From NCBI GenBank assembly GCA_021787475.1, contig JAJYLW010000002.1, positions 56,249 through 120,248 on the forward strand: a stretch of 64,000 nucleotides of DNA, given 5' to 3'. Shown in pieces: positions 1 through 64,000 of the stretch (positions within the stretch are counted from its first letter, which is position 1; every line of letters begins with the position of its first letter). The translations under genes were made by a program, and so were the position numbers. This DNA is from Actinomycetes bacterium. GTDB lineage: Bacteria; Actinomycetota; Thermoleophilia; BMS3ABIN01. The notes below the pieces were generated by a model, which ran no database searches, was not told the origin of the DNA, and worked only from the letters and a program-made list of their open reading frames with translations.

Positions 1-2
1 GG

Positions 3-965
3 ATAGTCAAATACCGAGGTGTCGAGTATCCGGGTCTGCATGAGCCGATCGTGGAACCGGCCCAGTTCGAAAGGGTCCGGCAGATGCTAAGAAGCCGCGA
101 TCAGGCCGGTGAGCGAAAGCGGAAACATCCTCATTACCTGAAAGGCACCGTCTTCTGCGCCGAGTGTGGTTCCAGGCTCTCATTTCTCATTGCTAAGGGT
201 AAGTATCCCTACTTCTACTGCCTGGGACAGAAAAAGCACAACGGCTGCTCTCAGAAATACGTGGATGCAGACTGGGTGGAAAAGAAAATCGAGAATCTGT
301 ACAGAGACATCCAGCTTCCGCTAGAGACAGTCCAGAAACTAAAGAAGATCATGGAAAAGGAAATCGTCAATCAGCAAGCGTCGTCAATTCTTCAAAGGAA
401 ACGGCTTATCAAAAAGATCGAGGAGCTGAATGACAAGAGATACAAACTGGTTGAAGCATATATGGCAGGAGCTATTCTTATCGATATCTTAAAAGGCGAG
501 CAAGAAAGACTGGTCAATGAAATCGGACTAGCCGAGGATCAGCTCAAAGTGATCGACGGAAAACACGAGAACGTTCAGGAGTTACTGGAAATGGCAATCA
601 AGCTTGCCGGCAACTGCCACAAGGCATATTTAAAGGCCGAGGGCGATAACCGGCGGCTGATGAATCAATCATTCTTCAAGAAAATCTTCATCGGTGAAAA
701 GGGCCGGAAAATGAAAGAGCCGGAATACACCGACCTCTTCCGTGATATTTTCTCAGACGATGGTTTGAATAAGTCAAATCTGGTCGGGGTGGGCGGATTT
801 GAACCGCCGACCTCACGGTCCCGAACCGTGCGCTCTACCAAGCTGAGCCACACCCCGAAAAACAGACTGCGTATGGTGGATGGTGGATACTGGATAAACC
901 CAAAAGCAAAGCCCCAAACCAAAACTCGAAAAAGCCAATACTGGATTCTGGCCGACCACGTCTAA
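3..965 (+). CDS. Large serine recombinase, C-terminal portion (N-terminus lies upstream of the window)
   Basis: The frame is open from the window edge. Translation shows a recombinase-domain motif YRGVEYPGLHEPIVEPAQFERVQ, a zinc-ribbon CAECGSRLSF...YFYCLG...HNGC and a long coiled-coil tail. The 3' end is uncertain because the ORF reads antisense through the tRNA-Pro gene before its stop at 963-965. Confidence 0.7.
   Translation: MVKYRGVEYPGLHEPIVEPAQFERVRQMLRSRDQAGERKRKHPHYLKGTVFCAECGSRLSFLIAKGKYPYFYCLGQKKHNGCSQKYVDADWVEKKIENLYRDIQLPLETVQKLKKIMEKEIVNQQASSILQRKRLIKKIEELNDKRYKLVEAYMAGAILIDILKGEQERLVNEIGLAEDQLKVIDGKHENVQELLEMAIKLAGNCHKAYLKAEGDNRRLMNQSFFKKIFIGEKGRKMKEPEYTDLFRDIFSDDGLNKSNLVGVGGFEPPTSRSRTVRSTKLSHTPKNRLRMVDGGYWINPKAKPQTKTRKSQYWILADHV
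781..857 (-). tRNA. tRNA-Pro (anticodon CGG)
   Basis: Reverse complement folds as a canonical cloverleaf. The acceptor stem is CGGGGTG/CACCCCG, the anticodon loop is TTCGGGA, the T-loop is TTCAAAT and the 3' CCA is encoded. Confidence 0.9.
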
Positions 966-985
966 CCGTCGATTATTCTAGCATG

Positions 986-1017
986 AAAAAGGGGCTCCAA
1001 GCTCGGGGCCCCTTTTT
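986..1017. terminator. Bidirectional intrinsic terminator between the convergent recombinase and pilT genes
   Basis: AAAAA-GGGGC-loop-GCCCC-TTTTT: a GC hairpin flanked by an A-run and a T-run. Confidence 0.6.
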
Positions 1018-1066
1018 AATTCAGTGGTATTTATTTATCCGTATCCAAAATCCCTTTTGCCCGATT

Positions 1067-2164
1067 CTAGGCGACACCACTGATCAACGAAACGTCAAAG
1101 CCTTCCTGCTGCGCCATTAGCTTGAAGTCATGCGGACTGGTGGCGACCTGGGCTGCATCCTGCAGATTTACCAAGCCGTCGCGGAAAAGCTGCAGCAATG
1201 ACTGGTCGAAAGTCTGCATGCCGTAATAATCGCCTTCGCCGATGGCGTCCTGAACCTTATGTGTTTGATCCGAATCGAGGATCAGGTCTCTGATCCGTTT
1301 CGTCATGACCATCAGCTCCAACGCCGGGACGCGCCCCTTGCCATCTGTGCGCTGCAACAATCGTTGCGAAATGACACCCCTGAGCGAGCTTGCCAGTAAT
1401 ATACGCACCTGTTTTTGCTGGTGGAGCGGGAAAAAGTCGATTATGCGGTTGACCGTCTCGGCGACATCGATTGTATGCAATGTGCTCATGACAAGATGGC
1501 CGGTTTGAGCTGCGGTCAGCGCCGTGCGCACTGTCTCCAGGTCCCGCATCTCACCGATCAGGATGACATCGGGATCCTGGCGCAGCACGTAACGCAACGC
1601 CGTCGAATAGCTTCTCGTGTCGATGCCAATCTCGCGCTGGTTAATCAACGACTTGTTATCACGATGCATAATTTCAATTGGATCCTCAACGGTAACGATG
1701 TGACGCCTGACATTGGCGTTGATAAAATCGATCATCGCCGCCAGCGTGGTTGTCTTGCCGCTGCCGGTGGTCCCTGTAACCAGAATAAGGCCGCGCGGCT
1801 CCAGCGACAGCCTTTGCAGAAGGGGCGGCAGATGCAGTTCCTCAAAGCTGGGTATCTTGCTGGCAACCTGGCGCATAGCAATGCTGATGCTGCCCCGCTG
1901 CCGGAATATGTTTACCCGAAATCGCCCCACGCCGGGCAGGCCGTATGCAAAATCTATCTCGTTTTGCTCTGAGAAAACAGCGATCTGCTTGTCGCTCATC
2001 ACCGATGCGGCATATTCCTTCATGTCGTCGGCGCTGATTTTCCCCTCGTCGAGCCAGTAAAGCTCCCCGTCGACGCGGATGACGGGCGGGCTGCCGGCCT
2101 TGAGATGAAGGTCCGAGGCGCCCCGCTGCACCATTATCTGAATAAGTTCATTAACATCTTTCAC
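1067..2164 (-). CDS. pilT: Type IV pilus retraction ATPase PilT
   Basis: 365 aa with the Walker A motif GSGKTTTLAAMIDF and PilT-family His/Asp-box motifs. GTG start with a GGAGG ribosome-binding site 9 nt upstream. Confidence 0.85.
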   Translation of the reverse strand: MKDVNELIQIMVQRGASDLHLKAGSPPVIRVDGELYWLDEGKISADDMKEYAASVMSDKQIAVFSEQNEIDFAYGLPGVGRFRVNIFRQRGSISIAMRQVASKIPSFEELHLPPLLQRLSLEPRGLILVTGTTGSGKTTTLAAMIDFINANVRRHIVTVEDPIEIMHRDNKSLINQREIGIDTRSYSTALRYVLRQDPDVILIGEMRDLETVRTALTAAQTGHLVMSTLHTIDVAETVNRIIDFFPLHQQKQVRILLASSLRGVISQRLLQRTDGKGRVPALELMVMTKRIRDLILDSDQTHKVQDAIGEGDYYGMQTFDQSLLQLFRDGLVNLQDAAQVATSPHDFKLMAQQEGFDVSLISGVA

Positions 2165-2341
2165 GATTTAACAGCCTCCTGGAGGACCATTCCTTTTGAA
2201 ACACCCTATTAGGATATTCGGATTTGAGCAGTCTAACCTTAATGCGGATTTACCCATTACAGGCGTTTAGCTGGCTTTGATAGCGGCGGATGTGCTGTGC
2301 TAAGCTAACTCCAGTCTGGTGCAGCCCAGCTTTTTCCACGC

Positions 2342-2415
2342 TGAGGCGTCGTCTAATGGTAGGACAGCGGACTCTGGATCCGCCGGTGGAGGTTCGAATC
2401 CTCCCGCCTCAGCCA
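2342..2415 (+). tRNA. tRNA-Gln (anticodon CTG)
   Basis: Cloverleaf with the bacterial Gln-type U1:A72 pair. Acceptor stem TGAGGCG/CGCCTCA, anticodon loop CTCTGGA, T-arm GGAGG-TTCGAAT-CCTCC, and CCA encoded. Confidence 0.85.
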
Positions 2416-2469
2416 GCCGGCACTTTCTCATAAACGCAAGGAAAAATCATGGATCATTTAGCAATTATT

Positions 2470-3098
2470 CTACCCGGCGGGCGTAAAGGCGCCGGTCAAG
2501 GTTGCCTGCCCTAGAATAAAGCGCCCATACTCTGATTCGAACTGGCTGCGCGTCAGGGCTGCTTTCGCCGGCATCCCCGGCATTCCTTCCCTAAGCGCAT
2601 AAAGTGTCAGTTTGTAGGTATGCCTCGCTGGCGGACGTAGCCCGGCGCAGCCGACTCCACCCGAATAGTTTTCTCCCTCGGTGACGCCGCTTATTTCAGA
2701 TAGATCCTGCCCGGCGCCAAGACTTGCCACCCCGGCAGGGATGTTATGAACGGACCAATGCCGGCAAGCCGCATCACCCGTTCCGCAGGGCGGATTCTCG
2801 TCATCCATTATCAGTGAAAAGCTCGTTGTCTCGGCGGGGACGTTCGCCCAGGCAAGCGGCGGCGACAGGTTGGCGCCTCCCTTCGCCCGGCAGGCCTGCG
2901 CCCTAGGTATCTCGGCGCCATTGGAAAAGGTTTGCTTGTCAATGTGGAATCAGACGATTTGACCACCGTTTCCAGCCTGCTGACTCGGGAGCTTGCACTG
3001 CCTCCTCTTCCATTATTCCCGCATCCGGCAAAAAAAGGAACTGCCGCAATCAGACCGGGCACCATCACCACCGAATAATGTTTTGCCTTTTTTTTCAC
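2470..3098 (-). pseudogene. YbhB/YbcL (PEBP/Raf-kinase-inhibitor-like) family lipoprotein, disrupted by a -1 frameshift
   Basis: The upstream ORF encodes a lipoprotein signal peptide (MKKKAKHYSVVMVPGLIAAVPFFAGC...LTSKPF). PEBP homology (FSNGAEIP...NLSPPLAW...SLIMDDENPP...HWSVHNIPAG...YKLTLYAL) continues in another frame. The frames join at an A4 run (plus strand 2925-2928) where A5 would restore a single ORF. Confidence 0.55.
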
Positions 3099-3297
3099 AT
3101 CCTTCTCAGTTGCTCTTTATCAAGTCAGGCTACGATACGACATATATTCAGATTCATCAATAAAATTCCGGCGATGCAGGATTTTTTGAAAACGCCGTGA
3201 AAGGAAATACGTCAAAACCATTCATTTGTAATCAAACAGACAATTCCAGATCGCCACGGATTCCAACAACTTCTTTTCTCGGGACCGCCAGCTTCGG

Positions 3298-4371
3298 TTG
3301 GAGCAGTTGTCTGCAATCATTGATTCTTCTGACGACGCAATTTTCGCAAAATCGCTTGACGGAATAATAACAAGCTGGAACCACGGCGCCGAGCTGCTTT
3401 ACGGCTATAAACCGGATGAAATCATCGGCATGCCGGTTTCAATCCTTCTCCCTTCTGACAGAACGAATGAAATTAAAGACATTTTAAAACAGATTGCCGC
3501 CGGCAAGCGCATAGATCATTTCGAGACCAAACGCGTCATCAAAGGCGGCCACATTGTTGATATTTCCCTGACGGTGTCTCCAGTCAAGGATGAAGGCGGC
3601 AAGATCATTGGCGCCTCCTCAATCGCGCGGGATATCAGCGCCCAGAAGCGCTTAGATGAAATACTCAAGCAAACCATGGACGAGCTGAAAGCCTCAAACC
3701 GCGAGCTGGAGCAGTTTGCCTATGTCGCTTCGCACGATCTTCAGGAGCCGCTCCGGCTGGTGGCAAGTTATGTGCAATTGCTTGAGCAGCGGTATCAAAG
3801 CCTGTTTGATGAGCAGGCGCGCAAATACATGGATTATATCGTTAGCGGCGCAAAAAGAATGCAGACGCTGATTAATGATCTGCTCGCATGTTCGCGCGTC
3901 GGCACAATGGGCAAGGAGCTCAAGCCCGTGAGCGCCAGCAAGGCACTGGAGTACGCGCTCGGCAATCTCGAAATGAGCATCAGCCAGAGCGGCGGCAAGG
4001 TGACAAGCAAACAATTGCCGACGGTAATGGGTGACGGCGTTCAGCTGACGCAGTTGTTTCAAAACCTGATCGGCAACGCAATCAAATTTCATAGCGAGAA
4101 ACCGGCTCAGGTCGAAATCGCCGCCGATGATGCAGGCATGAGCTGGCAGTTCTCCATCAAAGACAACGGCATCGGCATCGATATGAAATACGCCGACAGA
4201 ATCTTCACGATCTTTCAGAGGCTGCACGAGAGAAGCAAGTACAAGGGAACAGGCATTGGACTGGCGATAGCGAAAAGAATTGTCGAGAGGCATCATGGCC
4301 AAATCTGGTTCGAGTCAGAGCCAGGCAAAGGCACAACATTCTTTTTTACATTGCCCAAAGTAAAGGAGTGA
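3298..4371 (+). CDS. PAS-domain sensor histidine kinase (HisKA + HATPase_c)
   Basis: An N-terminal PAS domain, an H-box [18 protein letters not shown], and the N, G1 and G2 boxes ([25 protein letters not shown]). TTG start. Confidence 0.85.
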
Positions 4372-4375
4372 CACA

Positions 4376-4825
4376 ATGGACCCGTTTACCCAAGCAAGGC
4401 CGGCGCATATCCTGCTGGTTGAGGATAATCCCGGCGATATTGACCTGACAAAAGAGGCGCTGAAGGACTGCAAGCTGGCCAACAAATTAAGCACGGTACT
4501 GGACGGTGAACAGGCAATGGCCTTCTTGAGAAAAGAAGGTGATTACGCAGACGTTGACCGGCCGGACCTGATTCTGCTGGATCTCAACCTTCCCCGCAAG
4601 GGTGGCCAGGAAGTTCTGGCTGAAGTCAGGGCGGATGAGTCATTAAAACTGATCCCTATCGTCATCCTCACTGCTTCTAAAGCAGAAAAGGATATTGTCC
4701 AGAGTTACGACCTGAAATGCAACTGTTACGTTACCAAGCCTATTGATTTCGATCAATTCAAGCAGGTCGTTGAGGCTATTGACGAATTTTGGTTTTCGAT
4801 CGTAAAGCTGCCGCCGACGCTCTGA
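4376..4825 (+). CDS. Stand-alone response-regulator receiver domain protein
   Basis: 149 aa CheY-like protein: [20 protein letters not shown] in YVTKP. It lies 4 nt downstream of the kinase. Confidence 0.85.
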
Positions 4826-4848
4826 CATTCCCCGGAACGAATATGACC

Positions 4849-4906
4849 AAGAACATTTATCCAAATGGTATAAATGTTCTTCCGACCAGTTTATTTTTTC
4901 TTCTCT
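4849..4906 (+). terminator. Intrinsic terminator after the kinase-receiver operon
   Basis: A perfect 12-bp inverted repeat AAGAACATTTAT / ATAAATGTTCTT with a 9-nt loop, followed by TTTATTTTTTCTTCT. Confidence 0.7.
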
Positions 4907-5087
4907 GCGAACAAAACTCCTGACAGTCGCTAAGGCGTCCCGCTTAATGATTCAATAACATCTTGCTGATTCGTCGCTGGTTCCTGGCAGCTATTGTTTA
5001 ATTTGCTCACTGCGGTCATAATGATAAAATTATTTACTATCTTTATCTTCAAATAAAAAATGATTTCTGACCGCATAATCCATTCGA

Positions 5088-6587
5088 TTGAGCCATATTG
5101 TTAACAAAAATGCTGTCATCAAAATATTGCTGATCGAGGATAATCCCGGCGACAGCAGGCTGCTTACCGATATGCTGGCTGATGCCAAGGAAGCTTCTTT
5201 CCAGTTCAAATGCGCGACCAGTTTGAGCGATGCCCTCGATCTCACGGAAAATAACAACTTCGATCTCGTTATAACCGACCTTGGACTGCCCGATAGCCAG
5301 GGGGCCATTACCTTCGAAACGCTCGAGTCCCACCTGCCGCAAACTCCCATTGTCATCATGACCGGGTTCGATGACGAGTTCCTGGCCGCGGACCTGATCG
5401 AAAAACACGCCCAGGAATATATCATCAAGGGCGACTTGGACTCACGCCAACTGATCCGCACCCTGCTTCATGCCATTCAGCGCAAGCGCTCTGAGGAATC
5501 AGAAGCACGCCTGGCAGCACTGGTCAGGGCTACCGGCGACGCAATCATCGGTATTTCTCCCGCAGGCAAGATTACCAACTGGAACCCCGGCGCCGAGGAA
5601 ATGTTCGGCTTTAACAAGAAAGAGGCAATCGGCAACACATTAGACATGATCTCACCCTATGGCTTGGAAGCAAAAATCAATGACGTGAAAGCTTGCAGTT
5701 CCCAGGCATCACTCCGTTTCGAAACATCCTGTCATCGAAAACAAGGCAATCAGATTGATGTCTCAATGATAGTCTCGCCCGTTAAAACCGCCACTGGCCT
5801 TCTTCTGGGAGCCGCGATCATAGCCCACGATATTACCGACAGGGTTTTGGAGGAAAATAAAGTCAGGTTTGTCGCTGACACGCTTCAATCTGCTCTTTTG
5901 TCAAAAAAGCCTGCATTGGACGGAGTCGATTTGGGCGTCGCCTATCAACCTCTGGATGCCAGCGGAGCCCACGTTGGCGGAGATTTCTACGATTTTATCC
6001 GGATTGGCCCGGGCACGACAGCAATAGCCATCGGAGATGTCAGCGGCAAGGGCATTAAAACCGCAACGACGATGGCGGCGGTCAAATACATGCTAAGAGC
6101 GCTCGTTGATTCGGCGCGAGGCCCGGAAGACAGCCTGGAAGAATTAAACCGGCCCCTCTACAGGGATGTTTCCGATGAATCGTTCATCACGGTCGGACTG
6201 GGGTATCTTGATCTCAAACAGAAGACGTTTTGGTACGCTTCCGCGGGCCATCCGCGACCGATTGTCTGCCGCGGGAACCGGGGGTGCGCCCCGCTTAACA
6301 TGTTGCCCTCCCGCCCGCTTTGCACCGAACCTGAGTCTGTTTTTTGGTCTCAGCAATTTGAACTGCGCGGTATTGACGCAATCGTTCTATACACGGATGG
6401 AGTATCCGAGCATCGCGATAAGTCAGGGCGGTTTTTTGGCGAGCAAGGCATCTGTACGGCAATTTCCGCCGCCCCAAATTTGCCGGCGCAGGAATTGGCG
6501 GAGCATATTCTGAATGAGGCAACCTCCTTTTCCGGCGGCAGAACAACTGACGACATGGCCATGATCACGATCAAGCCAATTGAATGA
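5088..6587 (+). CDS. Response regulator with REC-PAS-PP2C (SpoIIE/RsbU-like serine phosphatase) architecture
   Basis: N-terminal receiver (ILLIEDNPGD...ITDLGLP), a central PAS domain, and a C-terminal PP2C with GGDFYDF and GDVSGKG motifs. TTG start. Confidence 0.8.
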   Translation: MSHIVNKNAVIKILLIEDNPGDSRLLTDMLADAKEASFQFKCATSLSDALDLTENNNFDLVITDLGLPDSQGAITFETLESHLPQTPIVIMTGFDDEFLAADLIEKHAQEYIIKGDLDSRQLIRTLLHAIQRKRSEESEARLAALVRATGDAIIGISPAGKITNWNPGAEEMFGFNKKEAIGNTLDMISPYGLEAKINDVKACSSQASLRFETSCHRKQGNQIDVSMIVSPVKTATGLLLGAAIIAHDITDRVLEENKVRFVADTLQSALLSKKPALDGVDLGVAYQPLDASGAHVGGDFYDFIRIGPGTTAIAIGDVSGKGIKTATTMAAVKYMLRALVDSARGPEDSLEELNRPLYRDVSDESFITVGLGYLDLKQKTFWYASAGHPRPIVCRGNRGCAPLNMLPSRPLCTEPESVFWSQQFELRGIDAIVLYTDGVSEHRDKSGRFFGEQGICTAISAAPNLPAQELAEHILNEATSFSGGRTTDDMAMITIKPIE

Positions 6588-6812
6588 TTGCATTGCCGCC
6601 AGGCCAAGATGTTTGAGATTAAAATAATCGGTTACAGGAATATTTTGTTTTTAGGCTTTTATTAGATCATTTCGTGCTACTGTTTGAAGATCTAAATCTT
6701 TGGAAAGTTTTTGCCGCGATGACATTCTCCGTCTCGAGCAATCTACACAACTAAAAGGCGGAGACATTCCCTCTAAACTGCAGACGTTTTCAAACTTCCA
6801 GAAGGAGCGAAA

Positions 6813-8876
6813 ATGCCCAAAAGAAGCCAGGCCCAGCTAAAGAAACCCAAAAGCAAAACCAAAAAAGCAACAAAAAACCCTGGCGAAAACAGGCTGTCTC
6901 AGCTGGAGCATCAGGAGTTGCTGGCTTCGATTGTCTCCTCGTCTGAAGACGCCATCATCGGCAAGACCATCAGCGGCACGATCACCACCTGGAACAAGGG
7001 CGCCGAGCTGCTCTACGGATATACGGAAAGGGAAATTGTTGGCAAGCCTATTTCCGTCATCGTTGCTCCTGACAAGGAGGACGAGATGCCTACAGTTCTG
7101 GCCAGGCTGGCGGCGGGAGACAGGGTAGATCATTACGAGACCCAGCGCGTCCGCAAGGATGGATCGCTCATCGACATCTCCCTGACCGTTTCCCCAATCA
7201 AAGACGCCGACGGACAAATTATCGGCGCCGCGACGATTGCCCGCGATATCACATCCCAGAAACAAGCTGCTCATTACGCCCGCTCGCTGATCGAAGCCAG
7301 TCCGGACCCGCTGGTTACCATTAGTCCTGGAGGCAAGATCACCGACGTCAATGAAGCCTCAGTGAATGCGACAGGCGTTCCCCGGGAGAATCTTATCGGC
7401 ACAGACTTCTCCAACTACTTCACCGAGCCGGAAAAAGCGCGCGAAGGCTACCAGCAGGTATTTGCCGAAGGATCAGTGGCTGACTATCCACTGACTATCC
7501 GCCACTGCGACGGAAATCTGATGGAAGTGCTTTACAACGCATCGGTTTACCGCGATACCGAAGGCAATGTCCTGGGCTTATTCGCCGCCGCCCGCGATAT
7601 CACCGCCTAAAAACAAGCGGAAAAAGTAGCCCAACAAAGATCAAAGGAGTTGGTCAGGCTGGCCGAACTGGAGCAGTTCCAGAAACTTACCGTCGGGCGC
7701 GAGCTGAAGATGATCGAGCTAAAACAGCAGATACATGAACTGAAACATCGTCTTGGCGAAGGCCTGAATGAAGAGATAGCAGATGAGTTTAACGATAGCG
7801 CTACTTGGTGATTCTGGTGATTAACGCCTAACGCGAACTGATCGAGCTTCAATGGGACAATTATTAAATCAACCCAACCCCCCCCCTTTTTTTTTCCGGC
7901 AGATGAACAGCGCTGAAATTAATCGCCCCGGTGAGAAATCCCACCCGGGTCTGGAAAGTGAACTGCAGGAAAAGATCGCCTACCTGGAAAAAACCCAGCT
8001 TGCAACCTTGAACATTCTCGAGGACTTAAACGCAGAAAGACAGAAGCTTGAGAATTACCAGCGGGCCACGATCAATATCCTCGAAGATTTCAACCTGGAG
8101 AAGGAGCGGGCAGAAATCGCGAACGTTGAGATTCGCGCCCGGACCGAGCAGTTAAAGCTGACAAACGCAGAATTAGAGCAATTTGCATACGTCGCTTCGC
8201 ATGACTTGCAAGAGCCGCTGAGAATGGTGGCCAGCTATGTTCAACTGCTCGAAAGAAAGTACAAGGACCAACTTGACGATGATGCCCGCGATTTCATTCA
8301 TTTCGCATCAGACGGCGCCAACCGCATGCGCGTCACGGTCAAGGATCTTCTCAAGTATTCGCGGGTCGGCACCACAGAAGAGCACCTTGAAAAATCAGCA
8401 CAGAGACGGCTTTAAAACAGGCGCTTGTCAATCTCAAGTTATCCATTATGGAACAGAACGCAACCGTCACCAATGACAGGCTGCCTGACATCATCGCCGA
8501 TTTTCCTCAGATATCCCAACTTTTCCAAAACCTGGTGGGCAACGCCATCAAGTTCCGCCGCCAGCAAATAGAACCACATATACATATCTCAGCAACCAGA
8601 CAAAAAAGGAATGGCTGTTTTCTGTAAAAGACAATGGCATAGGCATTGAAGAATCGTATTTCGAGCGGATCTTTATCATCTTTCAACGGATGCATGCATA
8701 TGAGGAATTTGGCGGAACAGGCATCGGCCTGGCAATCTGCAAGAGAATTGTCGATCGACACGGTGGCAAGATCTGGCTGGAATCGGAGCCGGGGGAAGGC
8801 AGCATTTTTTATTTCACAATTCCTCTCCAGCCGGCCGAAAAATTAATTCTGGCAAATGATAAATGATTTAACAATA
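6813..8876 (+). pseudogene. Disrupted PAS-PAS-coiled-coil-histidine kinase (paralog of 3298..4371)
   Basis: Two PAS domains read cleanly to an in-frame TAA (7608-7610) inside the conserved DIT-x-KQAE motif. The open frame continues through a coiled-coil to 7811. After a C9T9 tract, the H-box [16 protein letters not shown] and the HATPase motifs lie in three different frames. 1-nt deletions at about 8406 and at the A6 run 8593-8598 would restore them. Confidence 0.55.
7878..7895 (+). repeat. Homopolymer tract C9T9
   Basis: AACCCAA-CCCCCCCCC-TTTTTTTTT-CCGG read directly. It sits at the 5' end of the kinase-domain reading frame. Confidence 0.9.
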
Positions 8877-9310
8877 ATGACTGATCGGCATAAAATAAAT
8901 GTTTTATTTTGCGAAGACAATCACGGGGATATTCGGCTTGCCCGCGAGGTCATGGAAGAAACTGGAATTCAGGTCATTTTAAATACAGTCAGAAACGGGG
9001 AAGAAACGATGGCCTACCTGCGCCAGCAGAAAACTACCAGAACAATGTGCGCCCTGATTTGATCATATTGGATTTGAACATGCCCAGGAAAGATGGCCGC
9101 GAAGTGCTGAGGGAGATAAAAGACGATCCGGACCTGAAGCGAATACCGGTAATTGTGCTAACTGCCTCCGAAGCTGAGCAAGATATAAACATGTGTTATG
9201 ACATGCATGCAAGCTGCGTTATCAACAAGCCGGTAAATTACGTGGAGTCGCTGGAGAACATAAAGTCAATCGAGCAATTTTGGTTCCGTACCGTCAAACT
9301 GCCCACTTGA
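8856..9310 (+). pseudogene. Receiver-domain response regulator (paralog of 4376..4825) with a -1 frameshift
   Basis: The N-terminal half (VLFCEDNHGDIRLAREVM...AYLRQQ) and the C-terminal half (RPDLIILDLNMPRKDGREVL...VIVLTASEAEQD...EQFWFRTVKLPT) are in different frames. They join at CAGCAGAAAAC (9027-9034). Confidence 0.5.
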
Positions 9311-10543
9311 CTTCTGATCTGCCAGCGCGAGCAACTGCAAAAACCAAAGCATTACCAAACCCCAACTGCCCGGGTGCGCCCACCAACCCCAGCTCTCCAT
9401 ATCGAAAAAGTTCCAAACCCGCCAGTAGTCAACCTCAACCAGCATGAAAGAGATCGCGGTCAGCGTCAGCATCAGTTTCCGGCCGCCGGTGACATGATCC
9501 ACCTGCGGCTGCGTCAAAAACAACAAGACCAATAAAAATGGAATCAGCAGGACGACAAGATGGTGCGTAAATAAAATAGTCTGCATAATCAAAAAGTCTG
9601 TGATCAGCAATCCAAACAGCAGCAGGCTCTCCGACTTCTTCGCCCGGCGATATTTCCGGAGAAAATAAACCGTCGGGGTCCCAATTCCGGCCGCAAGGAA
9701 AAATTCGCATGCTTTTAAGACCCCCGTCCCCGGAAGGCCGGTAGCCCGCGCCAACAAAGCGGGAATGGCCATATTGACCCAGTAATGTAGCTCTCTCGCA
9801 GAGTGGCTCAACAGCGCGCCCGGCAGATGCAGATCCAGGAGCTTGCCAAAATACGCCCAGGAGATTATCTCCAGGGAAAGAATCGTCGCCAGCCCGCCCA
9901 GAAGCGCAAGCCATTGCTTTCGGACTAGAAAATAGGCAAAGAGCAGCACCGGTGTCAGCTTCACCATCGTCGCCAGCCCCAGTGATGCGCCGGCAACTGC
10001 GTCGTGGCGATGAACGGTTGAATAAAGGCAGGCGCACAAGAAGAAAAGAACCAAAATATTGGCTTGATTAATGACCATGTTTGACCAGATAGGTGTGAAC
10101 AAAAGTGTAACTATTATCAAATACGATATTGGCAATAAACTGCCGGCCTCTTTTTTAAACGTGCGCCAGAGGAGAAACACCGACCCTCCCAACGCCAGGT
10201 AGCTTACGGACAAGAATATCTTGTGCGCCACCGGCAGGGAAAAAACAAGCAACGGCTGCAGGAAAACAAGAAAGGGGGAAGGATAAAGATATTCGTTCAG
10301 CCCCGTGCTAATGCCCAAGCGGACCAGCTCGGCGGCCACCGCCTGGCGCTCGAACGGATTCAGCCCGTGGGCCGCCGCCCGCGCCGAAGCGTAATAAATG
10401 CTGAAGTCAGTGAAATATTCGCGGAAAGGGAAATAGACGGCCTCGTGAATAAACGCAAAGGCAGCCAATAGAACCACTGCAGAAATAACTGTTAACTTTC
10501 CTTTACGATAACAGAGGCCTGGCCTGGCGGAATTGAACTTCAT
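9266..10543 (-). CDS. Polytopic membrane protein, DUF2029/GT87-like putative mannosyltransferase (GT-C fold)
   Basis: 425 aa with more than 10 predicted transmembrane helices and loop motifs typical of this family. No database comparison was possible. Confidence 0.5.
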   Translation of the reverse strand: MKFNSARPGLCYRKGKLTVISAVVLLAAFAFIHEAVYFPFREYFTDFSIYYASARAAAHGLNPFERQAVAAELVRLGISTGLNEYLYPSPFLVFLQPLLVFSLPVAHKIFLSVSYLALGGSVFLLWRTFKKEAGSLLPISYLIIVTLLFTPIWSNMVINQANILVLFFLCACLYSTVHRHDAVAGASLGLATMVKLTPVLLFAYFLVRKQWLALLGGLATILSLEIISWAYFGKLLDLHLPGALLSHSARELHYWVNMAIPALLARATGLPGTGVLKACEFFLAAGIGTPTVYFLRKYRRAKKSESLLLFGLLITDFLIMQTILFTHHLVVLLIPFLLVLLFLTQPQVDHVTGGRKLMLTLTAISFMLVEVDYWRVWNFFDMESWGWWAHPGSWGLVMLWFLQLLALADQKSSGQFDGTEPKLLD

Positions 10544-10552
10544 TGCATCATC

Positions 10553-12220
10553 TCACTTGCGCACAAACAGGAAGAGCATATCACCTGGGAAGTCCCACTT
10601 ATCAACCAGACGCCAGTTTATTTCCAGCGCCTGCAGCCGTTCAGCGGTGGCGGGACTGCTGCCATCACTGTTGTCAGAGTCAACCAGCCAGACGCGGTTA
10701 AAACCAGAAACATCCTCATTGATGCGCTTGTTTGCCTGTGATGTAGAAAACAACTGCAGGCCGCTGCCGGTAAAATAGCCGGACCGGTAACCATCCCAGG
10801 GCACACCCTTCGCAGCAAAAAAAATCGAATCGGTATCGGTGGCCGGGAATCCCCCAGTCAGGGGCATTGGCTTTGACAGGTAAAAACTGGCCGCCACCGC
10901 GCACTCGTGCAAAGGAAAACAATAAAGCAGATCGTTTTGCCCCCGGTTGTGGGAAACGGTTGCCATCAGGGCGCGCCAGTTGCCGACTCTATTGTCATCA
11001 AACTTGAGTTCTATGGCGGTTAACCCCAGAAGCACCGCCAGCAGCGTCATGCCAGCCAGCGCGGCTGAGCGGCGCCGCGCGGCGTCCAAGGCCGCCCCCG
11101 CCAGAACCAGTAGCGGCGGCGCCGCCCACAGGTAAAAGCGCGCTGCCAGGGGACGACCCATCGCCACATCCGCAATTATTGGACCAATCAGCAATAAAAA
11201 GGCAAGTATGGCCAGGGCGGCAGCTTCCTTGCCGATGAGCCGGTGGCGAACGTGCCTGGAGTAAAAAACTATTGCCAAAGCTGCAGCCGCCGCGGCAGAC
11301 GCCATCAAAAAAACAACCGGCCCGGGAAGGCTCAAAACCGAACCGCCGTAATTAAGGTCATTAACCATCCAGTCGCCGCCGGTAAAGACCACGGTAACCT
11401 GAAGCAGCCCTTTCACGATCAGATCAGGGTGCGGCCACGAAAAAACAAGCCAGTGCCTGGCAAGCTTCGCCCGACCTGTCAGCGAGATAGCCAAAGCCAC
11501 GGCAATGAGCCCTGCCTGGCCAGTGAGCCACCACCTGCCCCCCCGCTTGCTGCTCCGTTCTCGAACCAGCCAATAAAGTGGCCAGCCCGCTACAATCAGG
11601 ATTGGACCCAGGTAGTATGTCAGGCAGACGGCGGCGCCGGTCAGCATGTATCCGCACCAACTGAAAAGCCCGCCCCGTTTGGCGCTGCGGACCAGCAGCC
11701 AGAGAAAAGCCACAGACAGAAAAACAAGCCACGAATACGATGTACCCTGGCGCGAATACCAGACAAGCACTGGGGAAAAGGCCGCCAATGCCGCAGCCCA
11801 CATACCTGTGCCGCTATCAAAAAGTTCCTTGCCAGCCAGATAAACAATGCCAATTGTCGCAACTCCCGCCGCCCATGACAGCATCCTCACCCCGACATCT
11901 CCGGAGGCCACAGCAAACCAGAAATGCCCCAAAAGGTAATACAGGGGCGGATGTCCGGACGCGGCCGCTTCGCTGATAACAGACCTGATCCCCAGCTTTG
12001 AGGCCCAGACAGTATACAGCTCGTCGTACCACAGGCCGCGGCCGTCCAGCCAGGCGATGCGAATCAGCGCCCCTGCCGCAAGAATAAAAGCCAGGACAAA
12101 AGGCGCCGATGTCATCTTGCTGCGGAAACCACTTTTTAGCTTATAAACAAAAGTTGACATTGACAGATGGTTATCAGAATTTAATTGCATGCCTGCAACA
12201 TTCAACTGACAGGATTTCAT
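10553..12220 (-). CDS. PMT/ArnT-family (GT39/GT83-like) membrane glycosyltransferase
   Basis: 555 aa polytopic N-terminal domain containing WLDGRGLWYDELYT and an HPPLYYLL-type motif, plus a soluble C-terminal domain. Confidence 0.6.
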   Translation of the reverse strand: MKSCQLNVAGMQLNSDNHLSMSTFVYKLKSGFRSKMTSAPFVLAFILAAGALIRIAWLDGRGLWYDELYTVWASKLGIRSVISEAAASGHPPLYYLLGHFWFAVASGDVGVRMLSWAAGVATIGIVYLAGKELFDSGTGMWAAALAAFSPVLVWYSRQGTSYSWLVFLSVAFLWLLVRSAKRGGLFSWCGYMLTGAAVCLTYYLGPILIVAGWPLYWLVRERSSKRGGRWWLTGQAGLIAVALAISLTGRAKLARHWLVFSWPHPDLIVKGLLQVTVVFTGGDWMVNDLNYGGSVLSLPGPVVFLMASAAAAAALAIVFYSRHVRHRLIGKEAAALAILAFLLLIGPIIADVAMGRPLAARFYLWAAPPLLVLAGAALDAARRRSAALAGMTLLAVLLGLTAIELKFDDNRVGNWRALMATVSHNRGQNDLLYCFPLHECAVAASFYLSKPMPLTGGFPATDTDSIFFAAKGVPWDGYRSGYFTGSGLQLFSTSQANKRINEDVSGFNRVWLVDSDNSDGSSPATAERLQALEINWRLVDKWDFPGDMLFLFVRK

Positions 12221-12251
12221 GTCGGTTCACAGAATATCAGATTAGTCTGCA

Positions 12252-13232
12252 ATGCCATCAATTCTTTATCGAGGAACAAACCTGCAATCATCAACGGCGG
12301 AAAACAGTGCGGCGGTAATTGCCTGCCGCAGCCTGACGAAGTACTACGGCCCTCAGCCGGGAATTAGCGATCTTGATCTTTCCGTGGCCGCCGGCGAGAT
12401 TTTTGGGTTCCTCGGTCCAAATGGCGCCGGCAAAACAACCACGATTCGCCTGCTCATGGGCATGCTGAGGCCAACTTCCGGCCTGGCGGCTATCCTTGGC
12501 TATGATGCCTGGAAGAAGTCAACAGAGATAAAGCGGCACATCGGTCACATTCCCGGCGATGTCAGACTTTATGAACACATGCGGGTAGGAGAGCTGCTTG
12601 ACTACATCGACGGATTCCGCGCAAGCACGGGAAGGCTGCGGGCAGAGCTGCTGGAGCGGCTCGAGCTGGCCGCTCACAAAAATGTCAAATCGCTCTCCCG
12701 CGGCAACAGGCAGAAAGTTGCCATTGTGCTGGCGGTGATGCACGACCCCGACATCCTCATTCTTGATGAGCCCACCCTTGGGCTCGACCCCCTCATGCAG
12801 CAGGCATTTTACACTATTCTGTTGGAGCTGAAGCAGCGGGGCAAGACTGTGTTTCTTTCTTCCCATATCCTCTCCGAAGTCGAGCGCGTCTGCGACCGGG
12901 TCGGCATCGTCAAGGATGGACGCTTGATTGAAGTACAGGCGATCGAGGCATTGAGGCAGAATAAGATCCGTCATATGGATGTCACCTTCGCGAAAGAGGT
13001 CAATTTTGAGGAGCTGAGGCGCTTGCCTCAGGTGCTGGAAGTGCAAAAACATGACAACGTGCTCCGAATTACGCTGCGCGGCGATATCGACGCCATTATC
13101 AAGGAGCTTGCCCGCCACCGGATCGTTGACCTGACTTTTGCCCAGCCCAGTCTGGAGGACTTTTTCCTCAGCTTTTACGGCGCCAGTCGAAAAAATGACA
13201 CAAATAACCAATCTGCTAAAAAGAACATTTAA
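12252..13232 (+). CDS. ABC transporter ATP-binding protein
   Basis: Walker A GPNGAGKTTT, signature LSRGNRQK and Walker B ILILDEP. Confidence 0.85.
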   Translation: MPSILYRGTNLQSSTAENSAAVIACRSLTKYYGPQPGISDLDLSVAAGEIFGFLGPNGAGKTTTIRLLMGMLRPTSGLAAILGYDAWKKSTEIKRHIGHIPGDVRLYEHMRVGELLDYIDGFRASTGRLRAELLERLELAAHKNVKSLSRGNRQKVAIVLAVMHDPDILILDEPTLGLDPLMQQAFYTILLELKQRGKTVFLSSHILSEVERVCDRVGIVKDGRLIEVQAIEALRQNKIRHMDVTFAKEVNFEELRRLPQVLEVQKHDNVLRITLRGDIDAIIKELARHRIVDLTFAQPSLEDFFLSFYGASRKNDTNNQSAKKNI

Positions 13233-13998
13233 AGACCGCCGCACGTCACTGGTCATCTACGCAGCCGGGCTGGCTGCTTACTCTGTTTTTATCCTCGCCA
13301 TCTGGCCTTCGATAAAAAACGCCCAGCTTCAGCAACTCTGGCAAAGTTACCCGCCAGCATTAAAGAAGGCGTTTGGCGCGAATATCGATCTGGCCGCCTT
13401 TGATGGTTTTTTCACGCTTGAATACTTTGGCCAGTTGTGGCCGCTGATTTTGATAGCCTTTAGCGTTGGGTTTGCCTCTGCCAGCCTTGGCGGGGAAATC
13501 GAAAAAGGAACGATGGAGTTGCTGCTCTCCCAGCCGGTCAGACGGCGCTCGGTTGTCCTGGGGAAATATTTATTTTTCCTGCTGGCGCTGGCCGCCTTGA
13601 TTATTGCCACGCTCATCCCTGTTGTGCTGGGCGCTCCGATTGCCGGAGGCCGCGTCGGCATTACCGGCGTCGCTGCCCTCGGCTTGCAGGCATTCCTGTT
13701 TTTTGCCGCGGTGGGCTCTTACAGCATCTTTTCCGCCGCTCTCTTCAGCACACGGTCGCGGGCAATTTTTGCCTCTGTGGCGGTCGCGATAATTTCATAT
13801 GCTCTGGATATACTGGCAAAATTAAATAATTTTGTCAGCAACTTTCACTTTCTGTCACTTTTTTATTATTACGACCCCTTCCGCTATCTGCACTCAGCAT
13901 CCTATGCCTGGGGTGATTTGACAGTGCTGACGGCAATTTCCCTCTTCTCGTTGACGGCGGCCGTCCTCTGGTTTAACCATCGTGATATTGCCTGCTGA
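13195..13998 (+). CDS. ABC-2 type transporter permease
   Basis: Six hydrophobic segments. It is co-oriented with and overlaps the ATPase gene. The ATG at 13195 was chosen over the upstream in-frame extension. Confidence 0.65.
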   Translation: MTQITNLLKRTFKDRRTSLVIYAAGLAAYSVFILAIWPSIKNAQLQQLWQSYPPALKKAFGANIDLAAFDGFFTLEYFGQLWPLILIAFSVGFASASLGGEIEKGTMELLLSQPVRRRSVVLGKYLFFLLALAALIIATLIPVVLGAPIAGGRVGITGVAALGLQAFLFFAAVGSYSIFSAALFSTRSRAIFASVAVAIISYALDILAKLNNFVSNFHFLSLFYYYDPFRYLHSASYAWGDLTVLTAISLFSLTAAVLWFNHRDIAC

Positions 13999-14209
13999 AG
14001 CAAAAACATGGGGCCGGAAATTTAAGCGAAGCCGAATTTGGAACTTTGCTGGCGGATTGTTAAAATTGAGCCTGCCAACTCAGGTTATTGCGTTTTTCGT
14101 TTGGAATTACCTGTTCTTGATTTTCAGGCTTTAGATTTTTGTTTCCAGATTGCTTTTGTTTTTGGTTTTATCCAAAATCCAAGGTCTAGCATCCAATATC
14201 TAGTTTTAC

Positions 14210-14285
14210 GGCGCATTCGTCTAGTGGCCTAGGACGCCGGCCTCTCACGCCGGTAGCAGGGGTTCAAATCCCCTATGCGCTACCA
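14210..14285 (+). tRNA. tRNA-Glu (anticodon CTC)
   Basis: Cloverleaf with acceptor stem GGCGCAT/ATGCGCT, anticodon loop CTCTCAC, T-arm AGGGG-TTCAAAT-CCCCT, and CCA encoded. Confidence 0.85.
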
Positions 14286-14854
14286 ATTTCTTTTCTTCCT
14301 GCTATTTCGCCTTTTTATTAGCCATCAAAGAAGGCATGTATTAAAGTTATTACCAAGCCCCCTTTCTCTCTTCCCCATACTATTTCCCACAAACACGTCT
14401 AATTTCAGAGTAATAGGGAGGAAATATTGTGGCCGAATCCAAACTCTTCACCATCACGCGTGACGCCAAAAAAGGCTTGTTTCAATGAGACTCCCTGGGG
14501 CAGATCAGGCCATGTCCATAAACAAAGCGGAAACCCCGAAGCGGGGCTTCCGCCAATCCTCAGGTATGGGCTTTTACTCCCGGCCCGCCTTACGGCGCCG
14601 ACAGCCCTGTCATAGTCGGCCAGGGAGGCCCAGAAGGGCTGGGGGCTTGCCAGCGCTAGCGAAGGTTTGCCGCTTGTGACTTCATTTGCCAGAGGCAGAT
14701 TATCCCTACCGAAAGCAGCATCACAGAAGCCGTCGACGTTGGTATCGCTACAACCCTGGGCTGGGCTGTCACGGATTGCCAACAGGCAAATTTAGCGCCA
14801 TTGATTGGGGATGAAACCTTTTCCTTCAACCCAGACGAAGAAGAAAAAAGCGGT

Positions 14855-16372
14855 TTAATCCTGGTTCGAGCCCGGCGATTGCAAGAGCTGTTGTGCGGCC
14901 TTGATCCGGTTAACGCTTTTCTCTCGGCCCAAGACCGATAGCGTTTCAAACATTCCGGGTGTGACCGCCTTGCCGCTGACGGCAATCCGGACAGGCTCCA
15001 GGAACTTTCCCACCTTGACGCTCATTCTTGACGCTGCCGCCCTTAATGACACCTCCAGGCTTTCGGCGTCAAACACCGGCAGGCTGCTTAATATCTCAGC
15101 CGTCGCCTTCAGAATTTCTACCGCTCTTTCCGCTGATTTAAGCCTGGCCAGAGCCTTTTCCTCAAAATTAACTGGCAAGAAAAAGAAATCAGTCAAAATA
15201 ACAAAATCTGCCAGAGTCTTCATCTTTTCCTGAACCAGAGGCGTCAGTTCCGGCACCCGCGGTCTGCCTGCTTTGCCGGGCAGGCCCGCCAGCCTGGTAC
15301 GCTTAACGTAATCTTCAATTTGACCGGCCAGCCTTCGCTCATCCATGTTGCGGATATAGTGGCCGTTCATCCAAACAAGCTTGCCGGTGTCAAAAACCGC
15401 CGCCGTGCAGCCCACCCGCTCCAGAGAAAACTTGCCGACAAGGTCTTCAGTGGAAAAAAAAGTTGTTTTATCGTCTAAGCTCCAGCCAAGCAGCGCCAGG
15501 TAGTTGCGCAGCGCCTCGGGTAAAAAACCACGGGAACGAAATTCATCAACGGAGACGTCGCCGTGGCGCTTTGATAGCGGCGACCGGTCCGGCCCCAGGA
15601 TAAGCGGCAGGTGAGCATACTTCGGCGGCTCTAAATCCAGCGCTTCCATAAGCAGCAGTTGCCGGGGGGTATTGGGGAGATGATCATCGCCGCGAATGAC
15701 GTGCGTTATTTTCATCGACGCGTCATCGACAGCGGCGGCAAAATTGTAAGTCGGAGTCCCGCTTGACCTGACCAAAATGAAATCGCCAAGCTGGGCGTTG
15801 TCAAACTCGACAGCGCCGCGGATGATATCATGAACAACAGTCTTTCCGGCCGTGGGTGTTTTCAGCCTGATGGCCGGCCGGTGGCCCTCGTCTTTCAGCT
15901 TTTGGGCATCGGCCTCGGACAACCCGCGGCAACGACCCTGATAAACAACGGGACGGCCTGCCGCGCGCGCCCGTGTTCGCTCGGCTTCCAGCTCTTCCGG
16001 CAAGCAATAGCAATAAAAAGCTTTCTCCTCAGCGATCAACCTCTCGGCAGCCCGCCGATATAGGCCGGCTCTTTCGGTCTGCCGGTAGGGACCAAAGCCG
16101 CCTTCCACTTCAGGCCCTTCGTCCCAATCAAGCCCGAGCCAGCGGAGGCTGTCGATAATCTGGCGAACGGCCTCTTCCGTGGAGCGCTCCAAGTCGGTGT
16201 CTTCCAGCCTCAGGACAAAAACGCCCCTGTGTCGGCGCGCAAAAAGCCAGTTGTAGAGAGCCGTCCTGGCGCCGCCTATATGAAGATGCCCGGTGGGGCT
16301 TGGCGCAAAGCGAACCCGGACAGAGGCGCTATTCTCTTCTCTCTTGTCAACGACGCTCATACTTTGTCCCAA
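14855..16372 (-). CDS. gltX: Glutamyl-tRNA synthetase
   Basis: 505 aa with the class I HIGH motif RFAPSPTGHLHIGGARTA and a KMSKR-like KRHG motif. Confidence 0.9.
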   Translation of the reverse strand: MGQSMSVVDKREENSASVRVRFAPSPTGHLHIGGARTALYNWLFARRHRGVFVLRLEDTDLERSTEEAVRQIIDSLRWLGLDWDEGPEVEGGFGPYRQTERAGLYRRAAERLIAEEKAFYCYCLPEELEAERTRARAAGRPVVYQGRCRGLSEADAQKLKDEGHRPAIRLKTPTAGKTVVHDIIRGAVEFDNAQLGDFILVRSSGTPTYNFAAAVDDASMKITHVIRGDDHLPNTPRQLLLMEALDLEPPKYAHLPLILGPDRSPLSKRHGDVSVDEFRSRGFLPEALRNYLALLGWSLDDKTTFFSTEDLVGKFSLERVGCTAAVFDTGKLVWMNGHYIRNMDERRLAGQIEDYVKRTRLAGLPGKAGRPRVPELTPLVQEKMKTLADFVILTDFFFLPVNFEEKALARLKSAERAVEILKATAEILSSLPVFDAESLEVSLRAAASRMSVKVGKFLEPVRIAVSGKAVTPGMFETLSVLGREKSVNRIKAAQQLLQSPGSNQD

Positions 16373-16448
16373 ATTCTAACATTAACATGCATGCCGCCAG
16401 CGGCAAAAGGGCCGCTTTAGCTGCAGGGAGCCAGGCCCTGGTCCCCTC

Positions 16449-16481
16449 AACGAAAGAGCCCGGTATAAATTGACCGGGCTC
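16449..16481 (-). terminator. Intrinsic terminator downstream of the NlpC/P60 gene
   Basis: Minus-sense stem GAGCCCGGT-loop-ACCGGGCTC followed by TTTCGTT. Confidence 0.6.
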
Positions 16482-16507
16482 ATGTTTGCTCTGGTTTAGA
16501 TCCGGGA

Positions 16508-17539
16508 CTAAAGCCGGCAGGCGCCGCGATACGTGCCCCCGCCGGAGAGAGGCGATATCTGTACGACCGTACCCGGGTAAGGAGCTTGAATCATGCTGCC
16601 GCCGCCGATGTAGATGCCAACATGCTCAATGCCTCCGTCTCCGAAAAAGACGAGGTCTCCCGGAGCCAGCTCGCTCTGGCTGATTGGCGTCCCGGCCTCA
16701 TATTGAGCGGCTGCCGAATGCGGCAAGGAGATGCCAACCTGTGAGTAAACGTACATCACCAGCCCCGAGCAATCAAAACCGGCTGGTGAGGCTCCGCCCC
16801 AGACGTAAGGCACGCCCAGGTACTGCATTGCGATTGACACAACTCCACCGGCGCGTGGGGCCGGCGCTGGCCCACTGCCCGCGCCCGAACCTGACGAACT
16901 GCTGCTGTTATCATAACTGGCGGAAGCAGTTTGCTGTTGCTGCTGGGCGGCCGCTGCCTGGGCCGCCGCCGCTTCCTGCTGCTCCTGCTTTTGCAGGGTC
17001 TGAATGTCAGTGCTAATGCTGGCAAGCTTCTGCTGGCGATCAGCAATGCCAGATTGTATCTGGTCTTTGTCAGACGCCAGTTGCGAAATCAGGCCTTCCT
17101 GGGAAGACTTGTCATTCTCCAGTTGGGCCTGCGCCTGCTCAACCTGGGACTTCAGAATTTTAATCTGGTCAACGTCGTTGCGATCCTGCTCGCTGAGCTT
17201 GGATAGCATGTCATATGTCGAAAGAAAATCGCTCAAGCTGGATGTGTTCATCAGAACATCGATCATGCCGGTCGATCCGTTTCGATAAATCCTGGCAACC
17301 CTGCCATTCAGTGTGGCCTGGGTTTGACCCAGCTTTTGTTTAGCGGCAGCAAGCTCCTGTTGGTTTTCCTTGATGTTTGTGTCGATGTGCCCCAACTCCA
17401 CGTTGGCGGCATTGTAGCTTTCAACCTTTGCCTCCAACTGCTGATTCATGCTGTTGATCTCGGTTTTGACCTGATCTGCCTGGGATTGTTTGGCGGCGAT
17501 GTCGCTGGCGGGATCTGCCGCGGCAAACGTCGCTGTCAA
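16508..17539 (-). CDS. NlpC/P60 (C40) cell-wall peptidase with an N-terminal coiled-coil
   Basis: A catalytic Cys motif DCSGLVMYVYSQVGISLP precedes His and the C-terminal Gly/Ser-rich linker. The predicted TTG start leaves no signal peptide (see findings). Confidence 0.8.
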   Translation of the reverse strand: MTATFAAADPASDIAAKQSQADQVKTEINSMNQQLEAKVESYNAANVELGHIDTNIKENQQELAAAKQKLGQTQATLNGRVARIYRNGSTGMIDVLMNTSSLSDFLSTYDMLSKLSEQDRNDVDQIKILKSQVEQAQAQLENDKSSQEGLISQLASDKDQIQSGIADRQQKLASISTDIQTLQKQEQQEAAAAQAAAAQQQQQTASASYDNSSSSSGSGAGSGPAPAPRAGGVVSIAMQYLGVPYVWGGASPAGFDCSGLVMYVYSQVGISLPHSAAAQYEAGTPISQSELAPGDLVFFGDGGIEHVGIYIGGGSMIQAPYPGTVVQISPLSGGGTYRGACRL

Positions 17540-17834
17540 AAAAAGCGGAATCAGAAGAATTAAAGAGAGGCTGATGAAGAAGAGTGGAAGTCTTCTGTGG
17601 TTACGCTTATCGGGGGACCCATGAGAGGAATTTGAAACTGCTGCTGATAATGACTGTTTCTTATACCGGATTTTATTCGCCTCCTTAAGGACACTGAGTG
17701 TCGGTCAGTTGGCATCCACATTATGACCCCAAAACTCCGTGCACCTTAACAAGGCCTTCTGTCGAAGTCAATAAATAGTAGCGAAATTTAACACAATTAC
17801 CGCAAATAGCGGGATTTTTCTCCTCCTGTTTCGG

Positions 17835-18953
17835 TCAAGCGACGGCAAAATATCGCTTCAGGCCCGCCAGAATTGCTTGCGCCTCACGATCAGCCAGCCT
17901 CCCGTCCGATAAATCAATGTCTCGTCCTGAACTTAGAAAAAGCGGCTCAACCAGAACGGCAGTCATCTCCGTTTCCCTAAGAACGGCGAAGTTTCGGCCG
18001 ATCGGCGGGAGCGCCGGCAGGCCCAGTTCACGGGACAGGCTGTTCAGGATATGCCAGGCAAGAAGTTTTCCCGACTCGGAAAAATATCCCTGCCGGCAAA
18101 AAAAATAAGCCGCCGAGCCCTGGGCGGCGGGACTCGAGCAACTGTTATGATGGATGCTGATAAAAAGATCGCCGCCCCATGCGTTCGCCAGGGCTGGACG
18201 ATCGTAAAGGTCAACGTCCGTATCGCTTTCCCTCGTGAAATAAATGCGCGATCCCTCCTGTTCAAGGGCCCGCCCTAACATAATTGACACCTGCAGGTTG
18301 AGTTCTTTTTCGGGCACCGGGCCGTCTCCGGAAACTCCGGGATCATCCCCGCCATGGCCGGGATCGATGACAATTGCTATGTTTGCCAGTGATCGACCGG
18401 CGGCACTGCCACCGTTTCGGTCCGGAATCTTGGCATCGTCTGCGTGCGGACCGGCATCTTTGGTTACCCTGGCCATCGATTTGAGCACCGATTCGTCAAC
18501 CATTCCGTCAACAACCAGCCCGGCGTTTTTCTGAAAGTCAAGCACCGCCCTTTCCGTAACGTATCCAAAAATTCCATCTTCGGGACCAGCGTTGAATCCC
18601 AGCCGGTTCAAGGATCGCTGCAGAATAAGAACATCAGCACCGCGAAAAGAAGGAATTTTCAAATAAAGCAGTCTTTCGCCGGTCCCGTAGCCGGCCTCGA
18701 CCAGTTCCTGCCAGGTGTTGTCTGCGACAATCCCGTCGGCGAGCAGGCCATTGGCCTGTTGAAAAGCAAGAACCGCCGCCTGCGTGTCAGGGCCAAAAAA
18801 ACCGTCGACGCCGTCTGTGCCGACATTGTATCCCAACCCGCACATCCGCGATTGAACGTCAAGCACCTCTTTCCCCCGATCGCCCAATTTCAAAGTTCTC
18901 ATTAAAAACCGCCCTTCAACCGGCAGCGATTGCGACTGCCAGAAATTTATCAA
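17835..18953 (-). CDS. N-acetylmuramoyl-L-alanine amidase (Amidase_3) with two peptidoglycan-binding domains
   Basis: Two PG_binding_1-like repeats (LGYNVGTDGVDGFFGPDTQAAVLAFQ) and an Amidase_3 core (IAIVIDPGHGGDDPG ... SIHHNS). Confidence 0.8.
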   Translation of the reverse strand: MINFWQSQSLPVEGRFLMRTLKLGDRGKEVLDVQSRMCGLGYNVGTDGVDGFFGPDTQAAVLAFQQANGLLADGIVADNTWQELVEAGYGTGERLLYLKIPSFRGADVLILQRSLNRLGFNAGPEDGIFGYVTERAVLDFQKNAGLVVDGMVDESVLKSMARVTKDAGPHADDAKIPDRNGGSAAGRSLANIAIVIDPGHGGDDPGVSGDGPVPEKELNLQVSIMLGRALEQEGSRIYFTRESDTDVDLYDRPALANAWGGDLFISIHHNSCSSPAAQGSAAYFFCRQGYFSESGKLLAWHILNSLSRELGLPALPPIGRNFAVLRETEMTAVLVEPLFLSSGRDIDLSDGRLADREAQAILAGLKRYFAVA

Positions 18954-18985
18954 TGACGATCATCCAATTCACTTGAGGGAAACTC

Positions 18986-19029
18986 GGGGACACGATCCCA
19001 ATTTCCTTCGGAAATTGAGTCATGTCCCC
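18986..19029. repeat. Intergenic hairpin repeat, type A, copy 1
   Basis: GGGGACACGATCCCAATTTCC-TTCG-GAAATTGAGTCATGTCCCC, with nested inverted repeats. It is nearly identical to 47289..47329. Confidence 0.6.
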
Positions 19030-19043
19030 TGCCTAGATCGTGT

Positions 19044-19097
19044 CAAGCCCCTCGCATCATTATTTTTTTGATTGTCCTGAGTGAAGAGGATGATCAG
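19044..19097. repeat. Intergenic repeat, type B, copy 1
   Basis: CAAGCCCCTCGCATCATT + T7 + GATTGTC-CTGA-GTGAAGAGGATGA-TCAG. The same element occurs at 45642 and 48152. Confidence 0.6.
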
Positions 19098-19103
19098 TTA
19101 AGG

Positions 19104-19925
19104 TTAATGCTTGCTCCTCTCAGGTTCAAGCGAACCACCGGGCCAAGGTATCATGTTTCCGCTGCCGGGCCGCACCGCCCCGGCTAGCGCCTTTTCGACG
19201 AGCTTCTTGGCGCAGCCAACAGCATCCACAGGCTTCCTTCCCTCTGCCAGCAAGCATGTCAGCGCCGCCGAAAAAAAGCAGCCGGAGCCATGAAATTCCC
19301 TGCCGCCACCCTGCCGGGCGCCAGGAAAGATTTCCGGCCCGCTATCTCCAAGGAAGACATCAACGGGCGGTCCCCGGAAATGACCACCGGTGATGCACAC
19401 GGCTCTGGCTCCCCAACTTGCCAGCCGCCGCGCCGCTTCGACGGCTTCGGTTTCTGTCCTGATCCGCAACCCGGTCAACGTTTCCGCCTCATCCAGGTTC
19501 GGCGTAATCACTTCGGCAAGCGGAAGCAAATGCTTCTGTATCGCGCGGGCAACTTTGCGGCCGCCCAGATCAAACCCGCCCGTGCTTTTTAAGACCGGAT
19601 CAACGACCAGCCACCCTGCCTTCCTGTTTGAAACCGCTTCCGCAACCGCCTCCACTGTTTCGGCAGCCGCCAGCATGCCTGTCTTTACTGCCGCAGGGGT
19701 AACATCATCGAGCAAAACGTCAAGCTGGTCGCGCACCGGCGCTGCGCCCAGCGGATGGATTGCTTTTACTTCAAGTGTGTTTTGTGATGTGATGGCTGTT
19801 ATCACACCCAGGCCATAAAATCCCAGCCAGTTAAACACGCGCAAGTCGGCCACTACTCCGGCTCCACCCGAGGGATCGAATCCGGCGACCGAAAGAACCG
19901 CAGGCATGCCGGACAACTCAGCCAT
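19104..19925 (-). CDS. thiD: Hydroxymethylpyrimidine/phosphomethylpyrimidine kinase
   Basis: PfkB-family motifs LSVAGFDPSGGAGV...AITSQNT. The start was set at the ATG with an 8-nt overlap onto thiL, since the longer ORF (ending 20093) is an unlikely N-terminal extension. Confidence 0.8.
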   Translation of the reverse strand: MAELSGMPAVLSVAGFDPSGGAGVVADLRVFNWLGFYGLGVITAITSQNTLEVKAIHPLGAAPVRDQLDVLLDDVTPAAVKTGMLAAAETVEAVAEAVSNRKAGWLVVDPVLKSTGGFDLGGRKVARAIQKHLLPLAEVITPNLDEAETLTGLRIRTETEAVEAARRLASWGARAVCITGGHFRGPPVDVFLGDSGPEIFPGARQGGGREFHGSGCFFSAALTCLLAEGRKPVDAVGCAKKLVEKALAGAVRPGSGNMIPWPGGSLEPERSKH

Positions 19926-20919
19926 TGCCGCCGAAGTGATCAAACCCGAGGACTTCGACAGCGCGCTCGGTTCCGTCCGCGTCCACGGTAAAAATACTCG
20001 CTGCCGGCGTAATTTCGCCGATCTCGACGACTGGCACTCCCGCGGAGCGCGCAATTTCCCCGGCGACGCCGTTGCTTTTTTCCCGGTCGGCAATGATCAG
20101 AAGCTCGTAATCTTCACCTCCGCGCAAGGCCAGCTCCTTTGCATTGAGGCCGTGTTGCCCGGCCGCCAGCTTCAGTTGCGGGTGGACAGGCAGCTTCTTC
20201 ATTTCTATTCTTGCGCCGGCGCCGCTTTGCATGCAGATATGGCGCAGATCACTTGCCAGCCCGTCGCTGATATCGGTCATGGCTGAGGCACCCAGCTTCC
20301 GCGCCACCTCCCCTGCTGCAAGCCTCGCCTCGGGAGTCCGGAAAGCGCGGATCAATTCCGGGAACCGATCCGTTTCTTTCTCATTTTTAAGCAGCCAAAG
20401 GCCCGCGGCGGCGCTCCCCAAATAACCCGTTACCAAAATCCTGTCTCCGGCCTTTGCCCCAGACCTCAGCACCGCCATCCCCGCCGGTACAGAGCCACAA
20501 GCCGAGATGCCGACCATTAGCGGCCCGGGCGAGCGCGCGGTGTTACCGCCAATAACCGATATCCGCGCCGCGGATGCGAAAGCTGCAATGCCCTGACAAA
20601 TCTCATCAATGTAATCAACGGGGGTTTCCCGCGGGCAGGCCAGGGAAACAATTGCATAAAGAGGAGCGGCCCCCATGGCCGCCAGATCACTTAAGTTTAC
20701 AGCCAGGCTCTTTCGGCCCAGGTCTGCCGGCGTCAGCCATTCCTTCCGGAAATGGACCCCTTCCAGCAAGAAATCAGTCGTTAGAACCTCATTGCCAACA
20801 GAAGGAACGGTTACGGCGGCATCGTCTCCAATTCCGACCAGGACCCCGGTAGACGCCGGCGCAAAAACCTGGCGCATCCTTTCAAGCAGGGCCGCTTCGC
20901 CCAGTTCGCCGACTAGCAA
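19918..20919 (-). CDS. thiL: Thiamine-monophosphate kinase
   Basis: AIR-synthase-related fold with the motif VLVGIGDDAAV...EGVHF. Confidence 0.8.
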   Translation of the reverse strand: MLVGELGEAALLERMRQVFAPASTGVLVGIGDDAAVTVPSVGNEVLTTDFLLEGVHFRKEWLTPADLGRKSLAVNLSDLAAMGAAPLYAIVSLACPRETPVDYIDEICQGIAAFASAARISVIGGNTARSPGPLMVGISACGSVPAGMAVLRSGAKAGDRILVTGYLGSAAAGLWLLKNEKETDRFPELIRAFRTPEARLAAGEVARKLGASAMTDISDGLASDLRHICMQSGAGARIEMKKLPVHPQLKLAAGQHGLNAKELALRGGEDYELLIIADREKSNGVAGEIARSAGVPVVEIGEITPAASIFTVDADGTERAVEVLGFDHFGGNG

Positions 20920-22223
20920 CCTGAAATTTCCCCGGCCTTGATTCCCAGATGTTCAGAAACAATCTTCATGGCGCAAAGCTCGCCGCACATGCTGCAACCG
21001 GGAACATCGGCGCTCCGGCGGCCGTTGTAAATTGCGCCCGCAGTGACTGGATCAATCGAGAGGTTAATCTGCTTTTGCCAGTCAAGTGATTTTCGAGCGG
21101 CGGCCATCCGCACATCCCAATCAAGGGCGCCCGAAACCCCTTTGGCAATGTCAGCGGCATGGGCAGCGATCCGGGAAGCGATAACGCCAAGCCGGACGTC
21201 CTCAGCCTTGGGCAATCCCAGGTGCTCCGATGGCGTCACATAACAAAGATAATCTGCCCCGGCGGCACCGGCGAGCGCGCCGCCAATTGCCGCGGTGATG
21301 TGGTCATACCCTGGGGCGACGTCTGTAACCAGGGGGCCGAGAACATAAAAAGGCGCTCCCTCGGCAAGCTTTTTCGCCATCTGGACATTAGCCTCAATCT
21401 CGCCCAGCGGCACGTGACCCGGGCCTTCGATCATAGCCTGGACGCCAGCTTCGCGCGCCTGCCGGGCCAGATTCCCCAGCGTCACTAGCTCGGCAAACTG
21501 GGCTCTGTCGCTCGCGTCCGCCAGGCAGCCCGGGCGGAGCCCGTCGCCCAAGCTGACGGTCACATCAAAGCGCGCCAGGATATCAAGAAGAAGATCAAAA
21601 TCCTCATAGAAGGGATTTTCCCGGTCATGATGAACCATCCAGGCAATCATGAAAGCGCCGCCGCGGCTGACGACATCCATTATCCGACCCTCCGCCTCCA
21701 GCTGCTCCAATGCCGACCGCGTCAAACCGGCATGAATCGTCATGAAATCAACGCCGTCGCCAGCCTGGCTTTCCACAACTGAGAGCAGATCGTCCCTCGT
21801 CATTGAAACAATGCTTCCCGAGCGATCACGCGCCAGCGATGCCGCTTCGTAGATGGGAACGGTGCCGAATGGCATGCTGGTGGCGGCAAGCAGCCGTCGC
21901 CGTAAAAAAGCAACGCCGCCACCGCTGGAGAGATCCATGACCGTGTCGGCGCCCGCACCTGCCGCCGCCGCAAGCTTTTCCAGCTCAGCCTCTTCCGAAA
22001 AAAACTCGCTGGAAGCGCCGATATTTGCGTTTACCTTCGTCCTCAGCCCGGCGCCAATCCCGGTGGCGCGCACATGCCTGCCGCAGTTCCCTGCCGGGAT
22101 GACTACCTTACCCGCCAGGACTCTCTCCGCCAGCTCACTGGCGGTGGCGGACTCCGCCTGAGCCACTTCCGCCAGCGCCGGCGTAGTGACGCCGCCTGCC
22201 AGCAGCTTGAGCAGAGTTGTCAT
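20913..22223 (-). CDS. thiC: Phosphomethylpyrimidine synthase
   Basis: 436 aa with the radical-SAM-like C-terminal CGELCAMK cluster motif characteristic of ThiC. Confidence 0.85.
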   Translation of the reverse strand: MTTLLKLLAGGVTTPALAEVAQAESATASELAERVLAGKVVIPAGNCGRHVRATGIGAGLRTKVNANIGASSEFFSEEAELEKLAAAAGAGADTVMDLSSGGGVAFLRRRLLAATSMPFGTVPIYEAASLARDRSGSIVSMTRDDLLSVVESQAGDGVDFMTIHAGLTRSALEQLEAEGRIMDVVSRGGAFMIAWMVHHDRENPFYEDFDLLLDILARFDVTVSLGDGLRPGCLADASDRAQFAELVTLGNLARQAREAGVQAMIEGPGHVPLGEIEANVQMAKKLAEGAPFYVLGPLVTDVAPGYDHITAAIGGALAGAAGADYLCYVTPSEHLGLPKAEDVRLGVIASRIAAHAADIAKGVSGALDWDVRMAAARKSLDWQKQINLSIDPVTAGAIYNGRRSADVPGCSMCGELCAMKIVSEHLGIKAGEISGC

Positions 22224-22954
22224 CTGCTCCCTCCGGCCGCGGCTCTTGACCCGCTTCGAGCAGGCGGACGCCGCCGGGCGAGGTCCAGAGCCCGGCGCAG
22301 CTCTCTCGTCGCGGCTACCATATCCTCAGCCATGGCGACCGCCGAAACCACCGCTACGCCGTCGGCGCCAGCAGTGATGCATTGATCCAGGTTGCCGGCA
22401 TTTATCCCCCCAATCGCGATCACCGGTATCCCCGCGAGCGCTTTGATTTTGCTGATTCGCCCCGGCCCAACGGGAGGTTTGTCCGGCTTGGTGGCCGTGT
22501 TAAAAACCGGCCCGGCGCCAATATAAACCGCACCTTCCAGCTCTGCTTTTCTCACCTCGTCTAGCTTCGCTGCGGATTTTCCCACGATCTTTCCCCGCCC
22601 GAGCATCCGGATCGCCGCGGTTACAGACAGGTCATCCGGGCCCACGTGAAGCCCCTCAGCCCTTGAAGCCATTGCTACGCCAACGTGATCGTTTATTATC
22701 AAGGGAATGCCGGCCGCCTGGGTCATTTTATGTATATCTCGCGCTATTTTTAGCGCCTCGCCCATGCTGCGCCGCTTGATCCTCAGCTGAATTGCGCTGG
22801 CTCCACCCGCAATGGCGGCTGTGGCCACGTCGATGTGGTCCCTGCCGAGCTCCGGAACCGAACTGGTAATGACGTATAATCCAAAGTCCAAGATATTCCC
22901 CCTGCGACAGCCGGTTTTTAGCAACCGGCGAACAATTCTGCATGCTTGCGGCAA
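22220..22954 (-). CDS. thiE: Thiamine-phosphate synthase
   Basis: TIM-barrel motifs LYVIT, IQLRIK and GIPLIINDHV. The exact start is uncertain because the ORF overlaps the upstream gene. Confidence 0.75.
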   Translation of the reverse strand: MPQACRIVRRLLKTGCRRGNILDFGLYVITSSVPELGRDHIDVATAAIAGGASAIQLRIKRRSMGEALKIARDIHKMTQAAGIPLIINDHVGVAMASRAEGLHVGPDDLSVTAAIRMLGRGKIVGKSAAKLDEVRKAELEGAVYIGAGPVFNTATKPDKPPVGPGRISKIKALAGIPVIAIGGINAGNLDQCITAGADGVAVVSAVAMAEDMVAATRELRRALDLARRRPPARSGSRAAAGGSR

Positions 22955-23730
22955 AACTGCGCTTCACCTGTCTGCGCCCGGATCAACTCCTCCTGTCGAT
23001 GTGCGTTAAAGAGCCGGCATTCCGGACTGCCGCAAAAAGGCTCACCAGTCATACGATACGCCAGCGCCTGCAATGTCAAACCTGCCGCAACCTCCGTCAG
23101 TCTCGGGTCGTCTTCCAGCAGGAAATCGCCGGTAAAAGACCGGGCCAGCTCCGGATTGCCAATTTCCGAGAGGCCAATGACCTGCGCCGTGCTGCGAGCG
23201 ATGTAGTAACCCGCCGGCCGCGCCGGAGCCTCAACGACGCCGCTGGTGGAGACAACCGCCGGCGCGCCCAGAATCACAGACCTCGTATGATATCGTTTGT
23301 CGGCTTCATCCAGACTTCCAATTAGCTGATTTGTAAATATGATGTTTACCGAGTCAAGACCCGACTCTGCAGCCGGCAGCAACTGCCGGTAAATCTCCAG
23401 GATGAGGCCGGCGTCGTAAAGCAAGCCAAAGACGCTGCTGGCGCGGTTTTTGAGCCTGGCAAGCTCGTAGCTGACTTCACCAGGCAGCGGCCTCCAGCCA
23501 GGATCGGCGGCCGCATTTAAATCCCTGACTTTGGCCCGCGCAAACGCCTCAGCCAGGGTCTGCCAGTCCCGCCGGCCGCAGCGAGCATCGAGCGCGCTTT
23601 CCAGCAGCGGCCCTCGCAGGTGCACGCGGACATGCGGGAGGCCGCTGCGGACAAAAACGGCAAGTCTGTCAAAATCAATCGCTGCGCATCTTGGCTCTGG
23701 ATAGATAAATACATCGACTATCTCAACCAT
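22918..23730 (-). CDS. Uncharacterised protein with a C-terminal C-x4-C ... C-x9-C motif, embedded in the thi operon
   Basis: Start at ATG 23730, with an AGGAG ribosome-binding site 11 nt upstream. No recognisable family motif was found. Its cysteine spacing is loosely reminiscent of the archaemetzincin CxxPxC box. Confidence 0.5.
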   Translation of the reverse strand: MVEIVDVFIYPEPRCAAIDFDRLAVFVRSGLPHVRVHLRGPLLESALDARCGRRDWQTLAEAFARAKVRDLNAAADPGWRPLPGEVSYELARLKNRASSVFGLLYDAGLILEIYRQLLPAAESGLDSVNIIFTNQLIGSLDEADKRYHTRSVILGAPAVVSTSGVVEAPARPAGYYIARSTAQVIGLSEIGNPELARSFTGDFLLEDDPRLTEVAAGLTLQALAYRMTGEPFCGSPECRLFNAHRQEELIRAQTGEAQFCRKHAELFAGC

Positions 23731-23752
23731 CTCCGCCGGTTCTCCTGCCGGT

Positions 23753-24553
23753 TTATTTTGCCGCGGCCGCCCTTTCCGCCAGTTTGGCGATGGCGATCTC
23801 GGCGGCCCGTTTTCCCGAAAGAAGCATCCCGCCAAAGGTGGGGCCCATTCGCGGCAGGCCGTAAGCGGTTGAAACCGCCATCCCGGTAATAATCAGGCCC
23901 GGCACGAACTCTCCAGTATGCTCGAGGATCAAGTCCTCGGACCGCTCCACCCACATGGCGCCAAACCCAACCGTCTCAGCCATTCCCCGCTGCTCAAGTT
24001 TTGACACGACGCAGGCGTCATGGCCGGTGGAATCAATTATCAGATCGGCTTCTATGGCAACAGGATCAACGCAGGTAATCTCGCGTGGCAGAGAGTTGAT
24101 CGGCGTCCAGTTAATGACAACGCCGGCGACGCGGTTGCCTTCTCTGATGACAACATCCTCAAAAATCGTCATATTGGCAAACTTTACGCCGGCGTCGCAT
24201 GCCGCTGCAATCAACTTGGAGCAGGCATGAGGACCATCAGCGACAAAAAGGCCGGGCTGCGCTTCCTCGAAAGGCACCTCCAGCTCTTCCAGAACCGCCT
24301 GCGCCGGCGCCCGCAGCGTCACCTTATTCATCAAATAGCCGCCGATCCAGAAACCGCCGCCGATGTAGTTGTTCCTTTCGACGATCAGGGTTTTCAGTCC
24401 GTTGGCGGCCAGATCACGGCCGGCCATCAACCCGCTGGGCCCGCCGCCAACGATAATAACGTCGCTTTTGGCATACTCTTCGAACTGCCTCATAAAGCTG
24501 CCGACGATTGCCTTTGTGACATCCATTTCATCGATTGGGTGAAAAACCGCCAT
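23753..24553 (-). CDS. thi4: Thiazole synthase, Thi4 family
   Basis: FAD/NAD dinucleotide-binding motif [12 protein letters not shown] and the Thi4-family core. The start was set at the ATG preceded by AGGAAG. The longer GTG-initiated ORF overlaps the riboswitch. Confidence 0.8.
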
Positions 24554-24599
24554 GCTGCTTCCTTTCGTCCGGTATACAATTGATAAAAAAGCCGCGCCA

Positions 24600-24722
<123 letters not shown>

Positions 24723-24737
24723 GTATGTTTCAGTCGG

Positions 24738-24765
24738 ATTATATCATGCCGCAGAAGCGGGGCAA
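24738..24765 (-). promoter_or_regulatory. Putative sigma-70-type promoter of the thi operon
   Basis: Minus-sense TTGCCC, a 16-nt spacer, then TATAAT, about 15 nt upstream of the riboswitch. Confidence 0.45.
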
Positions 24766-24796
24766 TAACGATGTGACGCCATCATTGACGAGCTGC

Positions 24797-24997
24797 TTAA
24801 CCAACGAAGACGCTGTCTGCGGTCGTTTTTTTCGCCTTGACGTCAACGGCAACCCCCTGCCCTTCATTCTGCCAAATATCTAGCGAATCAGCAACAAGGG
24901 ACTGCGGATCTTCAAACTCCTCGCCGCAGATTTCACAGTATCCCCACTGATTGACCGACCCTGCGGAAAGACAGACGTCACAATCATACCTGTCCAT
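24797..24997 (-). CDS. Small zinc-ribbon protein (66 aa)
   Basis: Contains CDVC...CEIC. The internal ATG is preceded by GGGAGGG 6 nt upstream and is preferred over the longer ORF. Confidence 0.45.
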   Translation of the reverse strand: MDRYDCDVCLSAGSVNQWGYCEICGEEFEDPQSLVADSLDIWQNEGQGVAVDVKAKKTTADSVFVG

Positions 24998-25129
24998 TTC
25001 GATCCCTCCCGAGGCAAACAAAGCGTCGATGATTAGGGCTTGCGTTGAAATTACCGAGGTCAAAGCAAAGCTTTGTTTTTTCATACCCCATACGAAGTAG
25101 GCATAAACACGGCAGGAGAAAAACATTTT

Positions 25130-26200
25130 TTAGCGTTTATGCCGACCGGCGGGATACTGCCGGCCACCTGGGGCCCCGGAGACAGGGCAAAAGGACATCT
25201 TCTCCTCGGCCTCGATCAGGATATCGACAGCCTCGGGGTCAAACTGGCTGCCACGGCCGGCAAGGAGCTGGCTGCGCGCCTTTTCCGGCGTCATCGCCGG
25301 CCGGTAAGGCCGGTTCGAGGTCATAGCGTCATAGGCGTCGGCCACTGCCAGCAGCCGGGCGCCAAAAGGAATGTCCTCCCCGGCGATGCCTTCAGGGTAG
25401 CCGTGGCCGTTATATCGCTCGTGATGGTGCTTGACCATGGCGAGGACGTCCTCGTCCTTGATAATTGGCTTCAGAATCTTCTCGCTTAAAATGGGATGCT
25501 CCTTGATCTGATCGAACTCTTCATTGGTAAGCTTGCCCGGCTTCCTCAAGACCGCTTCCGGGATTCCAATCTTGCCGATATCATGGACCTGCCCGGCCAG
25601 CCTGATGCGGGCAATTTCCTTTTCCGGGAACCCCTTTTCCTTCGCCATCGCCACGACGATCTCGGTCACCCGCCGCGTATGGCCGTTAGTGTAGGTGTCC
25701 TTAGCCTCCAGAGCTTCCGCCAGCGCCTTCAGGGAGCCGAGGAACGTCTCGCGAATCTCGACGGTCTGTTCTTCAACCTTCAGCTCCAGAAACTCACGAT
25801 ACTCGCGGTTGGCCTGGATCAGATTTCTTTTTTCCATGGCCCTTTCAACGCTGAGCCGAACCTCATCGAGATCAAACGGTTTCATGACGTAATCAAATGC
25901 CCCCAGCTTCATCGCCTCGATCGCCGTGCTGGTGTTGGCGACCGCGGTAAGCATGATCGTTACGATACCGGGCTGCGTGGCGCTTGTCTCTTTCAGCAGA
26001 TCTATGCCGGACCTGCCCGGCATCATGACATCGCTTAGCACCAGATCAACGGATTGTTTGCCTAATATTTGCAAAGCCGCATCAACATCCGAGGCAAGAG
26101 CGCAATTGTAACCCTCTTCTTCCAACGCCCTTTGCAGGACGGCCCGAACCGAGGCCTCGTCATCAACAATAAGAATCTGGGTTCTTTGTTTATTGGGCAT
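25130..26200 (-). CDS. Response regulator with a C-terminal HD-GYP phosphodiesterase domain
   Basis: Receiver domain (ILIVDDEASVRAV, DLVLSDVMMPG), then an HD domain (HTRRV...HDIGKIGIP) and the GYP motif HHERYNGHGYPEG. Confidence 0.8.
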   Translation of the reverse strand: MPNKQRTQILIVDDEASVRAVLQRALEEEGYNCALASDVDAALQILGKQSVDLVLSDVMMPGRSGIDLLKETSATQPGIVTIMLTAVANTSTAIEAMKLGAFDYVMKPFDLDEVRLSVERAMEKRNLIQANREYREFLELKVEEQTVEIRETFLGSLKALAEALEAKDTYTNGHTRRVTEIVVAMAKEKGFPEKEIARIRLAGQVHDIGKIGIPEAVLRKPGKLTNEEFDQIKEHPILSEKILKPIIKDEDVLAMVKHHHERYNGHGYPEGIAGEDIPFGARLLAVADAYDAMTSNRPYRPAMTPEKARSQLLAGRGSQFDPEAVDILIEAEEKMSFCPVSGAPGGRQYPAGRHKR

Positions 26201-26474
26201 GAATGCTTTTGCTGATCAGGGGGTAGCTCGCGCCTGCGTTTCTGGCGCGAAGAGTAGATGCAAAGACATCAGCAAGGCCACCCCCTTGTTTCGCAAATCG
26301 CCTAATATTTTAACAAAAGCGACGCGCCGGCAGATATATTTTTGGCCTGCTATTTGCTTAAAAAATCATCGGCGGCAATTTTCAATTCCTTTAGGCATGA
26401 AAACCGGCGGCCTTGATCATCGTTTGACCTTTCATAAATGTGGCAAATAGATTAAAGTCGCCATAAAAAGGAGA

Positions 26475-27122
26475 ATGCTCCCTGCCATGGATCTCGAGGA
26501 AGCAATCAGAAACAGGCGCAGCCACCGACTGTTTAAAAACGCCCCGGTAGAGCGGGAGAAAATTGATGCCATTCTGGATGCCGCGCACTGGGCCCCCTCG
26601 CCGGCAAATACGCAGCCATGGGAGTTTATCGTCATACGCAGACGCGACGCTCGCCGACGGCTCTTCGAGTTTTCCGAAGAGGCAAAAAGGAGCGGCCGCA
26701 TCGAGGTGCGCGGTTTTAGCTACGTCAGGCCGCTGCCGGAAACCGTCGCCGAGCCTTCTTCAGAAGAATCTGAGCGGCTGGCGCTGCAACATTATTCTCT
26801 TTCCTTCCTGAAAAACGTTCCCGTCATCATCGCCATTGTTGGCCTGCCACTGACGTCAGTCAGATCCGCCAGTTACCAGGAAACACGCGACAGCTACAAG
26901 TATTCCTGCGGAGCCGTCATTCAGAACATTCTCCTTACCGCCGAGTCATTGGGACTTGGCAGCCTCTGGTTCACTCTTTTTGACCAGAAGCCGGTGCGGC
27001 AGTTCCTGAGAATTGGCAACAGCAAGCATCTAGTGGCAATGGTGCTGGTCGGTTACGCCGCCATTTCCCCGCCTTCCCCGGGCCGCCTGCCCCTGAAGGA
27101 GAAAATCACCTGGATCGACTGA
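26475..27122 (+). CDS. Nitroreductase-family flavoprotein
   Basis: RRSHRLF ... PSPANTQPWEFIVI motif typical of the family. Confidence 0.75.
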   Translation: MLPAMDLEEAIRNRRSHRLFKNAPVEREKIDAILDAAHWAPSPANTQPWEFIVIRRRDARRRLFEFSEEAKRSGRIEVRGFSYVRPLPETVAEPSSEESERLALQHYSLSFLKNVPVIIAIVGLPLTSVRSASYQETRDSYKYSCGAVIQNILLTAESLGLGSLWFTLFDQKPVRQFLRIGNSKHLVAMVLVGYAAISPPSPGRLPLKEKITWID

Positions 27123-27124
27123 CG

Positions 27125-27709
27125 GTGAGAGTATTGGGAATCATGGGCAGCCCCCGGCGCGAGGGCAACTCGGAAATACTTCTCGACCGCGCCCTTAAGG
27201 GCGCCGCTGAGGCCGGCGCCGAGGTTAAGAAGATTAGACTGGTGGGGCTGAATATATCCGGCTGCACCGAGTGCAACGATTGCTACGATGACGGAAGTTG
27301 CAGCACCGCCGACGACATGGACCGCGTTTACCGCGTCCTGGAATGGGCGGACCGCATCCTGATTGCGGCGCCTATCTTCTTTATGGGCCTCCCCTCCCAA
27401 GCCAAGGCGATGATTGACCGGACGCAAAGATACTGGGTCCTCAAATACGTCCTCCACCAGCCTTTTCCCCGGCCCGCGAATGCGCCACCCCGCTACGGCA
27501 GCTTCATTGGCGTCGGCGCCACCAAGGGCAAGCGCCTCTTTGATGGCGCTATTTCGACATTAAAGTATTTCTTCGATGCAATCAGCGTCGAGCCGCGCGA
27601 GGATCTGTATTTGCTCATCCGGATGGTTGATGAGAAAGGAGAAATAAGAGAAAGAGAAACCGAACTTGATTCCGCCTACAAAATGGGAAAGAAGCTGGCG
27701 GAGCTCTGA
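27125..27709 (+). CDS. NADPH-dependent FMN reductase / iron-sulfur flavoprotein-like protein
   Basis: Flavodoxin-like start MRVLGIMGSPRREGNSE and a compact Cys cluster CTECNDCYDDGSC. Confidence 0.65.
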   Translation: MRVLGIMGSPRREGNSEILLDRALKGAAEAGAEVKKIRLVGLNISGCTECNDCYDDGSCSTADDMDRVYRVLEWADRILIAAPIFFMGLPSQAKAMIDRTQRYWVLKYVLHQPFPRPANAPPRYGSFIGVGATKGKRLFDGAISTLKYFFDAISVEPREDLYLLIRMVDEKGEIRERETELDSAYKMGKKLAEL

Positions 27710-27765
27710 CCGGGAACGGCAGCGCTCATGACATCCTGCGAGAAGCCCGCGCCAATACCAGAAGA

Positions 27766-28038
27766 TCAACACGCAGCGGCATCATCCCGCCGGTCCGAAT
27801 TAGTTACCGGTTCCTGTGCAACGCGCCTGTCGACCACAATTTTGACTTCCGGCATCTGCTCGGACAGCTCATTCCGGCGCCGGCTGAGAAAGGGTATCTT
27901 GTGATCAATAATAAGAAGTTTTTGTCCACCTTCATCGATCAAAGCCGATTTGTAACCGCAGTACCGGCAGCCGTAGTAATCGCTCTTTGGCTTTTCCTTC
28001 TTTGGATGGCCGCAATATGGACAGGCAAAACTGTTCAT
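27766..28038 (-). CDS. Hypothetical small protein with an N-terminal CPYC...CRYC zinc ribbon
   Basis: ORF only. No recognisable family. Confidence 0.35.
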   Translation of the reverse strand: MNSFACPYCGHPKKEKPKSDYYGCRYCGYKSALIDEGGQKLLIIDHKIPFLSRRRNELSEQMPEVKIVVDRRVAQEPVTNSDRRDDAAAC

Positions 28039-28063
28039 TCTGGAAATATAGACGTTTTGCGGG

Positions 28064-28333
28064 GTGATTCACATCGGGGATTACCCTGAAAAAGGCTTGA
28101 ATCTGAAGATTTTTTCTGCCTCAGACCTCGGCGCATGCAACGGCCTTAACGGCGCCCCTGCCTATGTTGCCTACGAAGGCAAGGTTTACGATGTTTCCTC
28201 CAGCCCGCTTTGGCAGGAAAGTCTCCACCAGGAAGAGCACCTGGCCGGCAGGGACCTGACCGCGGTGATGGCTGACGCGCCCCACGACCCGGGTCTGCTG
28301 GCGGACTTCCCCATCGTGGGCGTAATCAGATGA
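28064..28333 (+). CDS. Cytochrome b5-like heme/steroid-binding domain protein
   Basis: YVAYEGKVYDVS...HLAGRDLT resembles the b5-fold signature. Confidence 0.5.
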   Translation: MIHIGDYPEKGLNLKIFSASDLGACNGLNGAPAYVAYEGKVYDVSSSPLWQESLHQEEHLAGRDLTAVMADAPHDPGLLADFPIVGVIR

Positions 28334-28335
28334 TA

Positions 28336-28410
28336 TGGCTCCTCGGGCAGGACTCGAACCTGCAACCAACCGGTTAACAGCCGGTTGCTCTACCATTGAG
28401 CTACCGAGGA
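28336..28410 (-). tRNA. tRNA-Asn (anticodon GTT)
   Basis: Reverse complement UCCUCGG...CUGUUAA...CCGAGGA-G-CCA. It closely matches bacterial tRNA-Asn. Confidence 0.85.
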
Positions 28411-28477
28411 GCGTAACAATGAAGTACCTGCATTATAGAAGGCCACAAAGAGCCTTTTCAAGAAAGAATGTGTTGGT

Positions 28478-28498
28478 TCCGGGGTCCGGGGTCCGGGG
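28478..28498. repeat. Tandem heptamer (TCCGGGG)x3
   Basis: Read directly between tRNA-Asn and the rpoD terminator. Confidence 0.8.
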
Positions 28499-28519
28499 TG
28501 CGAGGCGAAAACTGGAAGA

Positions 28520-28556
28520 ACAAGCAAAAAGACAAAAACCCTGTTTTCCAGCAGGG
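28520..28556 (-). terminator. Intrinsic terminator of rpoD
   Basis: Minus-sense CCCTG-CTGGAAAA-CAGGG followed by TTTTTGTCTTTTTG. Confidence 0.65.
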
Positions 28557-28575
28557 CAATGAACCGGGCGGCGGT

Positions 28576-29673
28576 TTATTCCAGAAATTCCTTCAACTTT
28601 TGCGACTCGCGGTAGCTTTTCAGCTTCACCAGGGTCTTGGCCTCGATCTGCCGGATGCGCTCCCGGGTGACGCCAAACTTTTGCCCTACTTCCTCGAGCG
28701 TGCGCGGATGCTCGCCCTTGAGTCCGAACCTGAGCTCGATAACCTTGCGCTCGCGGTGCGTAAGGCTGTTTAGGACCTCTGCCAGATCCTCCTTCTGCAT
28801 AATATCGGAAACCGCTTCGACGGGAGCCACGGCCTCGTTGTCCTCAATAAAGTCACCCAGTTGACTGTCTTCCTCTTCGCCTATGGGAGTCTCCAGTGAC
28901 ACCGGCTCCTGGGAGATCTTGATGATCTCGCGCACCTTCTCCGCGGTGGTGTCCATCTCCCGGGCGATCTCAAACGGAGTTGGCTCCCGGCCTTTGTCCT
29001 GCAGCAGTTGCCGCTGCACCCTGATCAGCTTATTGATCGTCTCCACCATATGCACGGGGATGCGGATCGTGCGCGCCTGATCGGCGATGGCGCGCGTAAT
29101 CGCCTGCCTGATCCACCAGGTGGCGTATGTTGAGAATTTGTAACCTTTGCGGTAGTCAAACTTTTCCACCGCGCGAATAAGGCCGAGGTTGCCTTCCTGA
29201 ATCAGATCCAGAAACAGCATTCCCCGGCCAACGTACCGCTTGGCGATGCTGACGACGAGGCGGAGGTTTGCCTGAATCAGCTTTCGTTTGGCCTCCATGT
29301 CCTGCCGCTCGATCCTCTTGGCCAGCGTCACCTCTTCCTCGGCTGTCAGCAGCGGCACCCTGCCGATCTCCTTAAGATAAAGGCGCACCGGATCGCTGGT
29401 GGGCGTTTTGACCGACAGGTCGAGGCGGCTGAGGATTTCTTCTTCCGCCTTGCCGTCGGCGGGGATATCAGCCAAGAGAACCTCGTCGTCCTCCTCGACA
29501 ACTTCGATCCCCATGTCAAGAAAGGTTGAATAAATGCTTTCGATCTGGTCCGTGGAAAGCTCGACTTCCTGAAGGACATCAGCCACCCGGTCGGAAGACA
29601 GGTAGCCGTGCACTCTTCCCTCGGCGATCAGGTCCCGGACCTCATCCAGGCTGAGTTCTTCCGGACTGCTCAT
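28576..29673 (-). CDS. rpoD: RNA polymerase sigma factor RpoD (sigma-70)
   Basis: Regions 1.2 to 4, including [12 protein letters not shown], the -10 recognition helix [15 protein letters not shown] and region 4 ELRFGL. Confidence 0.9.
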
Positions 29674-31458
29674 TTAAACCTCATAAGAACCGGATTGAAT
29701 AAGCTCAATTATCTCCCTCCGGCGCGCCTCGAGCCGGCAAAGATCTTTAAAACTTTCGGAATTATTATCGTCCCGGGAAAGCTCTTCTTTGAGGACAGAA
29801 ATGCGCCGGCTGATTCTGGCTTCGGAAAGGCGGAAGTAGAGCTCATGGAGCGCGGCCGGGGAGAGTTCCCCGGAGGTTTTTGACCTGACCTGAAGCTCGG
29901 GCAGGATGGAAGCGGCTGCTCCGGCCGGGACATCGGTCTGGGCTCTGGCAGAACCGCCATTTTGACCTTCAATCGTTTCCCTGACCCAGAGAAAAGCCGC
30001 CCGGGTCCGCTCCGTCGTGAAATAGGCGTCGGTCATGTCCTGCAAATGCCTTCTGGCCTCCCCTGGATATGCCAGACACAAGCTTAGAAAGCTTCTTTCG
30101 TTACTTTCCTGGTGCGTTAAAACCCGCCGGCGGGCTCCCTCTTCATCGCCCGCTGTATTCGAATGCGAGCCCGTCCTTATCAAGTATGCCACATTTTCAA
30201 CGTCGAGGCGGAGCCGCCCGGCAATGATCCTCAACTGCTCATCCAGCTCGACGGCATCGGCAGCGCCGGCAATCACTTTTCTTAATGCGGCAAAGGCTTT
30301 CTTGCGGCCGGCGGCGCTGGTCAAATCATGGCGCGACAGCGTTTCCTGGACGTGATATTCTAGCAACGTCGGCGCTTTGGCCGCAAGGCGGGCAAAGTCA
30401 TCTCCTCCCCCCGGGGCCATTGCCATGTCCGCCGGATCCTGGCCGGGAGGCATCCTGATAACCCATAATGATAAAATCAGGTCTCTCGCCAACTCCTGCA
30501 CCCTCAGCATTGCCTTTTGGCCGGCAGCATCGGCGTCAAAAGCGAGATAGATGTTTCTCGTGAACCTTGATATTTCCCGGAGCTGCGTTCCGGTGAGGGC
30601 TGTTCCCATCGAGGCGACTACATTTTTAATCCCGGCCTGGCTGAGCGCCATCACATCGGTGTAACCTTCGACAATAATGGCCTTGTCCTGACGGATAATG
30701 TCCCGGCGTGCGTTGCCAAGGCCAAAAACTAGGCTGCCTTTGTGGTAGAGATCAGAGTCAGGCGAGTTTAGATACTTTGGCTTGCTGTCATCAAGCACGC
30801 GGGCGCCAAAGCCGAGCACGCGGCCGCGGTGATCGGTAAAAGGAAACATCAGGCGGCTGCGGAAACGGTCGTAGACGCGGCCGGTTTTTTTTATTATCAG
30901 ACCGGCGCCAGACAGCTCTTCCTCCGAAAAGCCTTTGGCCCGGGCGGCCTTTGATAACGCCTGCCCTGCCGGGGATGAAAATCCGAGACGGTACTGACGG
31001 ATTACTTCCTCTTTAAATCCACGCTGCTTTAAGTAGCGGCGTCCCGGCGCTGCTTGCCCTGAATCGTGCAAGTATCTTGAATAATAGGTAGCTGCCTGGT
31101 CCAGCAGCGACAGAACCCGCTCGCGGCGTCTGTATTTTTCCTCCTGGCCGGCGCTGCCTTGCCTGAACTCCAGCCTGACGCCGTACTTGTCCGCCAGGGA
31201 GCCAACTGCCTCGGCAAACTCGGCGTCCTCAATTTTTTGAACAAACGTGAAGGCGTTACCGCCTTCGCCGCAGCCGAAGCAATAGTACAGTTTTTGAGCC
31301 GGATCAACCGAGAAAGAAGGCGTCTTTTCATTGTGGAACGGGCATCTTCCCATATAGTTGACACCCGTTTTCTTTAGCTGTGTATAAGGAGAGACAATCT
31401 CCAGCATGTCGCATGCATCGAGGACGGCCCGGATGGAGGATTGTTTGATTAATGGCAT
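29674..31458 (-). CDS. dnaG: DNA primase
   Basis: Zinc-binding CPFHNEKTPSF...CFGCG, a TOPRIM domain (EGYTDV) and a C-terminal DnaB-interaction domain. The start was set at the MPLIKQ ATG. Confidence 0.85.
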   Translation of the reverse strand: MPLIKQSSIRAVLDACDMLEIVSPYTQLKKTGVNYMGRCPFHNEKTPSFSVDPAQKLYYCFGCGEGGNAFTFVQKIEDAEFAEAVGSLADKYGVRLEFRQGSAGQEEKYRRRERVLSLLDQAATYYSRYLHDSGQAAPGRRYLKQRGFKEEVIRQYRLGFSSPAGQALSKAARAKGFSEEELSGAGLIIKKTGRVYDRFRSRLMFPFTDHRGRVLGFGARVLDDSKPKYLNSPDSDLYHKGSLVFGLGNARRDIIRQDKAIIVEGYTDVMALSQAGIKNVVASMGTALTGTQLREISRFTRNIYLAFDADAAGQKAMLRVQELARDLILSLWVIRMPPGQDPADMAMAPGGGDDFARLAAKAPTLLEYHVQETLSRHDLTSAAGRKKAFAALRKVIAGAADAVELDEQLRIIAGRLRLDVENVAYLIRTGSHSNTAGDEEGARRRVLTHQESNERSFLSLCLAYPGEARRHLQDMTDAYFTTERTRAAFLWVRETIEGQNGGSARAQTDVPAGAAASILPELQVRSKTSGELSPAALHELYFRLSEARISRRISVLKEELSRDDNNSESFKDLCRLEARRREIIELIQSGSYEV

Positions 31459-31513
31459 AAACCTACACCCTGGTTTCGCGTTTTGAAAAAGCTGATCATC
31501 CTTCGGGATCCGG

Positions 31514-32572
31514 TTATTCACCCTCCTCCCAACCCCGCGGCAGGAAGATTTCCTTGAATGTGCGAATGGCAAACTGGTCTGTCATACCGGCGATATAATC
31601 AGTCACCTTGACTGCAATTTCATTGCCGCCGGCTCCGGTCCATTCTGAAAGCAACCGGGGGTTTTCCATGTAATATGCAAACAGGTTGTCAACCACCAGG
31701 TTCACCCGCCCCATCTCCCGGCTGGCCACTGACCCGAGGTATACCTTCTTGAACAAAAACTCGCGCAGCCGGCCCATGGCTATTTTCATGTCCGGGCGCT
31801 GCCTGATCTCCCCCGTTCCTGAGCTTGTTTCAACCAGATCATGCACGAGCGTGTCAATGCGGCGGCTGCAGGTATCGCCCAGCATTGAGATTTCTTTCTC
31901 CGGCAGGTCGCGGGCGCCGATGACGCCGGCCCGGAGGGCGTCGTCAATATCATGATTTATGTAGGCAATCCGGTCGGCAAGCCGCACAATTCTGCCTTCC
32001 ATGGTGCTGGGGTGCTCAGGTCCGGTGTGATTAATGATGCCGTCCTCCACTTCAAAGCAAAGATTAAGCCCCATTCCCTGCCGCTCCAAGTGCTTGACGA
32101 CACGCAGGCTCTGCTTCTGATGCTCAAAAACGCGGCCGGTTCGTTTCTTGAGCGATGACGACAGCGCCTCCTCGCCCATGTGCCCGAAGGGAGTATGGCC
32201 GAGGTCGTGGCCGAGGCTGACGGCCTCCGCCAGGTCCTCATTTAACCTGAGCGCCCGCGCCGCCGTGCGGGAGATGCCCGAGACTTCCAGCGTATGCGTC
32301 AGGCGGGTGCGGTAGTGGTCGCCCTCGGGCGCGATGAAGACCTGTGTTTTGTGTTTGAGCCGGCGGAAGCTTTTGCTATGAACAATGCGGTCGCGGTCGC
32401 GCTGAAAACAGGTTCTTAAGCTGCAGGGCTCCTCGGGACGGGCGCGGCCACGGCTTTCGGACGACCTGACAGCAAACGGGGAAAGATTCTCCCTTTCCCA
32501 GAACTCAGCAGACGAACTAAGAACGCTCGTTTCGCGTTTCGCGTTTCGCGTTTCGCGTTGCACCTGGGCCAT
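31514..32572 (-). CDS. dgt: dGTP triphosphohydrolase-like HD-domain protein
   Basis: FQRDRDRIVHSKSFRRLKHKTQVF...HTLEVSGI...HDLGH. The start is uncertain because the N-terminus includes a heptamer tandem repeat. Confidence 0.75.
   Translation of the reverse strand: MAQVQRETRNAKRETSVLSSSAEFWERENLSPFAVRSSESRGRARPEEPCSLRTCFQRDRDRIVHSKSFRRLKHKTQVFIAPEGDHYRTRLTHTLEVSGISRTAARALRLNEDLAEAVSLGHDLGHTPFGHMGEEALSSSLKKRTGRVFEHQKQSLRVVKHLERQGMGLNLCFEVEDGIINHTGPEHPSTMEGRIVRLADRIAYINHDIDDALRAGVIGARDLPEKEISMLGDTCSRRIDTLVHDLVETSSGTGEIRQRPDMKIAMGRLREFLFKKVYLGSVASREMGRVNLVVDNLFAYYMENPRLLSEWTGAGGNEIAVKVTDYIAGMTDQFAIRTFKEIFLPRGWEEGE
32528..32555. repeat. Tandem heptamer (CGTTTCG)x4, minus-sense CGAAACG
   Basis: Read directly. 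It lies within or at the 5' end of dgt. Confidence 0.85.
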
Positions 32573-32710
32573 ATCCGGTAAAACGGGAATCAGACGTCCC
32601 GAAGAGTTAAACAGAATACCATTAACACTCACTTTAGCAGCACGCCCGGACAGAAAAAAGAGAGCCGGCCTTTCGCCCCGCCTCGCCACAGTTACCTGCT
32701 GGGATATACT

Positions 32711-35377
32711 CTAAGCCGTGGTAAACGCCATTTTTTTCTCTTCCAGCACCGCCTGCGCCGCCGCCAGCCGCGCCAGCGGCACCCGGTAGGGTGAGCAGCT
32801 GACATAGTTAAGCCCGGCCCGGTGGCAGAACTTGACGCTGTCAGGCTCCCCGCCATGCTCGCCGCAGACGCCGAGCTTGATGCCGGGTTTTTTCGCGCGG
32901 CTGGCGCTTACGGCCATCTCCACTAATTTACCGACGCCTTTAACGTCGATCGTCTCAAAGGGGTTCGTGCGCACGATTCCCTCTTCCAGATAATAGGTGA
33001 GGAACTTGCCCTCGGCATCGTCGCGGGAGAATCCCAGGGTCGTTTGGGTGAGGTCGTTGGTGCCAAAACTGAAGAAGTCGGCATAGTCAGCAATATGGCC
33101 TGCGGTTACGGCGGCGCGGGGAAGCTCGATCATGGTGCCCACCTTGTAATCAATCCTGGCGCCGGTCCCGGCGAGCACCTCGTCGCAGACCCGCACGGTC
33201 AGCTCTTGCATCCGACGCAGCTCTTCGGCGTAGCCGACAAGCGGAATCATGATCTCCACCAGCGGCGCGGCGCCGGTTTTCTCCTGCACCGCCACCGCTC
33301 CCTTCATGATGGCGCGCACCTGCATCTCGTAAATCTCGGGCCATTGGATGCCAAGCCGGCAGCCCCGCGTTCCAAGCATTGGGTTCATCTCCTTAAGCGC
33401 GCGCACACGGGCGGCGACGGCTTCCTTTTCGGCAATGTCTGCCTCAGATCCGCCCGTAAGCTTGAGCCGCTCGATATCAACCATCAGCTCGGTGTAATCA
33501 GGCAGGAACTCATGCAACGGTGGGTCCAGCAGCCTGATCGTAACCGGCAGGCCCTGCATAACCACAAAGATGTCCTCAAAATCGCCCTGCTGCATGGGGA
33601 GAAGCTTCTCAAGCGCGGCGGAGCGATCGCCGGCCCCGGAGGCCATAATCATCTCTCGCACAATCGGCAGGCGGTCAGGAGCCATGAACATATGCTCGGT
33701 GCGGCAAAGGCCAATACCTTCAGCGCCAAACTCGCGCGCCTTTTCAGCGTCTTCGGGCGTGTCGGCGTTGGTGCGCACACCCAGCCTGCGGATCTGGTCG
33801 GCCCATTCGACAATTGACTGGAAATTCTTGTTTATCTGCGGCGGCACCAGCTCGACGGCTCCAAGAATTACGTTGCCGGTGGTGCCGTCAATGGTGATGA
33901 CGTCGCCTTCGCTAATCACATGGCCGTCAACGCTAAACTGGCGCTCTTCCTCGCTGATCCTGATCTGGTCGGCGCCGCAGACAGCCGGCTTCCCCATTCC
34001 GCGGGCAACCACCGCCGCATGGCTGGTCATGCCACCATGCGAAGTCAGGACGCCCTGAGCCTGAATCAGACCGTGGATATCGTCGGGGCTGGTCTCCCAC
34101 CGCACCAGGATGACGGCCTCGCCATTCCTGCCCCTGGCTGCAGCCGTGTCGGCGTCAAATACTACTTGGCCGACGGCGGCGCCCGGAGACGCATTCAGCC
34201 CGGTTGTGACGACATTGTACTGCTTGGCCGGATCAAGCATCGGGTGAAGCAGTTGGTCCAGCTGGCTGGCGTCGACGCGTGCCACCGCTTCTTCCTTGCT
34301 GATAAGATCCTCAGCAAACATATCAACGGCGATCTTGACCGCCGCCGCCGCCGTCCGCTTGCCGTCACGGGTCTGGAGCATGTAAAGCTGGCCCTTTTCA
34401 ATCGTAAACTCGATGTCCTGCATCTCGCGGTAGTGCTGCTCCAGGGTTTGCATTACCTGCATCAACTTTTCGTACGCCTGGGGCAGATCGTCTTTCATCT
34501 GGGCCAGCTTCCTCGTCTTGCGGATGCCAGCGACAACATCCTCGCCCTGGGCATTGACGAGATAGTCGCCGAATATTTCCTTCTCGCCGGTGGAGGGATT
34601 CCGCGTAAAGGCGACGCCGGTGCCGGAAGCATCACCCATGTTGCCGAAGACCATCATGACGACATTTACAGCGGTGCCGAGGTCATCAGAAATATTGTAG
34701 TGGCGCCGGTAGGTAATGGCCCGGGGGGCGTCCCAGCTTTCAAAGACGGCGGCAATCGCCATGTCCAACTGCTCGCGCGGGTCGTCGGGAAAAGAGCGGC
34801 CCGTTTCCTTCTCCAGTATTTGCTTAAACGTTTCCACCAACTGCTTCATGTCGCCTGCCGAAAGCTCATTATCGAAACTGACCCCGGCCTTCTCCCGCCG
34901 GGCCGTAATCGCGTCCTCAAACAGCTGCCCTTCAACTTCCATGACAACCTTGCCAAACATCTGGATGAAGCGGCGGTAAGCATCGTAGGCAAAACGCTCA
35001 TCGCCTGTCTGCGCCGCCAGGCCCTGGACGGACTTATCGTTGAGGCCGAGGTTAAGGACGGTGTCCATCATGCCGGGCATGCTGAATTTGGCGCCCGAGC
35101 GCACGCTTACCAGTAGGGGATTGTCAGCCTGCCCCAGTTTCTTGCCCGTCTTCTGTTCGAGGGAAGAGAGATGCTGGACGACCTCGCCGGCAAGGCCCTC
35201 GGGGAACTGCTTGCCGGCCTTGCAGTAGGCAATGCAGGCTTCGGTGGTAATGGTAAAGCCGCCCGGAACCGGGATGCCAAGGTTGGTCATCTCGGCGAGA
35301 TTGGCCCCCTTCCCGCCAAGAAGGTCATTCATGCCGCGCGAGCCTTCGGCGAAGTCATAAACAAATTTCGTGCCCAC
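32711..35377 (-). CDS. ppdK: Pyruvate, phosphate dikinase
   Basis: 888 aa. N-terminal GGKGANLAEM ATP-grasp domain, the phospho-His domain motif TSHAAVVARGMG, and a C-terminal PEP-utilising TIM barrel. Confidence 0.9.
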   Translation of the reverse strand: MGTKFVYDFAEGSRGMNDLLGGKGANLAEMTNLGIPVPGGFTITTEACIAYCKAGKQFPEGLAGEVVQHLSSLEQKTGKKLGQADNPLLVSVRSGAKFSMPGMMDTVLNLGLNDKSVQGLAAQTGDERFAYDAYRRFIQMFGKVVMEVEGQLFEDAITARREKAGVSFDNELSAGDMKQLVETFKQILEKETGRSFPDDPREQLDMAIAAVFESWDAPRAITYRRHYNISDDLGTAVNVVMMVFGNMGDASGTGVAFTRNPSTGEKEIFGDYLVNAQGEDVVAGIRKTRKLAQMKDDLPQAYEKLMQVMQTLEQHYREMQDIEFTIEKGQLYMLQTRDGKRTAAAAVKIAVDMFAEDLISKEEAVARVDASQLDQLLHPMLDPAKQYNVVTTGLNASPGAAVGQVVFDADTAAARGRNGEAVILVRWETSPDDIHGLIQAQGVLTSHGGMTSHAAVVARGMGKPAVCGADQIRISEEERQFSVDGHVISEGDVITIDGTTGNVILGAVELVPPQINKNFQSIVEWADQIRRLGVRTNADTPEDAEKAREFGAEGIGLCRTEHMFMAPDRLPIVREMIMASGAGDRSAALEKLLPMQQGDFEDIFVVMQGLPVTIRLLDPPLHEFLPDYTELMVDIERLKLTGGSEADIAEKEAVAARVRALKEMNPMLGTRGCRLGIQWPEIYEMQVRAIMKGAVAVQEKTGAAPLVEIMIPLVGYAEELRRMQELTVRVCDEVLAGTGARIDYKVGTMIELPRAAVTAGHIADYADFFSFGTNDLTQTTLGFSRDDAEGKFLTYYLEEGIVRTNPFETIDVKGVGKLVEMAVSASRAKKPGIKLGVCGEHGGEPDSVKFCHRAGLNYVSCSPYRVPLARLAAAQAVLEEKKMAFTTA

Positions 35378-35525
35378 TTTTTCCTCCCTAAAGCTTGTTG
35401 TTAAAGATGGCGAAATACAACCAATCCACAGCTTTGCAAAAACACTTTTTGGGGATTTTCAGTTTACCCTATTGGTTTCTCAAACCACTAATCCAATATC
35501 CAAGTCCAACGTCGAATTTCCGGTT

Positions 35526-37685
35526 TCAGGGCGCTGCTGCCGCCAGCATCGGATCTCCGAGCTGCCTGAGCATTTGCGCCGCGCCCGCTACAAGCGCCAG
35601 CCTGTTATTCCGCAGCCGTCTGTCTCCTACCATCACAAGCACCCGGTCAAAAAACCGGTCAACGGCGGGGCGGACGGATGCGGCCAGCTCAAAGGCTTCG
35701 CCATACCTGCGGTCGGTGGCAAGTGTTTCAATTCTCGGAGAAAGATCATTAATGACCTCAAACAGCTGCCGCTCTTCGCCTGTCTCAAACAGGTCCGGGT
35801 CGGCTGGCGCCTCGGCGAAGTTCTCGCCTGCCTTGGCCGCCAATTTTGCACAGCGGAAATAGGCAGTATGAAAGTCATCAAAGGCGGGTTTTCGGCGGAA
35901 TTTGTCCAGCGTGCGGGCAAGCTGGTTTAAGGCGAGGACGCTCCTGGTCCCCGAGGCGCGCGCCGCCTCGGCCACCTCTACCGGGATGTCTTCTTCTGTC
36001 AAGCGGCGTTGCAACCGCTCGCAGATAAAATCAAACGCAGCGTCAATAACATCTCCTTTTTCGTTGACATCGGCCTTTTGGTCGATAAAGAGGCGGTGCG
36101 AAGCTGACAGCAGCGCCGATAGATCAAAGTCAAAGCCAAAGCGAATGGTTGTCTCCGCCAGCCCCGCAGCCGCCCGCCTGAGCCCGTAAGGATCACGCGA
36201 GCCGCTCGGCAGCTCGTCAACCGAAAAAGCGCCGGTGATATTGTCAACCTTATCGCAGACAGCCAGCGCCGCCCCCGCGACTGATGCCGGCAGTTCCCCG
36301 CCGGCGCCGGCAGGCAGATACTGCTCCCTAACTGCCTGGCAGACATCTTCCGGGTAGCCTTCCAGGCTCGCATAGACGGAGCCCATGTACCCTTGCAGTT
36401 CGGCAAACTCCTGGACCATGGCGCTTACCAGGTCGGCCTTGGCCAGCCGCGCCGCTGTTGCCGCCGTTTTACGGTCGGGGCCGCAGATGTCAACCAGGTC
36501 GGAAAATGCCTCCGCCAGCGACCAGAGGCGCCGGCTTTTGTCGGCAAGCGTGCCCAGGCGTTGATGAAAGACGACATCCCCCAGGCCGGCCGCCATCGCC
36601 TCGATGCCGGTGGCAAGATCCTTGTCAAAGGAAAACTCGGCGTCTTCGATCCTGCCCTCGAGCACGCGCTCGTTGCCTGCGGTGATGCCGGCGGCGCAGG
36701 CCGGATCACCGTTCATGATAAAAAGGAACCCCGGCTTAAGCGAGCCGTCCTTGCCAGTCAAGGGGAAATAACGCTGATGGGACTGCATGGCCGTGATGAG
36801 AACTTTATCGGGCAGGCGCAGGTGCGCTGCAGCGAACGAGCCGGCATGGACGCTGGGGTTTTCCACCAGATATACAACTTCTTCCAGCCTGCCGCCGGGG
36901 TCGGAAAAGACGGCGCCCGCTTTTGCCGCTTCGCTGGCAAGCCCGTCGAGGATAATCTGACGGCGCTCCTCCTGATCGACGATGACAAAATTTTCAGCCA
37001 GCACAGGCTTGTAATCGGCTGTATTTTTTAAGGAAATCTCGCGCCGGCCCAGAAACCTGTGTCCCTTGGTTGCATTGCCAAACAAGGCATTTAAGCCGCT
37101 GCCCGGATACAGCTCCCCTCCTGGGACCAGGTCTTCATCGTCAAGCTTGAGCACGATCCAGCGGATGGGCCTCGAAAACCGCAGTTTCGATTGTGTCCAA
37201 CCCATTGTCTTTTCAAAAGCAAAGCCGCTGATGATTTCCAGGCAGATATCACTTTCGATTAGTTCCTTGGTGTTTTTTTCCGTCGCGCTTTTTTTTACCG
37301 CGAATACAAACTTCTGACCCTGATATTCCCGGATTTCAAGCTCGCCTGCCGGCACGCCGTTTGCTCTGGCAAAGCCCTCACCGGCTTTGGTTGGCTTACC
37401 CTCCGCGTCAAAAGCAATGACCGCCCTGGGACCGCGTTTAACTATCTCCCGGGCCTCCGGCTGCAGGGGAACAGAGCTGATGAAAAATGCCATTCGCCTG
37501 GGACTTATCCACGTACGGATCTGGCTTTTCTCAACCTGAATCTGATGTCTGTTGAATGAGCTTTCAACCAAGCCGGGCGCCTGCTCGGCCGCCGCCCGGC
37601 AGGCGCCGGCCGGCAGCTCTTCTGTGCCGATCTCCAGCAGAAAATCGGCAAACCCGCACTTTTCCCCAGCCGCACCTGCCGGCAC
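35526..37685 (-). CDS. glyS: Glycyl-tRNA synthetase beta subunit
   Basis: 719 aa. The N-terminal DFLLEIGTEELPA is the GlyS signature. It is adjacent to glyQ. Confidence 0.9.
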   Translation of the reverse strand: MPAGAAGEKCGFADFLLEIGTEELPAGACRAAAEQAPGLVESSFNRHQIQVEKSQIRTWISPRRMAFFISSVPLQPEAREIVKRGPRAVIAFDAEGKPTKAGEGFARANGVPAGELEIREYQGQKFVFAVKKSATEKNTKELIESDICLEIISGFAFEKTMGWTQSKLRFSRPIRWIVLKLDDEDLVPGGELYPGSGLNALFGNATKGHRFLGRREISLKNTADYKPVLAENFVIVDQEERRQIILDGLASEAAKAGAVFSDPGGRLEEVVYLVENPSVHAGSFAAAHLRLPDKVLITAMQSHQRYFPLTGKDGSLKPGFLFIMNGDPACAAGITAGNERVLEGRIEDAEFSFDKDLATGIEAMAAGLGDVVFHQRLGTLADKSRRLWSLAEAFSDLVDICGPDRKTAATAARLAKADLVSAMVQEFAELQGYMGSVYASLEGYPEDVCQAVREQYLPAGAGGELPASVAGAALAVCDKVDNITGAFSVDELPSGSRDPYGLRRAAAGLAETTIRFGFDFDLSALLSASHRLFIDQKADVNEKGDVIDAAFDFICERLQRRLTEEDIPVEVAEAARASGTRSVLALNQLARTLDKFRRKPAFDDFHTAYFRCAKLAAKAGENFAEAPADPDLFETGEERQLFEVINDLSPRIETLATDRRYGEAFELAASVRPAVDRFFDRVLVMVGDRRLRNNRLALVAGAAQMLRQLGDPMLAAAAP

Positions 37686-37687
37686 AG

Positions 37688-38566
37688 TCAGACCTCCGCC
37701 GCCAACTGGCTCAAATAAAGCTCCGCACAGCGGCGCGCCAGGTTGCGGACGCGGGCGATGTAGCCGGTACGGTCCGTGACGCTGATCGCGCCCCGGGAGT
37801 CAAGCAGGTTGAACATATGCGAGCATTTAAGGACATAGTCATACGCCGGCAGCGGCAGCGCCGCCGCCAGGCAGCTCTCACATTCCTGCTCAAAGTCAAT
37901 AAAATGACGGCGCAGCATTTCAGTGCCGGCGGTCTCAAAGTTGTAGCAGGAAAACTGGGTTTCGCTCCGCCGGTAGATGTCACCATAATAAATATCCCTG
38001 TCATCAACGTCGCGGGCCCAAAGCAGGTCAAACACGCTGCTCTTCTTCTGCAGGTACATGGCGATCCGTTCCATGCCGTATGTTATCTCAACGGAAACCG
38101 GATCAAGATCAATGCCGCCCATCTGCTGGAAATAGGTAAACTGGGTGATTTCCATGCCGTCGATCCAGACCTCCCAGCCTAGCCCCCAGGCCCCCAGTGT
38201 CGGGCTTTCCCAGTCGTCCTCGACGAAGCGGACGTCATGTGCCGCCAGGTCAACGCCCAGCTCCGCCAGCGAGCACAGGTAGACATCCTGGGCGTCGCCG
38301 GGAGCCGGTTTTAAAATCACCTGGAACTGATAGTAATGAGACAGCCGGTAGGGATTATCGCCGTAGCGGCCGTCAGTGGGGCGGATTGACGGCTCCAGGT
38401 AGGCGGCGCGCCAGGGATCGCCGTCCAGGCAGCGCAGGAAAGTAGCCGGGTTGAAGGTACCGGCGCCCACCTCGGTGTGATATGGCTGCAGGAGGATGCA
38501 GCCCTGCGAAGACCAATAATTCTGCAGAGACAGTATAATTTCCTGGAAGGCGGGAAATTGACTCAA
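37688..38566 (-). CDS. glyQ: Glycyl-tRNA synthetase alpha subunit
   Basis: 292 aa with [23 protein letters not shown], which is near-identical to GlyQ family members. Confidence 0.9.
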
Positions 38567-38605
38567 GGCGGAAAGTTATTGTATAGAAACAGGCAGGAAT
38601 TGTAA

Positions 38606-39370
38606 ATGCCGGGCTCCATCTCCACCGAAGCGGTGGTCCTCGGCTCACGCAAGCTGCGCGAGGCCGACCGGATTGTGACGCTTTTTACTTTTGACCTTGG
38701 CAAGGCTCCGGTTGTGGTCAAAGGTGTGCGCAAGGTCACCTCACGCTTTGGCGGACGACTGGAGCCGTTTACCCAGCTTGAAGTCAGGCTGCACCGGGGC
38801 CGCAGCCTGCACACTCTCACCGGAGCCGATACGATCAGGACCCGCGCCGCCGCCCGCAGTTGCCCTGCCGCTTTAAGGGCGGGGTTGTCTTTCATCAACC
38901 TGCTTGGGCGCGAAACCAATGAGCTGGAAAGACGCCCACGCACCTTTAACCTGGTGGCCAGGTTCCTCGACGTGCTTGATGCGTTGGCTAAAAGTGATGT
39001 GGAAGATGAATATTATGTCCGCCTGGCGCTGGCGGCGGACCTGAAGCTCTTGCTGTTGGCCGGCTATCTTCCCAGCCTGATCAGCTGCGCCGGTTGCGGC
39101 GCTGAAGAAGAACTTGCCAGCTTCTCCGCCAGGGCGGGCGGCGCCGTTTGCTCCGGCTGCGCCGGTGAAGATTCATTCCCAATTTCAGCGGCGGCGCTTG
39201 AAGAGATGCGCAATACGCTCGAATACCCGCTTTCTGAAACCCGTGCGGCTCCCCAGGAAGCGGCAGCCCGGGAAATCTGGCGGGCAGTCCGCGAGATTTG
39301 CCGGTATCACCTTGGCATTGACTTAAAGGTGCCGCCCTGGTGGAGCGAGCCGGCCCGGCGTCCGGGTTAG
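38606..39370 (+). CDS. recO: DNA repair protein RecO
   Basis: N-terminal OB fold (EAVVLGSRKLREADRIVTLFT) and a C-terminal Cys4 zinc motif CAGCG...CSGC. Confidence 0.8.
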   Translation: MPGSISTEAVVLGSRKLREADRIVTLFTFDLGKAPVVVKGVRKVTSRFGGRLEPFTQLEVRLHRGRSLHTLTGADTIRTRAAARSCPAALRAGLSFINLLGRETNELERRPRTFNLVARFLDVLDALAKSDVEDEYYVRLALAADLKLLLLAGYLPSLISCAGCGAEEELASFSARAGGAVCSGCAGEDSFPISAAALEEMRNTLEYPLSETRAAPQEAAAREIWRAVREICRYHLGIDLKVPPWWSEPARRPG

Positions 39371-40455
39371 CGTCCCTGCTTTGCTTTCAGGAATTCGTCG
39401 TATGATTTGGTGAAGAAATGGTGACCGGCGGCGTCGCCGGTGGCCACATAATAAAGGTAGTCAACTCTGGCCGGAGTGAGAGCTGCCTGGATGGACGCCA
39501 GCCCCGGATTGCAGATCGGCCCCGGCGGCAAGCCCGGGTATCTGCGGGTGTTATAAGGCGAATCAACCTGCAGGTCCTGCTGGGTCAAGTCCTGTTTCCA
39601 GGATCCGATTGCATACTGGACAGTGGCGTCAACATCAAGCCTCATCCCTGCCGCTAACCGGTTGTATATCACTGCCGCCACCAGGGGGCGTTCTTGCGCC
39701 ACCTTCGCCTCCCTCTCAATCATCGATGCGACGATCAGAACCTGGTAGGGGGTAAGCGAGGGCGGCGCCGTCCGCACGCCCTTTGTCCCGTCCCAGTCCA
39801 GTCCTGATGTCCGCGTTCTGAAGGTGGCCAACTGCTCGTTAACGAGTGTGCCCGCGTTAAGACCGGGGTCGAGATTGTAAGTGCTGGGAAAGAGAAACCC
39901 TTCCAGGGTTTTGGCCCGGCCGGCGCCGGCCAGCGACAGTTTCCGTCCCTGGACGGAAGTTGCCGCCAGGTAGCCCGGGGCGGAAATTGAAGTTTTAGCG
40001 GCAACCATTCTGGCGATGTCGGCGGCGTCGTAACCCTCAGGCACCGTCAGCACCGCTTCGGGAGCCTGCCGGCCCAGGCGCAGATCAGAGAGAATGTTCG
40101 CGATCGGCTCGCCCCGCGTGAACTTGTATGTGCCTGCTTTCAGGTCGCCGCCGCCGCCGGTTGCTTCCGCCTGATCGATGAACTCGCCGGCATCGCCGAT
40201 GACGTTGGCGCCGGCGAGCAGGCGGGCAATCTGAGACGTGGTCGCACCGCGGGCGATATGGACCGTCGCCTCGCCTCCCGCCCCCCGTAAGCCAGAATCC
40301 GGCATTGTCGCCGCCGTGACAACAATAACGGCGCCGATAACAATTAAAATAGCGTAGCGCTTAAGCCATGCAAGCGCCCGCCCGTGCTGCCTATGCTCAC
40401 CTGGACCGCCGGATTGCGCCCGCCCGCCGCCAAAATAAAGTTTACGTCTTTTCAT
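39367..40455 (-). CDS. mltG: Endolytic murein transglycosylase MltG (YceG-like)
   Basis: N-terminal transmembrane helix and YceG-like motifs (LEGFLFPSTY ... ASMIEREA). Confidence 0.8.
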   Translation of the reverse strand: MKRRKLYFGGGRAQSGGPGEHRQHGRALAWLKRYAILIVIGAVIVVTAATMPDSGLRGAGGEATVHIARGATTSQIARLLAGANVIGDAGEFIDQAEATGGGGDLKAGTYKFTRGEPIANILSDLRLGRQAPEAVLTVPEGYDAADIARMVAAKTSISAPGYLAATSVQGRKLSLAGAGRAKTLEGFLFPSTYNLDPGLNAGTLVNEQLATFRTRTSGLDWDGTKGVRTAPPSLTPYQVLIVASMIEREAKVAQERPLVAAVIYNRLAAGMRLDVDATVQYAIGSWKQDLTQQDLQVDSPYNTRRYPGLPPGPICNPGLASIQAALTPARVDYLYYVATGDAAGHHFFTKSYDEFLKAKQGR

Positions 40456-40894
40456 TTCCGAACCGGTGTTGATAATCTGCTGATATTAGGTAGTCTTCGA
40501 GCAGGATGCAGGCGGCGATTCCGTGCGCCGACGCCCGGGAGCCACCCGCATGTTCTGCCGCCATCTTGCTGGTGAAACGCTCATCCCAAGCCAGGACAGG
40601 CACATCCACGCTCGTCTTAAGCAAGTTGATAAACTCTTCAGTTTCGCCGGCCTGCCGGCCCTTCTTTCCGCTCAGCGACACCGGCATGCCGACTACGACG
40701 CAGCCCACGTCCTCCTCCTCTATCATCCTGGCAATTCTCCCGGCGCCCTCCGGGCCGGCCGCCCCGGATACGTCCGCAAGCGGCCTGGCGAGCAATCCCG
40801 AAGGATCGCTGATGGCGACACCAGTATGGACACGGCCATAATCAAGCGCGAGGACGCGGTTTCGTTGTTTGGGATGTCTGGATTCGGGAGTCAA
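40442..40894 (-). CDS. ruvX: Holliday-junction resolvase-like nuclease RuvX/YqgF
   Basis: RVLALDYGRVHTGVAISD and the RNase H-fold acidic residues. Confidence 0.85.
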   Translation of the reverse strand: MTPESRHPKQRNRVLALDYGRVHTGVAISDPSGLLARPLADVSGAAGPEGAGRIARMIEEEDVGCVVVGMPVSLSGKKGRQAGETEEFINLLKTSVDVPVLAWDERFTSKMAAEHAGGSRASAHGIAACILLEDYLISADYQHRFGNEKT

Positions 40895-40965
40895 ACGTGT
40901 CTCGGGGCAATATACGCCTGCGGCTGCGCTCTGGCAACCGGCGCCTGGCCTTTCCGCTCGTTTCT

Positions 40966-43593
40966 CTAACTGCTTGCGCCGAGCCTGGCGGCGATATGTT
41001 TGCGGGCAGCTTCGTGAGCAGCCTTGGCCTTGCCCGCATCGGCGCCGCTGCCCCGGGCCAGATTCGCCCTGCCGCCGCCCTTGCCGCCGACGAGAGGAGC
41101 TACTTCCTTGATCAGGTCGCCGGCGTGGACACCGTGGTCAACCGCCTTTTGTGAAATATTTGCGATCATGCTGATGCGGCCGCCGGCAGTTGACGTAACA
41201 AATATGGCGGCTGGCTCAAAGCGCTCCTTGAGCAAGTCGGAAAAAACCGGAAGCTCTGAGACGCTGACCTTATCATCGTTTAGCGTTACTATGTTTACTC
41301 CAGCGATAATTCCTATTGCTTTGACCTTTCCGGCATGCTCCCTCAGTTTTCTTGCCGCCGCCTGCTTTTCCAGCTTGCCAAGCCGCTCTAACTCGGCCCT
41401 AAGCCCGGCCAGCTCCGCCAGTATTGATTCCGGCTCCGTTTTTAGCTCCCGCGCCAGATCTTCGGCCAGCAGCGCGCGCCGGCGGAGGAAATCAATTGCC
41501 GCCCTGGAGGTGATCGCCTCAATCCGGCGCAGGTTGGCTCCGACGCTCGATTCGGAGACAATTCTGAATGCGCCAATCTGGGCGGTGCTGCTGACATGGG
41601 TGCCGCCGCAGAGCTCGCGGCTGAAGTCGCCGATCTCGATTACACGGACAAAATCGCCGTATTTTTCATCGAAAAGGGCAATGGCGCCCATGTCGCGGGC
41701 ATACTCCAGAGTTGTCGTAAAAGCCTTGACGGGGTGGTTCTCAATGATCTTTCGGTTAATCATATCTTCAATCCGTGCCAGTTCCCCATCACTGACGCCT
41801 TCCCCGTAACTAAAATCGAACCGGAGCTTTTCCGGCCCGACCGCCGAGCCTGCCTGCCGCACCTGCTCGCCGAGAAGCTGCCTGAGCGCATTCTGAAGCA
41901 GATGGGTGGCGGAGTGATTGCAGGATGTGGCGTGGCGCCGCACCCTGTTGATCATTGCTTTGGCCCGGGCGCCAGCCTCCAGCCGGCCCTCGGTCACCTC
42001 CGCCAGAACGGCCTGGTCTCCATCCAGCGAGAGCACCTCCAGCACATCCGCTTTGCCGTCATCCGTGTGAATCCAGCCTGTATCGGATATCTGGCCCCCG
42101 GATTCGGCGTAAAAGGGCGATTCCCTCAGCTTAAGCAGCACCCGTCCATCTCCCAGTTCCCGCAAGTCGCCAATGGACGTGTAAAGCTCATGCCTGCCGT
42201 AACCGACAAACTCGGTCTTTACCTTGCCGCTCCGGCCCAGCTCCGCCAGCGCCTCCAGGTCTCTGCCGCCGGTAGTTTTTATTGACGCACGGGCGCGGCG
42301 GCGCTGCTCGTCCATCAGGCGGTCAAACCCTTCTTCGTCCACCTCCAGGCCCTCGTTATGCACTATCTCGCTGGTAAGGTCGTACGGGAATCCGTAGGTA
42401 TCATGCAGGCGGAAGGCTATCTCGCCGTCCATGACCCGGCCGCCCGACTTCTTTGTCGCAACAATGGCTTCGGTGAGCATGTCGTTGCCCTGAGCCAGGG
42501 TGATGCCGAAGCGTTCCTCTTCCTGGCCCGACATGGCGGCGATCATCCTTCCCGCCTGGCCCAGCTCCGGATAATATGGCTGCATCAACTCGACGACCCG
42601 GGAACAGAGTCCGGCGAGGAATGGCGGTTTTGCCGCAAGGGCCGAGGCTGCCTGAATGGCGCGCCGCATAACCCGCCTGAGCACGTAGCCGCGGCCCTCA
42701 TTGTCCGCAAACACGCCGTCAGCCACCAGGAACGCGATCGCCCGGGCATGGTCGGCGAGCACGCGAATAGCGCGGTCGTTTTTCTGCGCTGCTCCATATT
42801 TAACGCCGATCGTCTCGCAGACGTAATCAATCAGCGGCTTGAACAAATCGGTCTCAAAGACACTCAGCTTCCCTTCAATAACCGCAGATATTCGCTCAAG
42901 CCCCATTCCCGTGTCAACATTTTGGCGCGGCAGCGGCGTGAGCGCGCCGGCCTCGTCGCGGTCAAACTGCATGAAAACCAGGTTCCAGAACTCGACAAAC
43001 CTATCACAATCACAACCGGGGGCGCAGTCCGGCCTGCCACAGCCCGCCTCTGCGCCCAGGTCGAAGTAAAGCTCGGTGCAGGGGCCGCAGGGCCCCGTCG
43101 GCCCGGCGGACCAGAAATTGTCGGCGGCGGGCAGGGCGATGATGCGCTCCGGCGGCAATCCTGCCTTCAGCCAGGTTTCCCTGGCTTCATCGTCGGCCGC
43201 CACATTGTCATCGCCCGCGAAAATGCTCACCCAGATTCGTTCTGCGTCCAGCCCGAGCACACCGGTTGAATAGCGCCAGGCAAGGTCAATCGCGCCCTCC
43301 TTGAAATAATCGCCAAAAGAAAAATTGCCCAGCATCTCGAAGAAAGTGAGATGGCGGGCAGTCTTGCCGACATTGTCAATATCGGTGGTGCGGAAGCACT
43401 TCTGGCAGGTAGTCAAACGCGGATGAGGCGGCGGCTGAATCCCCAGGAAAAATGGCTTGAATTGCTGCATACCGGCCGTTGTAAGCAGCACAGATGGATC
43501 ACTTGCCGGAACCAGCGGGGCGCTAGGCCGGTTTTCGTGCCCGTTTTGCGTAAAAAACTCACGAAAGCTGGCGCGGATCTCATGGCTCTTCAA
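40966..43593 (-). CDS. alaS: Alanyl-tRNA synthetase
   Basis: 875 aa. Class II core, editing-domain HxxxH/CxxxH motifs (HSATHLL ... CGGTHV) and a C-terminal DHHA1 domain. Confidence 0.9.
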   Translation of the reverse strand: MKSHEIRASFREFFTQNGHENRPSAPLVPASDPSVLLTTAGMQQFKPFFLGIQPPPHPRLTTCQKCFRTTDIDNVGKTARHLTFFEMLGNFSFGDYFKEGAIDLAWRYSTGVLGLDAERIWVSIFAGDDNVAADDEARETWLKAGLPPERIIALPAADNFWSAGPTGPCGPCTELYFDLGAEAGCGRPDCAPGCDCDRFVEFWNLVFMQFDRDEAGALTPLPRQNVDTGMGLERISAVIEGKLSVFETDLFKPLIDYVCETIGVKYGAAQKNDRAIRVLADHARAIAFLVADGVFADNEGRGYVLRRVMRRAIQAASALAAKPPFLAGLCSRVVELMQPYYPELGQAGRMIAAMSGQEEERFGITLAQGNDMLTEAIVATKKSGGRVMDGEIAFRLHDTYGFPYDLTSEIVHNEGLEVDEEGFDRLMDEQRRRARASIKTTGGRDLEALAELGRSGKVKTEFVGYGRHELYTSIGDLRELGDGRVLLKLRESPFYAESGGQISDTGWIHTDDGKADVLEVLSLDGDQAVLAEVTEGRLEAGARAKAMINRVRRHATSCNHSATHLLQNALRQLLGEQVRQAGSAVGPEKLRFDFSYGEGVSDGELARIEDMINRKIIENHPVKAFTTTLEYARDMGAIALFDEKYGDFVRVIEIGDFSRELCGGTHVSSTAQIGAFRIVSESSVGANLRRIEAITSRAAIDFLRRRALLAEDLARELKTEPESILAELAGLRAELERLGKLEKQAAARKLREHAGKVKAIGIIAGVNIVTLNDDKVSVSELPVFSDLLKERFEPAAIFVTSTAGGRISMIANISQKAVDHGVHAGDLIKEVAPLVGGKGGGRANLARGSGADAGKAKAAHEAARKHIAARLGASS

Positions 43594-43602
43594 CTAGGGC
43601 TG

Positions 43603-44400
43603 TCAACTCTCCTTTCCCTCCCGCAGCTCTATCTCGGCGCGCACCTTGCTTAGTGCCCTCCGGATCAGGCGGGACACGTGCATCTGTGATACGCCTATGT
43701 TCGCTGCTATCTGCGACTGAGTCAAGCCGGCAAAGAATCTCTGGTGTAAAATTCGGCGCTCGCGGCCGTTCAGCCGCGACAGGCCAGGCTCCAGAATAAC
43801 ACGCCGCTCGGCGTCGTCAAACCCTTCCTCATAGTTGCCTACCGACTCCATCGGCGACCGCTCGTCTTCATCATCCGAGCTCAGACGGTGATCCAGTGAC
43901 AAAGAGCAGCGCGAGCGGCCGGCTTCAATCGCCTCCATTACTTCTTCCGGGGAAGCGCCGACCGCGGCCGCCAGCTCGTTGACGGTGGGAGAGCGGTGCT
44001 GGCTGCCGGCAAGAAAGCCGGTGACATGTTCAAGTTTCATGTTGAGTTCGACGAGGCCGCGGGGGACCTTTACCGCCCAGCCCTTGTCCCGAAAATATCG
44101 TTTGATCTCGCCAATGATATTGGGGGTGGCATAAGTCGAAAGCGCGACGCCTCGCCCGGGGTCGAACCTATCAATCGCCTTGATCAGGCCGATGCAGCCC
44201 ACCTGAACCAGGTCTTCCAGTTGCTCTCCCCGCTGGCTATAGCGCCGCGAGACGCCGTAAACCAACGGCAGATAGCGGACGATCAGCTCATCGCGAGCCC
44301 GCGTATCGCCACGAACATGGTAGGCATCGAGCAGCTGCTTTTCCTCAAATCGCTTGGAACCACCTTTGGTTGGCCTGGGTATGCAGACAGTAGCTTCCAT
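43603..44400 (-). CDS. Group-3 sigma-70 family factor (SigB/SigF/FliA-like)
   Basis: Regions 2 to 4, including DLVQVGCIGLIKAIDRFD and a region-4 helix-turn-helix QSQIAANIGVSQMHVSRL. ATG start with GGAGGTG 5 nt upstream. Confidence 0.75.
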   Translation of the reverse strand: MEATVCIPRPTKGGSKRFEEKQLLDAYHVRGDTRARDELIVRYLPLVYGVSRRYSQRGEQLEDLVQVGCIGLIKAIDRFDPGRGVALSTYATPNIIGEIKRYFRDKGWAVKVPRGLVELNMKLEHVTGFLAGSQHRSPTVNELAAAVGASPEEVMEAIEAGRSRCSLSLDHRLSSDDEDERSPMESVGNYEEGFDDAERRVILEPGLSRLNGRERRILHQRFFAGLTQSQIAANIGVSQMHVSRLIRRALSKVRAEIELREGKES

Positions 44401-44645
44401 CCGGGCACCTCCATCGAATCCGCCCCTTGAAAGGGCCTGGGCTTGCATCCCTTAGGTTCTGATGGTAACCCCGTTCCTGCCCGCCGCAGCACGCAGTCAG
44501 GCTGCGGAAAAAGTCACTTTCCTGAATCCAAGCGCAAAATCCATTCGCAAGAAAATGCGAAAGAATTATTGACATACCCTCCCGGGCTTAAGTTAAACAT
44601 GGCCGAATGTGAGTTTTCGCAAATGCTAGTAAGAACAACCAGGGC

Positions 44646-44930
44646 CTAGGCGACAAAATCAGCCGGCTGGGCAGGTTCAGACTGCTCTTCCGGCTCCCCC
44701 AGCTGGCGCTCAATCTCCGCTTCCTTTGCCGCCGCTGCCTGCTTGCCGGCGTCAACGGCAAGCCTGAGTTTCTCCTGCCACCCGGCCCCGGACCCCTTTA
44801 ATTCGGCCGGCAGATTCCCCAGCACTTCGACAATATCCCTGCCCGTCTCCTGGCTCCGCTTTTGGGCGTAAAATACGGCTGCGGCAGCCGCCGCCGCCGA
44901 CAACAGGCCAACCTTTGAAAAAAATCCCAT
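44646..44930 (-). CDS. YtxH-like small membrane-anchored protein
   Basis: N-terminal hydrophobic segment and a KE-rich amphipathic C-terminus. Tandem with the DUF948 gene. Confidence 0.4.
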   Translation of the reverse strand: MGFFSKVGLLSAAAAAAAVFYAQKRSQETGRDIVEVLGNLPAELKGSGAGWQEKLRLAVDAGKQAAAAKEAEIERQLGEPEEQSEPAQPADFVA

Positions 44931-44932
44931 TG

Positions 44933-45319
44933 CTACCGCCTCTCCCGCTGCAGCCAGAGCGAGGTAATCGCACCCGAAACTCCGGCAGATACGCCGGCCA
45001 GCTTTTTCACCGGAGTGGTCACCGCCATCTGCATTGCCTTCGTAGTAGCCTCAACCCTGTCGGTGACGTCAACCAAGGTCCCCATCATGTCATCTGCTTT
45101 CCCCAGCTGGCTGTTTACTTCGTCCATTGTCACCTGCAACCGCGAAAGCAACGGAATTATCTCTTCATCCAGCCGTTTGAGAAAAACGTTCATTCTGGCA
45201 AACGTTCCGCCAACCTTTAACAGCACGTAGGCCAGCGCCAGGGCGGTAATAACAAGAAAAAAGCTAAGCGCCGCTTCGAGAATCGCCGTCCAGTCCATAA
45301 GGATGTTCCTCCCGGTCAT
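44933..45319 (-). CDS. DUF948-family membrane protein
   Basis: N-terminal transmembrane helix followed by a long coiled coil, an architecture typical of DUF948. Confidence 0.5.
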   Translation of the reverse strand: MTGRNILMDWTAILEAALSFFLVITALALAYVLLKVGGTFARMNVFLKRLDEEIIPLLSRLQVTMDEVNSQLGKADDMMGTLVDVTDRVEATTKAMQMAVTTPVKKLAGVSAGVSGAITSLWLQRERR

Positions 45320-45641
45320 TAAGGGCGTAATGTTGCCCGTATCTTAACACGTTAAAACATCCTCTGGCACTCCGCCATCTTTTCCTGATGCGGCAGCCGT
45401 TGAGGCCGGTTTTGATGCAGAGGAAAATATACAGCAGTCACGCTGGCGACGCTATCGGGAAAGCCTCTGATTTGCGCTGCGGCAAAACCCCGACAAACAT
45501 GATTTGATTTCTGTCCGGTGGCTTATTCCCTTGCTGATCATCAAATTTCTCCGGAATGATCTCAGGGCTTGCCTCAATCTGCACCTACGGCCGGCCGGCT
45601 CCGCGTCGGCGTCCCTGTGGCCAGTTCCCGGCAAGCCCCTC

Positions 45642-45686
45642 GCACCATTATTCTTTTCTGATTATCCGAGTGAAAATGGTGATCGG
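45642..45686. repeat. Intergenic repeat, type B, copy 2
   Basis: CAAGCCCCTCGCACCATT...CCGA-GTGAAAATGGTGA-TCGG. The stem carries a compensatory change (CCGA/TCGG) relative to copies 1 and 3 (CTGA/TCAG). Confidence 0.55.
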
Positions 45687-45697
45687 TATTTCTTTTC

Positions 45698-47188
45698 TTA
45701 CGGATTGGTCGCGGTTATAATTCCACCGGCGGCCAGTGTGCTCCCCCGATAAAACACCGCCGACTGACCCGGGGCAATGCCGTACGCCGGCACTGAAAGG
45801 TCAGCCTCCCATTTCCCGTTGCCGGTCCGCACCTGCGCTTCCACAGCCGGTGAATTGTACCTCATTTGCAGCAGCAGCCGCTCCTTCGCCTCGACGCCGG
45901 CAAATGAATTGATGCCCGAGACTTTGATGCTTCGCACCGCCAGGTGTTTGCGCGGGCCCGCCACGACAAGATTCTTCTCCGGCAAGGTTTTTATTACATA
46001 CATCGCCTCGCGGCGGCCGCCGCCGCCAAGGCCTCGCCTTTGGCCAACCGTATAATTGTGGTAACCGTCATGGACGCCGATCTTGCCGCCGCTTAAATCA
46101 ACAATGTCCCCCGGGCCCGGCGCCTGCCTTTCTCCAAGGCTGGATGTGATGAAACTGCGGTAATCGCCGCCGGGGATGAAGCAAATGTCCTGGCTCTCGG
46201 GACGTCCACCGGCCTGCAGGCGGGCGCTTTGGGCCAGCAAGCGGACTGCCGGCTTTGACATTTCTCCCAAGGGAAAGCTTAACTTCTCCAGAAGCCCGGG
46301 CTTTACCGCCCAGAGCATGTAGGACTGATCCTTGTCACGATCAACGCCGCGCGCCAGCAACGGTGCGCCTTTTCTCCTGACAATGCGGACATAGTGGCCC
46401 GTCGCCACTTTCGCGGCGCCGAGCCTGGCGGCCAGCCTTACCAGGGCGGGAAACCGGAGGCGGCCGTTGCAGCGTACGCACGGATTCGGCGTCATGCCGG
46501 CAAGGTAACTGCGGCAGAAATCGTTGATTACCTCTTCGAAAAAAGGGCGGCTGTAATCGATGGTCAGATGCGGCAAGCCAAGACTGTGGCAGGTTTCGCG
46601 GGCATCGAGGACCGCGCCGGCAGAACAGCAGCTTCTTCCGGCATCGTCTCCATCGTTTCCGCCCGGGTCATCCAGCAGTCTCATTGTCAACCCGATAACA
46701 TCACGGCCTGCCCGCTGCTCAAGCAGGCAGGCAACCGAACTGTCCACGCCGCCGCTCATGGCGACAAGCACGGTTTTCTTCCCGGCGCCAGAAGCGACCG
46801 GAAATTTTTCCCGCCGGAACGCATCTTCGAAAGCGCGGTGCAGCGCTTCGATGGCAAAAGCCGCAGATATATTTATTCCCTTTGATAAAGAGGCCGATTC
46901 CGGCCTGCCGAGCCTCTCCGTTAGAGCCTCAACCGGCAGGGCGGCCGCCTGGCGCCACTCCATACCCTTGGTCATCGTCGTCAGAAGGCTGCCGGCGGCA
47001 ATTGCGGCGCCTGAGCCGGACGCCATAAACGTCGCCTGCTCGACGGCCTGCCTCCTGAACTTAAGAAAGATCCTGAGAGAGGCGCCGCAATTGTCACTGC
47101 CTGCCTGTCCACAGCCATCTGCCCCGGCAAGCCGCCCGGCGTTTTGGGGATTCTGAAAATGATCAAAAAGGAGAGCATCCATGGCCAT
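45698..47188 (-). CDS. mnmA: tRNA-specific 2-thiouridylase MnmA with an N-terminal IscU/NifU-like domain
   Basis: PP-loop SGGVDSS and the catalytic Cys region in the C-terminal 360 aa. The N-terminal roughly 130 aa aligns to IscU (FQNPQNAG...DNCGASLRIFLKF...MASGSGAAIAAGSL) but retains only the first of the three cluster cysteines. Confidence 0.8.
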   Translation of the reverse strand: MAMDALLFDHFQNPQNAGRLAGADGCGQAGSDNCGASLRIFLKFRRQAVEQATFMASGSGAAIAAGSLLTTMTKGMEWRQAAALPVEALTERLGRPESASLSKGINISAAFAIEALHRAFEDAFRREKFPVASGAGKKTVLVAMSGGVDSSVACLLEQRAGRDVIGLTMRLLDDPGGNDGDDAGRSCCSAGAVLDARETCHSLGLPHLTIDYSRPFFEEVINDFCRSYLAGMTPNPCVRCNGRLRFPALVRLAARLGAAKVATGHYVRIVRRKGAPLLARGVDRDKDQSYMLWAVKPGLLEKLSFPLGEMSKPAVRLLAQSARLQAGGRPESQDICFIPGGDYRSFITSSLGERQAPGPGDIVDLSGGKIGVHDGYHNYTVGQRRGLGGGGRREAMYVIKTLPEKNLVVAGPRKHLAVRSIKVSGINSFAGVEAKERLLLQMRYNSPAVEAQVRTGNGKWEADLSVPAYGIAPGQSAVFYRGSTLAAGGIITATNP

Positions 47189-47288
47189 CGATACATTTTA
47201 CTGATCATACAATTTATTCAGGAAACTGCTCGGGGTTTGCCTAGTTCTGCCTAAGTCCGGCCGGCGATCATCCATTGAAGAAACTCAT

Positions 47289-47329
47289 AGGACACGATCC
47301 CAATTTCCTTCGGGAATCGGGTCATGTCC
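47289..47329. repeat. Intergenic hairpin repeat, type A, copy 2
   Basis: GGACACGATCCCAATTTCC-TTCG-GGAATCGGGTCATGTCCC. It lies between the mnmA start and the upstream thioredoxin-like gene. Confidence 0.6.
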
Positions 47330-47348
47330 CATGAGTGCTTTGGCGGTC

Positions 47349-47888
47349 CTAGCCCAGAATCTCGGAAATCCCCTGCTGTAATGACTTGTCATCCACGTAA
47401 CCGGTCCATGCCCGTTGAACCCTGGCCTGTTTGTTGATCATGATCACGCTGGGCGTCGCATTAACCTTAAGCAGGGTCATCAAATCACCATATTTGTTGC
47501 CATCGGAGAAGAAGTAATCATAAAAATCGACCTGGCCGCGGTAGCGGCTCTCCAGCGTGTTCAGCGACTGGCGCACCTGGTCGTCATCAGCGGAGCCGAT
47601 CATGTAAAAGAGGACAACCACCGGCCGGCGGCTGCTCAACGATGCGCGGAAGTCCTGGGGAGACTGATCGGTAGGAATGACAAGCTGGCCAATCATTTGC
47701 TCCGGCTCGGCCGAAGCGCTGCTGCCGGCGGCCCGCGCCGTTGTTGACGCGGTTCCCGGGGTGGCCGAGACAGTCCTGGGGGTGGTAGTTGGCGGAGCCG
47801 CCGGCTGGCTGCCCCCGCAAGCGACAAATAAAAAAGCCGTCAGCGCCAAAAGAAGCACTGAGGCTGTAATCTTGAGTAGCTTGGTCAT
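47349..47888 (-). CDS. Thioredoxin-fold lipoprotein (no CxxC motif)
   Basis: Lipobox LFVAC after a signal peptide. The C-terminal domain resembles a thioredoxin-like fold but lacks the active-site cysteines. Confidence 0.5.
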   Translation of the reverse strand: MTKLLKITASVLLLALTAFLFVACGGSQPAAPPTTTPRTVSATPGTASTTARAAGSSASAEPEQMIGQLVIPTDQSPQDFRASLSSRRPVVVLFYMIGSADDDQVRQSLNTLESRYRGQVDFYDYFFSDGNKYGDLMTLLKVNATPSVIMINKQARVQRAWTGYVDDKSLQQGISEILG

Positions 47889-48151
47889 CTAAGCCACGCC
47901 TCCAAAATAAAGCTCCACCCTGCCGTGTCCGCCCATTTATTGAACCTGCTCCAGCAGGTGGGTGCCCGCTCCCCAGCTACCCTCAGATAGCGGGAGAAGA
48001 CAAAGCTCCCGTACACAATATGTTGGCTCAATAAAGTTGCAGATCACGCACAAGGTCGAGCAAGACAATACTATCACACGCCCTTATTCTTCGGCAACAG
48101 GAAAACAAAACCTTCAAAAACAATGCCGGCCTTCCTGCGCCCGGATCCCGG

Positions 48152-48213
48152 CAAGCCCCTCGCATCATTTTTTTTTTTTTTTTTTTATTATTCTGAGTGA
48201 AGAGGATGTTCAG
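48152..48213. repeat. Intergenic repeat, type B, copy 3, containing a T19 homopolymer
   Basis: CAAGCCCCTCGCATCA + T19 (48168-48186) + ATTATT-CTGA-GTGAAGAGGATGT-TCAG. Confidence 0.6.
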
Positions 48214-48251
48214 TTCAGTTTATTCGACGTTCGCAATTCGCAATTCGACAT

Positions 48252-49997
48252 TTATTTCAGTCCCAGCTCTCTTAATTGAGCGGAATCGACCGCCGCCGGG
48301 GCGCCGGTCAGCGGGCAGTTGCCGCTTTGTGTCTTCGGGAAGGCAATGACGTCGCGGATAGTATCCAGCCCGGCGATCAGCATCACCAGCCGGTCGAGGC
48401 CGAACGCCAGGCCGCCGTGGGGTGGCGCCCCGTACTTAAGCGCCTCCAGCAAAAAGCCGAAGTCGGATTCCATCTTATGGTCCTCATGGCCGAGCAGCGA
48501 CAGGACCTGGCGCTGCAGCCCGGCATCGTGAATGCGCAGGCCGCCGCTCGCTATCTCAACGCCGTTGAGCACGAGGTCAAAGAGGCTGCCCCGCACTCTC
48601 AACGGCTCCCTGTCGAGATAACCAATCGTTTCTTCGGTGGGCAATGTGAAGGGGTGATGCTCGGCTGCAATTTCACCGGTTTCCTCATCAAGCTTGAACA
48701 TGGGAAATTCCGTTACCCAGAGGAAATTCCAGCCGTCCCCGGCCAGCTTGAGCTCCTGCGCCAGCCGGCTCCTGAGCGCCCCCAGCACCGGAGCCGCCAC
48801 CGGCGCCAGATCGGCCACAAACAGGATCAGGTCTCCCGGCGCAGATTCGGTTTTATCGATCACCCGGGCCGTCTCTTCGGATGAAAAGAACTTGGCGATT
48901 GGAGAAGTGACCTTTCCGCCTTCACGCACGTAAAGGTAAGCGAGTCCCTTGGCGCCCGCCATAATAGCAAAATCTGTCAGTTCATCAACCTGACGCCGGG
49001 AAAAGGAAGCTCCTTCCGGAATCTTCAGCGCCCGGATGACGCCGCCATTTTCGAGCACTCTGGTAAAAACGCCAAATTCTGTTCCGGCAAAGAGGCCGGA
49101 AACCTCGGTAATCAAAAGACCGTAGCGCAGATCAGGCTTGTCTGAACCATATCCGAGCAGGGCCTCGTCGTAAGTCAGGCGCGTAAACGGACACGTCAGC
49201 TCAGCGCCAAGAACCGCGCCGAAAAGGACCGCCAGCAGCTCTTCGACAATATCCATCATCTCCCCAACGGACATAAAAGACATTTCCATGTCAATCTGGG
49301 TGTGCTCCGGCTGCCGGTCGGCGCGCAGATCCTCGTCACGAAAGGCATGGGCAAACTGGTAATACCTGTCAAGACCGGCCACCATCAGCAGCTGTTTGAA
49401 CAGCTGCGGCGACTGGGGCAGGGCGTAAAATTTCTTTTGCTTCAGCCGGGCCGGCACGAGGAAATCGCGAGCGCCTTCCGGGGTGCTCTTGGTGAGCACC
49501 GGCGTCTCCACCTCTACAAACTCGTGCCGATCAAGAAAATCGCGGACGATTCGCTTGACCCGGTGGCGGAGGATAAGGTTGTCCAACATCTCCCGCCGGC
49601 GCAAGTCAAGATAGCGGTACCTCAGCCTGAGCACTTCATCAACTTCCTCCGGCTCATCAATGCTGAACGGAGGCGTCTCGGCATGGTTAAGAATCTTGAC
49701 TTCCGTTACATTAATTTCCACTTCCCCAGTGGTCAGGTCCGGATTGACCGTTTCCCGCGAACGGCGCGCGACCACGCCAGCTATTTCGATCACTTCTTCC
49801 GGCCGCAGCCGGTGGCCCTCCCTGTGCGCATCCTTCGAGCGTCCCGGATCAAAGACCAGCTGCACCAGGCCGGTGACATCGCGAAGATCAATGAAGATAA
49901 GGCCGCCATGATCACGCCGCCGGTGCACCCAGCCGCAAAGGACCACAGGCGTTTTCGCATCTTCCGTTGTCAGTTTGCCGCAGTAGTGAGTCCGCAT
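48252..49997 (-). CDS. aspS: Aspartyl-tRNA synthetase
   Basis: N-terminal OB fold MRTHYCGKL and class II motifs (FRDEDLRADRQPEHTQID, GGLRIHD). The start was set at the MRTHY ATG. Confidence 0.9.
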   Translation of the reverse strand: MRTHYCGKLTTEDAKTPVVLCGWVHRRRDHGGLIFIDLRDVTGLVQLVFDPGRSKDAHREGHRLRPEEVIEIAGVVARRSRETVNPDLTTGEVEINVTEVKILNHAETPPFSIDEPEEVDEVLRLRYRYLDLRRREMLDNLILRHRVKRIVRDFLDRHEFVEVETPVLTKSTPEGARDFLVPARLKQKKFYALPQSPQLFKQLLMVAGLDRYYQFAHAFRDEDLRADRQPEHTQIDMEMSFMSVGEMMDIVEELLAVLFGAVLGAELTCPFTRLTYDEALLGYGSDKPDLRYGLLITEVSGLFAGTEFGVFTRVLENGGVIRALKIPEGASFSRRQVDELTDFAIMAGAKGLAYLYVREGGKVTSPIAKFFSSEETARVIDKTESAPGDLILFVADLAPVAAPVLGALRSRLAQELKLAGDGWNFLWVTEFPMFKLDEETGEIAAEHHPFTLPTEETIGYLDREPLRVRGSLFDLVLNGVEIASGGLRIHDAGLQRQVLSLLGHEDHKMESDFGFLLEALKYGAPPHGGLAFGLDRLVMLIAGLDTIRDVIAFPKTQSGNCPLTGAPAAVDSAQLRELGLK

Positions 49998-50133
49998 AAT
50001 GATTGACGTTTCACGTTTAATATTTTCGTTTAACAAACGTAAAACTTTTTTGACATATTAATATTAAATTGGGGGATTAATCTTTAATATCACAAAAAAT
50101 TCAACTATCGCCAAACGTGCATTTCGTGAAACG

Positions 50134-51396
50134 TTAGACGTTGGACGCTAAACGTTCCTTGAGATAATCCGAAAGCCGCGAGAATCCCACTTGCTCCTGC
50201 TCGCCGCTGTCCATGTCCCTAACCGTTGCCTTACCGGCGTCGACTTCATCATCACCGATGATAACAGCAAACCGGCTGCCCAGGCGATTGGCCTGCTTCA
50301 TCTGCCCCTTCATCGCCCGCCCGGCGTAATCGGTTTCGGCGGCGATGCCGGCTCCGCGCAGCCGGTGCAGTTGCTCGATACCTGTCCTGCGCGCCGCCGC
50401 CCCCAGGACAGCCACGAATACGTCAACGCCTGCAGGCGCAGCGGTGATGCCGGCGGCCGAAAGCGCCAGCACGATCCGCTCCAGGCCGGTGCCAAAACCG
50501 GTGGCAGGGGCAGGCACCCCCCCCAGCTCAGCCACGAGGGCGTCGTAACGGCCGCCACCGCCGATACCCTTCTGCGCACCCAGGCGGGCGCATTCATACT
50601 CAAAAGTCGTGCGGGTGTAATAATCAAAACCGCGCACCAGCGTTCCGTCCAGGCGATAGGTGCGGCCGAAAAGCTCAAGCAGTTCCCTGACGCTGTCAAA
50701 GTGATGCTGGCATTCTTCACAAAGATTGTCAATCAGCTTGGGCGCGTCTGCCAGCGCCGCCTGGCACGACTGATTCTTGCAATCGAACACGCGCAGCGGA
50801 TTCAGCTGCGCCCGCTCCCGGCAGTCGCCGCAAAGCCTGTCGGAAACAGCGGCCAGATAATCCGTCAGCCGTCCGAGGTAGGCAGGACGGCAGGCACTGT
50901 CCCCCATGCTGCTCAGTCTCAGCTCCACGTCAGGCACACCCAACGACTCATAGATCGCAGAAGCAATCATGATCATCTCAGCGTCGAGTGCGGGGTCAGC
51001 TGAGCCAATCGCCTCTGCACCGAGCTGGTAATGCTCGCGGAAGCGGCCCGCCTGGGGCCGCTCGAAACGAAACATGCGCTCAAAGTACCAAAGCTTCACC
51101 GGCTGCGGCAGTTTGTGCATGCCATGCTGAATGTAGGCCCGCACGACCGGCGCTGTCCCTTCCGGCTTCAGGGTCAGGCTGCGCCCGCCCTTGTCCTGAA
51201 AAGTGTACATCTCCTTGCGCACTATGTCAGAAGAAGAGCCGACCCCCCGCTCAAAGAGCGCAGTCTCCTCAAAAGTCGGTGTGCCGATGCGGCCGTATCC
51301 GGCGGCAGTGAAAACGCGCTCCGCCTCGCCTATGACGAGCCGGCGCAGCGGCTGCTCCGGCGGAAGGACATCATATGTTCCCTTGGGTCCCTGCAT
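50134..51396 (-). CDS. hisS: Histidyl-tRNA synthetase
   Basis: Class IIa motifs (GTYDVLP, RYDALVAELGG, GGGRYD) and a C-terminal anticodon-binding domain. The start was set at the MQGPKGTYD ATG. Confidence 0.85.
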   Translation of the reverse strand: MQGPKGTYDVLPPEQPLRRLVIGEAERVFTAAGYGRIGTPTFEETALFERGVGSSSDIVRKEMYTFQDKGGRSLTLKPEGTAPVVRAYIQHGMHKLPQPVKLWYFERMFRFERPQAGRFREHYQLGAEAIGSADPALDAEMIMIASAIYESLGVPDVELRLSSMGDSACRPAYLGRLTDYLAAVSDRLCGDCRERAQLNPLRVFDCKNQSCQAALADAPKLIDNLCEECQHHFDSVRELLELFGRTYRLDGTLVRGFDYYTRTTFEYECARLGAQKGIGGGGRYDALVAELGGVPAPATGFGTGLERIVLALSAAGITAAPAGVDVFVAVLGAAARRTGIEQLHRLRGAGIAAETDYAGRAMKGQMKQANRLGSRFAVIIGDDEVDAGKATVRDMDSGEQEQVGFSRLSDYLKERLASNV

Positions 51397-51397
51397 G

Positions 51398-52048
51398 TTA
51401 CCATTCAAGATCGGCCAGAAAAATGTTGTTTGCCTTTTCCTGCCCCAGCGTTGTCGCGTTTCCATGACCGGGATAAACAACAGTATCATCCGGAAATATT
51501 GAAACCAGCTTTTTTACCGACGCGACCAGTTGCTCAAAAGAGCCGCCGGGCAGGTCGGTGCGGCCGACTGACCCGTGGAAAAGCAGGTCTCCGGGAAAGA
51601 GGGCGTCGCCGGCATGATAGGTAAGCGATCCAAGCGAGTGTCCAGGAGTGGCCACGATGTCAACTTTGAGGCCGGCAAAAACGGCGCTGTCGCCATCTGT
51701 TAAAATCCGGTCCACCCGGGCCGGGCTCACCTCGGGCATGCCCGGGAACAACCGGGCCACACCAGGATTTGCGAGAAAAGCCTCCACCTCCGCGCTAGCG
51801 CACAGCGTCGCGCCGGTAACTCCAATCAGCTCGGGCGCCGCCGCCAGGTGATCGGCATGGCCATGAGTGATAAAAACAGCTTCAATATCAACGGCTGCCT
51901 CGCGGGCAACCGCCTTAATGAGGTCCGGCTCCCCGCCGGGGTCGATGACAACTCCGGAGCCCGAGCCCTCCTCGTGCACCAGGTAGAAGTTTGCCTGAAG
52001 CGGACCTACCGGCCTGGATGTGATAATAATCCCGATGGACGCCTCCAA
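51398..52048 (-). CDS. MBL-fold metallo-hydrolase (glyoxalase-II-like)
   Basis: HxHxDH motif VFITHGHADHLAA. Confidence 0.75.
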   Translation of the reverse strand: MEASIGIIITSRPVGPLQANFYLVHEEGSGSGVVIDPGGEPDLIKAVAREAAVDIEAVFITHGHADHLAAAPELIGVTGATLCASAEVEAFLANPGVARLFPGMPEVSPARVDRILTDGDSAVFAGLKVDIVATPGHSLGSLTYHAGDALFPGDLLFHGSVGRTDLPGGSFEQLVASVKKLVSIFPDDTVVYPGHGNATTLGQEKANNIFLADLEW

Positions 52049-52238
52049 ACAGTCAGCTTATGAGCCTATCTCAGCAGGTTGGCTGAAGCAAATTTCGGGC
52101 GGCCGATAAACCATGCGTCTTTAAGGCTTGTCCCAGTAGGTGTATTCTGTTGCGACCGGCTGCAAAGGCCACAAAAGCAGCTGCTCCTTGCCCGCCTTTT
52201 CGCTCGGCCTCGCCACGAATTACCTGCCCGGGAGGTTT

Positions 52239-53543
52239 TTAGCGGACGGCTACCAGAAACGGCCGCCCCGGCATCGCCAGCGAGCGGGCGTGATAGAATT
52301 TCAGCCCGGTAAAAAAACGGAATACCGTGGCGCCCACGTCGGCAAATTCTCCCTGATAGGGCTCATCGGGCGGCTGGCGCCGGGGAGCACCCCTTTTAGC
52401 AAACGCTCGCGAAGTTTCAAACAACGATCCACCGGGTGAGAAGACCTCGCTACCCAGCCGCGCCAGCAGGGGAACGTACTCGCGAGTATGATCCGATCCG
52501 GGATGAACCGGGTCGCACCCATGATCAGCAGTGATAATAAACAAGTCCCCGGGACGGCAGGCGGCAATGAGGCCGGGAACGGCCGCATCAACTTCCATCA
52601 GCCCGTCGGCAAAACCGTCCACATCGTTGCGGTGCCCCCACATCATGTCAAAGTCAACCAGATTTGTAAAAACAAGGCCCTCTTTTAAACTGCGCATCAA
52701 CGCCAGAGTCTGCCTGAGCCCGTCTTTGTTGCTGCTGGTCTTGTATTCATATCCCACTCCCGAGGCGGCAAATATCTGCGATATCTTGCCAACGCCATGG
52801 ACCGGCACGCCGATCTCGCTAAGAAGGTTCAGATACGTTCTTGGGGGCAGGAGAGAAAAATCGCGCCGGTCGGGCGTTCTGGTGAAACTGCCGGGCACCC
52901 CTCTAAAAGGCCGAGCGATTACGCGCGCCACCGCATGCTCGCCCACCAGCAGCTTTCGCGCCGCCCGGCAATAATCATACAGTTGCGAGACAGGCACCAC
53001 ATCAACATGAGCCGCAACCTGAAAAACGCTGTCCGCCGACGTATAAACGATCAGCTTTCCCGTCCTGATATGAACTTCGCCCAGCTCTTCGATGATCCGG
53101 GTCCCGGAGGCGGGCTTGTTGCCGATCGCTCCCCGGCCGGTGATCTTCTCGAAGCGACTGATCACCGACTGCGGGAATCCGTCAGGATAGACCGGGAACG
53201 GCTTCTCTGTGATCGCACCCATCAACTCCCAGTGCCCGGCAGTGGTGTCCTTTCCTTGGGAGCGCTCGGCCAGCCTGCCGAACATCGCCTGCGGCCGCGG
53301 CGCCGGCGGTACTCCCTTGAGGGGAAGGATATTTCCGAGGCCGAGGGCGCCCAGATTCGGCAGTTTCAGGCCGACAGCCTCCGCCACATGACAGAGAGTG
53401 TTGGCGCCGCTGTCGCCAAACTTGGCGGCGTCCGGCAACGCGCCCGCCCCGACTCCGTCAAGCGTAATCAGAAGACAGCGCACCTTGCGGCGCAATTTGC
53501 GGCCGCCGGCCCCGACCATCCATAGAAGGTTTAACTTAGGCAA
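52239..53543 (-). CDS. deoB: Phosphopentomutase
   Basis: LITLDGVGAGALPDAAKFGDSGANTL ... TADHGCDP...HTREYVPLL matches DeoB. The C-terminal region carries an extra roughly 20 aa relative to typical DeoB. N-terminal start uncertain. Confidence 0.75.
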   Translation of the reverse strand: MPKLNLLWMVGAGGRKLRRKVRCLLITLDGVGAGALPDAAKFGDSGANTLCHVAEAVGLKLPNLGALGLGNILPLKGVPPAPRPQAMFGRLAERSQGKDTTAGHWELMGAITEKPFPVYPDGFPQSVISRFEKITGRGAIGNKPASGTRIIEELGEVHIRTGKLIVYTSADSVFQVAAHVDVVPVSQLYDYCRAARKLLVGEHAVARVIARPFRGVPGSFTRTPDRRDFSLLPPRTYLNLLSEIGVPVHGVGKISQIFAASGVGYEYKTSSNKDGLRQTLALMRSLKEGLVFTNLVDFDMMWGHRNDVDGFADGLMEVDAAVPGLIAACRPGDLFIITADHGCDPVHPGSDHTREYVPLLARLGSEVFSPGGSLFETSRAFAKRGAPRRQPPDEPYQGEFADVGATVFRFFTGLKFYHARSLAMPGRPFLVAVR

Positions 53544-53616
53544 GTGGCTTCAATTTCATTAATTTAAAGTTCCAAGGTTAAAGCTTGGTTAACATGTCGG
53601 TTCCTAAATGATGTAG

Positions 53617-54567
53617 TTATTCAATGTTTTTACCCCTTGAGACTTTGAACTTTGCCCTTTTCGCCCGGGGATGCGCTCTGAAATAAATCTCCCTCAGTTC
53701 TCGCCGGCTCAGGTGGGTGTAAATCTCGGTTGTGGAAATATCCGCATGGCCGAGCATCTCCTGGACGCTGCGCAGGTCCGCCCCGCCCGCCAGAAGATGT
53801 GTGGCAAAGCTGTGCCTGAGCGTATGCGGGGTCACCTTCTTTGTCAGTCCGGCTCTCCGGGCCGACTCGGCCACCAGTTTGTGTACTGTTTGGCGGGAAA
53901 TCCGGGAGCCAAACCGGTTTAAAAAAAGGTGATCGTCATTGAGTTTTTCGCCCAAGCCAGGCCTCTCCCGCTGAAGGTAGCGCCGCACCGCCATCAGCGC
54001 CGGCTCTCCTGCCGGCACGACGCGCTCCTTTGATCCCTTTCCCAGACATCTGACAAAACCGCCTTCGAGGTCAATGTCACTTATGCGTAACGATGTCAAT
54101 TCTGAAACCCGTAGCCCGGCCCCGTAAAGCAGTTCTATCATCGCCGCGTTTCTCATTTTTAAGGAGCCGCCGGGCGCCCGGGTCAGCAGCAGCTTCGTCT
54201 CGCCGAGGTTGAGCACGTTCGGCAGCCGGCGGCCTCTTTTAAAAACGGGCAAATCTTCCAATGGCGCGGCGGTGTAAATGCCTTCACGAGCAAGAAACCT
54301 GAAGAAGCTCTTGAGCACGCTCATCTTGCGGGCGCGGCTGGTTACCTGCAATGATCCGTCTGTGTTTTCGAAGGAATTCAGAAAATCTCGAATATTTTTA
54401 ATGTCAATATCCGCCACCGCAAGCCGGCGCCGCTGAAGGTAACGGCCGAACTGCTGCAGGTCGCGGCGGTAAGAGGAAATGGTGTTGTCGGCCAAGCCGC
54501 GCTCAAACTGGAGATGTGACAAAAATTCCTGGAAAAGACGGTTTCTAGTTTCAGTCGGTGACTTCAT
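53617..54567 (-). CDS. xerD: Tyrosine recombinase, XerC/XerD family (XerD-like by deoB synteny)
   Basis: The catalytic R...HxxR...Y set: ARAGL...HTLRHSFATHLL...LGHADISTTEIYTH. Confidence 0.8.
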   Translation of the reverse strand: MKSPTETRNRLFQEFLSHLQFERGLADNTISSYRRDLQQFGRYLQRRRLAVADIDIKNIRDFLNSFENTDGSLQVTSRARKMSVLKSFFRFLAREGIYTAAPLEDLPVFKRGRRLPNVLNLGETKLLLTRAPGGSLKMRNAAMIELLYGAGLRVSELTSLRISDIDLEGGFVRCLGKGSKERVVPAGEPALMAVRRYLQRERPGLGEKLNDDHLFLNRFGSRISRQTVHKLVAESARRAGLTKKVTPHTLRHSFATHLLAGGADLRSVQEMLGHADISTTEIYTHLSRRELREIYFRAHPRAKRAKFKVSRGKNIE

Positions 54568-54721
54568 GAATTTTCATTCGCCTGAATCAGACATTAATCC
54601 TCCAGCAGAAAATCCGGTTGAGAAAGATTGTTTTCTGTTTAACCGGCGAGGACCGGCGTTGCCTGATTTACCGCAAACAAAAACGGGGACAGAAACTTGA
54701 ACTTTGAACTCGGAACCCTTT

Positions 54722-55885
54722 TCAGTAGGCCGAGCCCGGCATGCCAAATTCGGCCCCCGGGCTCAAGCGGAAAGGAATGACGCTTGAGAGAGGATAATAA
54801 GGTTGGCCAATGGCTTCCGCCACCGCCCTGTTTGTAATCTTGCCCTCCATTACGTTTACGCCGCGGGTCAGGGCCGGATTGTGGCTGGCAGCCTGGTTGA
54901 TGCCAAGGTTCGCAATCTCAAGGATGTAAGGCAGGGTTGCATTCGTGAGCGCATAAGTCGAAGTGATCGGGACCGCGCCAGGGATGTTGCCGACTGCATA
55001 ATGGATAACATCGTGAACGACGTAAGTCGGCTCCGTATGCGTCGTCATGCGCGATGTCTCGGCGAAGCCTCCCTGGTCAATGGAAACGTCGACTATCACC
55101 GATTGCGGCACCATCTCCTCGACAATTTTCTCTGTGATCAGCTTGGGAGCTTTTGCCCCCGGAATAAGAACAGCACCAATAACCAGATCGGCGGAGGAGA
55201 CGTGCTCTTCGATAGAGAGCGTCGTCGACAGCACCGTCGTCAATCTCCCTGATATATAACTATGGAGCGAGCGCAAATGATCCAGGTTCTTATCCAGCAC
55301 GACCACATTTGCCAGCATGCCGGCGGCGATCTTGGCGGCATTGGATCCGACGATGCCCGCACCGAGCACGACTACTTTCGCCGGCGGCACCCCGGCAACG
55401 CCGCCGAGGAGGATGCCGCGGCCGCCGATCATCTTTTCAAGAAAATAAGCCCCCACCTGAGCCGCCATCCTGCCGGCGATCTCGCTCATCGGCGCCAGCA
55501 ATGGCAGCCTGCCGTCGGCAAGTTCTACGGTCTCATAAGCAATGCAGCTGGCTCCGCTTGCCATCAGCGACTTGGCCAGCTGCGGTTGCGGCGCCAGGTG
55601 GAGAAATGAAAAGATGGTTTTTTTCTCCCTGAGCAAAGCAACCTCGGCGGCTGCGGGGTCCTTGACCTTAACGATCAGATCCGCCTTCATAAACAGCTCT
55701 TCGATCGAATTAATGATCTGGCCGCCCTGGCTGGTATAGGCTTCATCGGGCAGCTTGCTGCCCTGGCCGGCGCCTTTCTGGATCAGCACCGTATGCCCGG
55801 CTGCCGCCAGCTCACGCGTGCCTGCCGGCGTGATCGCCACCCGGTACTCATCGATTTCGACTTCCGATGGAATGCCAATAATCAC
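54722..55885 (-). CDS. ald: Alanine dehydrogenase
   Basis: MIIGIPSEV...RVAITPAG N-terminus, a Rossmann GAGIVGSNAA, and end-to-end similarity to Ald rather than PntA. Confidence 0.8.
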   Translation of the reverse strand: MIIGIPSEVEIDEYRVAITPAGTRELAAAGHTVLIQKGAGQGSKLPDEAYTSQGGQIINSIEELFMKADLIVKVKDPAAAEVALLREKKTIFSFLHLAPQPQLAKSLMASGASCIAYETVELADGRLPLLAPMSEIAGRMAAQVGAYFLEKMIGGRGILLGGVAGVPPAKVVVLGAGIVGSNAAKIAAGMLANVVVLDKNLDHLRSLHSYISGRLTTVLSTTLSIEEHVSSADLVIGAVLIPGAKAPKLITEKIVEEMVPQSVIVDVSIDQGGFAETSRMTTHTEPTYVVHDVIHYAVGNIPGAVPITSTYALTNATLPYILEIANLGINQAASHNPALTRGVNVMEGKITNRAVAEAIGQPYYPLSSVIPFRLSPGAEFGMPGSAY

Positions 55886-56022
55886 AATTTCACCTTATCA
55901 AGAAGCAATATCCGGAAACATGGCCAATATCGGCATCTGCAAAACTATTATTTAAACCGATCATTCAACTAAGCCAGGTTAATTAAAATAATTGATAAAA
56001 TATCATTGTTTTCCGGTGTCGG

Positions 56023-56570
56023 TTAAGACTGCGGCGGAATTGTTTCCGGCTCCCGGTTTCCGCCAAGCACCCTCAACGCCAGCAGGATTCCCACCAGGGA
56101 CTTAGCGTCTTTCAGCTCCCCGGTCAGCTCCCCCTGGTCCAGTGGTCGCGCCACCGTCTCCAGAAACTCTTCCCGGTCGTGTCTCTTTTCCTCCCGTGAT
56201 AATCCCTGCGCCAGAAAACAATGCAGCATTTCGTCGCAAAAGCCGGGTGTGGAATAAAAGGAAGCAAGGCGCCGCCAGCTGTCCGCCTTAAGGCCCAGCT
56301 CTTCCAGACATTCTCGCCGGGCGCAGGCGAGCGGCTCCTCCCCCGGTTTCAGCTTTCCCGCAGGCAGCTCCAGCAGGTTCTCGCCGGCTGCATCGCGGTA
56401 TTGTCGCACCAGGTAAACCATGCCACCGTCATCGACTGGAACAATTACGCACGCGCCCGGATGTTCAACGATCTCGCGGCGGGAGCGGCGGCCGTCCGGC
56501 AGCTCGACTTCATCAAGGCGCAGGTTGATAATTTCTCCCTGATATATATTCTTTGACGACAACCACTTGT

Positions 56571-56574
<4 letters not shown>
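56023..56574 (-). CDS. NUDIX hydrolase (ADP-ribose pyrophosphatase-like)
   Basis: Nudix box GKLKPGEEPLACARRECLEELG. Confidence 0.7.
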
Positions 56575-59394
<2,820 letters not shown>

Positions 59395-59432
59395 TCAATA
59401 ATGTTTAAATCCGTGTTTGGAAACGGGAAGAC

Positions 59433-59459
59433 ATAAAAAAACCGGAGGCGCTGCTCCGG
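59433..59459 (-). terminator. Intrinsic terminator in the pyrG leader / end of the ferredoxin-DUF362 unit
   Basis: Minus-sense CCGGAG-CAGCGC-CTCCGG followed by UUUUUUU, about 50 nt upstream of the pyrG ATG. Confidence 0.6.
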
Positions 59460-59532
59460 CCGGTGAAATAAAATTGAGTTGTCTGCCCTGTTTGCCAACC
59501 GCTCCTCTTAAAACAAGACCATCCCGCAATTA

Positions 59533-59560
59533 ATTATAACAGCTTGAGCAGGCTTGGCAA
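59533..59560 (-). promoter_or_regulatory. Putative promoter upstream of the pyrG leader terminator
   Basis: Minus-sense TTGCCA, a 16-nt spacer, TATAAT, then a predicted GGG transcription start. Confidence 0.4.
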
Positions 59561-59674
59561 GCGCTTTGGTTCAAAGTTCCATGTTTAAAGTTTAAAGTTG
59601 CAAGAAGCCGCTGTTCAACGCTCGGAACTGGCCTGATACATAGCCAGCCCGGGCGACTGACGCTCTCCAGGATC

Positions 59675-59878
59675 TCAGGAGGATGATTCTTCTTCATAGG
59701 AAATTGCGTCCTCGGGGCAGTTTTCCACCGCCGCCTCGATGCATGATTCCAGGCCGGTGAAATCATCGGTTATCACGTGCGACTTGTCATCGTCGCCGAC
59801 CTCAAACACTTCCGGGCAAATCGCTTCGCAATTGCCGCAGGCGGAGCATTTCTCTCTGTCGATTTTAGGAATCTTCAT
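59675..59878 (-). CDS. Small ferredoxin (one [4Fe-4S] cluster)
   Basis: CSACGNCEAICP ... CP cluster-binding motif. 67 aa. Confidence 0.75.
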   Translation of the reverse strand: MKIPKIDREKCSACGNCEAICPEVFEVGDDDKSHVITDDFTGLESCIEAAVENCPEDAISYEEESSS

Positions 59879-59928
59879 TTGTAAAAAACGTAAGTCTTAA
59901 GAGAAGATTTTCCGTGAAATGTGAAACG

Positions 59929-61116
59929 TTAAACGCTCCTTGCCAGCCGCGCCACCCGCAGAAAAGCGCTCAGGCCAAGGAAACCGGCGGCGGCGAGCGC
60001 CGCCAGCAATGCGCCGCGGCTCCTGCCCTGCCTTTCCAGCCTCGCTGCCGAGGGAAGGTATGACTGTATCAGCTGGCCCCATTGTGTCTCCGCCATCGCA
60101 TAAACACGGGATCGGCCGACAAAGGGATACCAGTATGAATCCAGGCCCAGCCTTGACAGCCGCCCAGGCAGGGTTTCAAGCCAGCCGCCTGAGTACCGAG
60201 GCCTACGGCAGCTGCCAGCGTCCGCATCGGCGCCATCCCCTCCCGGCCCGCAAAAATGGAAGTTGACTTCAGCAATGTCATCTCCAACGACTTCTATCTC
60301 ATCAAATTTGCCGCAGCCGAGGCCCTGCTCGTGCGCCAGCCTGATGTACCCGATCTCCATCGGGTCAAACCCCATCATGTGCGCGGCGACCGCATCGATT
60401 GCCACCTGATCGGCGCCGGCGAGGATATATCCTTTCTCGTAAGGGACCAGCATCCGCGGACCGGCGCCGCCGCCGCAGAAGACCGCGTCCATAACGGCAA
60501 AAACGCCGGCATGAATTTCTCTTTGAATTGCCAGAATATCAACGATGGCTTCATGAATGTGACGGGTGGCCAGCCGGCGCCTCCCGGGTGCCAGGCTGCG
60601 GAAGGCGCTCTCGGCGGCCCCCGCGGTCGTCGCCAGTAAATCGGTTTTTAGCGTGGGTAAATGAATTACGTTCCCGCCATGAAAAATGTCCGGAATATAA
60701 AACCCTTCCCTGGCAATCAGCTCGTCCAGCGCCAGCATTCGCACCTGCGGCTGATAACTGATCCATTTGACCGGAGGCTCATAAAGATGTGTGATTTCAA
60801 AGCCAAGGCGCGCGGCGGCGGATAACTGGCCGTTGTTCAGCTCGGCGGCGCCGCTGTCCGCTGCGGCGCCGGCGCTCACCAGGACCAGCGACTCTTTCGG
60901 AAAGCCGTCAACAAGGAGGGTTCTAAGGACGCCCTCCAGTTGCCATGGCGCCGTGGAGGTAGCCGGATACCAGATATCCCAATTATTTCCAATAATAATA
61001 TTTGTTGCCTTTTTTTTATCCAGAGCCTCAGCATAGGCGGCCAGGCGCATCAAGCTGCCGTAGTCAGCAACAACCGTGGCCGGTGACGTTTTCTTGACGG
61101 CAATCCGGGCGCCCAT
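59929..61116 (-). CDS. DUF362-domain protein with a C-terminal membrane anchor
   Basis: DUF362-like core. The gene is found next to ferredoxin, as is common for this family. Confidence 0.6.
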   Translation of the reverse strand: MGARIAVKKTSPATVVADYGSLMRLAAYAEALDKKKATNIIIGNNWDIWYPATSTAPWQLEGVLRTLLVDGFPKESLVLVSAGAAADSGAAELNNGQLSAAARLGFEITHLYEPPVKWISYQPQVRMLALDELIAREGFYIPDIFHGGNVIHLPTLKTDLLATTAGAAESAFRSLAPGRRRLATRHIHEAIVDILAIQREIHAGVFAVMDAVFCGGGAGPRMLVPYEKGYILAGADQVAIDAVAAHMMGFDPMEIGYIRLAHEQGLGCGKFDEIEVVGDDIAEVNFHFCGPGGDGADADAGSCRRPRYSGGWLETLPGRLSRLGLDSYWYPFVGRSRVYAMAETQWGQLIQSYLPSAARLERQGRSRGALLAALAAAGFLGLSAFLRVARLARSV

Positions 61117-61117
61117 C

Positions 61118-62812
61118 TCAGACCGCCGCCTTCCTGAGCGCTGCCGCGTGCGCCCGCGCCTGTCTGTCTTCCGGACCCGAACCCATCATCCGGCAGAGCT
61201 CATCAACTACCTCGGTTTCTGTCAGGCGGGCGACATCCGTGACTGTATTTGAATCGTCGCTTATTTTGCTTACGACAAAGTGCGCATCGGCATAGCATGC
61301 TATCTGGGGAAGGTGGGTAATGCAGACGATCTGGGCGTCGCGCGCCAGTTTCTTCAGCTTGGCGCCCACCGCCAGCCCGGTCTTGCCGCCGATGCCGGCA
61401 TCAATCTCGTCAAACAGCAGCGTTCCGGCTCCGGCATCAGGCGCGGCACTCTTGATCGCCAGCATGATCCGGGAAAGCTCGCCGCCGGAAGCTGTCTTTC
61501 TCACCGGCTCCGCCGGCATGCCCGGGTTTAAATCGGCAAGAAACTCAACCGCGTCGGCGCCGGCAGGCGCCAGATGCGCGGCGGCCAGATTTGAATCGCC
61601 GCCCTCCCGGCCAGAGAGCCCGATCTTCAGGCTTGCCTTTGGAAACGCCAACTCGCGCAGGTGGGCGGTTACCTCTCGCTCCAGCCTCTTGGCGGCAGCC
61701 TGGCGCATCTGCCTTAGCTTGACTGCCAGCCGGACGGCCTCTTCCTCCGCTGCCTGCAAATCCTGCCGCAGGGTTAAGAGATCCTCCTGCGACGCTGAAG
61801 CCCGGGAGAGCCGCTCCCCGCAGCCAGAGGCATAGGCGAGCACCGCCTCGATGTCGCCGCCGTATTTCCGTTTTAACTCCGCCAGCAGCTCCAGCCTCTC
61901 CTCGACCGCAGCCAGCGCGGCCGGGTCAAGCTCAACTGCTTCAGTATAGCTGCGGGCGTCGCGGCCCGTTTCCTCCAGCTCAAAAAAACTTGTCTTAAGC
62001 CGCGCCAGCAAGTCGTCAAAGCCTTTGTCGATGCCGGCGGCGGCCTCGAGGCGCGTCATCGCTCCTGCCAGTTCTTCCATTACCCCCGCCGCTTCCGGCG
62101 CCGCCCCGAGGACGCCGGCCAGATGCCCGGCCGCCTCTTGCAACTCTTTGGCTCTAAGCAGCCGCCGCCGCTTAGCGTCAAGAGTCGCGTCCTCGCCCGG
62201 AACGGGTGCGGCTGACTCAATCTCCTGAAGCTGGAATGCGATCAGCTGCGCCTCCTGTCCGGATGACTCCGCGGCCCTGACCACGGTTTCCAGACGTTCG
62301 CCGAGATCCGCCAGCCTCTGGTAGAGCAGCCCGTATTCATCACGCAAAGCCAGGAGATCCCGTCCGCCAAACCTGTCGAGGATGTCAAGCTGGTTGGAAG
62401 ACATCATCAAGCGGCGCTGCTCATGCTGACCGGAAAATCTGAGGCAACTGCCCGCAAGCTGGCGCAGCACTCCCATGCCGACCGCGTGGCCGCCGGCATA
62501 TCCGCGGCTGCGCCCGTCACGAAAAAGGCGCCGGCGGACGATCAGTTGCCCGTCTTCGGGCACGTCAAACCTGTCTGCCAGCGGCGAGAAAAAACCGGGC
62601 GGCATGGAGAAGACTGCCTCTACCGATGCTTCAGCGGTGCCGGGCCGTATCAGGCCGTTATCGACCCGCGCCCCCAGCAGAAGCCGGGTCGCATGCGCGA
62701 GAATTGTCTTTCCCGTCCCGGTTTCACCGGTGATGACGTTCAGTCCGGGTGCAAACTCCAGCCGGGCGGCGCCGATTACGGCCAGGTTCTCGATTGAAAG
62801 CTCAGTCAGCAA
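61118..62812 (-). CDS. recN: DNA repair protein RecN
   Basis: N-terminal Walker A GETGTGKTIL, long coiled coils and a C-terminal signature/Walker B. Confidence 0.85.
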   Translation of the reverse strand: MLTELSIENLAVIGAARLEFAPGLNVITGETGTGKTILAHATRLLLGARVDNGLIRPGTAEASVEAVFSMPPGFFSPLADRFDVPEDGQLIVRRRLFRDGRSRGYAGGHAVGMGVLRQLAGSCLRFSGQHEQRRLMMSSNQLDILDRFGGRDLLALRDEYGLLYQRLADLGERLETVVRAAESSGQEAQLIAFQLQEIESAAPVPGEDATLDAKRRRLLRAKELQEAAGHLAGVLGAAPEAAGVMEELAGAMTRLEAAAGIDKGFDDLLARLKTSFFELEETGRDARSYTEAVELDPAALAAVEERLELLAELKRKYGGDIEAVLAYASGCGERLSRASASQEDLLTLRQDLQAAEEEAVRLAVKLRQMRQAAAKRLEREVTAHLRELAFPKASLKIGLSGREGGDSNLAAAHLAPAGADAVEFLADLNPGMPAEPVRKTASGGELSRIMLAIKSAAPDAGAGTLLFDEIDAGIGGKTGLAVGAKLKKLARDAQIVCITHLPQIACYADAHFVVSKISDDSNTVTDVARLTETEVVDELCRMMGSGPEDRQARAHAAALRKAAV

Positions 62813-63779
62813 CGCCGGGGGCTTCCTGGGCGGAAGGACGGATGAATTTGTCCCTCAGCGTTCGGTGAAAATCCGAACCGGGCACACGCACCAGGCGCGC
62901 CTTGCGCTCCGATATCGCGATCCCGAGCCTCTCTCCCGCCGGCAGGTGGGAACATTCCCGCCCGTCCACGCAAATGCCGACCTCGGCGCTGAGAGAGCGG
63001 TTCGTGATCCAGAGCTTCTGGAGGGAACCCAAAACCAGCGGCCTAAACCGGAGCGTATGCGGGGCAATAGCCGACAGAATAAACGCTTCCATTCCGAGCG
63101 ACATAAAGGGACCGCCGTTGGAAAGATTGTAGGCGGTAGATCCCGCCGGCGTCGCGGCGACCATGCCATCGCAGGAAACAGTGTCCATCTCCACCCCGCC
63201 GACCGCGTAACCAAGCCGCACAACCGAGCCGGCTGCTGGTTTGTTCAGGACAACATCGTTGACGGCCAGACTGCAGGCGCCGCCCTGGACAAGCTCGAGC
63301 ATCGTCAGCTCCAACAGGCTGAACTGCCCTTCCAGCACCTGTTTTAATCCCGCGGGAATGTCTTCAGGCGCCAGCGCCGACAAAAACCCCATTCGGCCGA
63401 AGTTGACCCCGAGCACGGGCGTGCCCATTTGCCTGAAGCGGCTGAAAGCGCGCAAAATCGTGCCGTCTCCGCCCAGGGCGACGCAAAAATCAACGTCAGC
63501 GTCCGTCAGCGTGGGCACAACCGCCGCCAGTTGCAATTCAGCCGCAATTCCTGACTTCTCCGCCTCGCGCTCAGGAATCACCACTTCAACCGAAAGCTCG
63601 CGGCACAAATCCAGGATTTGCCTGAATGCCGTGTTTGTGGCTTCGGACCAGCCGTGAGTGATGACTGCGATTTTTTTGACCAGCGGTTTCTCCTTATGCT
63701 CAGGGAAAGAACGGCGCCAGCCTGATTCTGCGGCCTTGGCACTTATCCCGGCAGGAGTATCCTGCTGCGTCCTCGCCAC
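62802..63779 (-). CDS. nadK: NAD kinase
   Basis: GGDGTIL motif and the NAD-kinase C-terminal beta-sandwich. Synteny tlyA-nadK-recN. Confidence 0.8.
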   Translation of the reverse strand: MARTQQDTPAGISAKAAESGWRRSFPEHKEKPLVKKIAVITHGWSEATNTAFRQILDLCRELSVEVVIPEREAEKSGIAAELQLAAVVPTLTDADVDFCVALGGDGTILRAFSRFRQMGTPVLGVNFGRMGFLSALAPEDIPAGLKQVLEGQFSLLELTMLELVQGGACSLAVNDVVLNKPAAGSVVRLGYAVGGVEMDTVSCDGMVAATPAGSTAYNLSNGGPFMSLGMEAFILSAIAPHTLRFRPLVLGSLQKLWITNRSLSAEVGICVDGRECSHLPAGERLGIAISERKARLVRVPGSDFHRTLRDKFIRPSAQEAPGVAD

Positions 63780-63844
63780 GAGTACCTGCCAAGATAAGCT
63801 CTTAATGAGACGACAGCGCGGGCAAGCCTGCCTTAAAGCCTGCC

Positions 63845-64000
63845 CTAAATCGTCTCTCTGCCAAAAAGGTGGCCGCGTCGCGCATCCAGGACCCGGCCCA
63901 GGACTTCATCAACAACCTGCTCTTTGTCAACTTCAGGCGCCGCGCCGGCAAGCCCCGCCGATCCGGAGCCGTCAGCCAGGTGCATCAGGTATTCGATGTT
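63845..64000 (-). CDS. 3' end of a gene running off the window, possibly a TlyA-family rRNA methyltransferase
   Basis: The open frame ends ...NIEYLMHLADGSGS...FGRETI-stop. The assignment rests on synteny and a weak C-terminal resemblance. Confidence 0.4.
   Translation of the reverse strand, partial: NIEYLMHLADGSGSAGLAGAAPEVDKEQVVDEVLGRVLDARRGHLFGRETI

Follow-up and report, generated by a model that had tools for sequence, protein, structure and literature searches.

The described two-component systems closest to the locus analysed here are Cph1/Rcp1 and the bacteriophytochrome-type pairs (COG4251 together with Rcp receivers), which it resembles in the kinase core and in the adjacency of the kinase and receiver genes. 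In contrast to these systems, the locus has no PAS-GAF-PHY photosensory module; its sensor is a separate PAS-only polypeptide, the N-terminus of its kinase is made of coiled-coil LNILED repeats, and its genes are probably inactivated. Nonsense mutation and homopolymer slippage commonly give rise to pseudogenes in lineages that have changed niche recently or are under relaxed selection, Mycobacterium leprae, Yersinia pestis and Shigella among them. Homopolymer tracts also underlie the phase-variable contingency genes of Neisseria, Haemophilus, Campylobacter and Helicobacter, and in the known phase-variation switches the tracts are about 8 bases long or longer.

The locus lies at positions 6813–9310 of the 64-kb stretch of DNA analysed as a whole (hereafter the window). 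We read it as a three-gene two-component signalling operon, composed of a cytoplasmic sensor (gene A), a kinase (gene B) and a response regulator (gene C), whose function was probably lost recently in this lineage (probability of about 0.85). Every one of the three genes contains at least one disabling mutation, namely a nonsense codon in the sensor, two deletions in the kinase and one deletion in the receiver. The features are listed in Table 1.

Table 1. Positions of the genes, lesions and neighbouring features in the window.
Feature	Position	Strand	Evidence or effect
Gene A, probable pseudogene: PAS-PAS sensor with conserved C-terminal coiled-coil tail	6813..7811	+	Two PAS domains (Pfam); ortholog; homologs
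Premature TAA, CAA-to-TAA nonsense substitution	7608..7610	+	CAA in ortholog; removes conserved 67-aa tail
Coding sequence of the conserved tail, orphaned but in frame with gene A	7611..7811	+	Frame-0 translation KQAEKVAQQRSKELVRLAELEQFQKLTVGRELKMIELKQQIHELKHRLGEGL...
Intergenic spacer between sensor and kinase, 91 nt	7812..7902	+	Several frame-0 stops
C9T9 double homopolymer in kinase leader	7878..7895	+	Direct sequence; also in Logan contig L005
Gene B, probable pseudogene: stand-alone histidine kinase with HisKA, HATPase_c and two LNILED repeats	7903..8866	+	Pfam on repaired protein
Frameshift 1: 1-nt deletion in A-run (A5 now, A6 inferred)	8390..8394	+	Frame 1 to 0
Frameshift 2: 1-nt deletion in A-run (A6 now, A7 inferred), inside HATPase_c	8602..8607	+	Frame 0 to 2
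Gene C, probable pseudogene: response regulator of the single-domain Rcp1/RcpA type	8856..9310	+	Response_reg after repair; RcpA match
Frameshift 3: 1-nt deletion in A-run (A4 now, A5 inferred), inside Response_reg	9030..9033	+	Frame 0 to 2
Intact older paralogous pair: PAS-HisKA-HATPase kinase (3298-4371) and receiver (4376-4825)	3298..4825	+	Pfam

The initial annotation had treated the sensor and the kinase as a single PAS-PAS-kinase gene. One fused gene broken at the C9T9 tract was rejected, with several frame-0 stops between 7811 and 7878, and the fused model is also ruled out by the ortholog and by distant homologs, in which the sensor and the kinase are separate genes. The spacer between them measures 66-108 nt in the ortholog L007, depending on the choice of start codon, and 95 nt in L009. 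In L009, L014 and L016 as well, a PAS-tail gene precedes an LNILED kinase, and the same order is found in L007. An apparently split kinase in L015 is an N-gap within the repeat array and not biology. In the annotation of the contig, 6813-9310 should be entered as three pseudogenes, not as five or six short ORFs.

The C9T9 tract had been placed at the junction of the sensor and kinase halves. The tract itself is present where it was reported, though not at a domain junction: it is intergenic and precedes the start codon of the kinase by 8-25 nt, that is, at -25 to -8 from the ATG at 7903, the usual place of a ribosome-binding site. At the same place the ortholog reads ACCCCTCCAGAAAAAAATGAAC. 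A first-order Markov model predicts about 1e-4 adjacent X9Y9 homopolymer pairs per 64 kb. The tract may represent a lineage-specific expansion in the untranslated leader of the kinase.

Gene A encodes 332 aa if the stop is read through and 265 aa as truncated. Both PAS domains are complete and lie upstream of the TAA according to Pfam. Direct reading of the sequence bears out the reported TAA, which is in frame after ...AARDITA, where the ortholog has GCC CAA AGA CAG and the window GCC TAA AAA CAA. A Gln stands at this position in L009 and in 10 of the 12 fetched homologs, as ARDVTAQ[KR]. These 12 PAS-only homologs, which come from many phyla, all carry the ...RLAELE.FQKLTVGRELKMIELK tail at their end, and the tail orphaned in the window matches those of L007, L009 and other homologs. 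The ortholog of gene A (L007, 125-1108) is an intact protein of 327 aa with 82% amino acid identity and a dN/dS of 0.085 in the comparison with gene A. This value is lower than those of the neighbouring GT87 and PMT_2 genes (about 0.21), while dN/dS against the ortholog was not computable for the kinase and the receiver, for which dS is saturated.

Once repaired, gene B encodes a protein of 321 aa, with 69% identity to its ortholog P0001 (370 aa). Kinase homologs are stand-alone proteins of 300-460 aa that contain HisKA and HATPase_c only, without PAS. Pfam identifies HisKA (1.7e-9) and HATPase_c (3.2e-28, covering 4-110 of the 111 model positions) in the repaired protein, and the features of a class I kinase can be seen, with the H-box His in HisKA and the N, G1, F and G2 boxes in HATPase_c; GTGIGLAI is one of the visible motifs. 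Its matches in the PDB are 8f71 and the kinase modules of bacteriophytochromes (E of about 1e-32 to 1e-46). Two deletions break the reading frame. One had been located near 8406; a 1-nt deletion does exist, but it falls in the A5 run between HisKA and HATPase_c, and the stop to which it leads is at 8413-8415. The repaired reading aligns without gaps to the ortholog at ESVDTEAALLQAL. For the other, an A6-run deletion repaired by A7 had been described correctly except for its coordinates, which had been given as 8593-8598, and its repaired reading is likewise gap-free against the ortholog at HISVRKQKLAWQFSVEDKG. The window kinase has 2 LNILED repeats, compared with 5-6 in the ortholog. This short array was not counted as a fifth lesion, with natural homologs of about 300-320 aa in existence. 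At the DNA level, the LNILED repeats were undetected by Tandem Repeats Finder.

Gene C encodes 151 aa after repair, and its ortholog is intact with 155 aa. Response_reg then covers 1-106 of the 111 model positions, and the domain is intact only with the A-run repaired. RcpA (1k68) matches residues 15-151 at E = 3.7e-41 and Rcp1 matches at 3e-38. The conserved receiver residues (acidic pocket, phospho-acceptor Asp, Thr and Lys) are found in EDN, in ILDLNMP (Asp), in LTAS (Thr) and in NKP (Lys). The deletion previously reported at 9027-9034 is present, as the A4 run falls inside that range, and after repair the spacing from this site to PDLIILD equals that of the ortholog.

A comparison with a related genome, as suggested in the initial annotation, found the orthologous locus intact. 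In L007, a Thermoleophilia MAG, the sensor, kinase and receiver genes are followed in synteny by GT87 and PMT_2 on the opposite strand. The three ORFs are intact (327, 370 and 155 aa), and adding back one base per site at the three deletions brings the frames of the window into exact match with theirs. Conservation of the same breaks in orthologs had been named as a sign of programmed frameshifting; L007 has none of them. Searches for an intact or alternative allele within the species found none. In JGI metagenomes, patterns built on the TAA site (with Y as its first base) and on the A6 run (A6 or A7 allowed) had 0 matches each, a scan of genome contigs anchored on GT87 recovered the L007 genome alone, and a protein search with the tail region gave nothing above 81% identity.

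The broken genes had also been described as a duplicate of the intact pair at 3298-4825. This was overstated: amino acid identity to that pair is 55% for PAS1, 51% for the kinase core and 44% for the receiver, and the identical H-box is a family-wide motif. A recent tandem duplication fails on the same identities of 44-55% and on the differing domain architecture. The neighbouring kinase has its PAS fused, without LNILED repeats and without a separate tail-bearing sensor, and the pair is an old, differently built paralog. The proposed redundancy of the broken genes with this old pair is not borne out.

The lesions are very probably real and not sequencing errors: the Logan assembly, a second haplotype, the intact ORFs elsewhere in the window with their 8-base runs and a Fisher test all agree. 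The Logan assembly of SRR13170411 (L005) is 100% identical to the window over 7691-14235, including the three frameshifts and the C9T9 tract. The ENA contig L013, from a different assembly with a MEGAHIT-style name and 2 SNPs apart, carries the same receiver A4 frameshift, and the support from a distinct haplotype concerns this receiver deletion only. About 30 other ORFs of the window give full-length Pfam matches, and DnaG, GlyS and HisS are intact despite T8, T8 and C8 runs. Homopolymer runs are hit in 3 of 37 cases within the locus and in 0 of 908 elsewhere (Fisher p = 5.5e-5, a post hoc test). Only the 160-kb contig (NCBI and ENA) includes the TAA, which falls between the breaks of the Logan contigs at 7019 and 7691; an exact look-up in Logan of the predicted middle contig (6990-7610) found nothing on record. 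That the three A-run deletions are homopolymer under-calls in genes that are really intact is improbable. All three indels do remove 1 nt from a run of A, as is typical of platforms prone to homopolymer errors; a paper search for SRR13170411 returned nothing on its platform. Logan and the MAG probably derive from one run and share reads, which makes them independent assemblies and not independent data. However, the k-mer based assembly independently yields the identical sequence, and the other haplotype shares the receiver deletion. In addition, essential genes stay in frame across 8-base runs whereas the runs shifted here are only A4-A6, the TAA is a substitution and not a length error, and four lesions fall within 2.5 kb as against none in the other 61 kb.

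The truncated 265-aa PAS-PAS protein could still be made and act, for instance via the neighbouring intact kinase, with only the kinase and the receiver dead. The two complete PAS domains, the good Shine-Dalgarno sequence that gene A retains (AAGGAG, 7 nt before the ATG at 6813) and the very low dN/dS of gene A would fit such partial survival, yet we consider it unlikely: the removed tail is nearly invariant across phyla, which implies that it is essential for the function of the family, and the low dN/dS mostly reflects the history before the lesion. A slippage-prone contingency locus, which the initial annotation had offered beside recent pseudogenisation, is very improbable. In its full form, this reading would make the C9T9 tract at the ribosome-binding place of the kinase a hypermutable switch built of two homopolymers, its host being an uncultured bacterium of soil or sediment, similar to Thermoleophilia, and slippage at the tract and at the A-runs would turn the kinase and the receiver on and off within the population, with the A-run frameshifts as its states. 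To our knowledge, no two-component system of Thermoleophilia-like bacteria has been described as phase-variable. The strong improbability of the C9T9 tract by chance, its exact position in the translation-initiation leader and the location of every frameshift at a mononucleotide run speak for such a switch, whereas a TAA nonsense codon cannot revert by slippage, runs of A4-A6 are too short in comparison with known switch tracts, and three simultaneous off states in two genes need three coincident reversions. Neither the breaks nor the C9T9 tract occur in the ortholog, and the tract lengths are equal in both assemblies, which probably share reads. Programmed recoding is extremely unlikely. It would yield a full-length product by stop read-through combined, at the A-runs, with either transcriptional slippage or -1 ribosomal frameshifting. 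The needed shift is always -1 and on a Lys AAA codon, and this AAA is preceded by A at 2 of the 3 sites, where tRNA-Lys could re-pair in the -1 frame; but none of the three sites has a canonical X XXY YYZ heptamer in register with the incoming frame (T GAA AAA; A CAA AAA AGG; G CAG AAA ACT). No shift is needed for the ortholog to encode the same proteins, which implies that the sites have not been conserved as recoding signals; with two successive low-efficiency shifts in one gene, the amount of product would be negligible; and a TAA followed by A, as here, terminates translation efficiently.

Collectively, the locus at 6813-9310 is most likely a case of ordinary recent pseudogenisation, as had been proposed. 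The syntenic ortholog is intact, the frameshifts recur across assemblies, the lesions interrupt the conserved tail, the kinase, HATPase_c and Response_reg, full-length matches are obtained only after repair, and the other tested genes of the window are intact. The inactivation appears recent because the catalytic motifs (H, N, G1, F and G2 of the kinase; Asp, Thr and Lys of the receiver) are undamaged and the dN/dS of the sensor is low, a dating drawn from sequence comparison. The pathway may no longer have been needed, or a first hit may have relaxed selection on all three genes, after which ordinary replication-slippage deletions and a transition would have accumulated. The sensor normally may couple to the kinase via its tail and the LNILED repeats, as the conserved pairing of the two genes suggests.

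The finding on its own matters little, as a further case of a signalling operon in a MAG that was probably inactivated not long ago. The window can also be seen as a natural knock-out of a widespread and apparently unstudied module, the PAS-only tail sensor with the LNILED kinase, and this module is of more interest than the pseudogenes for the question of how a histidine kinase is coupled to a sensor that is a separate protein. Thalassotalea fusca is one organism with intact copies of the module. We found no solved structure and no open-access paper for the FQKLTVGRELKMIELK tail or the LNILED motif. The repaired genes A and B are typical members of the family in which PAS-only proteins with the ...RLAELE.FQKLTVGRELKMIELK tail are paired with LNILED kinases, except that the window kinase has only its two repeats and is probably disabled. 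Gene C is like Rcp1 and RcpA, including the FW..VKLP end at its C-terminus. Compared with the contingency genes of the Neisseria and Haemophilus type, the locus is alike in its long homopolymer by a start codon and in shifts at mononucleotide runs; it differs in the length of the shifted runs (4-6 nt), in its nonsense substitution, in a tract that is absent from the ortholog, and in showing no length variation between the two window assemblies. With bacterial pseudogenes it shares several independent lesions in linked genes, indels in mononucleotide runs, an intact ortholog and well-conserved remaining sequence. Unlike decay of the Mycobacterium leprae type, the case is isolated in an otherwise intact 64-kb stretch, in which no genome-wide decay is evident.

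The region 6813-9310, taken in the initial annotation for one broken PAS-PAS-kinase with a receiver, comprises three separate genes, namely a PAS-PAS sensor (gene A), a stand-alone histidine kinase with LNILED repeats (gene B) and an Rcp-type receiver (gene C), since both the homologs and a syntenic ortholog keep these proteins apart. A protein search with repaired gene B returned thousands of stand-alone kinases of ~300-460 aa, which hold only HisKA and HATPase_c domains behind N-terminal 21-aa LNILED repeats, and repaired gene A returned PAS-only proteins. All 12 fetched gene A homologs, from many phyla, end in the conserved tail ...ARDVTAQ[KR]QAE..AEQR.KEL.RLAELE.FQKLTVGRELKMIELK.EI, located within ~8-25 residues of the stop. 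P0001, the best gene B match at 69% identity, is encoded on contig JACWAM010000098.1 from L007, a MAG labelled 'Thermoleophilia bacterium', where the neighboring GT87 and PMT_2 genes run opposite to the locus, as they do in the window. In this related genome the sensor (327 aa), kinase (370 aa) and receiver (155 aa) are all intact.

All three window genes are broken, each by one or more lesions. Direct reading, together with translation in three frames, confirmed the in-frame TAA after ...FAAARDITA, and the coding signal drops back one frame at three places, as reported initially. The first deletion is real but does not lie near 8406; the A6 run of the second exists, though not at 8593-8598; and the receiver deletion, assigned to 9027-9034, was narrowed to an A4 run. 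Adding one A per site yields full-length Pfam matches to HisKA, HATPase_c and Response_reg. Gene A aligns to L007 with ~79% nucleotide identity, reading GCC TAA AAA CAA against GCC CAA AGA CAG at the stop site; the CAA opposite the TAA marks the stop as a C-to-T nonsense substitution, and the lost Gln is present in most family members. All three frameshift sites align gap-free to L007 once one base is restored, so that single-base deletions are the parsimonious reading.

Coordinates of features in the window and of the gene pair elsewhere
Feature	Position	Strand	Remark
Gene A, PAS-PAS sensor	6813-7811	+	homolog and ortholog comparison
Premature stop TAA	7608-7610	+	in-frame, gene A
A-B spacer, 91 nt	after 7811, before 7903	+
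C9T9 tract	7878-7895
Gene B, stand-alone kinase	7903-8866	+	homolog and ortholog comparison
Frameshift 1, A5 run	8390-8394	+	gene B, stop at 8413-8415; repaired EKISTETAL, L007 ESVDTEAAL
Frameshift 2, A6 run	8602-8607	+	gene B; repaired, 19 residues; L007 HISVRKQKLAWQFSVEDKG
Gene C, receiver	8856-9310	+	homolog and ortholog comparison
Frameshift 3, A4 run	9030-9033	+	gene C; repaired, 10 residues, ...YLR to PDLIILD; L007, 10 residues, ...YFR to PELIILD
TPP riboswitch	24612-24730	-	Rfam, 67.5 bits
6S RNA	47908-48064	-	Rfam, 75 bits
PAS-tail + LNILED kinase pair, window	6813-8866
Same pair, L007	125-2329
Same pair, L009	3524-7173
Same pair, L014	4001-7334
Same pair, L016	4001-7074

We favor the view that a three-gene signalling operon has recently undergone a real and ordinary pseudogenisation (probability about 0.85), one of the two readings first proposed, given the intact syntenic locus, the reproduced frameshifts and the undamaged motifs. 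Gene B keeps its H, N, G1, F and G2 boxes undamaged, and gene C its acidic pocket, phospho-acceptor Asp, Thr and Lys. Gene A shows a dN/dS of 0.085 against L007, below the ~0.21 of the intact GT87 and PMT_2 neighbors (synonymous sites of genes B and C are saturated). These features suggest that the decay is recent compared with the divergence from L007. It is improbable that the locus partly survives through the 265-aa truncated PAS-PAS product, which might keep some activity but lacks the almost invariant tail.

Miscalled A-run deletions in genes that are really intact are somewhat less probable still. A separate Logan k-mer assembly of SRR13170411 contains a 6,545-bp contig (L005) 100% identical to 7691-14235, including C9T9 and all three frameshifts, although it probably derives from the same reads as the MAG. 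The 852-bp contig L013, taken from another ENA assembly (ERZ27233560), has two SNPs relative to the window (9260 and 9289) and yet carries the A4 frameshift; the receiver lesion is thus common to two haplotypes and is older than their split. Thirty other window ORFs, among them ThiC, DnaG, GlyQ/GlyS, AlaS, AspS, HisS, PyrG, RpoD and PPDK, have end-to-end Pfam matches, and several intact ORFs contain 8-base homopolymers called in frame, where a platform miscalling A4-A6 runs should err worse. Homopolymer runs are hit in 3/37 cases within the locus versus 0/908 elsewhere (Fisher p = 5.5e-5, post hoc). The TAA is a substitution rather than a length error, but appears only in the 160-kb contig to which the window belongs (DAHWTX010000002.1, 160,754 bp, GCA_027331575.1) because the Logan contigs end at 7019 and resume at 7691. 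These breaks (7019/7020 and 7690/7691), which fall inside gene A and leave the TAA region uncovered, may reflect strain-level branching, as the second haplotype exists, or shared PAS k-mers. Programmed -1 frameshifting to full-length products is hardly credible, as none of the three sites has an X XXY YYZ heptamer in register and L007 needs no shift to encode the same proteins.

The C9T9 tract is present, not at a sensor/kinase domain junction as first described but in the A-B spacer, 8-25 nt upstream of the gene B ATG, the expected ribosome-binding site position. No Shine-Dalgarno sequence precedes this ATG in the window or L007; in L007, AAGGAG precedes an in-frame TTG 42 nt downstream of the kinase ATG. 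The tract's low chance expectation (~1e-4 per 64 kb) and its place in the translation-initiation leader would suit a contingency locus switched by slippage, the other initial proposal. We regard this as very unlikely, since slippage cannot revert the TAA, a run of 4-6 A does not make a hypermutable site, three such runs would have to revert simultaneously, and L007 has neither the breaks nor C9T9. C9T9 itself stands out as the one oddity; it might just as well have arisen by neutral slippage expansion from a C-rich and A-rich leader like the ACCCCTCCAGAAAAAAATGAAC (CCCCTCC-AG-A7) of L007. The longest window homopolymer is a T19 tract at 48168-48186; read on the minus strand it is A19, with the aspartyl-tRNA synthetase stop codon 66 nt before it and the 6S RNA gene ~104 nt after it.

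The dead operon was thought to duplicate the intact pair at 3298-4825, but their kinship is at the family level only (amino acid identity 55% for PAS1, 51% for the kinase core and 44% for the receiver), and the near-identical H-box is common to the whole family. The intact pair differs in architecture, with PAS fused to the kinase and no LNILED repeats; redundancy between the two is possible. Directly upstream, 3298-6587 encodes the intact PAS-kinase, an Rcp-type receiver and a receiver-PAS-SpoIIE (PP2C phosphatase) protein, forming a signalling gene cluster with the dead operon. At window 1-965, an ORF for a large serine recombinase runs with its 3' end across tRNA-Pro (781-857, minus strand), and a resolvase, an HTH protein, an RHH/PIN pair and an IS110 transposase lie upstream in the contig (L001 1-5878); the arrangement suggests a mobile element that inserted at tRNA-Pro. 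The TPP riboswitch precedes a thiamine operon (Thi4, DUF6775, ThiE, ThiC, ThiL-like, ThiD).

The order of PAS-tail gene and LNILED kinase, usually followed by a receiver, recurs in GCA_040961345.1 (L009), Thalassotalea fusca (L014) and a Gemmatimonadota MAG (L016). The tail of the PAS-only partner is nearly invariant (...RLAELE.FQKLTVGRELKMIELK), PAS repeats share 55-67% identity across phyla, and the LNILED repeats are kept despite a different kinase core subtype (L016) or an extra PAS domain (L014). A split LNILED kinase in one Gemmatimonadota assembly (L015 5695-7166; compare L016 5695-7074) was rejected, as it is only an N run in near-identical 63-nt repeats; such arrays are hard for assemblers to resolve. 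Sequence search gave no PDB match to the tail or the LNILED repeats, and no mention of either motif was found in the open-access literature searched. The gene pair is apparently widespread and unstudied, and makes a more promising lead than the dead operon. The kinase core and receiver of the window operon are of the bacteriophytochrome/Cph1-Rcp1 type, but the operon lacks a phytochrome sensor and has instead a separate PAS-tail sensor and a kinase N-terminus of LNILED repeats.

Follow-up and report, generated by a model that had tools for sequence, protein, structure and literature searches.

A lineage-restricted family of intergenic imperfect palindromes, best read as MITE/ERIC-like mobile elements with a nested REP-like hairpin module

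Short hairpin-forming sequences recur in spacers between co-directional minus-strand genes of the window, by which we mean the whole stretch of 64,000 nucleotides that was analysed, and their recurrence raises the question of whether they are regulatory RNA structures or copies of an element that moves. The original prediction described two hairpin types, A and B, in the thiD>amidase, mnmA>DUF948, trx-like>mnmA and aspS>trx-like spacers, and these motifs are present in the sequence as described, far above chance in shuffle tests. The type A consensus matched twice (18988-19027 and 47290-47329), with none expected in 100 shuffles; the 5′ part of type B (CAAGCCCCTCGCAYCATT) gave three exact matches (19044, 45632 and 48152), with 0.32 expected at up to three mismatches, and its 3′ part gave three (19077, 45666 and 48193), with 0.05 expected. 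The type B positions 19044 and 48152 were thus correctly predicted, while the second copy begins at 45632 and not at 45642. The family is truly intergenic, with all of its flanking genes on the minus strand, and the names given to these genes hold in Pfam searches: ThiD, Amidase_3 with PG_binding_1, and MnmA are clear, and the DUF948 and thioredoxin-like neighbours are weak matches below the Pfam cut-offs. Four spacers are occupied, three of them within 3 kb, and the elements are 44-53% GC as against 51-60% for the window. Another repeat in the window consists of paralogous histidine-kinase segments (3695-4355 versus 8162-8823; repeat families D1, D4 and D8), which are 71-75% identical and look like a duplicated two-component cassette.

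Types A and B do not represent two independent hairpin families. They are building blocks of a single composite family of inverted-repeat elements, because the 5′ end of type B recurs in inverted form as a right arm or tail (Table 1). Type B is the left arm of a larger palindrome, and type A is its central hairpin module. On the gene-sense (minus) strand, a complete copy reads as a non-coding imperfect palindrome of 135-153 bp, whose termini of ~22 nt are inverted repeats of the form 5′-CYGATCATCC-NN-TTCACTCAGG on the left and CCTGAGTGAA-NN-GGATGATCRG-3′ on the right (in short form, CTGATCATCC...GGATGATCAG). From its terminus each arm runs on into a conserved G(A/C)GGGGCTTGCC segment. The left arm, type B, comprises CTGATCATCCTCTTCACTCAGG, an A-rich block and AATGATGCGAGGGGCTTGCC, and then continues into GGGATCYGGSCRCAGGRAGGCCGG; the A-rich block varies in length from 7 to 19 A and is confined to this arm. 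The right arm is an inverted copy of the left arm without the A-rich block, so that the two compare as CTGATCATCAAATTTCTCCGG-A-ATGATCTCAGGGCTTGCC versus CCGATCACCATTTTCACTCGG-[17 nt A-rich]-ATGGTGCGAGGGGCTTGCC. Aligned as inverted repeats, the arms of E4 show a 17-nt A-rich block that is unique to the left one. Type A is a 44-nt GC-rich hairpin with a conserved bulge, 5′-GGGGACAUGACCC..GGGAUCGUGUCCCC-3′, and forms the centre of the palindrome in E1. Downstream of both window copies of type A lies a common tail, GAGTTTCYYTCAA(GTGAAT)TGGATGATCG, that repeats the 5′ end of type B in inverted form. The right-arm modules listed for E1, E3 and E4 had been overlooked. By pairwise BLAST and a fuzzy search, the second right arm of E3 matches that of E4, and both match the right arm carried by an element of a related genome (L014). 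Both E1 and E3 are nested or composite, and E2, which scores 88 bits against the type B profile (nhmmer), has no recognisable right arm. All copies share a single orientation, and none contains an open reading frame of at least 60 amino acids wholly inside it or carries a transposase gene.

Table 1. Repeat elements of the window, their modules, and the neighbouring 6S RNA gene
Feature	Position	Strand	Context
E1, complete composite, 141 bp	18957..19097	-	thiD>amidase spacer
E1, left end	19076-19097		
E1, A-rich block and conserved AATGATGCGAGGGGCTTG	19030-19075		
E1, type B copy	19044-19097		
E1, type A hairpin (type A copy)	18986-19029		
E1, right end GAGTTTCCCTCAAGTGAATTGGATGATCG	18957-18985		right-arm module
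E4, complete, 153 bp	45534..45686	-	mnmA>DUF948 spacer
E4, left arm (type B)	45607-45686		
E4, type B copy	45632-45686		
E4, GC-rich centre			between the arms
E4, right arm GCCGGCCGG...GGCAAGCCCTGAGATCATTCCGGAGAAATTTGATGATCAG	45534-45599		right-arm module
E3, composite or partial, without left arm	47201..47336	-	trx-like>mnmA spacer; fuzzy search and pairwise BLAST
E3, type A hairpin, extended stem	47283-47336		
E3, type A copy	47288-47331		
E3, short right end GAGTTTCTTCAATGGATGATCG	47265-47286		right-arm module
E3, second right arm	47201-47265		right-arm module, homologous to that of E4
E2, left arm only (type B copy 3)	48125..48213	-	between aspS stop codon and 6S RNA promoter
E2, type B copy	48152-48213		
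E2, homopolymer A19	48168-48186		
6S RNA gene	47908..48064	-	Rfam RF00013, 75 bits, E 5.7e-13; not part of the element

The strong structure claimed for these sequences was confirmed, with z-scores of -5.2 to -5.8. Folded end to end, E1 closes into a single structure by pairing of its two ends (-61.3 kcal/mol, z -5.19); the corresponding z-scores are -2.09 for E4 and -3.65 for F1, a complete element of the related genome (L014:4987-5121), and E3 folds with z -4.26. The left and right termini pair in the minimum-energy folds of E1, E4 and F1, where their identity as inverted repeats, counted by eye, is 17/22, 14/21 and 14/22, respectively. The case for selection on the individual hairpins fared differently. 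The compensatory change from CTGA/TCAG to CCGA/TCGG is real (two copies and one copy, respectively), but it cannot serve as proof of selection, because the copies of L014 carry CTGA/TCAA and CCGA/TCAG, each with a broken pair, so that the mini-stem of type B is broken in two of the five copies; its bases find a better partner in the opposite terminus. Type A shows no significant covariation, with 91.8% of cells paired versus 91.4% in shuffles and one double-sided change. The pairing proposed between CCTGAG..AGAGGA and the thiD codons TCCTCTCAGG (19115-19124) exists in the first copy and has no equivalent in the others; the thiD stretch is coding, and a relative without the element (L020) has a similar sequence there (CCTGGGAAGA versus CCTGAGAGGA). 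A mini-ORF in type B (ATGATGCGAGGGGCTTGA) was rejected, its frame and stop not being kept in the other copies (by eye). The type B loop resembles the 3′ end of 16S rRNA (GAUCAUCCUCUU), and this loop varies (CACCAUUUUC in E4). As predicted, Rfam searches at permissive thresholds (E up to 10) returned no match to a known RNA family, the best scores (12-17 bits, E 3.7-7.5) falling far below the gathering threshold.

Comparison with other genomes bears directly on whether the elements are fixed parts of their spacers. A public contig from an uncultured bacterium, DAHWTX010000002.1 (GCA_027331575.1), is 99.985% identical to the window. The sole difference between the two over 20.5 kb lies in the homopolymer of E2 (A19-20; one mismatch and one gap) and could represent slippage heterogeneity or assembly noise. 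The best named protein homologues are only 51-53% identical and come from MAGs labelled Thermoleophilia. Two relatives, GCA_014874175.1 (L014, L020) and GCA_027334495.1 (L015, L022), keep the same gene order round both regions; at 73-84% identity in genes they are too diverged to define a base-exact empty site. The thiD>amidase spacer measures 200 nt in the window, 86 nt in L020 and 57 nt in L022, and across the three genomes the left flank (GCATTAACCTT) and the right flank align, leaving E1 as an inserted block. A conserved hairpin, CTGGCAGTCGCAATCGCTGCCGG (18920-18942, minus strand), precedes the amidase start within the right flank. It lies just ahead of the amidase ribosome-binding site, is found at the same place, with another stem sequence, in the relatives, and may act as the native terminator of thiD or as a leader of the amidase gene. 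The thiamine operon that ends at the E1 insertion (thi4, thiE, thiC, thiD) has a TPP riboswitch upstream (24612-24730, minus strand, 67.5 bits).

At the second region, E2 is absent after aspS in both L014 and L015, which keep the 6S promoter and gene. A CGAATTG-like heptamer mini-tandem (CGAATTGCGAATTGCGAACGTCGAAT) directly after the aspS stop codon (48222-48247) is likewise absent from the relatives. The trx>mnmA spacer holds E3 in the window, a left-arm element (F2) in L014 and no element in L015, and F1 follows a metalloenzyme gene in L014 at a site that is empty in the window genome and in L015. The L014 genome thus has two occupied sites that differ from the occupied spacers of the window in content or place. 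The 33 kb of the L015 genome contain no left arm and no type A hairpin, and only a degenerate right-arm-like remnant at the site orthologous to E4. Because the elements are not conserved at orthologous sites, these comparisons speak for insertion and turnover rather than for a fixed cis-regulatory role. Where the upstream stop codon can be identified (E1, E2, E4 and F1), the left end lies 4-47 nt past it, and TTAA immediately precedes three of the five left ends. Both flanks often carry TAA or TTAA, and no target-site duplication could be defined from the left flanks (TTAA, TGAA, ATAC) and right flanks (TCAT, TAAA, CAAG, TAAT).

The same evidence weighs on a reading in which the hairpins are selected cis-acting RNA structures of the UTRs (terminators, RNase processing sites or stabilisers) that recur because of their function and not because of mobility. 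Such a role would fit the strong folds, the invariable sense orientation shortly after stop codons, the fact that the non-Watson-Crick positions of the type A stem body are G.U on the sense strand, and the end of E2, where a UGCCGG...CCGGCA stem is followed by UUGUUUUUG. We nevertheless regard it as improbable. Relatives that have retained the genes and the 6S promoter do not conserve the structures at the orthologous spacers, and the near-identical sequences in non-homologous spacers must have come from copying. In addition, the lack of significant covariation and the broken type B mini-stems count against it, as does the tail of type A: neither copy is followed by the U run of a canonical intrinsic terminator (GAGUUUCCCU and AUGAGUUUCUUC), and the terminator scan lists neither.

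A second regulatory reading concerns the left arm, which might act, as in Correia elements, as a promoter (TTCACT, a spacer of 15-18 nt, AATAAT) driving the downstream gene. The scan does pick TTCACT-16-AATAAT in E4, and the same hexamers stand 15 nt apart in E1 and 18 nt apart in F2. This spacing is not conserved, however, and is destroyed by the A19 tract in E2; the sigma-70 scan listed 5 promoter-like sites where 2.5 were expected, a non-significant excess, and neither it nor the terminator scan gave anything significant at the elements. The aspS>trx-like spacer, which had been treated as otherwise empty, holds the 6S RNA gene immediately upstream of the thioredoxin-like gene, and the third type B copy therefore lies between aspS and the 6S promoter. 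That gene has its own promoter-like sequence downstream of E2, TTGCCG-N18-TAGTAT (48068-48097), conserved in L014 and L015, which lack E2, and type B was rejected as the 6S RNA promoter. Promoter activity of the left arm is accordingly highly improbable as an explanation of the family.

We therefore favor, as the probable though by no means assured explanation, that these sequences derive, as copies and fragments, from a small non-autonomous mobile element without coding capacity, similar to MITEs and ERIC elements. Prokaryotic MITEs are shorter than 500 bp, have terminal inverted repeats, target AT-rich intergenic sites and give transcripts with stable folds (PMC10969869), and Delihas draws a similar picture of such elements (PMC3184786). 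The complete copies here are likewise short (135-153 bp, below 500 bp) and lack a transposase gene, their terminal inverted repeats of ~22 nt fall within the typical 4-30 bp, and dispersed copies differ in presence and absence among related genomes. Of the defining MITE features, no consistent target-site duplication and no parent IS were found; the direct repeats that flank MITEs fade with age (PMC10969869). Neither the window nor the fetched loci contain a related autonomous IS with the same ends, a weak negative given that ~77 kb of the source genome were read; these 77 kb contain no transposase partner with the element ends, and the window contains no transposase. The IS110 transposase beside the window, the IS200-like element of a relative and the IS4-like transposase of the metagenome locus L011 were rejected as partners, since they share no ends with the family. 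The IS110-family gene belongs to a group at the left window edge, by tRNA-Pro, that also includes an RHH/PIN toxin-antitoxin pair, an HTH protein and a two-part serine recombinase (L018 1-5626; window 51-965 and 781-857) and is probably an integrated mobile element in its own right.

Searches for additional members were similarly bounded. The 77 kb of the source genome that were read, including 12.7 kb flanking the window, yielded no further copies, and neither did L020 or L022; related copies do occur in a relative and in metagenomes. A covariance model of type A detected no extra copies in the window or the relatives. Scans of plasmids by BLAST and of viral contigs with three patterns gave nothing, or chance matches in coding sequence. 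The type B pattern GCCCCTCGCAYCATT-N(4-34)-GAGTGAA (plus strand) gave one match in a genome collection, a chance match in an Acidobacteria MAG, and no real copy; the source genome is evidently not among the species representatives of that collection.

Among known systems, the Correia elements (CREE) of Neisseria and the pneumococcal RUP resemble the present family in being non-coding, intergenic and ~100-160 bp long with terminal inverted repeats, and in being co-transcribed, forming long hairpins, clustering and nesting, and differing in presence between related genomes (PMC10969869, PMC3184786). Bunching and nesting have been described for pneumococcal BOX, RUP and SPRITE, and the occupied spacers within 3 kb, together with the nested E1 and E3, constitute bunching of the same kind (PMC10969869). 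Unlike CREE and RUP, the family described here shows no sequence similarity to them, no TA or other target-site duplication and no parent IS; it also has one orientation relative to genes and an A-rich block in one arm only. The 127-bp enterobacterial ERIC (IRU) elements are alike in size, in their imperfect palindrome, in internal insertions that give size variants, in occupying transcribed intergenic sites near stop codons and in having no recognised transposase, and differ in lineage and sequence. The effect of ERIC elements on mRNA depends on their orientation. What is new is this particular family, which has not been described before, and not its kind, since MITE- and REP-like repeats already have been.

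If the elements are MITE/ERIC-like, a transposase encoded elsewhere in the genome would bind their termini in trans. Once inserted behind a gene, an element would be co-transcribed with it, and the transcript would fold into a long 3′ UTR hairpin that may block exonucleases or help termination. The one orientation of all copies is unexpected for a simple cut-and-paste DDE MITE and suggests selection on RNA or strand-specific insertion. GC skew is negative on the plus strand throughout the window, making the minus strand the probable leading strand, and since this holds across the whole window, the orientation bias cannot separate an effect of transcription from one of replication (single-stranded DNA).

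Strand-specific insertion is what would be expected of a REP/BIME- or PATE-like element, in which a single-stranded hairpin is recognised by a Y1 transposase (RAYT or IS200/IS605-type) and inserts 3′ of TTAA without duplication. The undefined target-site duplication, the TTAA that precedes three of five left ends and the single orientation on the probable leading strand agree with this possibility. So do several properties of type A, namely its 44-nt GC-rich imperfect palindrome with a conserved bulge, its strand-specific G.T/G.U positions, its location after genes and its arms in alternating clusters (L008), which are similar to BIMEs. REP/BIME repeats occur in tens to hundreds of copies per genome and have a conserved 5′ GTAG/GTGG tetranucleotide. 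Here, only two type A copies are present in 77 kb, none of nine type A copies has a 5′ GTAG/GTGG (the bases before the stem being CTC, CAT, TCT, ATA, TTC and similar), and tblastn found no RAYT or other Y1 transposase in the 77 kb read (window and L016/L018). Although a Y1 transposase is present in a relative, its gene is flanked by unrelated hairpins: this IS200-like protein of 146 aa (L022 13330-13850) has hairpins of its own, TCCCCATCGGGGA and CCACCGGCTTAGAGCCGGTGG, which are unrelated to types A and B. Moreover, IS200/IS605 derivatives normally lack terminal inverted repeats, which the complete elements truly have. For the family as a whole we consider this mechanism unlikely.

The type A module also has a distribution of its own. 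A metagenome scan with the type A 19-mer GGACACGATCCCAATTTCC, which in itself fixes one arm, listed 10 loci, of which seven contain true type A hairpins (L002, L003, L004, L008, L009, L010 and L011); L005, L006 and L007 were rejected as chance matches without a second arm. The loops of these hairpins are 3-4 nt in most cases and 48 nt in L003, their flanks differ from that of the window copies (GGTAATNTGGGG...), and L008 has a cluster of four type A arms in alternating orientation. Their neighbours are unrelated (a Cys/Met PLP enzyme followed by an ECF sigma factor, an MNT/HepT pair, an amidohydrolase). The occurrence of type A alone in unrelated metagenome contigs indicates that it is an independent module, which sits by chance inside the larger element in E1. 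A different MITE of ~135 bp, with ends GAGAGCTTTGCACAACC... and core GTCATTCCGC/GG...GGAATCCAG, occurs in at least four copies beside a type A hairpin that lies between MNT and HepT genes, with an IS4-like DDE transposase adjacent (L011 3400-3545; L009 1-116, 285-364, 702-836 and 1101-1182). Hairpins at L003 6343-6410 and L010 4550-4616 have common feet, GGGGACAC...GTGTCCCC (or GGTGACAC...GTGTCACC), and different interiors, which suggests a broader hairpin-repeat superfamily in those environmental genomes.

In asymmetric type A copies one arm reads CATGAC-CC and the other GGGATCGTG, and in each of them the same strand folds better, by 5-11 kcal/mol, because the non-Watson-Crick positions of the stem body are G.U on that strand and C/A mismatches on the other. 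In all four callable cases (the two window copies, L011 and L010), the upstream gene has the better-folding strand as its sense strand. This pattern hints that a sense-strand RNA (or single-stranded DNA) hairpin is what is kept in type A; as evidence the bias is suggestive but thin, since it amounts to ~5 independent transition events with one arm fixed by the search. Mobile repeats whose transcripts resemble 3′-end hairpins, often bunched with other repeats, have been described (PMC10969869), and type A is like them except that it is without the U run of a canonical terminator. A more speculative proposal, to which we give little credence at present, is that type A is a widely dispersed, strand-specific and portable 3′-end module without a U-tract, which ends or protects transcripts, has spread alone or inside MITEs among unrelated uncultured bacteria, and is kept for a sense-strand RNA fold that is useful to the host. 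If transcript 3′ ends map to type A, it would represent a mobile terminator or stabiliser in lineages without canonical U-tract terminators.

The family is best read as real, structured and lineage-restricted, a set of MITE/ERIC-like mobile imperfect palindromes with a nested REP-like hairpin module. For annotation, this means that the elements account for several unusually long spacers in a poorly sampled bacterial lineage, and that the apparent "UTR structures" found there are insertions and not conserved regulators, which mark sites of recent genome change.

Follow-up and report, generated by a model that had tools for sequence, protein, structure and literature searches.

Cys-type Thi4 proteins are regarded as among the most expensive enzymes known, with one whole protein spent per thiazole, and the Hanson laboratory is said to have raised the question of whether prokaryotes really pay the price of a single-use Thi4. 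In the Thi4 of Haloferax volcanii, Cys165 lies in the motif RELTCVDP (PMC4215014). The pairing of Thi4 with DUF6775 proteins, as well as the fold and the Cys3His site of the latter, was reported earlier by Oliveira-Filho et al. (bioRxiv 10.1101/2025.09.23.678117; ACS Omega 2026, PMC13325395), who left the function of DUF6775 open. Their study did not include a test of His-type Thi4 loci, nor did it report adjacencies of DUF6775 to bioB, PP-loop or cinA genes (PMC13325395).

In the window, i.e. the whole 64-kb stretch of DNA analysed here, a DUF6775 gene is part of a thiamin operon with the following features:

24738..24765, minus strand: promoter-like site upstream of the riboswitch (TTGCCC, 16-nt spacer, TG-TATAAT; 10/12 consensus positions, a consensus match only)
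24612..24730, minus strand: TPP riboswitch aptamer (Rfam RF00059, 67.5 bits, gathering score 54.3, E 4.3e-11)
24579..24618, minus strand: terminator-like hairpin and U-run after the aptamer (14-bp stem, -22.4 kcal/mol, z -2.96)
23753..24553, minus strand: thi4, Cys-type (single-turnover type) ADP-thiazole synthase, active-site Cys161 in REITCVDP (Pfam Thi4 1.3e-69; TIGR00292 249 bits)
22918..23730, minus strand: gene of the DUF6775/DUF7001 protein (X), 270 aa, archaemetzincin-like fold without HEXXH
22942..23034, minus strand: codons of the Cys3His metal site (C233, C238, C260, H263), with L240 replacing the Met-turn Met (conservation in 367 relatives)
22220..22891, minus strand: thiE, TTG start, AGGGGG Shine-Dalgarno sequence (TMP-TENI 5e-55; gene call in locus L081)
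20913..22223, minus strand: thiC (ThiC_Rad_SAM)
19918..20919, minus strand: thiL (AIRS, AIRS_C)
19104..19853, minus strand: thiD (Phos_pyr_kin; coordinates carried over from locus L081)

Pfam and NCBIfam matches uphold the order given in the original prediction (riboswitch - thi4 - X - thiE - thiC - thiL - thiD), and the RF00059 match extends over the full model. The reading frame of X is real, running from an ATG at 23730 to a TAA at 22920-22918 with an AGGAGA Shine-Dalgarno sequence upstream, but its product has 270 and not the 271 residues originally counted, codon 271 being the stop. Translational coupling, as had been proposed, does not apply in the literal sense: 22 nt lie between the thi4 stop and the start of X, 26 nt between the stop of X and the TTG of thiE (22891), and thi4, X and thiE each possess their own Shine-Dalgarno sequence. 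In archaeal relatives, the stop codon of thi4 and the start codon of the DUF6775 gene overlap. The hairpin and U-run, which were missed by a simple terminator scan, probably serve as the riboswitch's expression platform. In this organism, thi4 and the DUF6775 gene are made together, both under the control of the TPP riboswitch. A TPP riboswitch also heads the thi4-DUF6775 unit in 15 of the 38 other loci tested, and the riboswitch-headed locus L068 contains thi4 and DUF6775 as its sole recognised thi genes. The predicted absence of thiS and thiF was borne out, the window containing no ThiF, NifS or ThiI homologue and a single ThiS-like ORF ending in GG, which looks spurious. The sole sulfur-type matches in the search of the 64 kb were mnmA and a nifU-like gene about 22 kb away.

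The product of X, initially described as an unknown protein, is a full-length member of DUF6775 (PF20565; 245.8 bits, cut-off 27), with residues 6-267 covering profile positions 4-256 of 259, and also matches DUF7001 (PF22529) with 223 bits. This family is named but uncharacterised, rather than a well-characterised, unrelated one. Searches at E<=1 returned only these two families in Pfam, with neither Peptidase_M54 nor a pyrophosphatase family among the matches, and nothing relevant in NCBIfam, which has no model for the protein. PDB sequence searches, whether run with the protein alone or with a profile of 38 sequences, gave no meaningful match (best E 0.3-0.5, to CcbZ and shikimate kinase). 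The predicted fold of the window protein is metzincin/archaemetzincin-like. At 14-19% identity, this link escapes both sequence profiles and Foldseek, and the family profile did not match the archaemetzincin structures 2X7M, 3LMC and 3ZVS. At 90% identity, 2,371 to 2,574 clusters were obtained when two other members of the family served as queries and 291 when the window protein did; at 50% identity there are 575 clusters. The relatives listed are all single-domain proteins of about 230-350 aa.

Both peptides on which a Cys4 motif (Cx4C...Cx9C) had been based, FCGSPECRLF and FCRKHAELFAGC, are present in the protein, but this reading pairs the wrong residues. The invariant set is C233-x4-C238...C260-x2-H263 and therefore Cys3His: among 367 relatives, C233 and C238 are found in all, C260 in 366 and H263 in 365, and the spacing Cx4C-x19-24-CxxH in 364. 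The terminal Cys270 was rejected as a metal ligand, most relatives having Leu, Phe or Ile at this position. The Cys3His motif matches the structural Cys site seen in archaemetzincins, and 3LMC, the nearest structure, contains this 3Cys-1His site too, with Fe modelled in it (PMC13325395). In contrast to archaemetzincins (Peptidase M54; 2X7M, 3ZVS, 3LMC), which carry HEXXHXXGXXH/D, DUF6775 lacks this motif and thus the catalytic zinc and the general-base Glu; HEXXH is absent from the window protein and occurs in one of the 367 relatives, and family-wide there is neither a third zinc ligand nor a Met-turn Met. Where archaemetzincins have a Met-turn CX4CXM and a Cys4 site, DUF6775 has Leu and Cys3His, as seen in the window protein with C238-R-L240 and His263, not Cys, as the fourth ligand. 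DUF6775 proteins also exceed archaemetzincins in length by about 100 residues, helical insertions occurring around residues 40-100 and 170-205. The family is derived from zinc peptidases of the archaemetzincin type; the catalytic zinc site has been lost and the structural Cys3His site retained.

The old substrate cleft now contains a new set of invariant polar residues, E89, Y105, H148, S161, Y176, D208, Q221, N242 and Q246. Arg146, His148 and Arg150 were considered as a candidate anion site. All positions conserved to at least 97% are present in the window copy, which deviates at two near-invariant cleft positions, A216 (Lys in 91% of the family) and L218 (Tyr in 94%). Since 115 of the 367 relatives contain no Cys beyond the three of the metal site, DUF6775 has no conserved free cysteine outside this site. 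The window copy resembles the DUF6775 proteins published by Oliveira-Filho et al. in length, full HMM match, Cys3His motif and its place after a Cys-type thi4, and differs from them in A216/L218 and in belonging to a full thiamin operon rather than a sulfur-relay cluster. It is an ordinary member of a family with an already published Thi4 link.

Co-occurrence with thi4, examined at the level of loci, ties DUF6775 closely to the Cys-type enzyme. Among 80 loci in other genomes, 67 have thi4 immediately upstream and in the same orientation, which corresponds to 67 of the 72 thi4-holding loci (gaps of -1 to 278 nt), and the active-site Cys is present in all 71 scorable Thi4s beside DUF6775. His-type Thi4 loci, by contrast, were devoid of DUF6775 (0/37; 25 of these with at least 900 nt of downstream sequence), so that the pairing is exclusive to Cys-type Thi4. 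C161 of the window Thi4 aligns with the Cys of Arabidopsis THI1 (1RP0) and with the His of the archaeal chains 4Y4N and 4Y4M. Identities to the window proteins correlate between Thi4 and DUF6775 with r 0.86, which was rejected as a sign of a specific interaction: because Thi4 and ThiC correlate equally well (r 0.90), the value reflects shared history. The named hosts come from uncultured groups, among them Dehalococcoidia, Hadarchaeota and Thermoplasmatota. These are taken to be mostly anaerobes, which would fit Fe(II)/sulfide chemistry.

The wider neighbourhoods fall into two types. About 17 loci of Actinomycetota/Thermoleophilia keep the order thi4 - DUF6775 - thiE in a riboswitch-controlled operon. 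The thi4-DUF6775 pair instead belongs to sulfur-relay clusters devoid of thiE and any other thiamin gene in about a third of the loci; in 28 of 81, it is found among genes for NifS, ThiF/MoeB, ThiS-like, CysK, a homocysteine-biosynthesis sulfurtransferase (COG1900), ThiI and MnmA. The two contexts are almost mutually exclusive, only one locus having both, and for 48 of the 81 pairs neither thiE nor another thiamin gene lies within 7 kb. DUF6775 genes that do not adjoin thi4 have bioB/fdhD, a ThiI-like PP-loop enzyme, NifS/NifU or metal pumps as neighbours: without thi4, bioB adjoins the DUF6775 gene with a 0-nt gap in locus L070, and the PP-loop enzyme is the neighbour in loci L053, L125, L052 and L059. 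P-type ATPases are encoded near DUF6775 in 8 of 86 loci (an enrichment that is a rough estimate without matched control), NifU in seven loci, and cinA follows DUF6775 in 10 Chloroflexi loci. Single loci also have CutA1, VIT1 or a Cus/Czc-type pump near DUF6775.

The evidence points to DUF6775 as a Thi4-dedicated accessory serving the iron/sulfur chemistry of Cys-type Thi4. Of the roles inferred by association in the original prediction, the link to Thi4 is very strong and sulfur or iron handling is favoured, whereas conversion of ADP-thiazole is disfavoured. We tentatively prefer, with a probability of about 0.3, a metallochaperone-like role in which DUF6775 works on the Thi4 protein and not on a pathway intermediate. 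A metal ion, either Fe(II) or Zn, would sit in the Cys3His site; the protein would dock on Thi4 via its remodelled cleft and would supply or retain the weakly held iron on which sulfur transfer by Cys-type Thi4 depends. We infer the metal binding, a physical interaction with Thi4 and which way any metal would pass. The metal- and sulfur-related neighbours (P-type ATPases, CutA1, VIT1, the Cus/Czc pump and NifU) speak for such a role, as a rough estimate. Like metallochaperones encoded beside their client enzymes, such as HypA with [NiFe]-hydrogenase or TRASH, a different metal-binding protein that clusters with catalytic Thi4s (PMC13325395), DUF6775 is small, adjacent and equipped with conserved Cys and His. 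However, the folds are unrelated, and the metal site of DUF6775 looks saturated and structural; a fully coordinated Cys3His site derived from a structural zinc site is unlikely to be a good store of transferable metal. Outside the metal site, about 20 residues are invariant, and these are more reminiscent of the active site of an enzyme than of the surface of a chaperone. The deviations of the window copy at two near-invariant cleft positions (A216, L218) and the absence of any Thi4-DUF6775 fusion among the approximately 500 relatives listed both count against a metallochaperone. Recombinant DUF6775 contained no metal by ICP-MS, a result that is uninformative, since the protein was obtained solely from inclusion bodies (PMC13325395).

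It is possible, though not probable, that DUF6775 regenerates Cys-type Thi4 once its single turnover is complete, either by re-adding sulfide or persulfide sulfur to the dehydroalanine at Cys161 or by delivering sulfur so that the Cys is spared, turning the "suicide" enzyme into a multi-turnover one. The restriction to Cys-type Thi4, the 28 loci with sulfur-relay genes and the adjacency of DUF6775 to other sulfur-insertion enzymes (BioB and the ThiI-like PP-loop enzyme) in loci without thi4 are consistent with this, the many invariant polar cleft residues would suit an enzyme gripping a peptide loop, and the persulfide repair of the LarE dehydroalanine provides a precedent (cited in PMC13325395). 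Yet, with only the three metal-site Cys in 115 relatives, no conserved free Cys is available as persulfide carrier, the window operon and the surrounding 64 kb offer no ThiS, ThiF, NifS or ThiI partner, and no experimental support for repair of a prokaryotic Cys-type Thi4 is on record. Because the thiamin and sulfur-relay contexts are almost mutually exclusive, the sulfur-relay neighbours could moreover serve Thi4 and not DUF6775. That DUF6775 is a dedicated reactivase, restoring or sparing the Thi4 cysteine with sulfide or persulfide, possibly on bound iron, and perhaps also serving BioB and PP-loop thiolases, is a doubtful proposition. Improbable, too, is the missing hydrolase that would split ADP-thiazole into AMP and thiazole phosphate for ThiE, or its variant, a protein prying the tightly bound product off spent Thi4. 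The premise is sound, as the enzyme for this step has not been identified (PMC4215014), the position between thi4 and thiE in the riboswitch operons of about 17 loci fits, and the conserved R146, H148, R150, E89, D208, Y105 and Y176 could bind a nucleotide diphosphate. His-type Thi4 makes the same ADP-thiazole, however, and DUF6775 is found solely beside the Cys-type; it also occurs next to bioB/fdhD or PP-loop genes without thi4, and 48 of the 81 pairs have no other thiamin gene nearby. Expression of a Cys-type Thi4 on its own sufficed to complement an E. coli thiG mutant in two cases, both picked for their clustering with thiS and thiF (PMC13325395). Nudix and COG1058 (CinA N-domain) ADP-sugar pyrophosphatases would perform the proposed diphosphate cleavage, but DUF6775, a metzincin with a dead active site, shares neither sequence nor fold with them, and Pfam and NCBIfam searches at E<=1 gave no Nudix, HIT, COG1058 or metallophosphoesterase signature. 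In Chloroflexi, the separate cinA gene following DUF6775 in 10 loci is the better candidate, because the CinA COG1058 domain is a proven ADP-ribose pyrophosphatase (PMC3680494). A genuine peptidase, for instance one degrading spent Thi4 for amino acid recycling, is highly improbable. The metzincin fold and the NCBI and Pfam name "putative metallopeptidase" would favour it, and the invariant Ser161, His148 and Asp208 would be conceivable as a hydrolytic triad that needs no metal; but damaged proteins are normally cleared by general proteases, Peptidase_M54 gave no match even at E<=1, and the family-wide loss of HEXXH, third zinc ligand and Met-turn Met, i.e. of the catalytic zinc site, argues that DUF6775 is not a peptidase.

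In summary, our analysis adds to the published description of DUF6775 its exclusive pairing with Cys-type Thi4, its occurrence beside BioB and a ThiI-like PP-loop enzyme, the lack of a conserved free cysteine outside the metal site, and cinA as a hydrolase candidate; these additions narrow which experiments on DUF6775 are worth running and suggest that its database name is misleading. DUF6775 is the most constant companion of Cys-type Thi4 across Bacteria and Archaea, and its function is therefore the most direct handle on the question of what Thi4 costs. If DUF6775 were indeed a reactivase, prokaryotic "suicide" thiazole synthases would turn over many times.

The gene in question lies in a compact thiamin operon on the minus strand of the window, in which the originally predicted order of riboswitch, thi4, ORF, thiE, thiC, thiL and thiD is borne out by Rfam and gene calls:

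24765..24738, minus strand: promoter-like site at the 5' end of the thi operon
24730..24612, minus strand: TPP riboswitch (Rfam, 67.5 bits)
3' of the TPP riboswitch, minus strand: terminator-like hairpin with U-run
24553..23753, minus strand: thi4
23730..22918, minus strand: DUF6775 gene in question (ATG start with AGGAGA 5' of it, 270 residues)
22891..22220, minus strand: thiE (TTG start)
3' of thiE, minus strand: thiC, thiL and thiD, in that order

The ORF is real, but the 271 residues first assigned to it had included the stop codon; likewise, the packing is tight, but gaps of 22 nt to thi4 and 26 nt to thiE mean that the proposed translational coupling is not literal. An identical protein in the same gene order is encoded by the metagenome-assembled genome GCA_027331575.1. 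Just upstream of the thi promoter lies a small Cys-rich ORF (CxxC...CxxC; 24797-24997, minus strand), for which the matching NCBI record gives 66 aa and which is conserved in 7 of 81 clustered loci. Sulfur-trafficking genes detected in the window are limited to a nifU-like gene and mnmA (45677-47170, minus strand), which are situated about 22 kb from the operon and adjoined by a 6S RNA (47908-48064, minus strand; Rfam 75 bits).

Originally read as uncharacterised, the protein does belong to a family: it matches Pfam DUF6775 ('probable metallopeptidase family') over its full length (6.5e-73), with an overlapping match to DUF7001 and no NCBIfam model. The apparent family size varies between queries: at 90% identity, the window protein retrieved 291 clusters, an archaeal member 2,574 and a candidate division NPL-UPA2 member 2,371, while an exhaustive profile search yielded 575 clusters at 50% identity. 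Every listed member has a single domain and a length of about 230-350 aa, and none of them is a Thi4-DUF6775 fusion. In an alignment of 367 relatives, E89, Y105, H148, P157, S161, G164, P169, A170, Y176, D208, G217, Q221, F232, C233, C238, N242, Q246, Q253, C260 and H263 are at least 97% conserved. The metzincin HEXXH signature occurs in one of the 367, and Leu240 of the window protein stands at the position of the Met-turn Met; that DUF6775 is a true peptidase, as the Pfam label would suggest, is very improbable. A metal motif, Cx4C-x19-24-CxxH, is conserved in 364 relatives; its counterpart in archaemetzincins is the structural Cys site, whose last Cys is His in DUF6775. Both Cys peptides of the predicted Cys4 site are present, but its 'C-x9-C' pairs C260 with the terminal C270, a position at which most relatives have Leu, Phe or Ile. 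Since the three Cys of the metal motif are the sole cysteines in 115 relatives, the family has no spare conserved Cys for persulfide carriage. Judged from secondary-structure order, the other invariant polar residues probably sit on the strands and helix that border the peptidase cleft of metzincins. The window protein is slightly atypical on the former active-site helix (codons 216-221, window 23067-23084), with Ala216 and Leu218 versus Lys (91%) and Tyr (94%) in the family; its nearest relatives share Leu218 and keep Lys216.

The window Thi4 is of the Cys type ('suicide'), because its Cys161, within REITCVDP, aligns with the equivalent Cys of Arabidopsis THI1 (PDB 1RP0) and matches Haloferax volcanii Thi4 in its RELTC165VDP motif, where C165A abolished thiamin synthesis (PMC4215014). 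At this position, the archaeal Thi4 chains 4Y4N, 4Y4M and 6HK1 have His, and 7RK0 has Met. The association with thi4 holds across genomes: among the best 80 of 412 DUF6775 relatives, identified with each species represented by one genome, 72 loci contain thi4, directly upstream on the same strand in 67 of them (gaps of -1 to 278 nt), and the two genes overlap by 4-23 nt in archaeal examples. All 71 scorable Thi4s carry Cys in a nearly invariant ten-residue motif. The pair is hosted by Actinomycetota/Thermoleophilia, Chloroflexota, Nitrospirota, Omnitrophota, Hadarchaeota, Thermoplasmatota and others, and across Bacteria and Archaea Thi4 is unusually conserved (62-95% identity) compared with DUF6775 (33-68%). 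Within the sequence covered (at least 900 nt downstream in 25 loci), DUF6775 was found in none of 37 control metagenome loci encoding His-type Thi4. One of these, L105, also has a Cys-type thi4 without DUF6775, which agrees with the published proportion of about two-thirds of Cys-type thi4 genes having a DUF6775 neighbour; both thi4 types lie in one sulfur-metabolism cluster (L105:2677-5415) with an Rrf2-like regulator, cysK, a COG1900 gene, a NIL-ferredoxin and nifS.

The thi4-DUF6775 module occupies two almost exclusive settings in 81 loci (the 80 above and the window). Thiamin genes (thiC, thiE, thiL, thiD) are present in 33 and sulfur-trafficking genes in 28, namely NifS, ThiF/MoeB, ThiS-like, CysK, ThiI, MnmA and the COG1900 homocysteine-biosynthesis sulfurtransferase with its NIL-ferredoxin; a single locus combines the two settings, and 21 loci show neither. 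In the window, as in 15 of 38 other loci tested, the unit is headed by a TPP riboswitch; among these is a Dehalococcoidales locus (L068) with no recognised thi genes other than thi4-DUF6775. DUF6775 is therefore part of the thiamin regulon in bacteria. In the Candidatus Hakubella locus, the group II intron D1-D4-4 model is matched twice in tandem (L079:8925-9252), several kb downstream of the pair. Where thi4 is not adjacent, DUF6775 keeps all near-invariant residues, except two in L070 (His106, Phe147), and its neighbours are other sulfur-insertion or metal genes. L070, a 10.6-kb contig without thi4, is the single case of bioB adjacency, with fdhD-DUF6775-bioB on one strand (L070:643-3566; BioB 404 bits) and no gap between the latter two. 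In several phyla, DUF6775 is directly followed by a gene for a Cys-rich, ThiI-like protein of about 331-335 aa that combines a PP-loop ATPase with an NFACT-R_2 domain (L049:5330-6331, L052:1483-2478, L053:6082-7080, L059:1873-2880, L125:3221-4216); L059 and L125 have a P-type ATPase upstream and no adjacent thi4. L034 combines DUF6775 with a NifS/NifU/ThiF/ThiS cluster, P-type ATPases occur nearby in 8 of 86 loci, and CutA1, VIT1 and a Cus/Czc-type pump at individual loci.

The original prediction that the protein converts ADP-thiazole to the thiazole phosphate used by ThiE targets a genuine gap: PMC4215014 describes the hydrolase as 'yet to be identified'. However, DUF6775 fits this step poorly: it is absent from His-type Thi4 loci although their product is identical, it is found in clusters without any thiamin gene and, without thi4, beside BioB and PP-loop enzymes, its sequence shows no pyrophosphatase signature, and Cys-type Thi4 on its own complements E. 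coli thiG. A function in ADP-thiazole hydrolysis or product release is improbable, and the hydrolase prediction is the least supported of the live options. We consider cinA the more plausible candidate for this step, because ADP-ribose pyrophosphatase activity is proven for its COG1058 domain (PMC3680494, PMC4246079) and because the gene lies inside the riboswitch-controlled unit in several of the 10 Chloroflexi/Dehalococcoidia loci in which it directly follows DUF6775 on the same strand (L021, L025, L027, L028, L029, L031, L035, L040, L041, L056; e.g. L028:5073-6305). Where the ORFs as called are free of overlap, 30-60 nt separate DUF6775 from cinA, and a TPP riboswitch precedes thiC in all five cinA loci scanned. 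The cinA product also carries a PncC NMN deamidase, and cinA is a plausible candidate for both ADP-thiazole hydrolysis and recycling of the NAD by-products of Thi4.

Given this poor fit and the cinA candidate, we favour a role directed at Thi4 itself. We propose that DUF6775 would act on Thi4, serving its iron and sulfur chemistry, tentatively as a metal-holding or metal-delivering accessory protein (probability of roughly 0.3); in favour of such a function are that the Cys3His site has been retained, that the structure 3LMC has Fe modelled at this site, that metal pumps are encoded nearby, and that TRASH proteins beside catalytic Thi4 offer an analogy. A reactivation enzyme restoring or sparing the sacrificed Cys of Thi4 is a more doubtful proposal; it is supported by the pairing with Cys-type Thi4 only, by neighbours from sulfur relay and among sacrificial insertases, and by a residue conservation like that of enzymes. 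Part of the probability is assigned to none of these readings.

The original observation is real, with details mis-described: the window gene is an unremarkable representative of a family that is named yet uncharacterised, and the connection between this family and Cys-type Thi4 has been published before. Oliveira-Filho et al. (bioRxiv 10.1101/2025.09.23.678117; ACS Omega 2026, PMC13325395) reported DUF6775 as the most frequent suicide-thi4 neighbour, in two-thirds of >400 genomes, with an AF3 model resembling 3LMC and 2X7M, no HEXXH and a 3Cys-1His site. All constructs they tried were insoluble in E. coli, with no metal detectable, and they proposed a metallochaperone-like role while leaving the function open (PMC13325395). 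Our analysis independently reproduces their points. It adds a negative control with His-type Thi4 loci, a residue census across the family, in which no free conserved Cys appears, the distinction of two mutually exclusive genomic contexts, a survey of riboswitches, and the recurrent bioB, PP-loop and cinA neighbours. The function of DUF6775 is a worthwhile question that is now better constrained.

Follow-up and report, generated by a model that had tools for sequence, protein, structure and literature searches.

The route by which sulfur reaches the tRNA thiolase MnmA, and the need of this enzyme for an Fe-S cluster, remain matters of debate (PMC11784392, PMC8053098, PMC7025502). C-type MnmA enzymes, which are reported for most Actinobacteria and are defined by a CC-CxxC-C motif, have been demonstrated in Thermus to depend on a [4Fe-4S] cluster; this cluster is held by three cysteines with one iron left open, the role of the CC pair being unexplained, and in vitro the enzyme takes sulfur straight from IscS or SufS (PMC7025502). 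Among proteins of the IscU fold, SufU employs Cys41 as an established persulfide acceptor (PMC11021402, PMC8918507), a residue that together with Asp43, Cys66 and Cys128 also forms its zinc site (PMC8918507), and the equivalent residue of E. coli IscU, Cys37, is its most exposed cysteine and the one nearest to the IscS loop/Cys328 (PMC2854127).

In literature searches on MnmA with IscU or NifU, no published description of a fusion between the two was found. The window analyzed here (the whole stretch of actinobacterial DNA under study, 64 kb) contains such a gene, in which a degenerate IscU/NifU-like domain with a single retained cluster-ligand cysteine precedes a complete C-type MnmA.

Gene structure and translation start

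The whole gene, delimited from the ORF list together with Pfam and NCBIfam matches (45698..47188, minus strand), is an uninterrupted reading frame of 496 aa plus the stop codon and encodes a NifU_N-like domain followed by a C-type MnmA. The public gene model (P0001) comprises 442 aa with M55 as its first residue, which clips the N-terminal domain; the models of at least two relatives likewise begin at an internal methionine and thereby hide this domain. Based on comparative evidence, the upstream start (ATG 47188) is the one used, since residues 1-54 are under the same purifying selection as the MnmA part (dN/dS of 0.18 in both cases relative to L006), the corresponding values being 0.21 for residues 55-135 and 0.20 for the whole N-terminal domain (aa 1-135). 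Furthermore, an in-frame TAA lies 12 nt 5' of this ATG, more than 100 homologues are annotated at full length with the N-terminal domain included, and in the relative L048 the upstream frame is likewise open and conserved. The AlphaFold model assigns a pLDDT of 93-98 to residues 11-60, a stretch that spans the internal methionine. The sequence-only reading had assumed that the N-terminal segment is translated as one polypeptide with MnmA, and had named disuse of the upstream ATG as the finding that would speak against it; the open 496-aa frame and the selection acting on residues 1-54 bear out the former, and the latter is contradicted by the evidence just listed.

When the upstream sequence was read, no Shine-Dalgarno sequence was present before M1. 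A TAAAAT hexamer (47195..47200, minus strand), located at -12..-7 relative to the ATG, represents a candidate -10 box, from which a leaderless transcript and start might be proposed; a scan for consensus sigma-70 promoters returned no site upstream of the fused gene and did not report this hexamer.

The N-terminal domain

The degenerate IscU/NifU-like domain occupies aa 1-135 (46784..47188, minus strand), within which residues 129-130 form a conserved 'FP' linker, and was delineated by Pfam, a PDB sequence match and Foldseek. A Pfam domain search, as the sequence-only reading had called for, identified the segment as a true NifU_N/IscU homologue: NifU_N (PF01592) matched residues 7-99 with an E value of 4.5e-17 and 62.8 bits (cutoff 22), and the isolated N-terminus gave an E value of 2.4e-18, the scores ranging from 62.8 to 66.9 bits. 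Among solved structures, residues 1-135 are closest to the Archaeoglobus fulgidus IscU (4eb5_C; E 1.2e-18), with which the predicted model of the domain superimposes in Foldseek at a TMt of 0.78 and an rmsd of 1.8 Å. The domain stays below the equivalog cutoffs of NCBIfam, scoring 71.5-75.9 bits for TIGR03419 NifU_clost (cutoff 187.9) and 44-48 bits for TIGR01999 (cutoff 192.4), and it has neither these equivalog scores nor the three cysteines plus Asp/His that characterize a functional Fe-S scaffold. Membership of the SufU family was also rejected, as only the Cys41 equivalent is present and TIGR01994 scores 31.5-35.3 bits against a cutoff of 92.5. The AlphaFold model of the fusion (mean pLDDT 94, pTM 0.92) has no disordered linker, the linker itself reaching a pLDDT of 95-98, and this compact arrangement predicts that the IscU-like and MnmA modules are in fixed contact.

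Ligand states were assigned from alignments, using the HMMER alignment to 4eb5_C together with MAFFT. IscU has five ligand positions (Cys, Asp, Cys, His, Cys), of which this domain keeps one: Cys34 (47087..47089, minus strand), the sole retained cluster-ligand cysteine, which is equivalent to E. coli IscU C37, SufU C41 and ISCU2 C69. The 'VCGD' of IscU is represented by 'NC34-G-A36', Ala36 (47081..47083, minus strand) taking the place of the ligand Asp (IscU D39) and being A or V in the one-Cys clade; 'FGCAA' is represented by 'SG-S59-GA', with Ser59 (47012..47014, minus strand) in place of the second ligand Cys (IscU C63); and 'HCS' is represented by 'I107-S108-A109', where Ile107-Ser108 (46865..46870, minus strand) replace the His-Cys pair (IscU H105-C106), in a register set by the conserved ALH helix. 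The motif changes proposed from the letters alone (GCGS to SGSG, and HCS to a sequence within INIS) are thus recovered in both alignments, and the conclusion that the domain cannot hold a normal cluster stands, since four of the five ligand positions are gone. The replacement of two of the three ligand cysteines was likewise correct (S59 and S108) although incomplete as a list, because the Asp and His ligands have been lost as well, and the description of a single cysteine applies to the ligand positions only: the domain holds a second one, Cys26 (47111..47113, minus strand), which is at a non-ligand position and is not conserved (Ser in P0002, variable across the family).

Cys34 is invariant in alignment A1 (55/55 sequences) and in alignment A2 (15/15); all 13 GTDB genome loci have it, as do all 115 classified fusions that are not truncated. 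The same two alignments, in which identity to the query ranges from 33 to 70%, also show no variation at G27, G30, G35 and G58. In the one-Cys clade (57 members) the N-terminal region has a mean pairwise identity of 45% (minimum 30%), and the positions conserved in at least 90% of members fall in the C1 loop (G25, G27, A29, G30, C34, G35), in the C2 loop (A56, G58), at A64 and S67, and in the helix past the lost C3 (F111, A112, A115, L116, H117, A119, E121, D122), a distribution that makes the former active site the focus of constraint on the domain. The remaining ligand positions drift (S/A/T/P/K at C2, A/S/G at C3), the former C3 site is surrounded by a low-complexity loop whose length varies in the MAFFT alignment, and two members of the clade (P0056 and P0057) have lost the N-terminal DHxxNPRN motif as well.

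The MnmA part

MnmA proper (aa 136-496; 45701..46783, minus strand) consists of the PP-loop catalytic domain, the PRC-barrel domain and the C-terminal barrel (Pfam PF03054, PF20259 and PF20258), these three domains making up a complete MnmA at residues 139-491. It passes the NCBIfam MnmA equivalog NF001138 (349.2 bits, cutoff 284) as well as TIGR00420 (285.4 bits, cutoff 236.95), and its predicted model matches 2hma and 2det_A in Foldseek with a TMt of 0.90-0.91. The ATP-binding PP-loop motif SGGVDS (S145-S150; 46739..46756, minus strand) corresponds to invariant columns in A1. The C-type cysteine pattern CC-CxxC-C is complete in this protein and in 128/128 fused proteins, and is made up of the CC motif C187-C188 (46625..46630, minus strand; invariant in A1), the CxxC motif C237-V-R-C240 (46469..46480, minus strand; invariant, and found as 'NPCxxCN' in all 128), which by homology to TtMnmA provides two of the three predicted [4Fe-4S] ligands (PMC7025502), and C336 in QDICF (46181..46183, minus strand; invariant in A1), being either the third predicted ligand or the catalytic cysteine. 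On the basis of this pattern, the MnmA part is presumed to be [4Fe-4S]-dependent. The sequence-only reading had offered an Fe-S dependence of MnmA as an alternative context for the N-terminal domain, and this is relevant here in that the MnmA part is of the C-type, which is [4Fe-4S]-dependent in Thermus (PMC7025502).

Distribution and origin of the fusion

The NifU_N-MnmA fusion family comprises more than 125 proteins from independent assemblies, including the complete genomes of cultured Rubrobacter xylanophilus and R. marinus, and among the matches listed it is confined to Rubrobacteria, Thermoleophilia and related MAGs; the GTDB genome scan was keyed on the MnmA PP-loop pattern and shows the presence of fusions and clusters rather than their frequency. 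Candidate fusions in Syntrophaceae, Latescibacterota and CPR were rejected, as they proved to be separate neighbouring genes. Three cysteines are kept in two fused proteins (P0100 and P0107), Cys-Asp-Cys-His in approximately 56 fused proteins and in the genomes of cultured orders (Rubrobacter, Solirubrobacterales), and C34 only in 57 fused proteins, that of the present actinobacterium included. In the 150 best-ranked of 2215 IscU-like cluster representatives, no protein other than MnmA fusions shows the one-Cys pattern; the underlying search with the N-terminal domain covered 1.8 billion cluster representatives, few of them fused, and the third-Cys columns of that alignment are unreliable.

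The fusion came from the widespread nifS-nifU-mnmA gene cluster. Collinear clusters of this kind occur in at least seven MAGs of other lineages, and in R. xylanophilus a NifS-type gene (TIGR03402, 415 bits, under the cutoff of 530.75) ends 4 nt before the fused gene. Ligand loss was stepwise, the third Cys being lost first, followed by Asp, the second Cys and His in the one-Cys clade, while C1, together with its glycine-rich loop and the pocket of the former active site around it, has been under strong purifying selection throughout. This history suggests how most Actinobacteria may have reached a bare iscS-mnmA pair, namely by stepwise loss of NifU function from a nifS-nifU-mnmA cluster.

Function of the N-terminal domain

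The interpretation that we tentatively favour, and which we regard as quite possible, is that the N-terminal domain acts as a metal-free persulfide acceptor and/or as a desulfurase-docking domain feeding MnmA. According to this proposal, the domain would have stopped building clusters and would act as a sulfur adaptor that has retained the IscU-type surface for recruitment of a cysteine desulfurase. C34 would receive a persulfide from the mobile cysteine of the desulfurase, or would position that cysteine, after which the sulfur would be handed on in cis to the active site of MnmA, where the three-Cys [4Fe-4S] cluster has its free iron, and would there take the place of the adenylated O2 of U34 in tRNA-Glu, tRNA-Gln and tRNA-Lys; such an adaptor would have to function without the zinc site needed by SufU. 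The proposal is consistent with the invariance of C34 in every fused protein examined, a single conserved cysteine being what carrier domains such as TusA, SufE and rhodanese would lead one to expect, with the equivalence of C34 to the SufU acceptor Cys41 (PMC11021402, PMC8918507) and to the exposed Cys37 of E. coli IscU (PMC2854127), and with the nifS neighbour in Rubrobacter, and the direct uptake of sulfur by C-type MnmA from IscS or SufS in vitro (PMC7025502) makes a docking aid chemically plausible.

Several observations count against it. The mitochondrial ISC system uses the third Cys as acceptor and depends, for the transfer, on iron bound by Asp, Cys2 and Cys3 (PMC11021402); the acceptor and the iron-binding residues are all absent here, the third Cys having been the first to be lost in the family. 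A one-Cys domain cannot follow the route of SufU, in which transfer requires the zinc site and an exchange of ligands (PMC8918507), and the basic residue K103 of IscU, mutation of which breaks IscS binding (PMC2854127), has its equivalent in a loop that varies in length and sequence in the one-Cys clade. TtMnmA works carrier-free in vitro (PMC7025502). Finally, no cysteine desulfurase gene was found in the 64-kb window by a PLP/active-site motif scan and by tblastn with the Rubrobacter NifS, nor within 6-10 kb of the one-Cys or Thermoleophilales/Solirubrobacterales loci examined; a database search with the Rubrobacter NifS returned only Rubrobacter-like proteins (≥70% identity) and is uninformative on Thermoleophilia-like genomes.

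Three other explanations compete with the sulfur adaptor. The domain may be a structural relic, kept as a folding or stability core of MnmA or as a surface contacting tRNA or the dimer partner, in which C34 takes no part in sulfur chemistry. The compact model with its high-confidence predicted interface (pTM 0.92), the loss of four of the five ligands, the low complexity and variable length of the former C3 loop, and the absence of an adjoining desulfurase gene from Thermoleophilia-like loci would all fit such a role; moreover, to our knowledge most actinobacterial C-type MnmAs are free of an IscU-like domain, from which it follows that the domain is dispensable for the chemistry. A relic, however, does not predict the absolute invariance of one cysteine while the other ligand positions drift freely, nor a best-conserved patch at the former active-site loops, nor a dN/dS of the domain that equals that of the catalytic part, and we consider this explanation unlikely. 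Somewhat less likely still is a role in which the domain serves the [4Fe-4S] cluster of MnmA instead of the transferred sulfur, C34 being a removable fourth ligand or cap that shields the oxygen-labile three-Cys cluster, or contributing, for instance together with C187/C188, to a site between the domains at which the cluster is received or repaired, and the domain of two- or three-Cys relatives perhaps being a true in-cis scaffold. All 128 fused proteins are indeed C-type MnmAs with CC-CxxC-C, a class whose cluster has one open iron and whose CC pair lacks an explanation (PMC7025502), and the Cys-Asp-Cys-His of Rubrobacter and Solirubrobacterales or the three Cys of P0100 and P0107 could still bind metal. 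Cultured Rubrobacter and Thermoleophilia are aerobes, a way of life that would reward cluster protection. Against this, cluster assembly is impossible with one cysteine, placing C34 within reach of the MnmA cluster site is an assumption, and ligand loss has continued in the one-Cys clade under undiminished constraint, which argues that the function under conservation has at no time depended on the complete site.

The last explanation is an artefact, either because an assembly or frameshift error has merged two genes or because MnmA alone is translated, from M55, GTG codon 140 or M144. The deposited annotation does begin at M55, M1 has no Shine-Dalgarno sequence, and a purine-rich GGGAAG precedes GTG codon 140, so that an additional internal start is possible; yet the architecture is continuous in more than 125 proteins of independent assemblies, those of the complete genomes of R. 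xylanophilus and R. marinus included, purifying selection acts on residues 1-54, initiation at M55 would fall in the middle of a predicted beta-sheet of the domain, and P0003, a relative whose model is clipped in the same manner as P0001, has the conserved N-terminus in frame upstream. On the strength of the shared architecture and of the selection on residues 1-54, the artefact was rejected as highly improbable.

The sulfur-adaptor proposal can be extended to a bolder and rather doubtful one, in which the IscU fold has been turned into a metal-free single-Cys persulfide carrier, a new kind of carrier apart from TusA, SufE, rhodanese and zinc-SufU. Its fusion in cis with an MnmA that depends on a [4Fe-4S] cluster would allow one polypeptide to recruit the desulfurase and thiolate tRNA, and the series from three Cys through Cys-Asp-Cys-His to one Cys would record a scaffold becoming a sulfur relay. 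The natural joining of an IscU-type module to a C-type MnmA in one covalent chain constitutes "Rosetta-stone" evidence of joint action, and it is conserved in two classes of Actinobacteria. The family also represents a natural mutant series (three Cys; two Cys plus Asp/His; one Cys) with which the roles of the IscU fold as scaffold, metal binder and persulfide carrier could be told apart.

Comparison with known systems

The nearest counterparts are the fusions of Rubrobacter and of Thermoleophilales/Solirubrobacterales (such as P0067 of R. xylanophilus and P0099 of R. marinus), which have the same architecture and the same invariant C1 and are annotated only as MnmA. They keep Cys-Asp-Cys-His, lacking the third Cys only, whereas the clade of the gene studied here has gone further, to one Cys. 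Downstream synteny (DUF948, small ORFs, a sigma factor and alaS) is common from Rubrobacter onward, and in the Thermoleophilia-like loci examined the correspondence extends upstream to hisS, aspS and a lipoprotein gene; unlike the one-Cys loci, Rubrobacter retains nifS directly upstream of the fused gene.

With regard to the catalytic part, residues 136-496 match TtMnmA of Thermus thermophilus (Shigi et al. 2020, PMC7025502) in the PP-loop, CC-CxxC-C and three-domain architecture, and the s2U34 reaction and [4Fe-4S] dependence are expected by homology for the fused enzyme. An N-terminal IscU-like domain is absent from TtMnmA and from the other MnmAs that have been described; these enzymes obtain sulfur either directly from IscS/SufS in vitro or through the Tus relay (E. 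coli).

The N-terminal domain is homologous in fold to archaeal and clostridial IscU/NifU proteins (A. fulgidus 4eb5, Methanothrix IscU 7c8m, TIGR03419; E 1e-18, TMt 0.78), with which it has in common the C1 loop GxxGxxxCG and the C-terminal ALH helix, and whose gene position between nifS and mnmA is the ancestral one. Those are free proteins, whereas the present domain is fused, has one of five ligands and scores 76 versus 188 bits, far under the equivalog cutoff, and therefore cannot be a cluster assembly scaffold. SufU provides the example of an IscU fold that acts as a persulfide carrier and not as a scaffold, with its acceptor Cys41 at the position of C34 (PMC11021402, PMC8918507); its mechanism, however, needs the zinc site (three Cys plus Asp), which is gone in the fused domain, as well as His342 of SufS, and SufU is a free protein serving SufBCD, not MnmA.

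ThiI with its fused C-terminal rhodanese, the TusA-TusBCD-TusE relay to E. coli MnmA and the YrvO-MnmA pair of B. subtilis have no sequence or fold relation to the IscU-like domain, and may be compared with it by analogy only. Their common logic, in which a PP-loop tRNA thiolase is supplied by a single-Cys persulfide carrier or by a desulfurase dedicated to it (PMC13066941, plus established knowledge), would nevertheless be alike, and ThiI in particular has its carrier as a fused domain, as may be the case for the protein described here.

Domain composition and ligand residues of the fused protein

The fused mnmA gene extends on the minus strand from an ATG at 47188 to a stop at 45698 and encodes a protein of 496 aa, whose N-terminal domain (N-domain, aa 1-135) is homologous to IscU and shares one polypeptide with MnmA (aa 136-496). 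The domain search proposed by the sequence-only reading, which had described an MnmA fused to a degenerate IscU-like domain, returned a significant NifU_N match for the N-terminal segment (Pfam; aa 7-99, E 4.5e-17, 62.8 bits against a cutoff of 22). Searched alone, aa 1-135 were nearest in type to clostridial/archaeal NifU/IscU (TIGR03419, 75.9 bits), the SufU model scoring far lower (31-35 bits), and the best solved match was A. fulgidus IscU (4eb5_C, E 1.2e-18), with the IscU proteins of Methanothrix and Aquifex ranking next. Three MnmA domains occupy aa 139-491 (Pfam), NF001138 (the NCBIfam MnmA equivalog) gives 349 bits against a cutoff of 284, and the cysteines of this part (C187-C188, C237-x-x-C240 and C336) constitute the CC-CxxC-C motif defining C-type MnmA, the type found in 128 of 128 fused proteins examined. 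The fused protein thus belongs genuinely to both the NifU_N homology domain and C-type MnmA; by their respective defining tests it is neither a functional IscU scaffold nor a SufU.

An AlphaFold2 model based on a 55-sequence alignment (mean pLDDT 94, pTM 0.92) predicts an ordered linker (pLDDT 95-98 across aa 121-140), the acidic loop 171-190 being its sole uncertain region. In Foldseek searches, aa 136-496 matched the MnmA structures 2hma and 2det (TMt 0.90-0.91) and the N-domain matched IscU 4eb5_C (TMt 0.78, rmsd 1.8 A), while no solved structure spanning both parts was retrieved.

Ligand positions were set from the HMMER alignment to 4eb5_C and the family alignment. IscU Cys1 is kept as C34, and the Asp, Cys2, His and Cys3 are replaced by A36, S59, I107 and S108, respectively; because the alignments place these residues at the ligand positions, the earlier motif reading of the lost cysteines was right. 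Its "single cysteine" holds for the ligand positions and not for the domain overall, which also contains C26, an unconserved residue off the ligand positions that is Ser in P0002 (a database relative, 68% identical). The N-domain is without the ligands required for any cluster or zinc site: as had been anticipated, no normal cluster is possible with C34 as the only protein ligand, which cannot suffice for a [2Fe-2S] cluster or for the zinc of SufU.

Translation start and upstream signals

Public annotation (P0001, 442 aa) places the start at M55 (codon at 47024-47026, minus strand), in the middle of the NifU_N domain. This start is opposed by an in-frame TAA 12 nt 5' of the ATG at 47188, leaving M1 and M3 as the only earlier starts, by the conservation of aa 1-54 relative to the orthologue at locus L006 (65% identity, dN/dS 0.18), by full-length gene calls in >100 homologues, and by the likewise shortened P0003, whose conserved N-terminus is encoded upstream in frame. 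The same evidence contradicts non-use of the upstream ATG, the condition under which the fusion would have fallen, and it is very improbable that the fusion or its upstream start is an artefact. In the same comparison dN/dS was 0.21 for aa 55-135 and 0.18 for the MnmA part, purifying selection on the N-domain equalling that on the enzyme. The models of P0003 and P0058 use the same internal Met, which halves their NifU_N domain, and locus L048 (2845-3000) encodes the conserved N-terminus upstream in frame, with a GTG start at 2845.

No Shine-Dalgarno sequence was found upstream of M1. A TAAAAT hexamer (47195-47200, minus strand) lies exactly at -12 to -7 of the ATG, and this geometry would fit a leaderless mRNA, for which it is a candidate signal; a consensus promoter scan flagged no promoter there. 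Locus L003 carries TATCAT at a similar distance. Judging from sequence, the in-frame GTG codon 140 (46769-46771), five codons before the PP-loop and preceded by GGGAAG / GGGAAGAAAACC, may be an additional internal start yielding bare MnmA alongside the full-length protein.

Ligand states across the family

Both domains occur together in almost all of the 120 top-ranking database relatives. Alignment-based ligand typing covered 116 of them, with one truncated sequence untypable. C34 is the sole remaining ligand in 57 of the 116 (one-Cys proteins), all without the Asp, 46-68% identical to the query and derived for the most part from MAGs that carry the label Thermoleophilia or Actinobacteria. 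Another 56, including those of Rubrobacter xylanophilus, R. marinus and Rubrobacteraceae, retain Cys-Asp-Cys-His with Ala or Gly at the third Cys. Fused proteins of Rubrobacter and Thermoleophilales/Solirubrobacterales (loci L005:4828-7470, L010 and L016-L039) show this state too. All three cysteines are kept in two (P0100 and P0107), both metagenomic and with Ala in place of His. Such Cys-Asp-Cys-His and three-Cys intermediates might still bind metal or a cluster.

Among the matches listed from GTDB species genomes, further fusions occur in Rubrobacter, Thermoleophilaceae, Solirubrobacterales/Solirubrobacteraceae and 'Actinomycetota' MAGs. Each has Cys-Asp-Cys at positions one to three, and in almost every case the last two are His-Ala. 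Matches from other phyla were rejected as fusions, being free NifU genes. When the 150 best of 2215 IscU-like cluster representatives were compared, only PP-loop-fused proteins showed the Cys/no-Asp/no-Cys2 pattern.

C34, the single invariant cysteine of the N-domain, lies in a conserved pocket and is present, as are G27, G30, G35 and G58, in every fused protein. Members of the one-Cys clade share on average 45% pairwise identity in their N-terminal region. Residues conserved at >=90% concentrate around the old active site, in the Cys1 and Cys2 loops, at the beginning of the helix that comes next and in the helix beyond the lost Cys3; W78 and the linker residue P130 are conserved to this degree as well. 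The N-terminal DHxxNPRN motif is also gone from some members (P0056 and P0057), and Pfam does not detect NifU_N in P0057 and P0059; the ALH helix and the cysteine loop CGA are nevertheless retained in these relatives.

Gene neighbourhood and origin

The fused gene of R. xylanophilus is preceded, at a distance of 4 nt, by the end of a class-I desulfurase gene (best model TIGR03402 NifS, 415 bits, under the equivalog cutoff of 530.75). Collinear clusters of separate nifS, nifU and mnmA genes (loci L011, L013, L014, L015, L017, L021 and L023), a sample biased by the search patterns, were found among the matches listed in MAGs of Trichloromonas (Desulfuromonadota), Ignavibacteria, Syntrophaceae, a deltaproteobacterium, Saganbacteria, Latescibacterota and Staskawiczbacteria (CPR); in L014 the nifU end coincides with the mnmA beginning. 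The downstream order DUF948, small ORFs, sigma factor and alaS is common to Rubrobacter through the window, where a DUF948 protein, a 94-aa ORF, a group-3-like sigma factor and alaS lie on the minus strand (43603-45319 and 40966-43593) and a promoter-like site (45676-45647, minus strand) lies just past the mnmA stop. The adjacent nifS, the collinear clusters and the shared gene order therefore identify NifU_N-MnmA as a Rosetta-stone fusion of neighbouring genes, and document an ancestral tie to a desulfurase gene.

An adjacent desulfurase gene is absent in the Thermoleophilia-like lineages examined, whatever their ligand state. The upstream order lactamase_B, hisS, aspS and small lipoprotein is shared by the Thermoleophilia-like loci examined (window, L003, L006, L007 and L008), and differs in Rubrobacter. 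The slot held there by nifS is occupied by the lipoprotein gene (47349-47888, minus strand), which lies directly 5' of fused mnmA in all one-Cys loci and in L007, L020, L025 and L028. Its predicted 179-aa product, of thioredoxin-like fold, has the lipobox Cys24 as only cysteine and gives weak matches (Thioredoxin_2, E 1.3e-4, below cutoff; slr1796-like NF038096, E 3e-3).

Possible function of the N-domain

We tentatively propose, at somewhat less than even probability, that the N-domain would recruit a cysteine desulfurase and that C34 would accept or position a persulfide delivered to the MnmA site. In support, SufU accepts persulfide on its Cys1 (PMC11021402, PMC8918507), and in E. coli IscU this residue is exposed and the closest cysteine to IscS Cys328 (PMC2854127). 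Against it, the human ISC complex uses Cys3 as acceptor in a metal-dependent transfer (PMC11021402), SufU requires its zinc site (PMC8918507), the loop equivalent to IscU K103 is variable in the family alignment, and no partner desulfurase gene was found in the window or the one-Cys loci. The last two observations sit readily with a purely structural relic, an explanation we regard as unlikely given the invariant C34.

The C-type MnmA of Thermus thermophilus carries on its CxxC-C cysteines a [4Fe-4S] cluster required for s2U34 formation, and takes sulfur straight from IscS or SufS in vitro (PMC7025502). An Fe-S-related role of the ligand-poor N-domain, as a cap, as provider of a fourth ligand or in cluster handling in cis with the CC motif of unexplained role, appears slightly less probable again than a relic.

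Comparison with known systems

A full-text literature search returned no description of the NifU_N-MnmA fusion, which public databases hold under the plain name MnmA, cultured Rubrobacter included. The one-Cys state is an extreme form of it, and all examples to date come from uncultured Thermoleophilia-like Actinomycetota. By analogy only, the N-domain would resemble in function the fused rhodanese domain of ThiI or the Tus relay.
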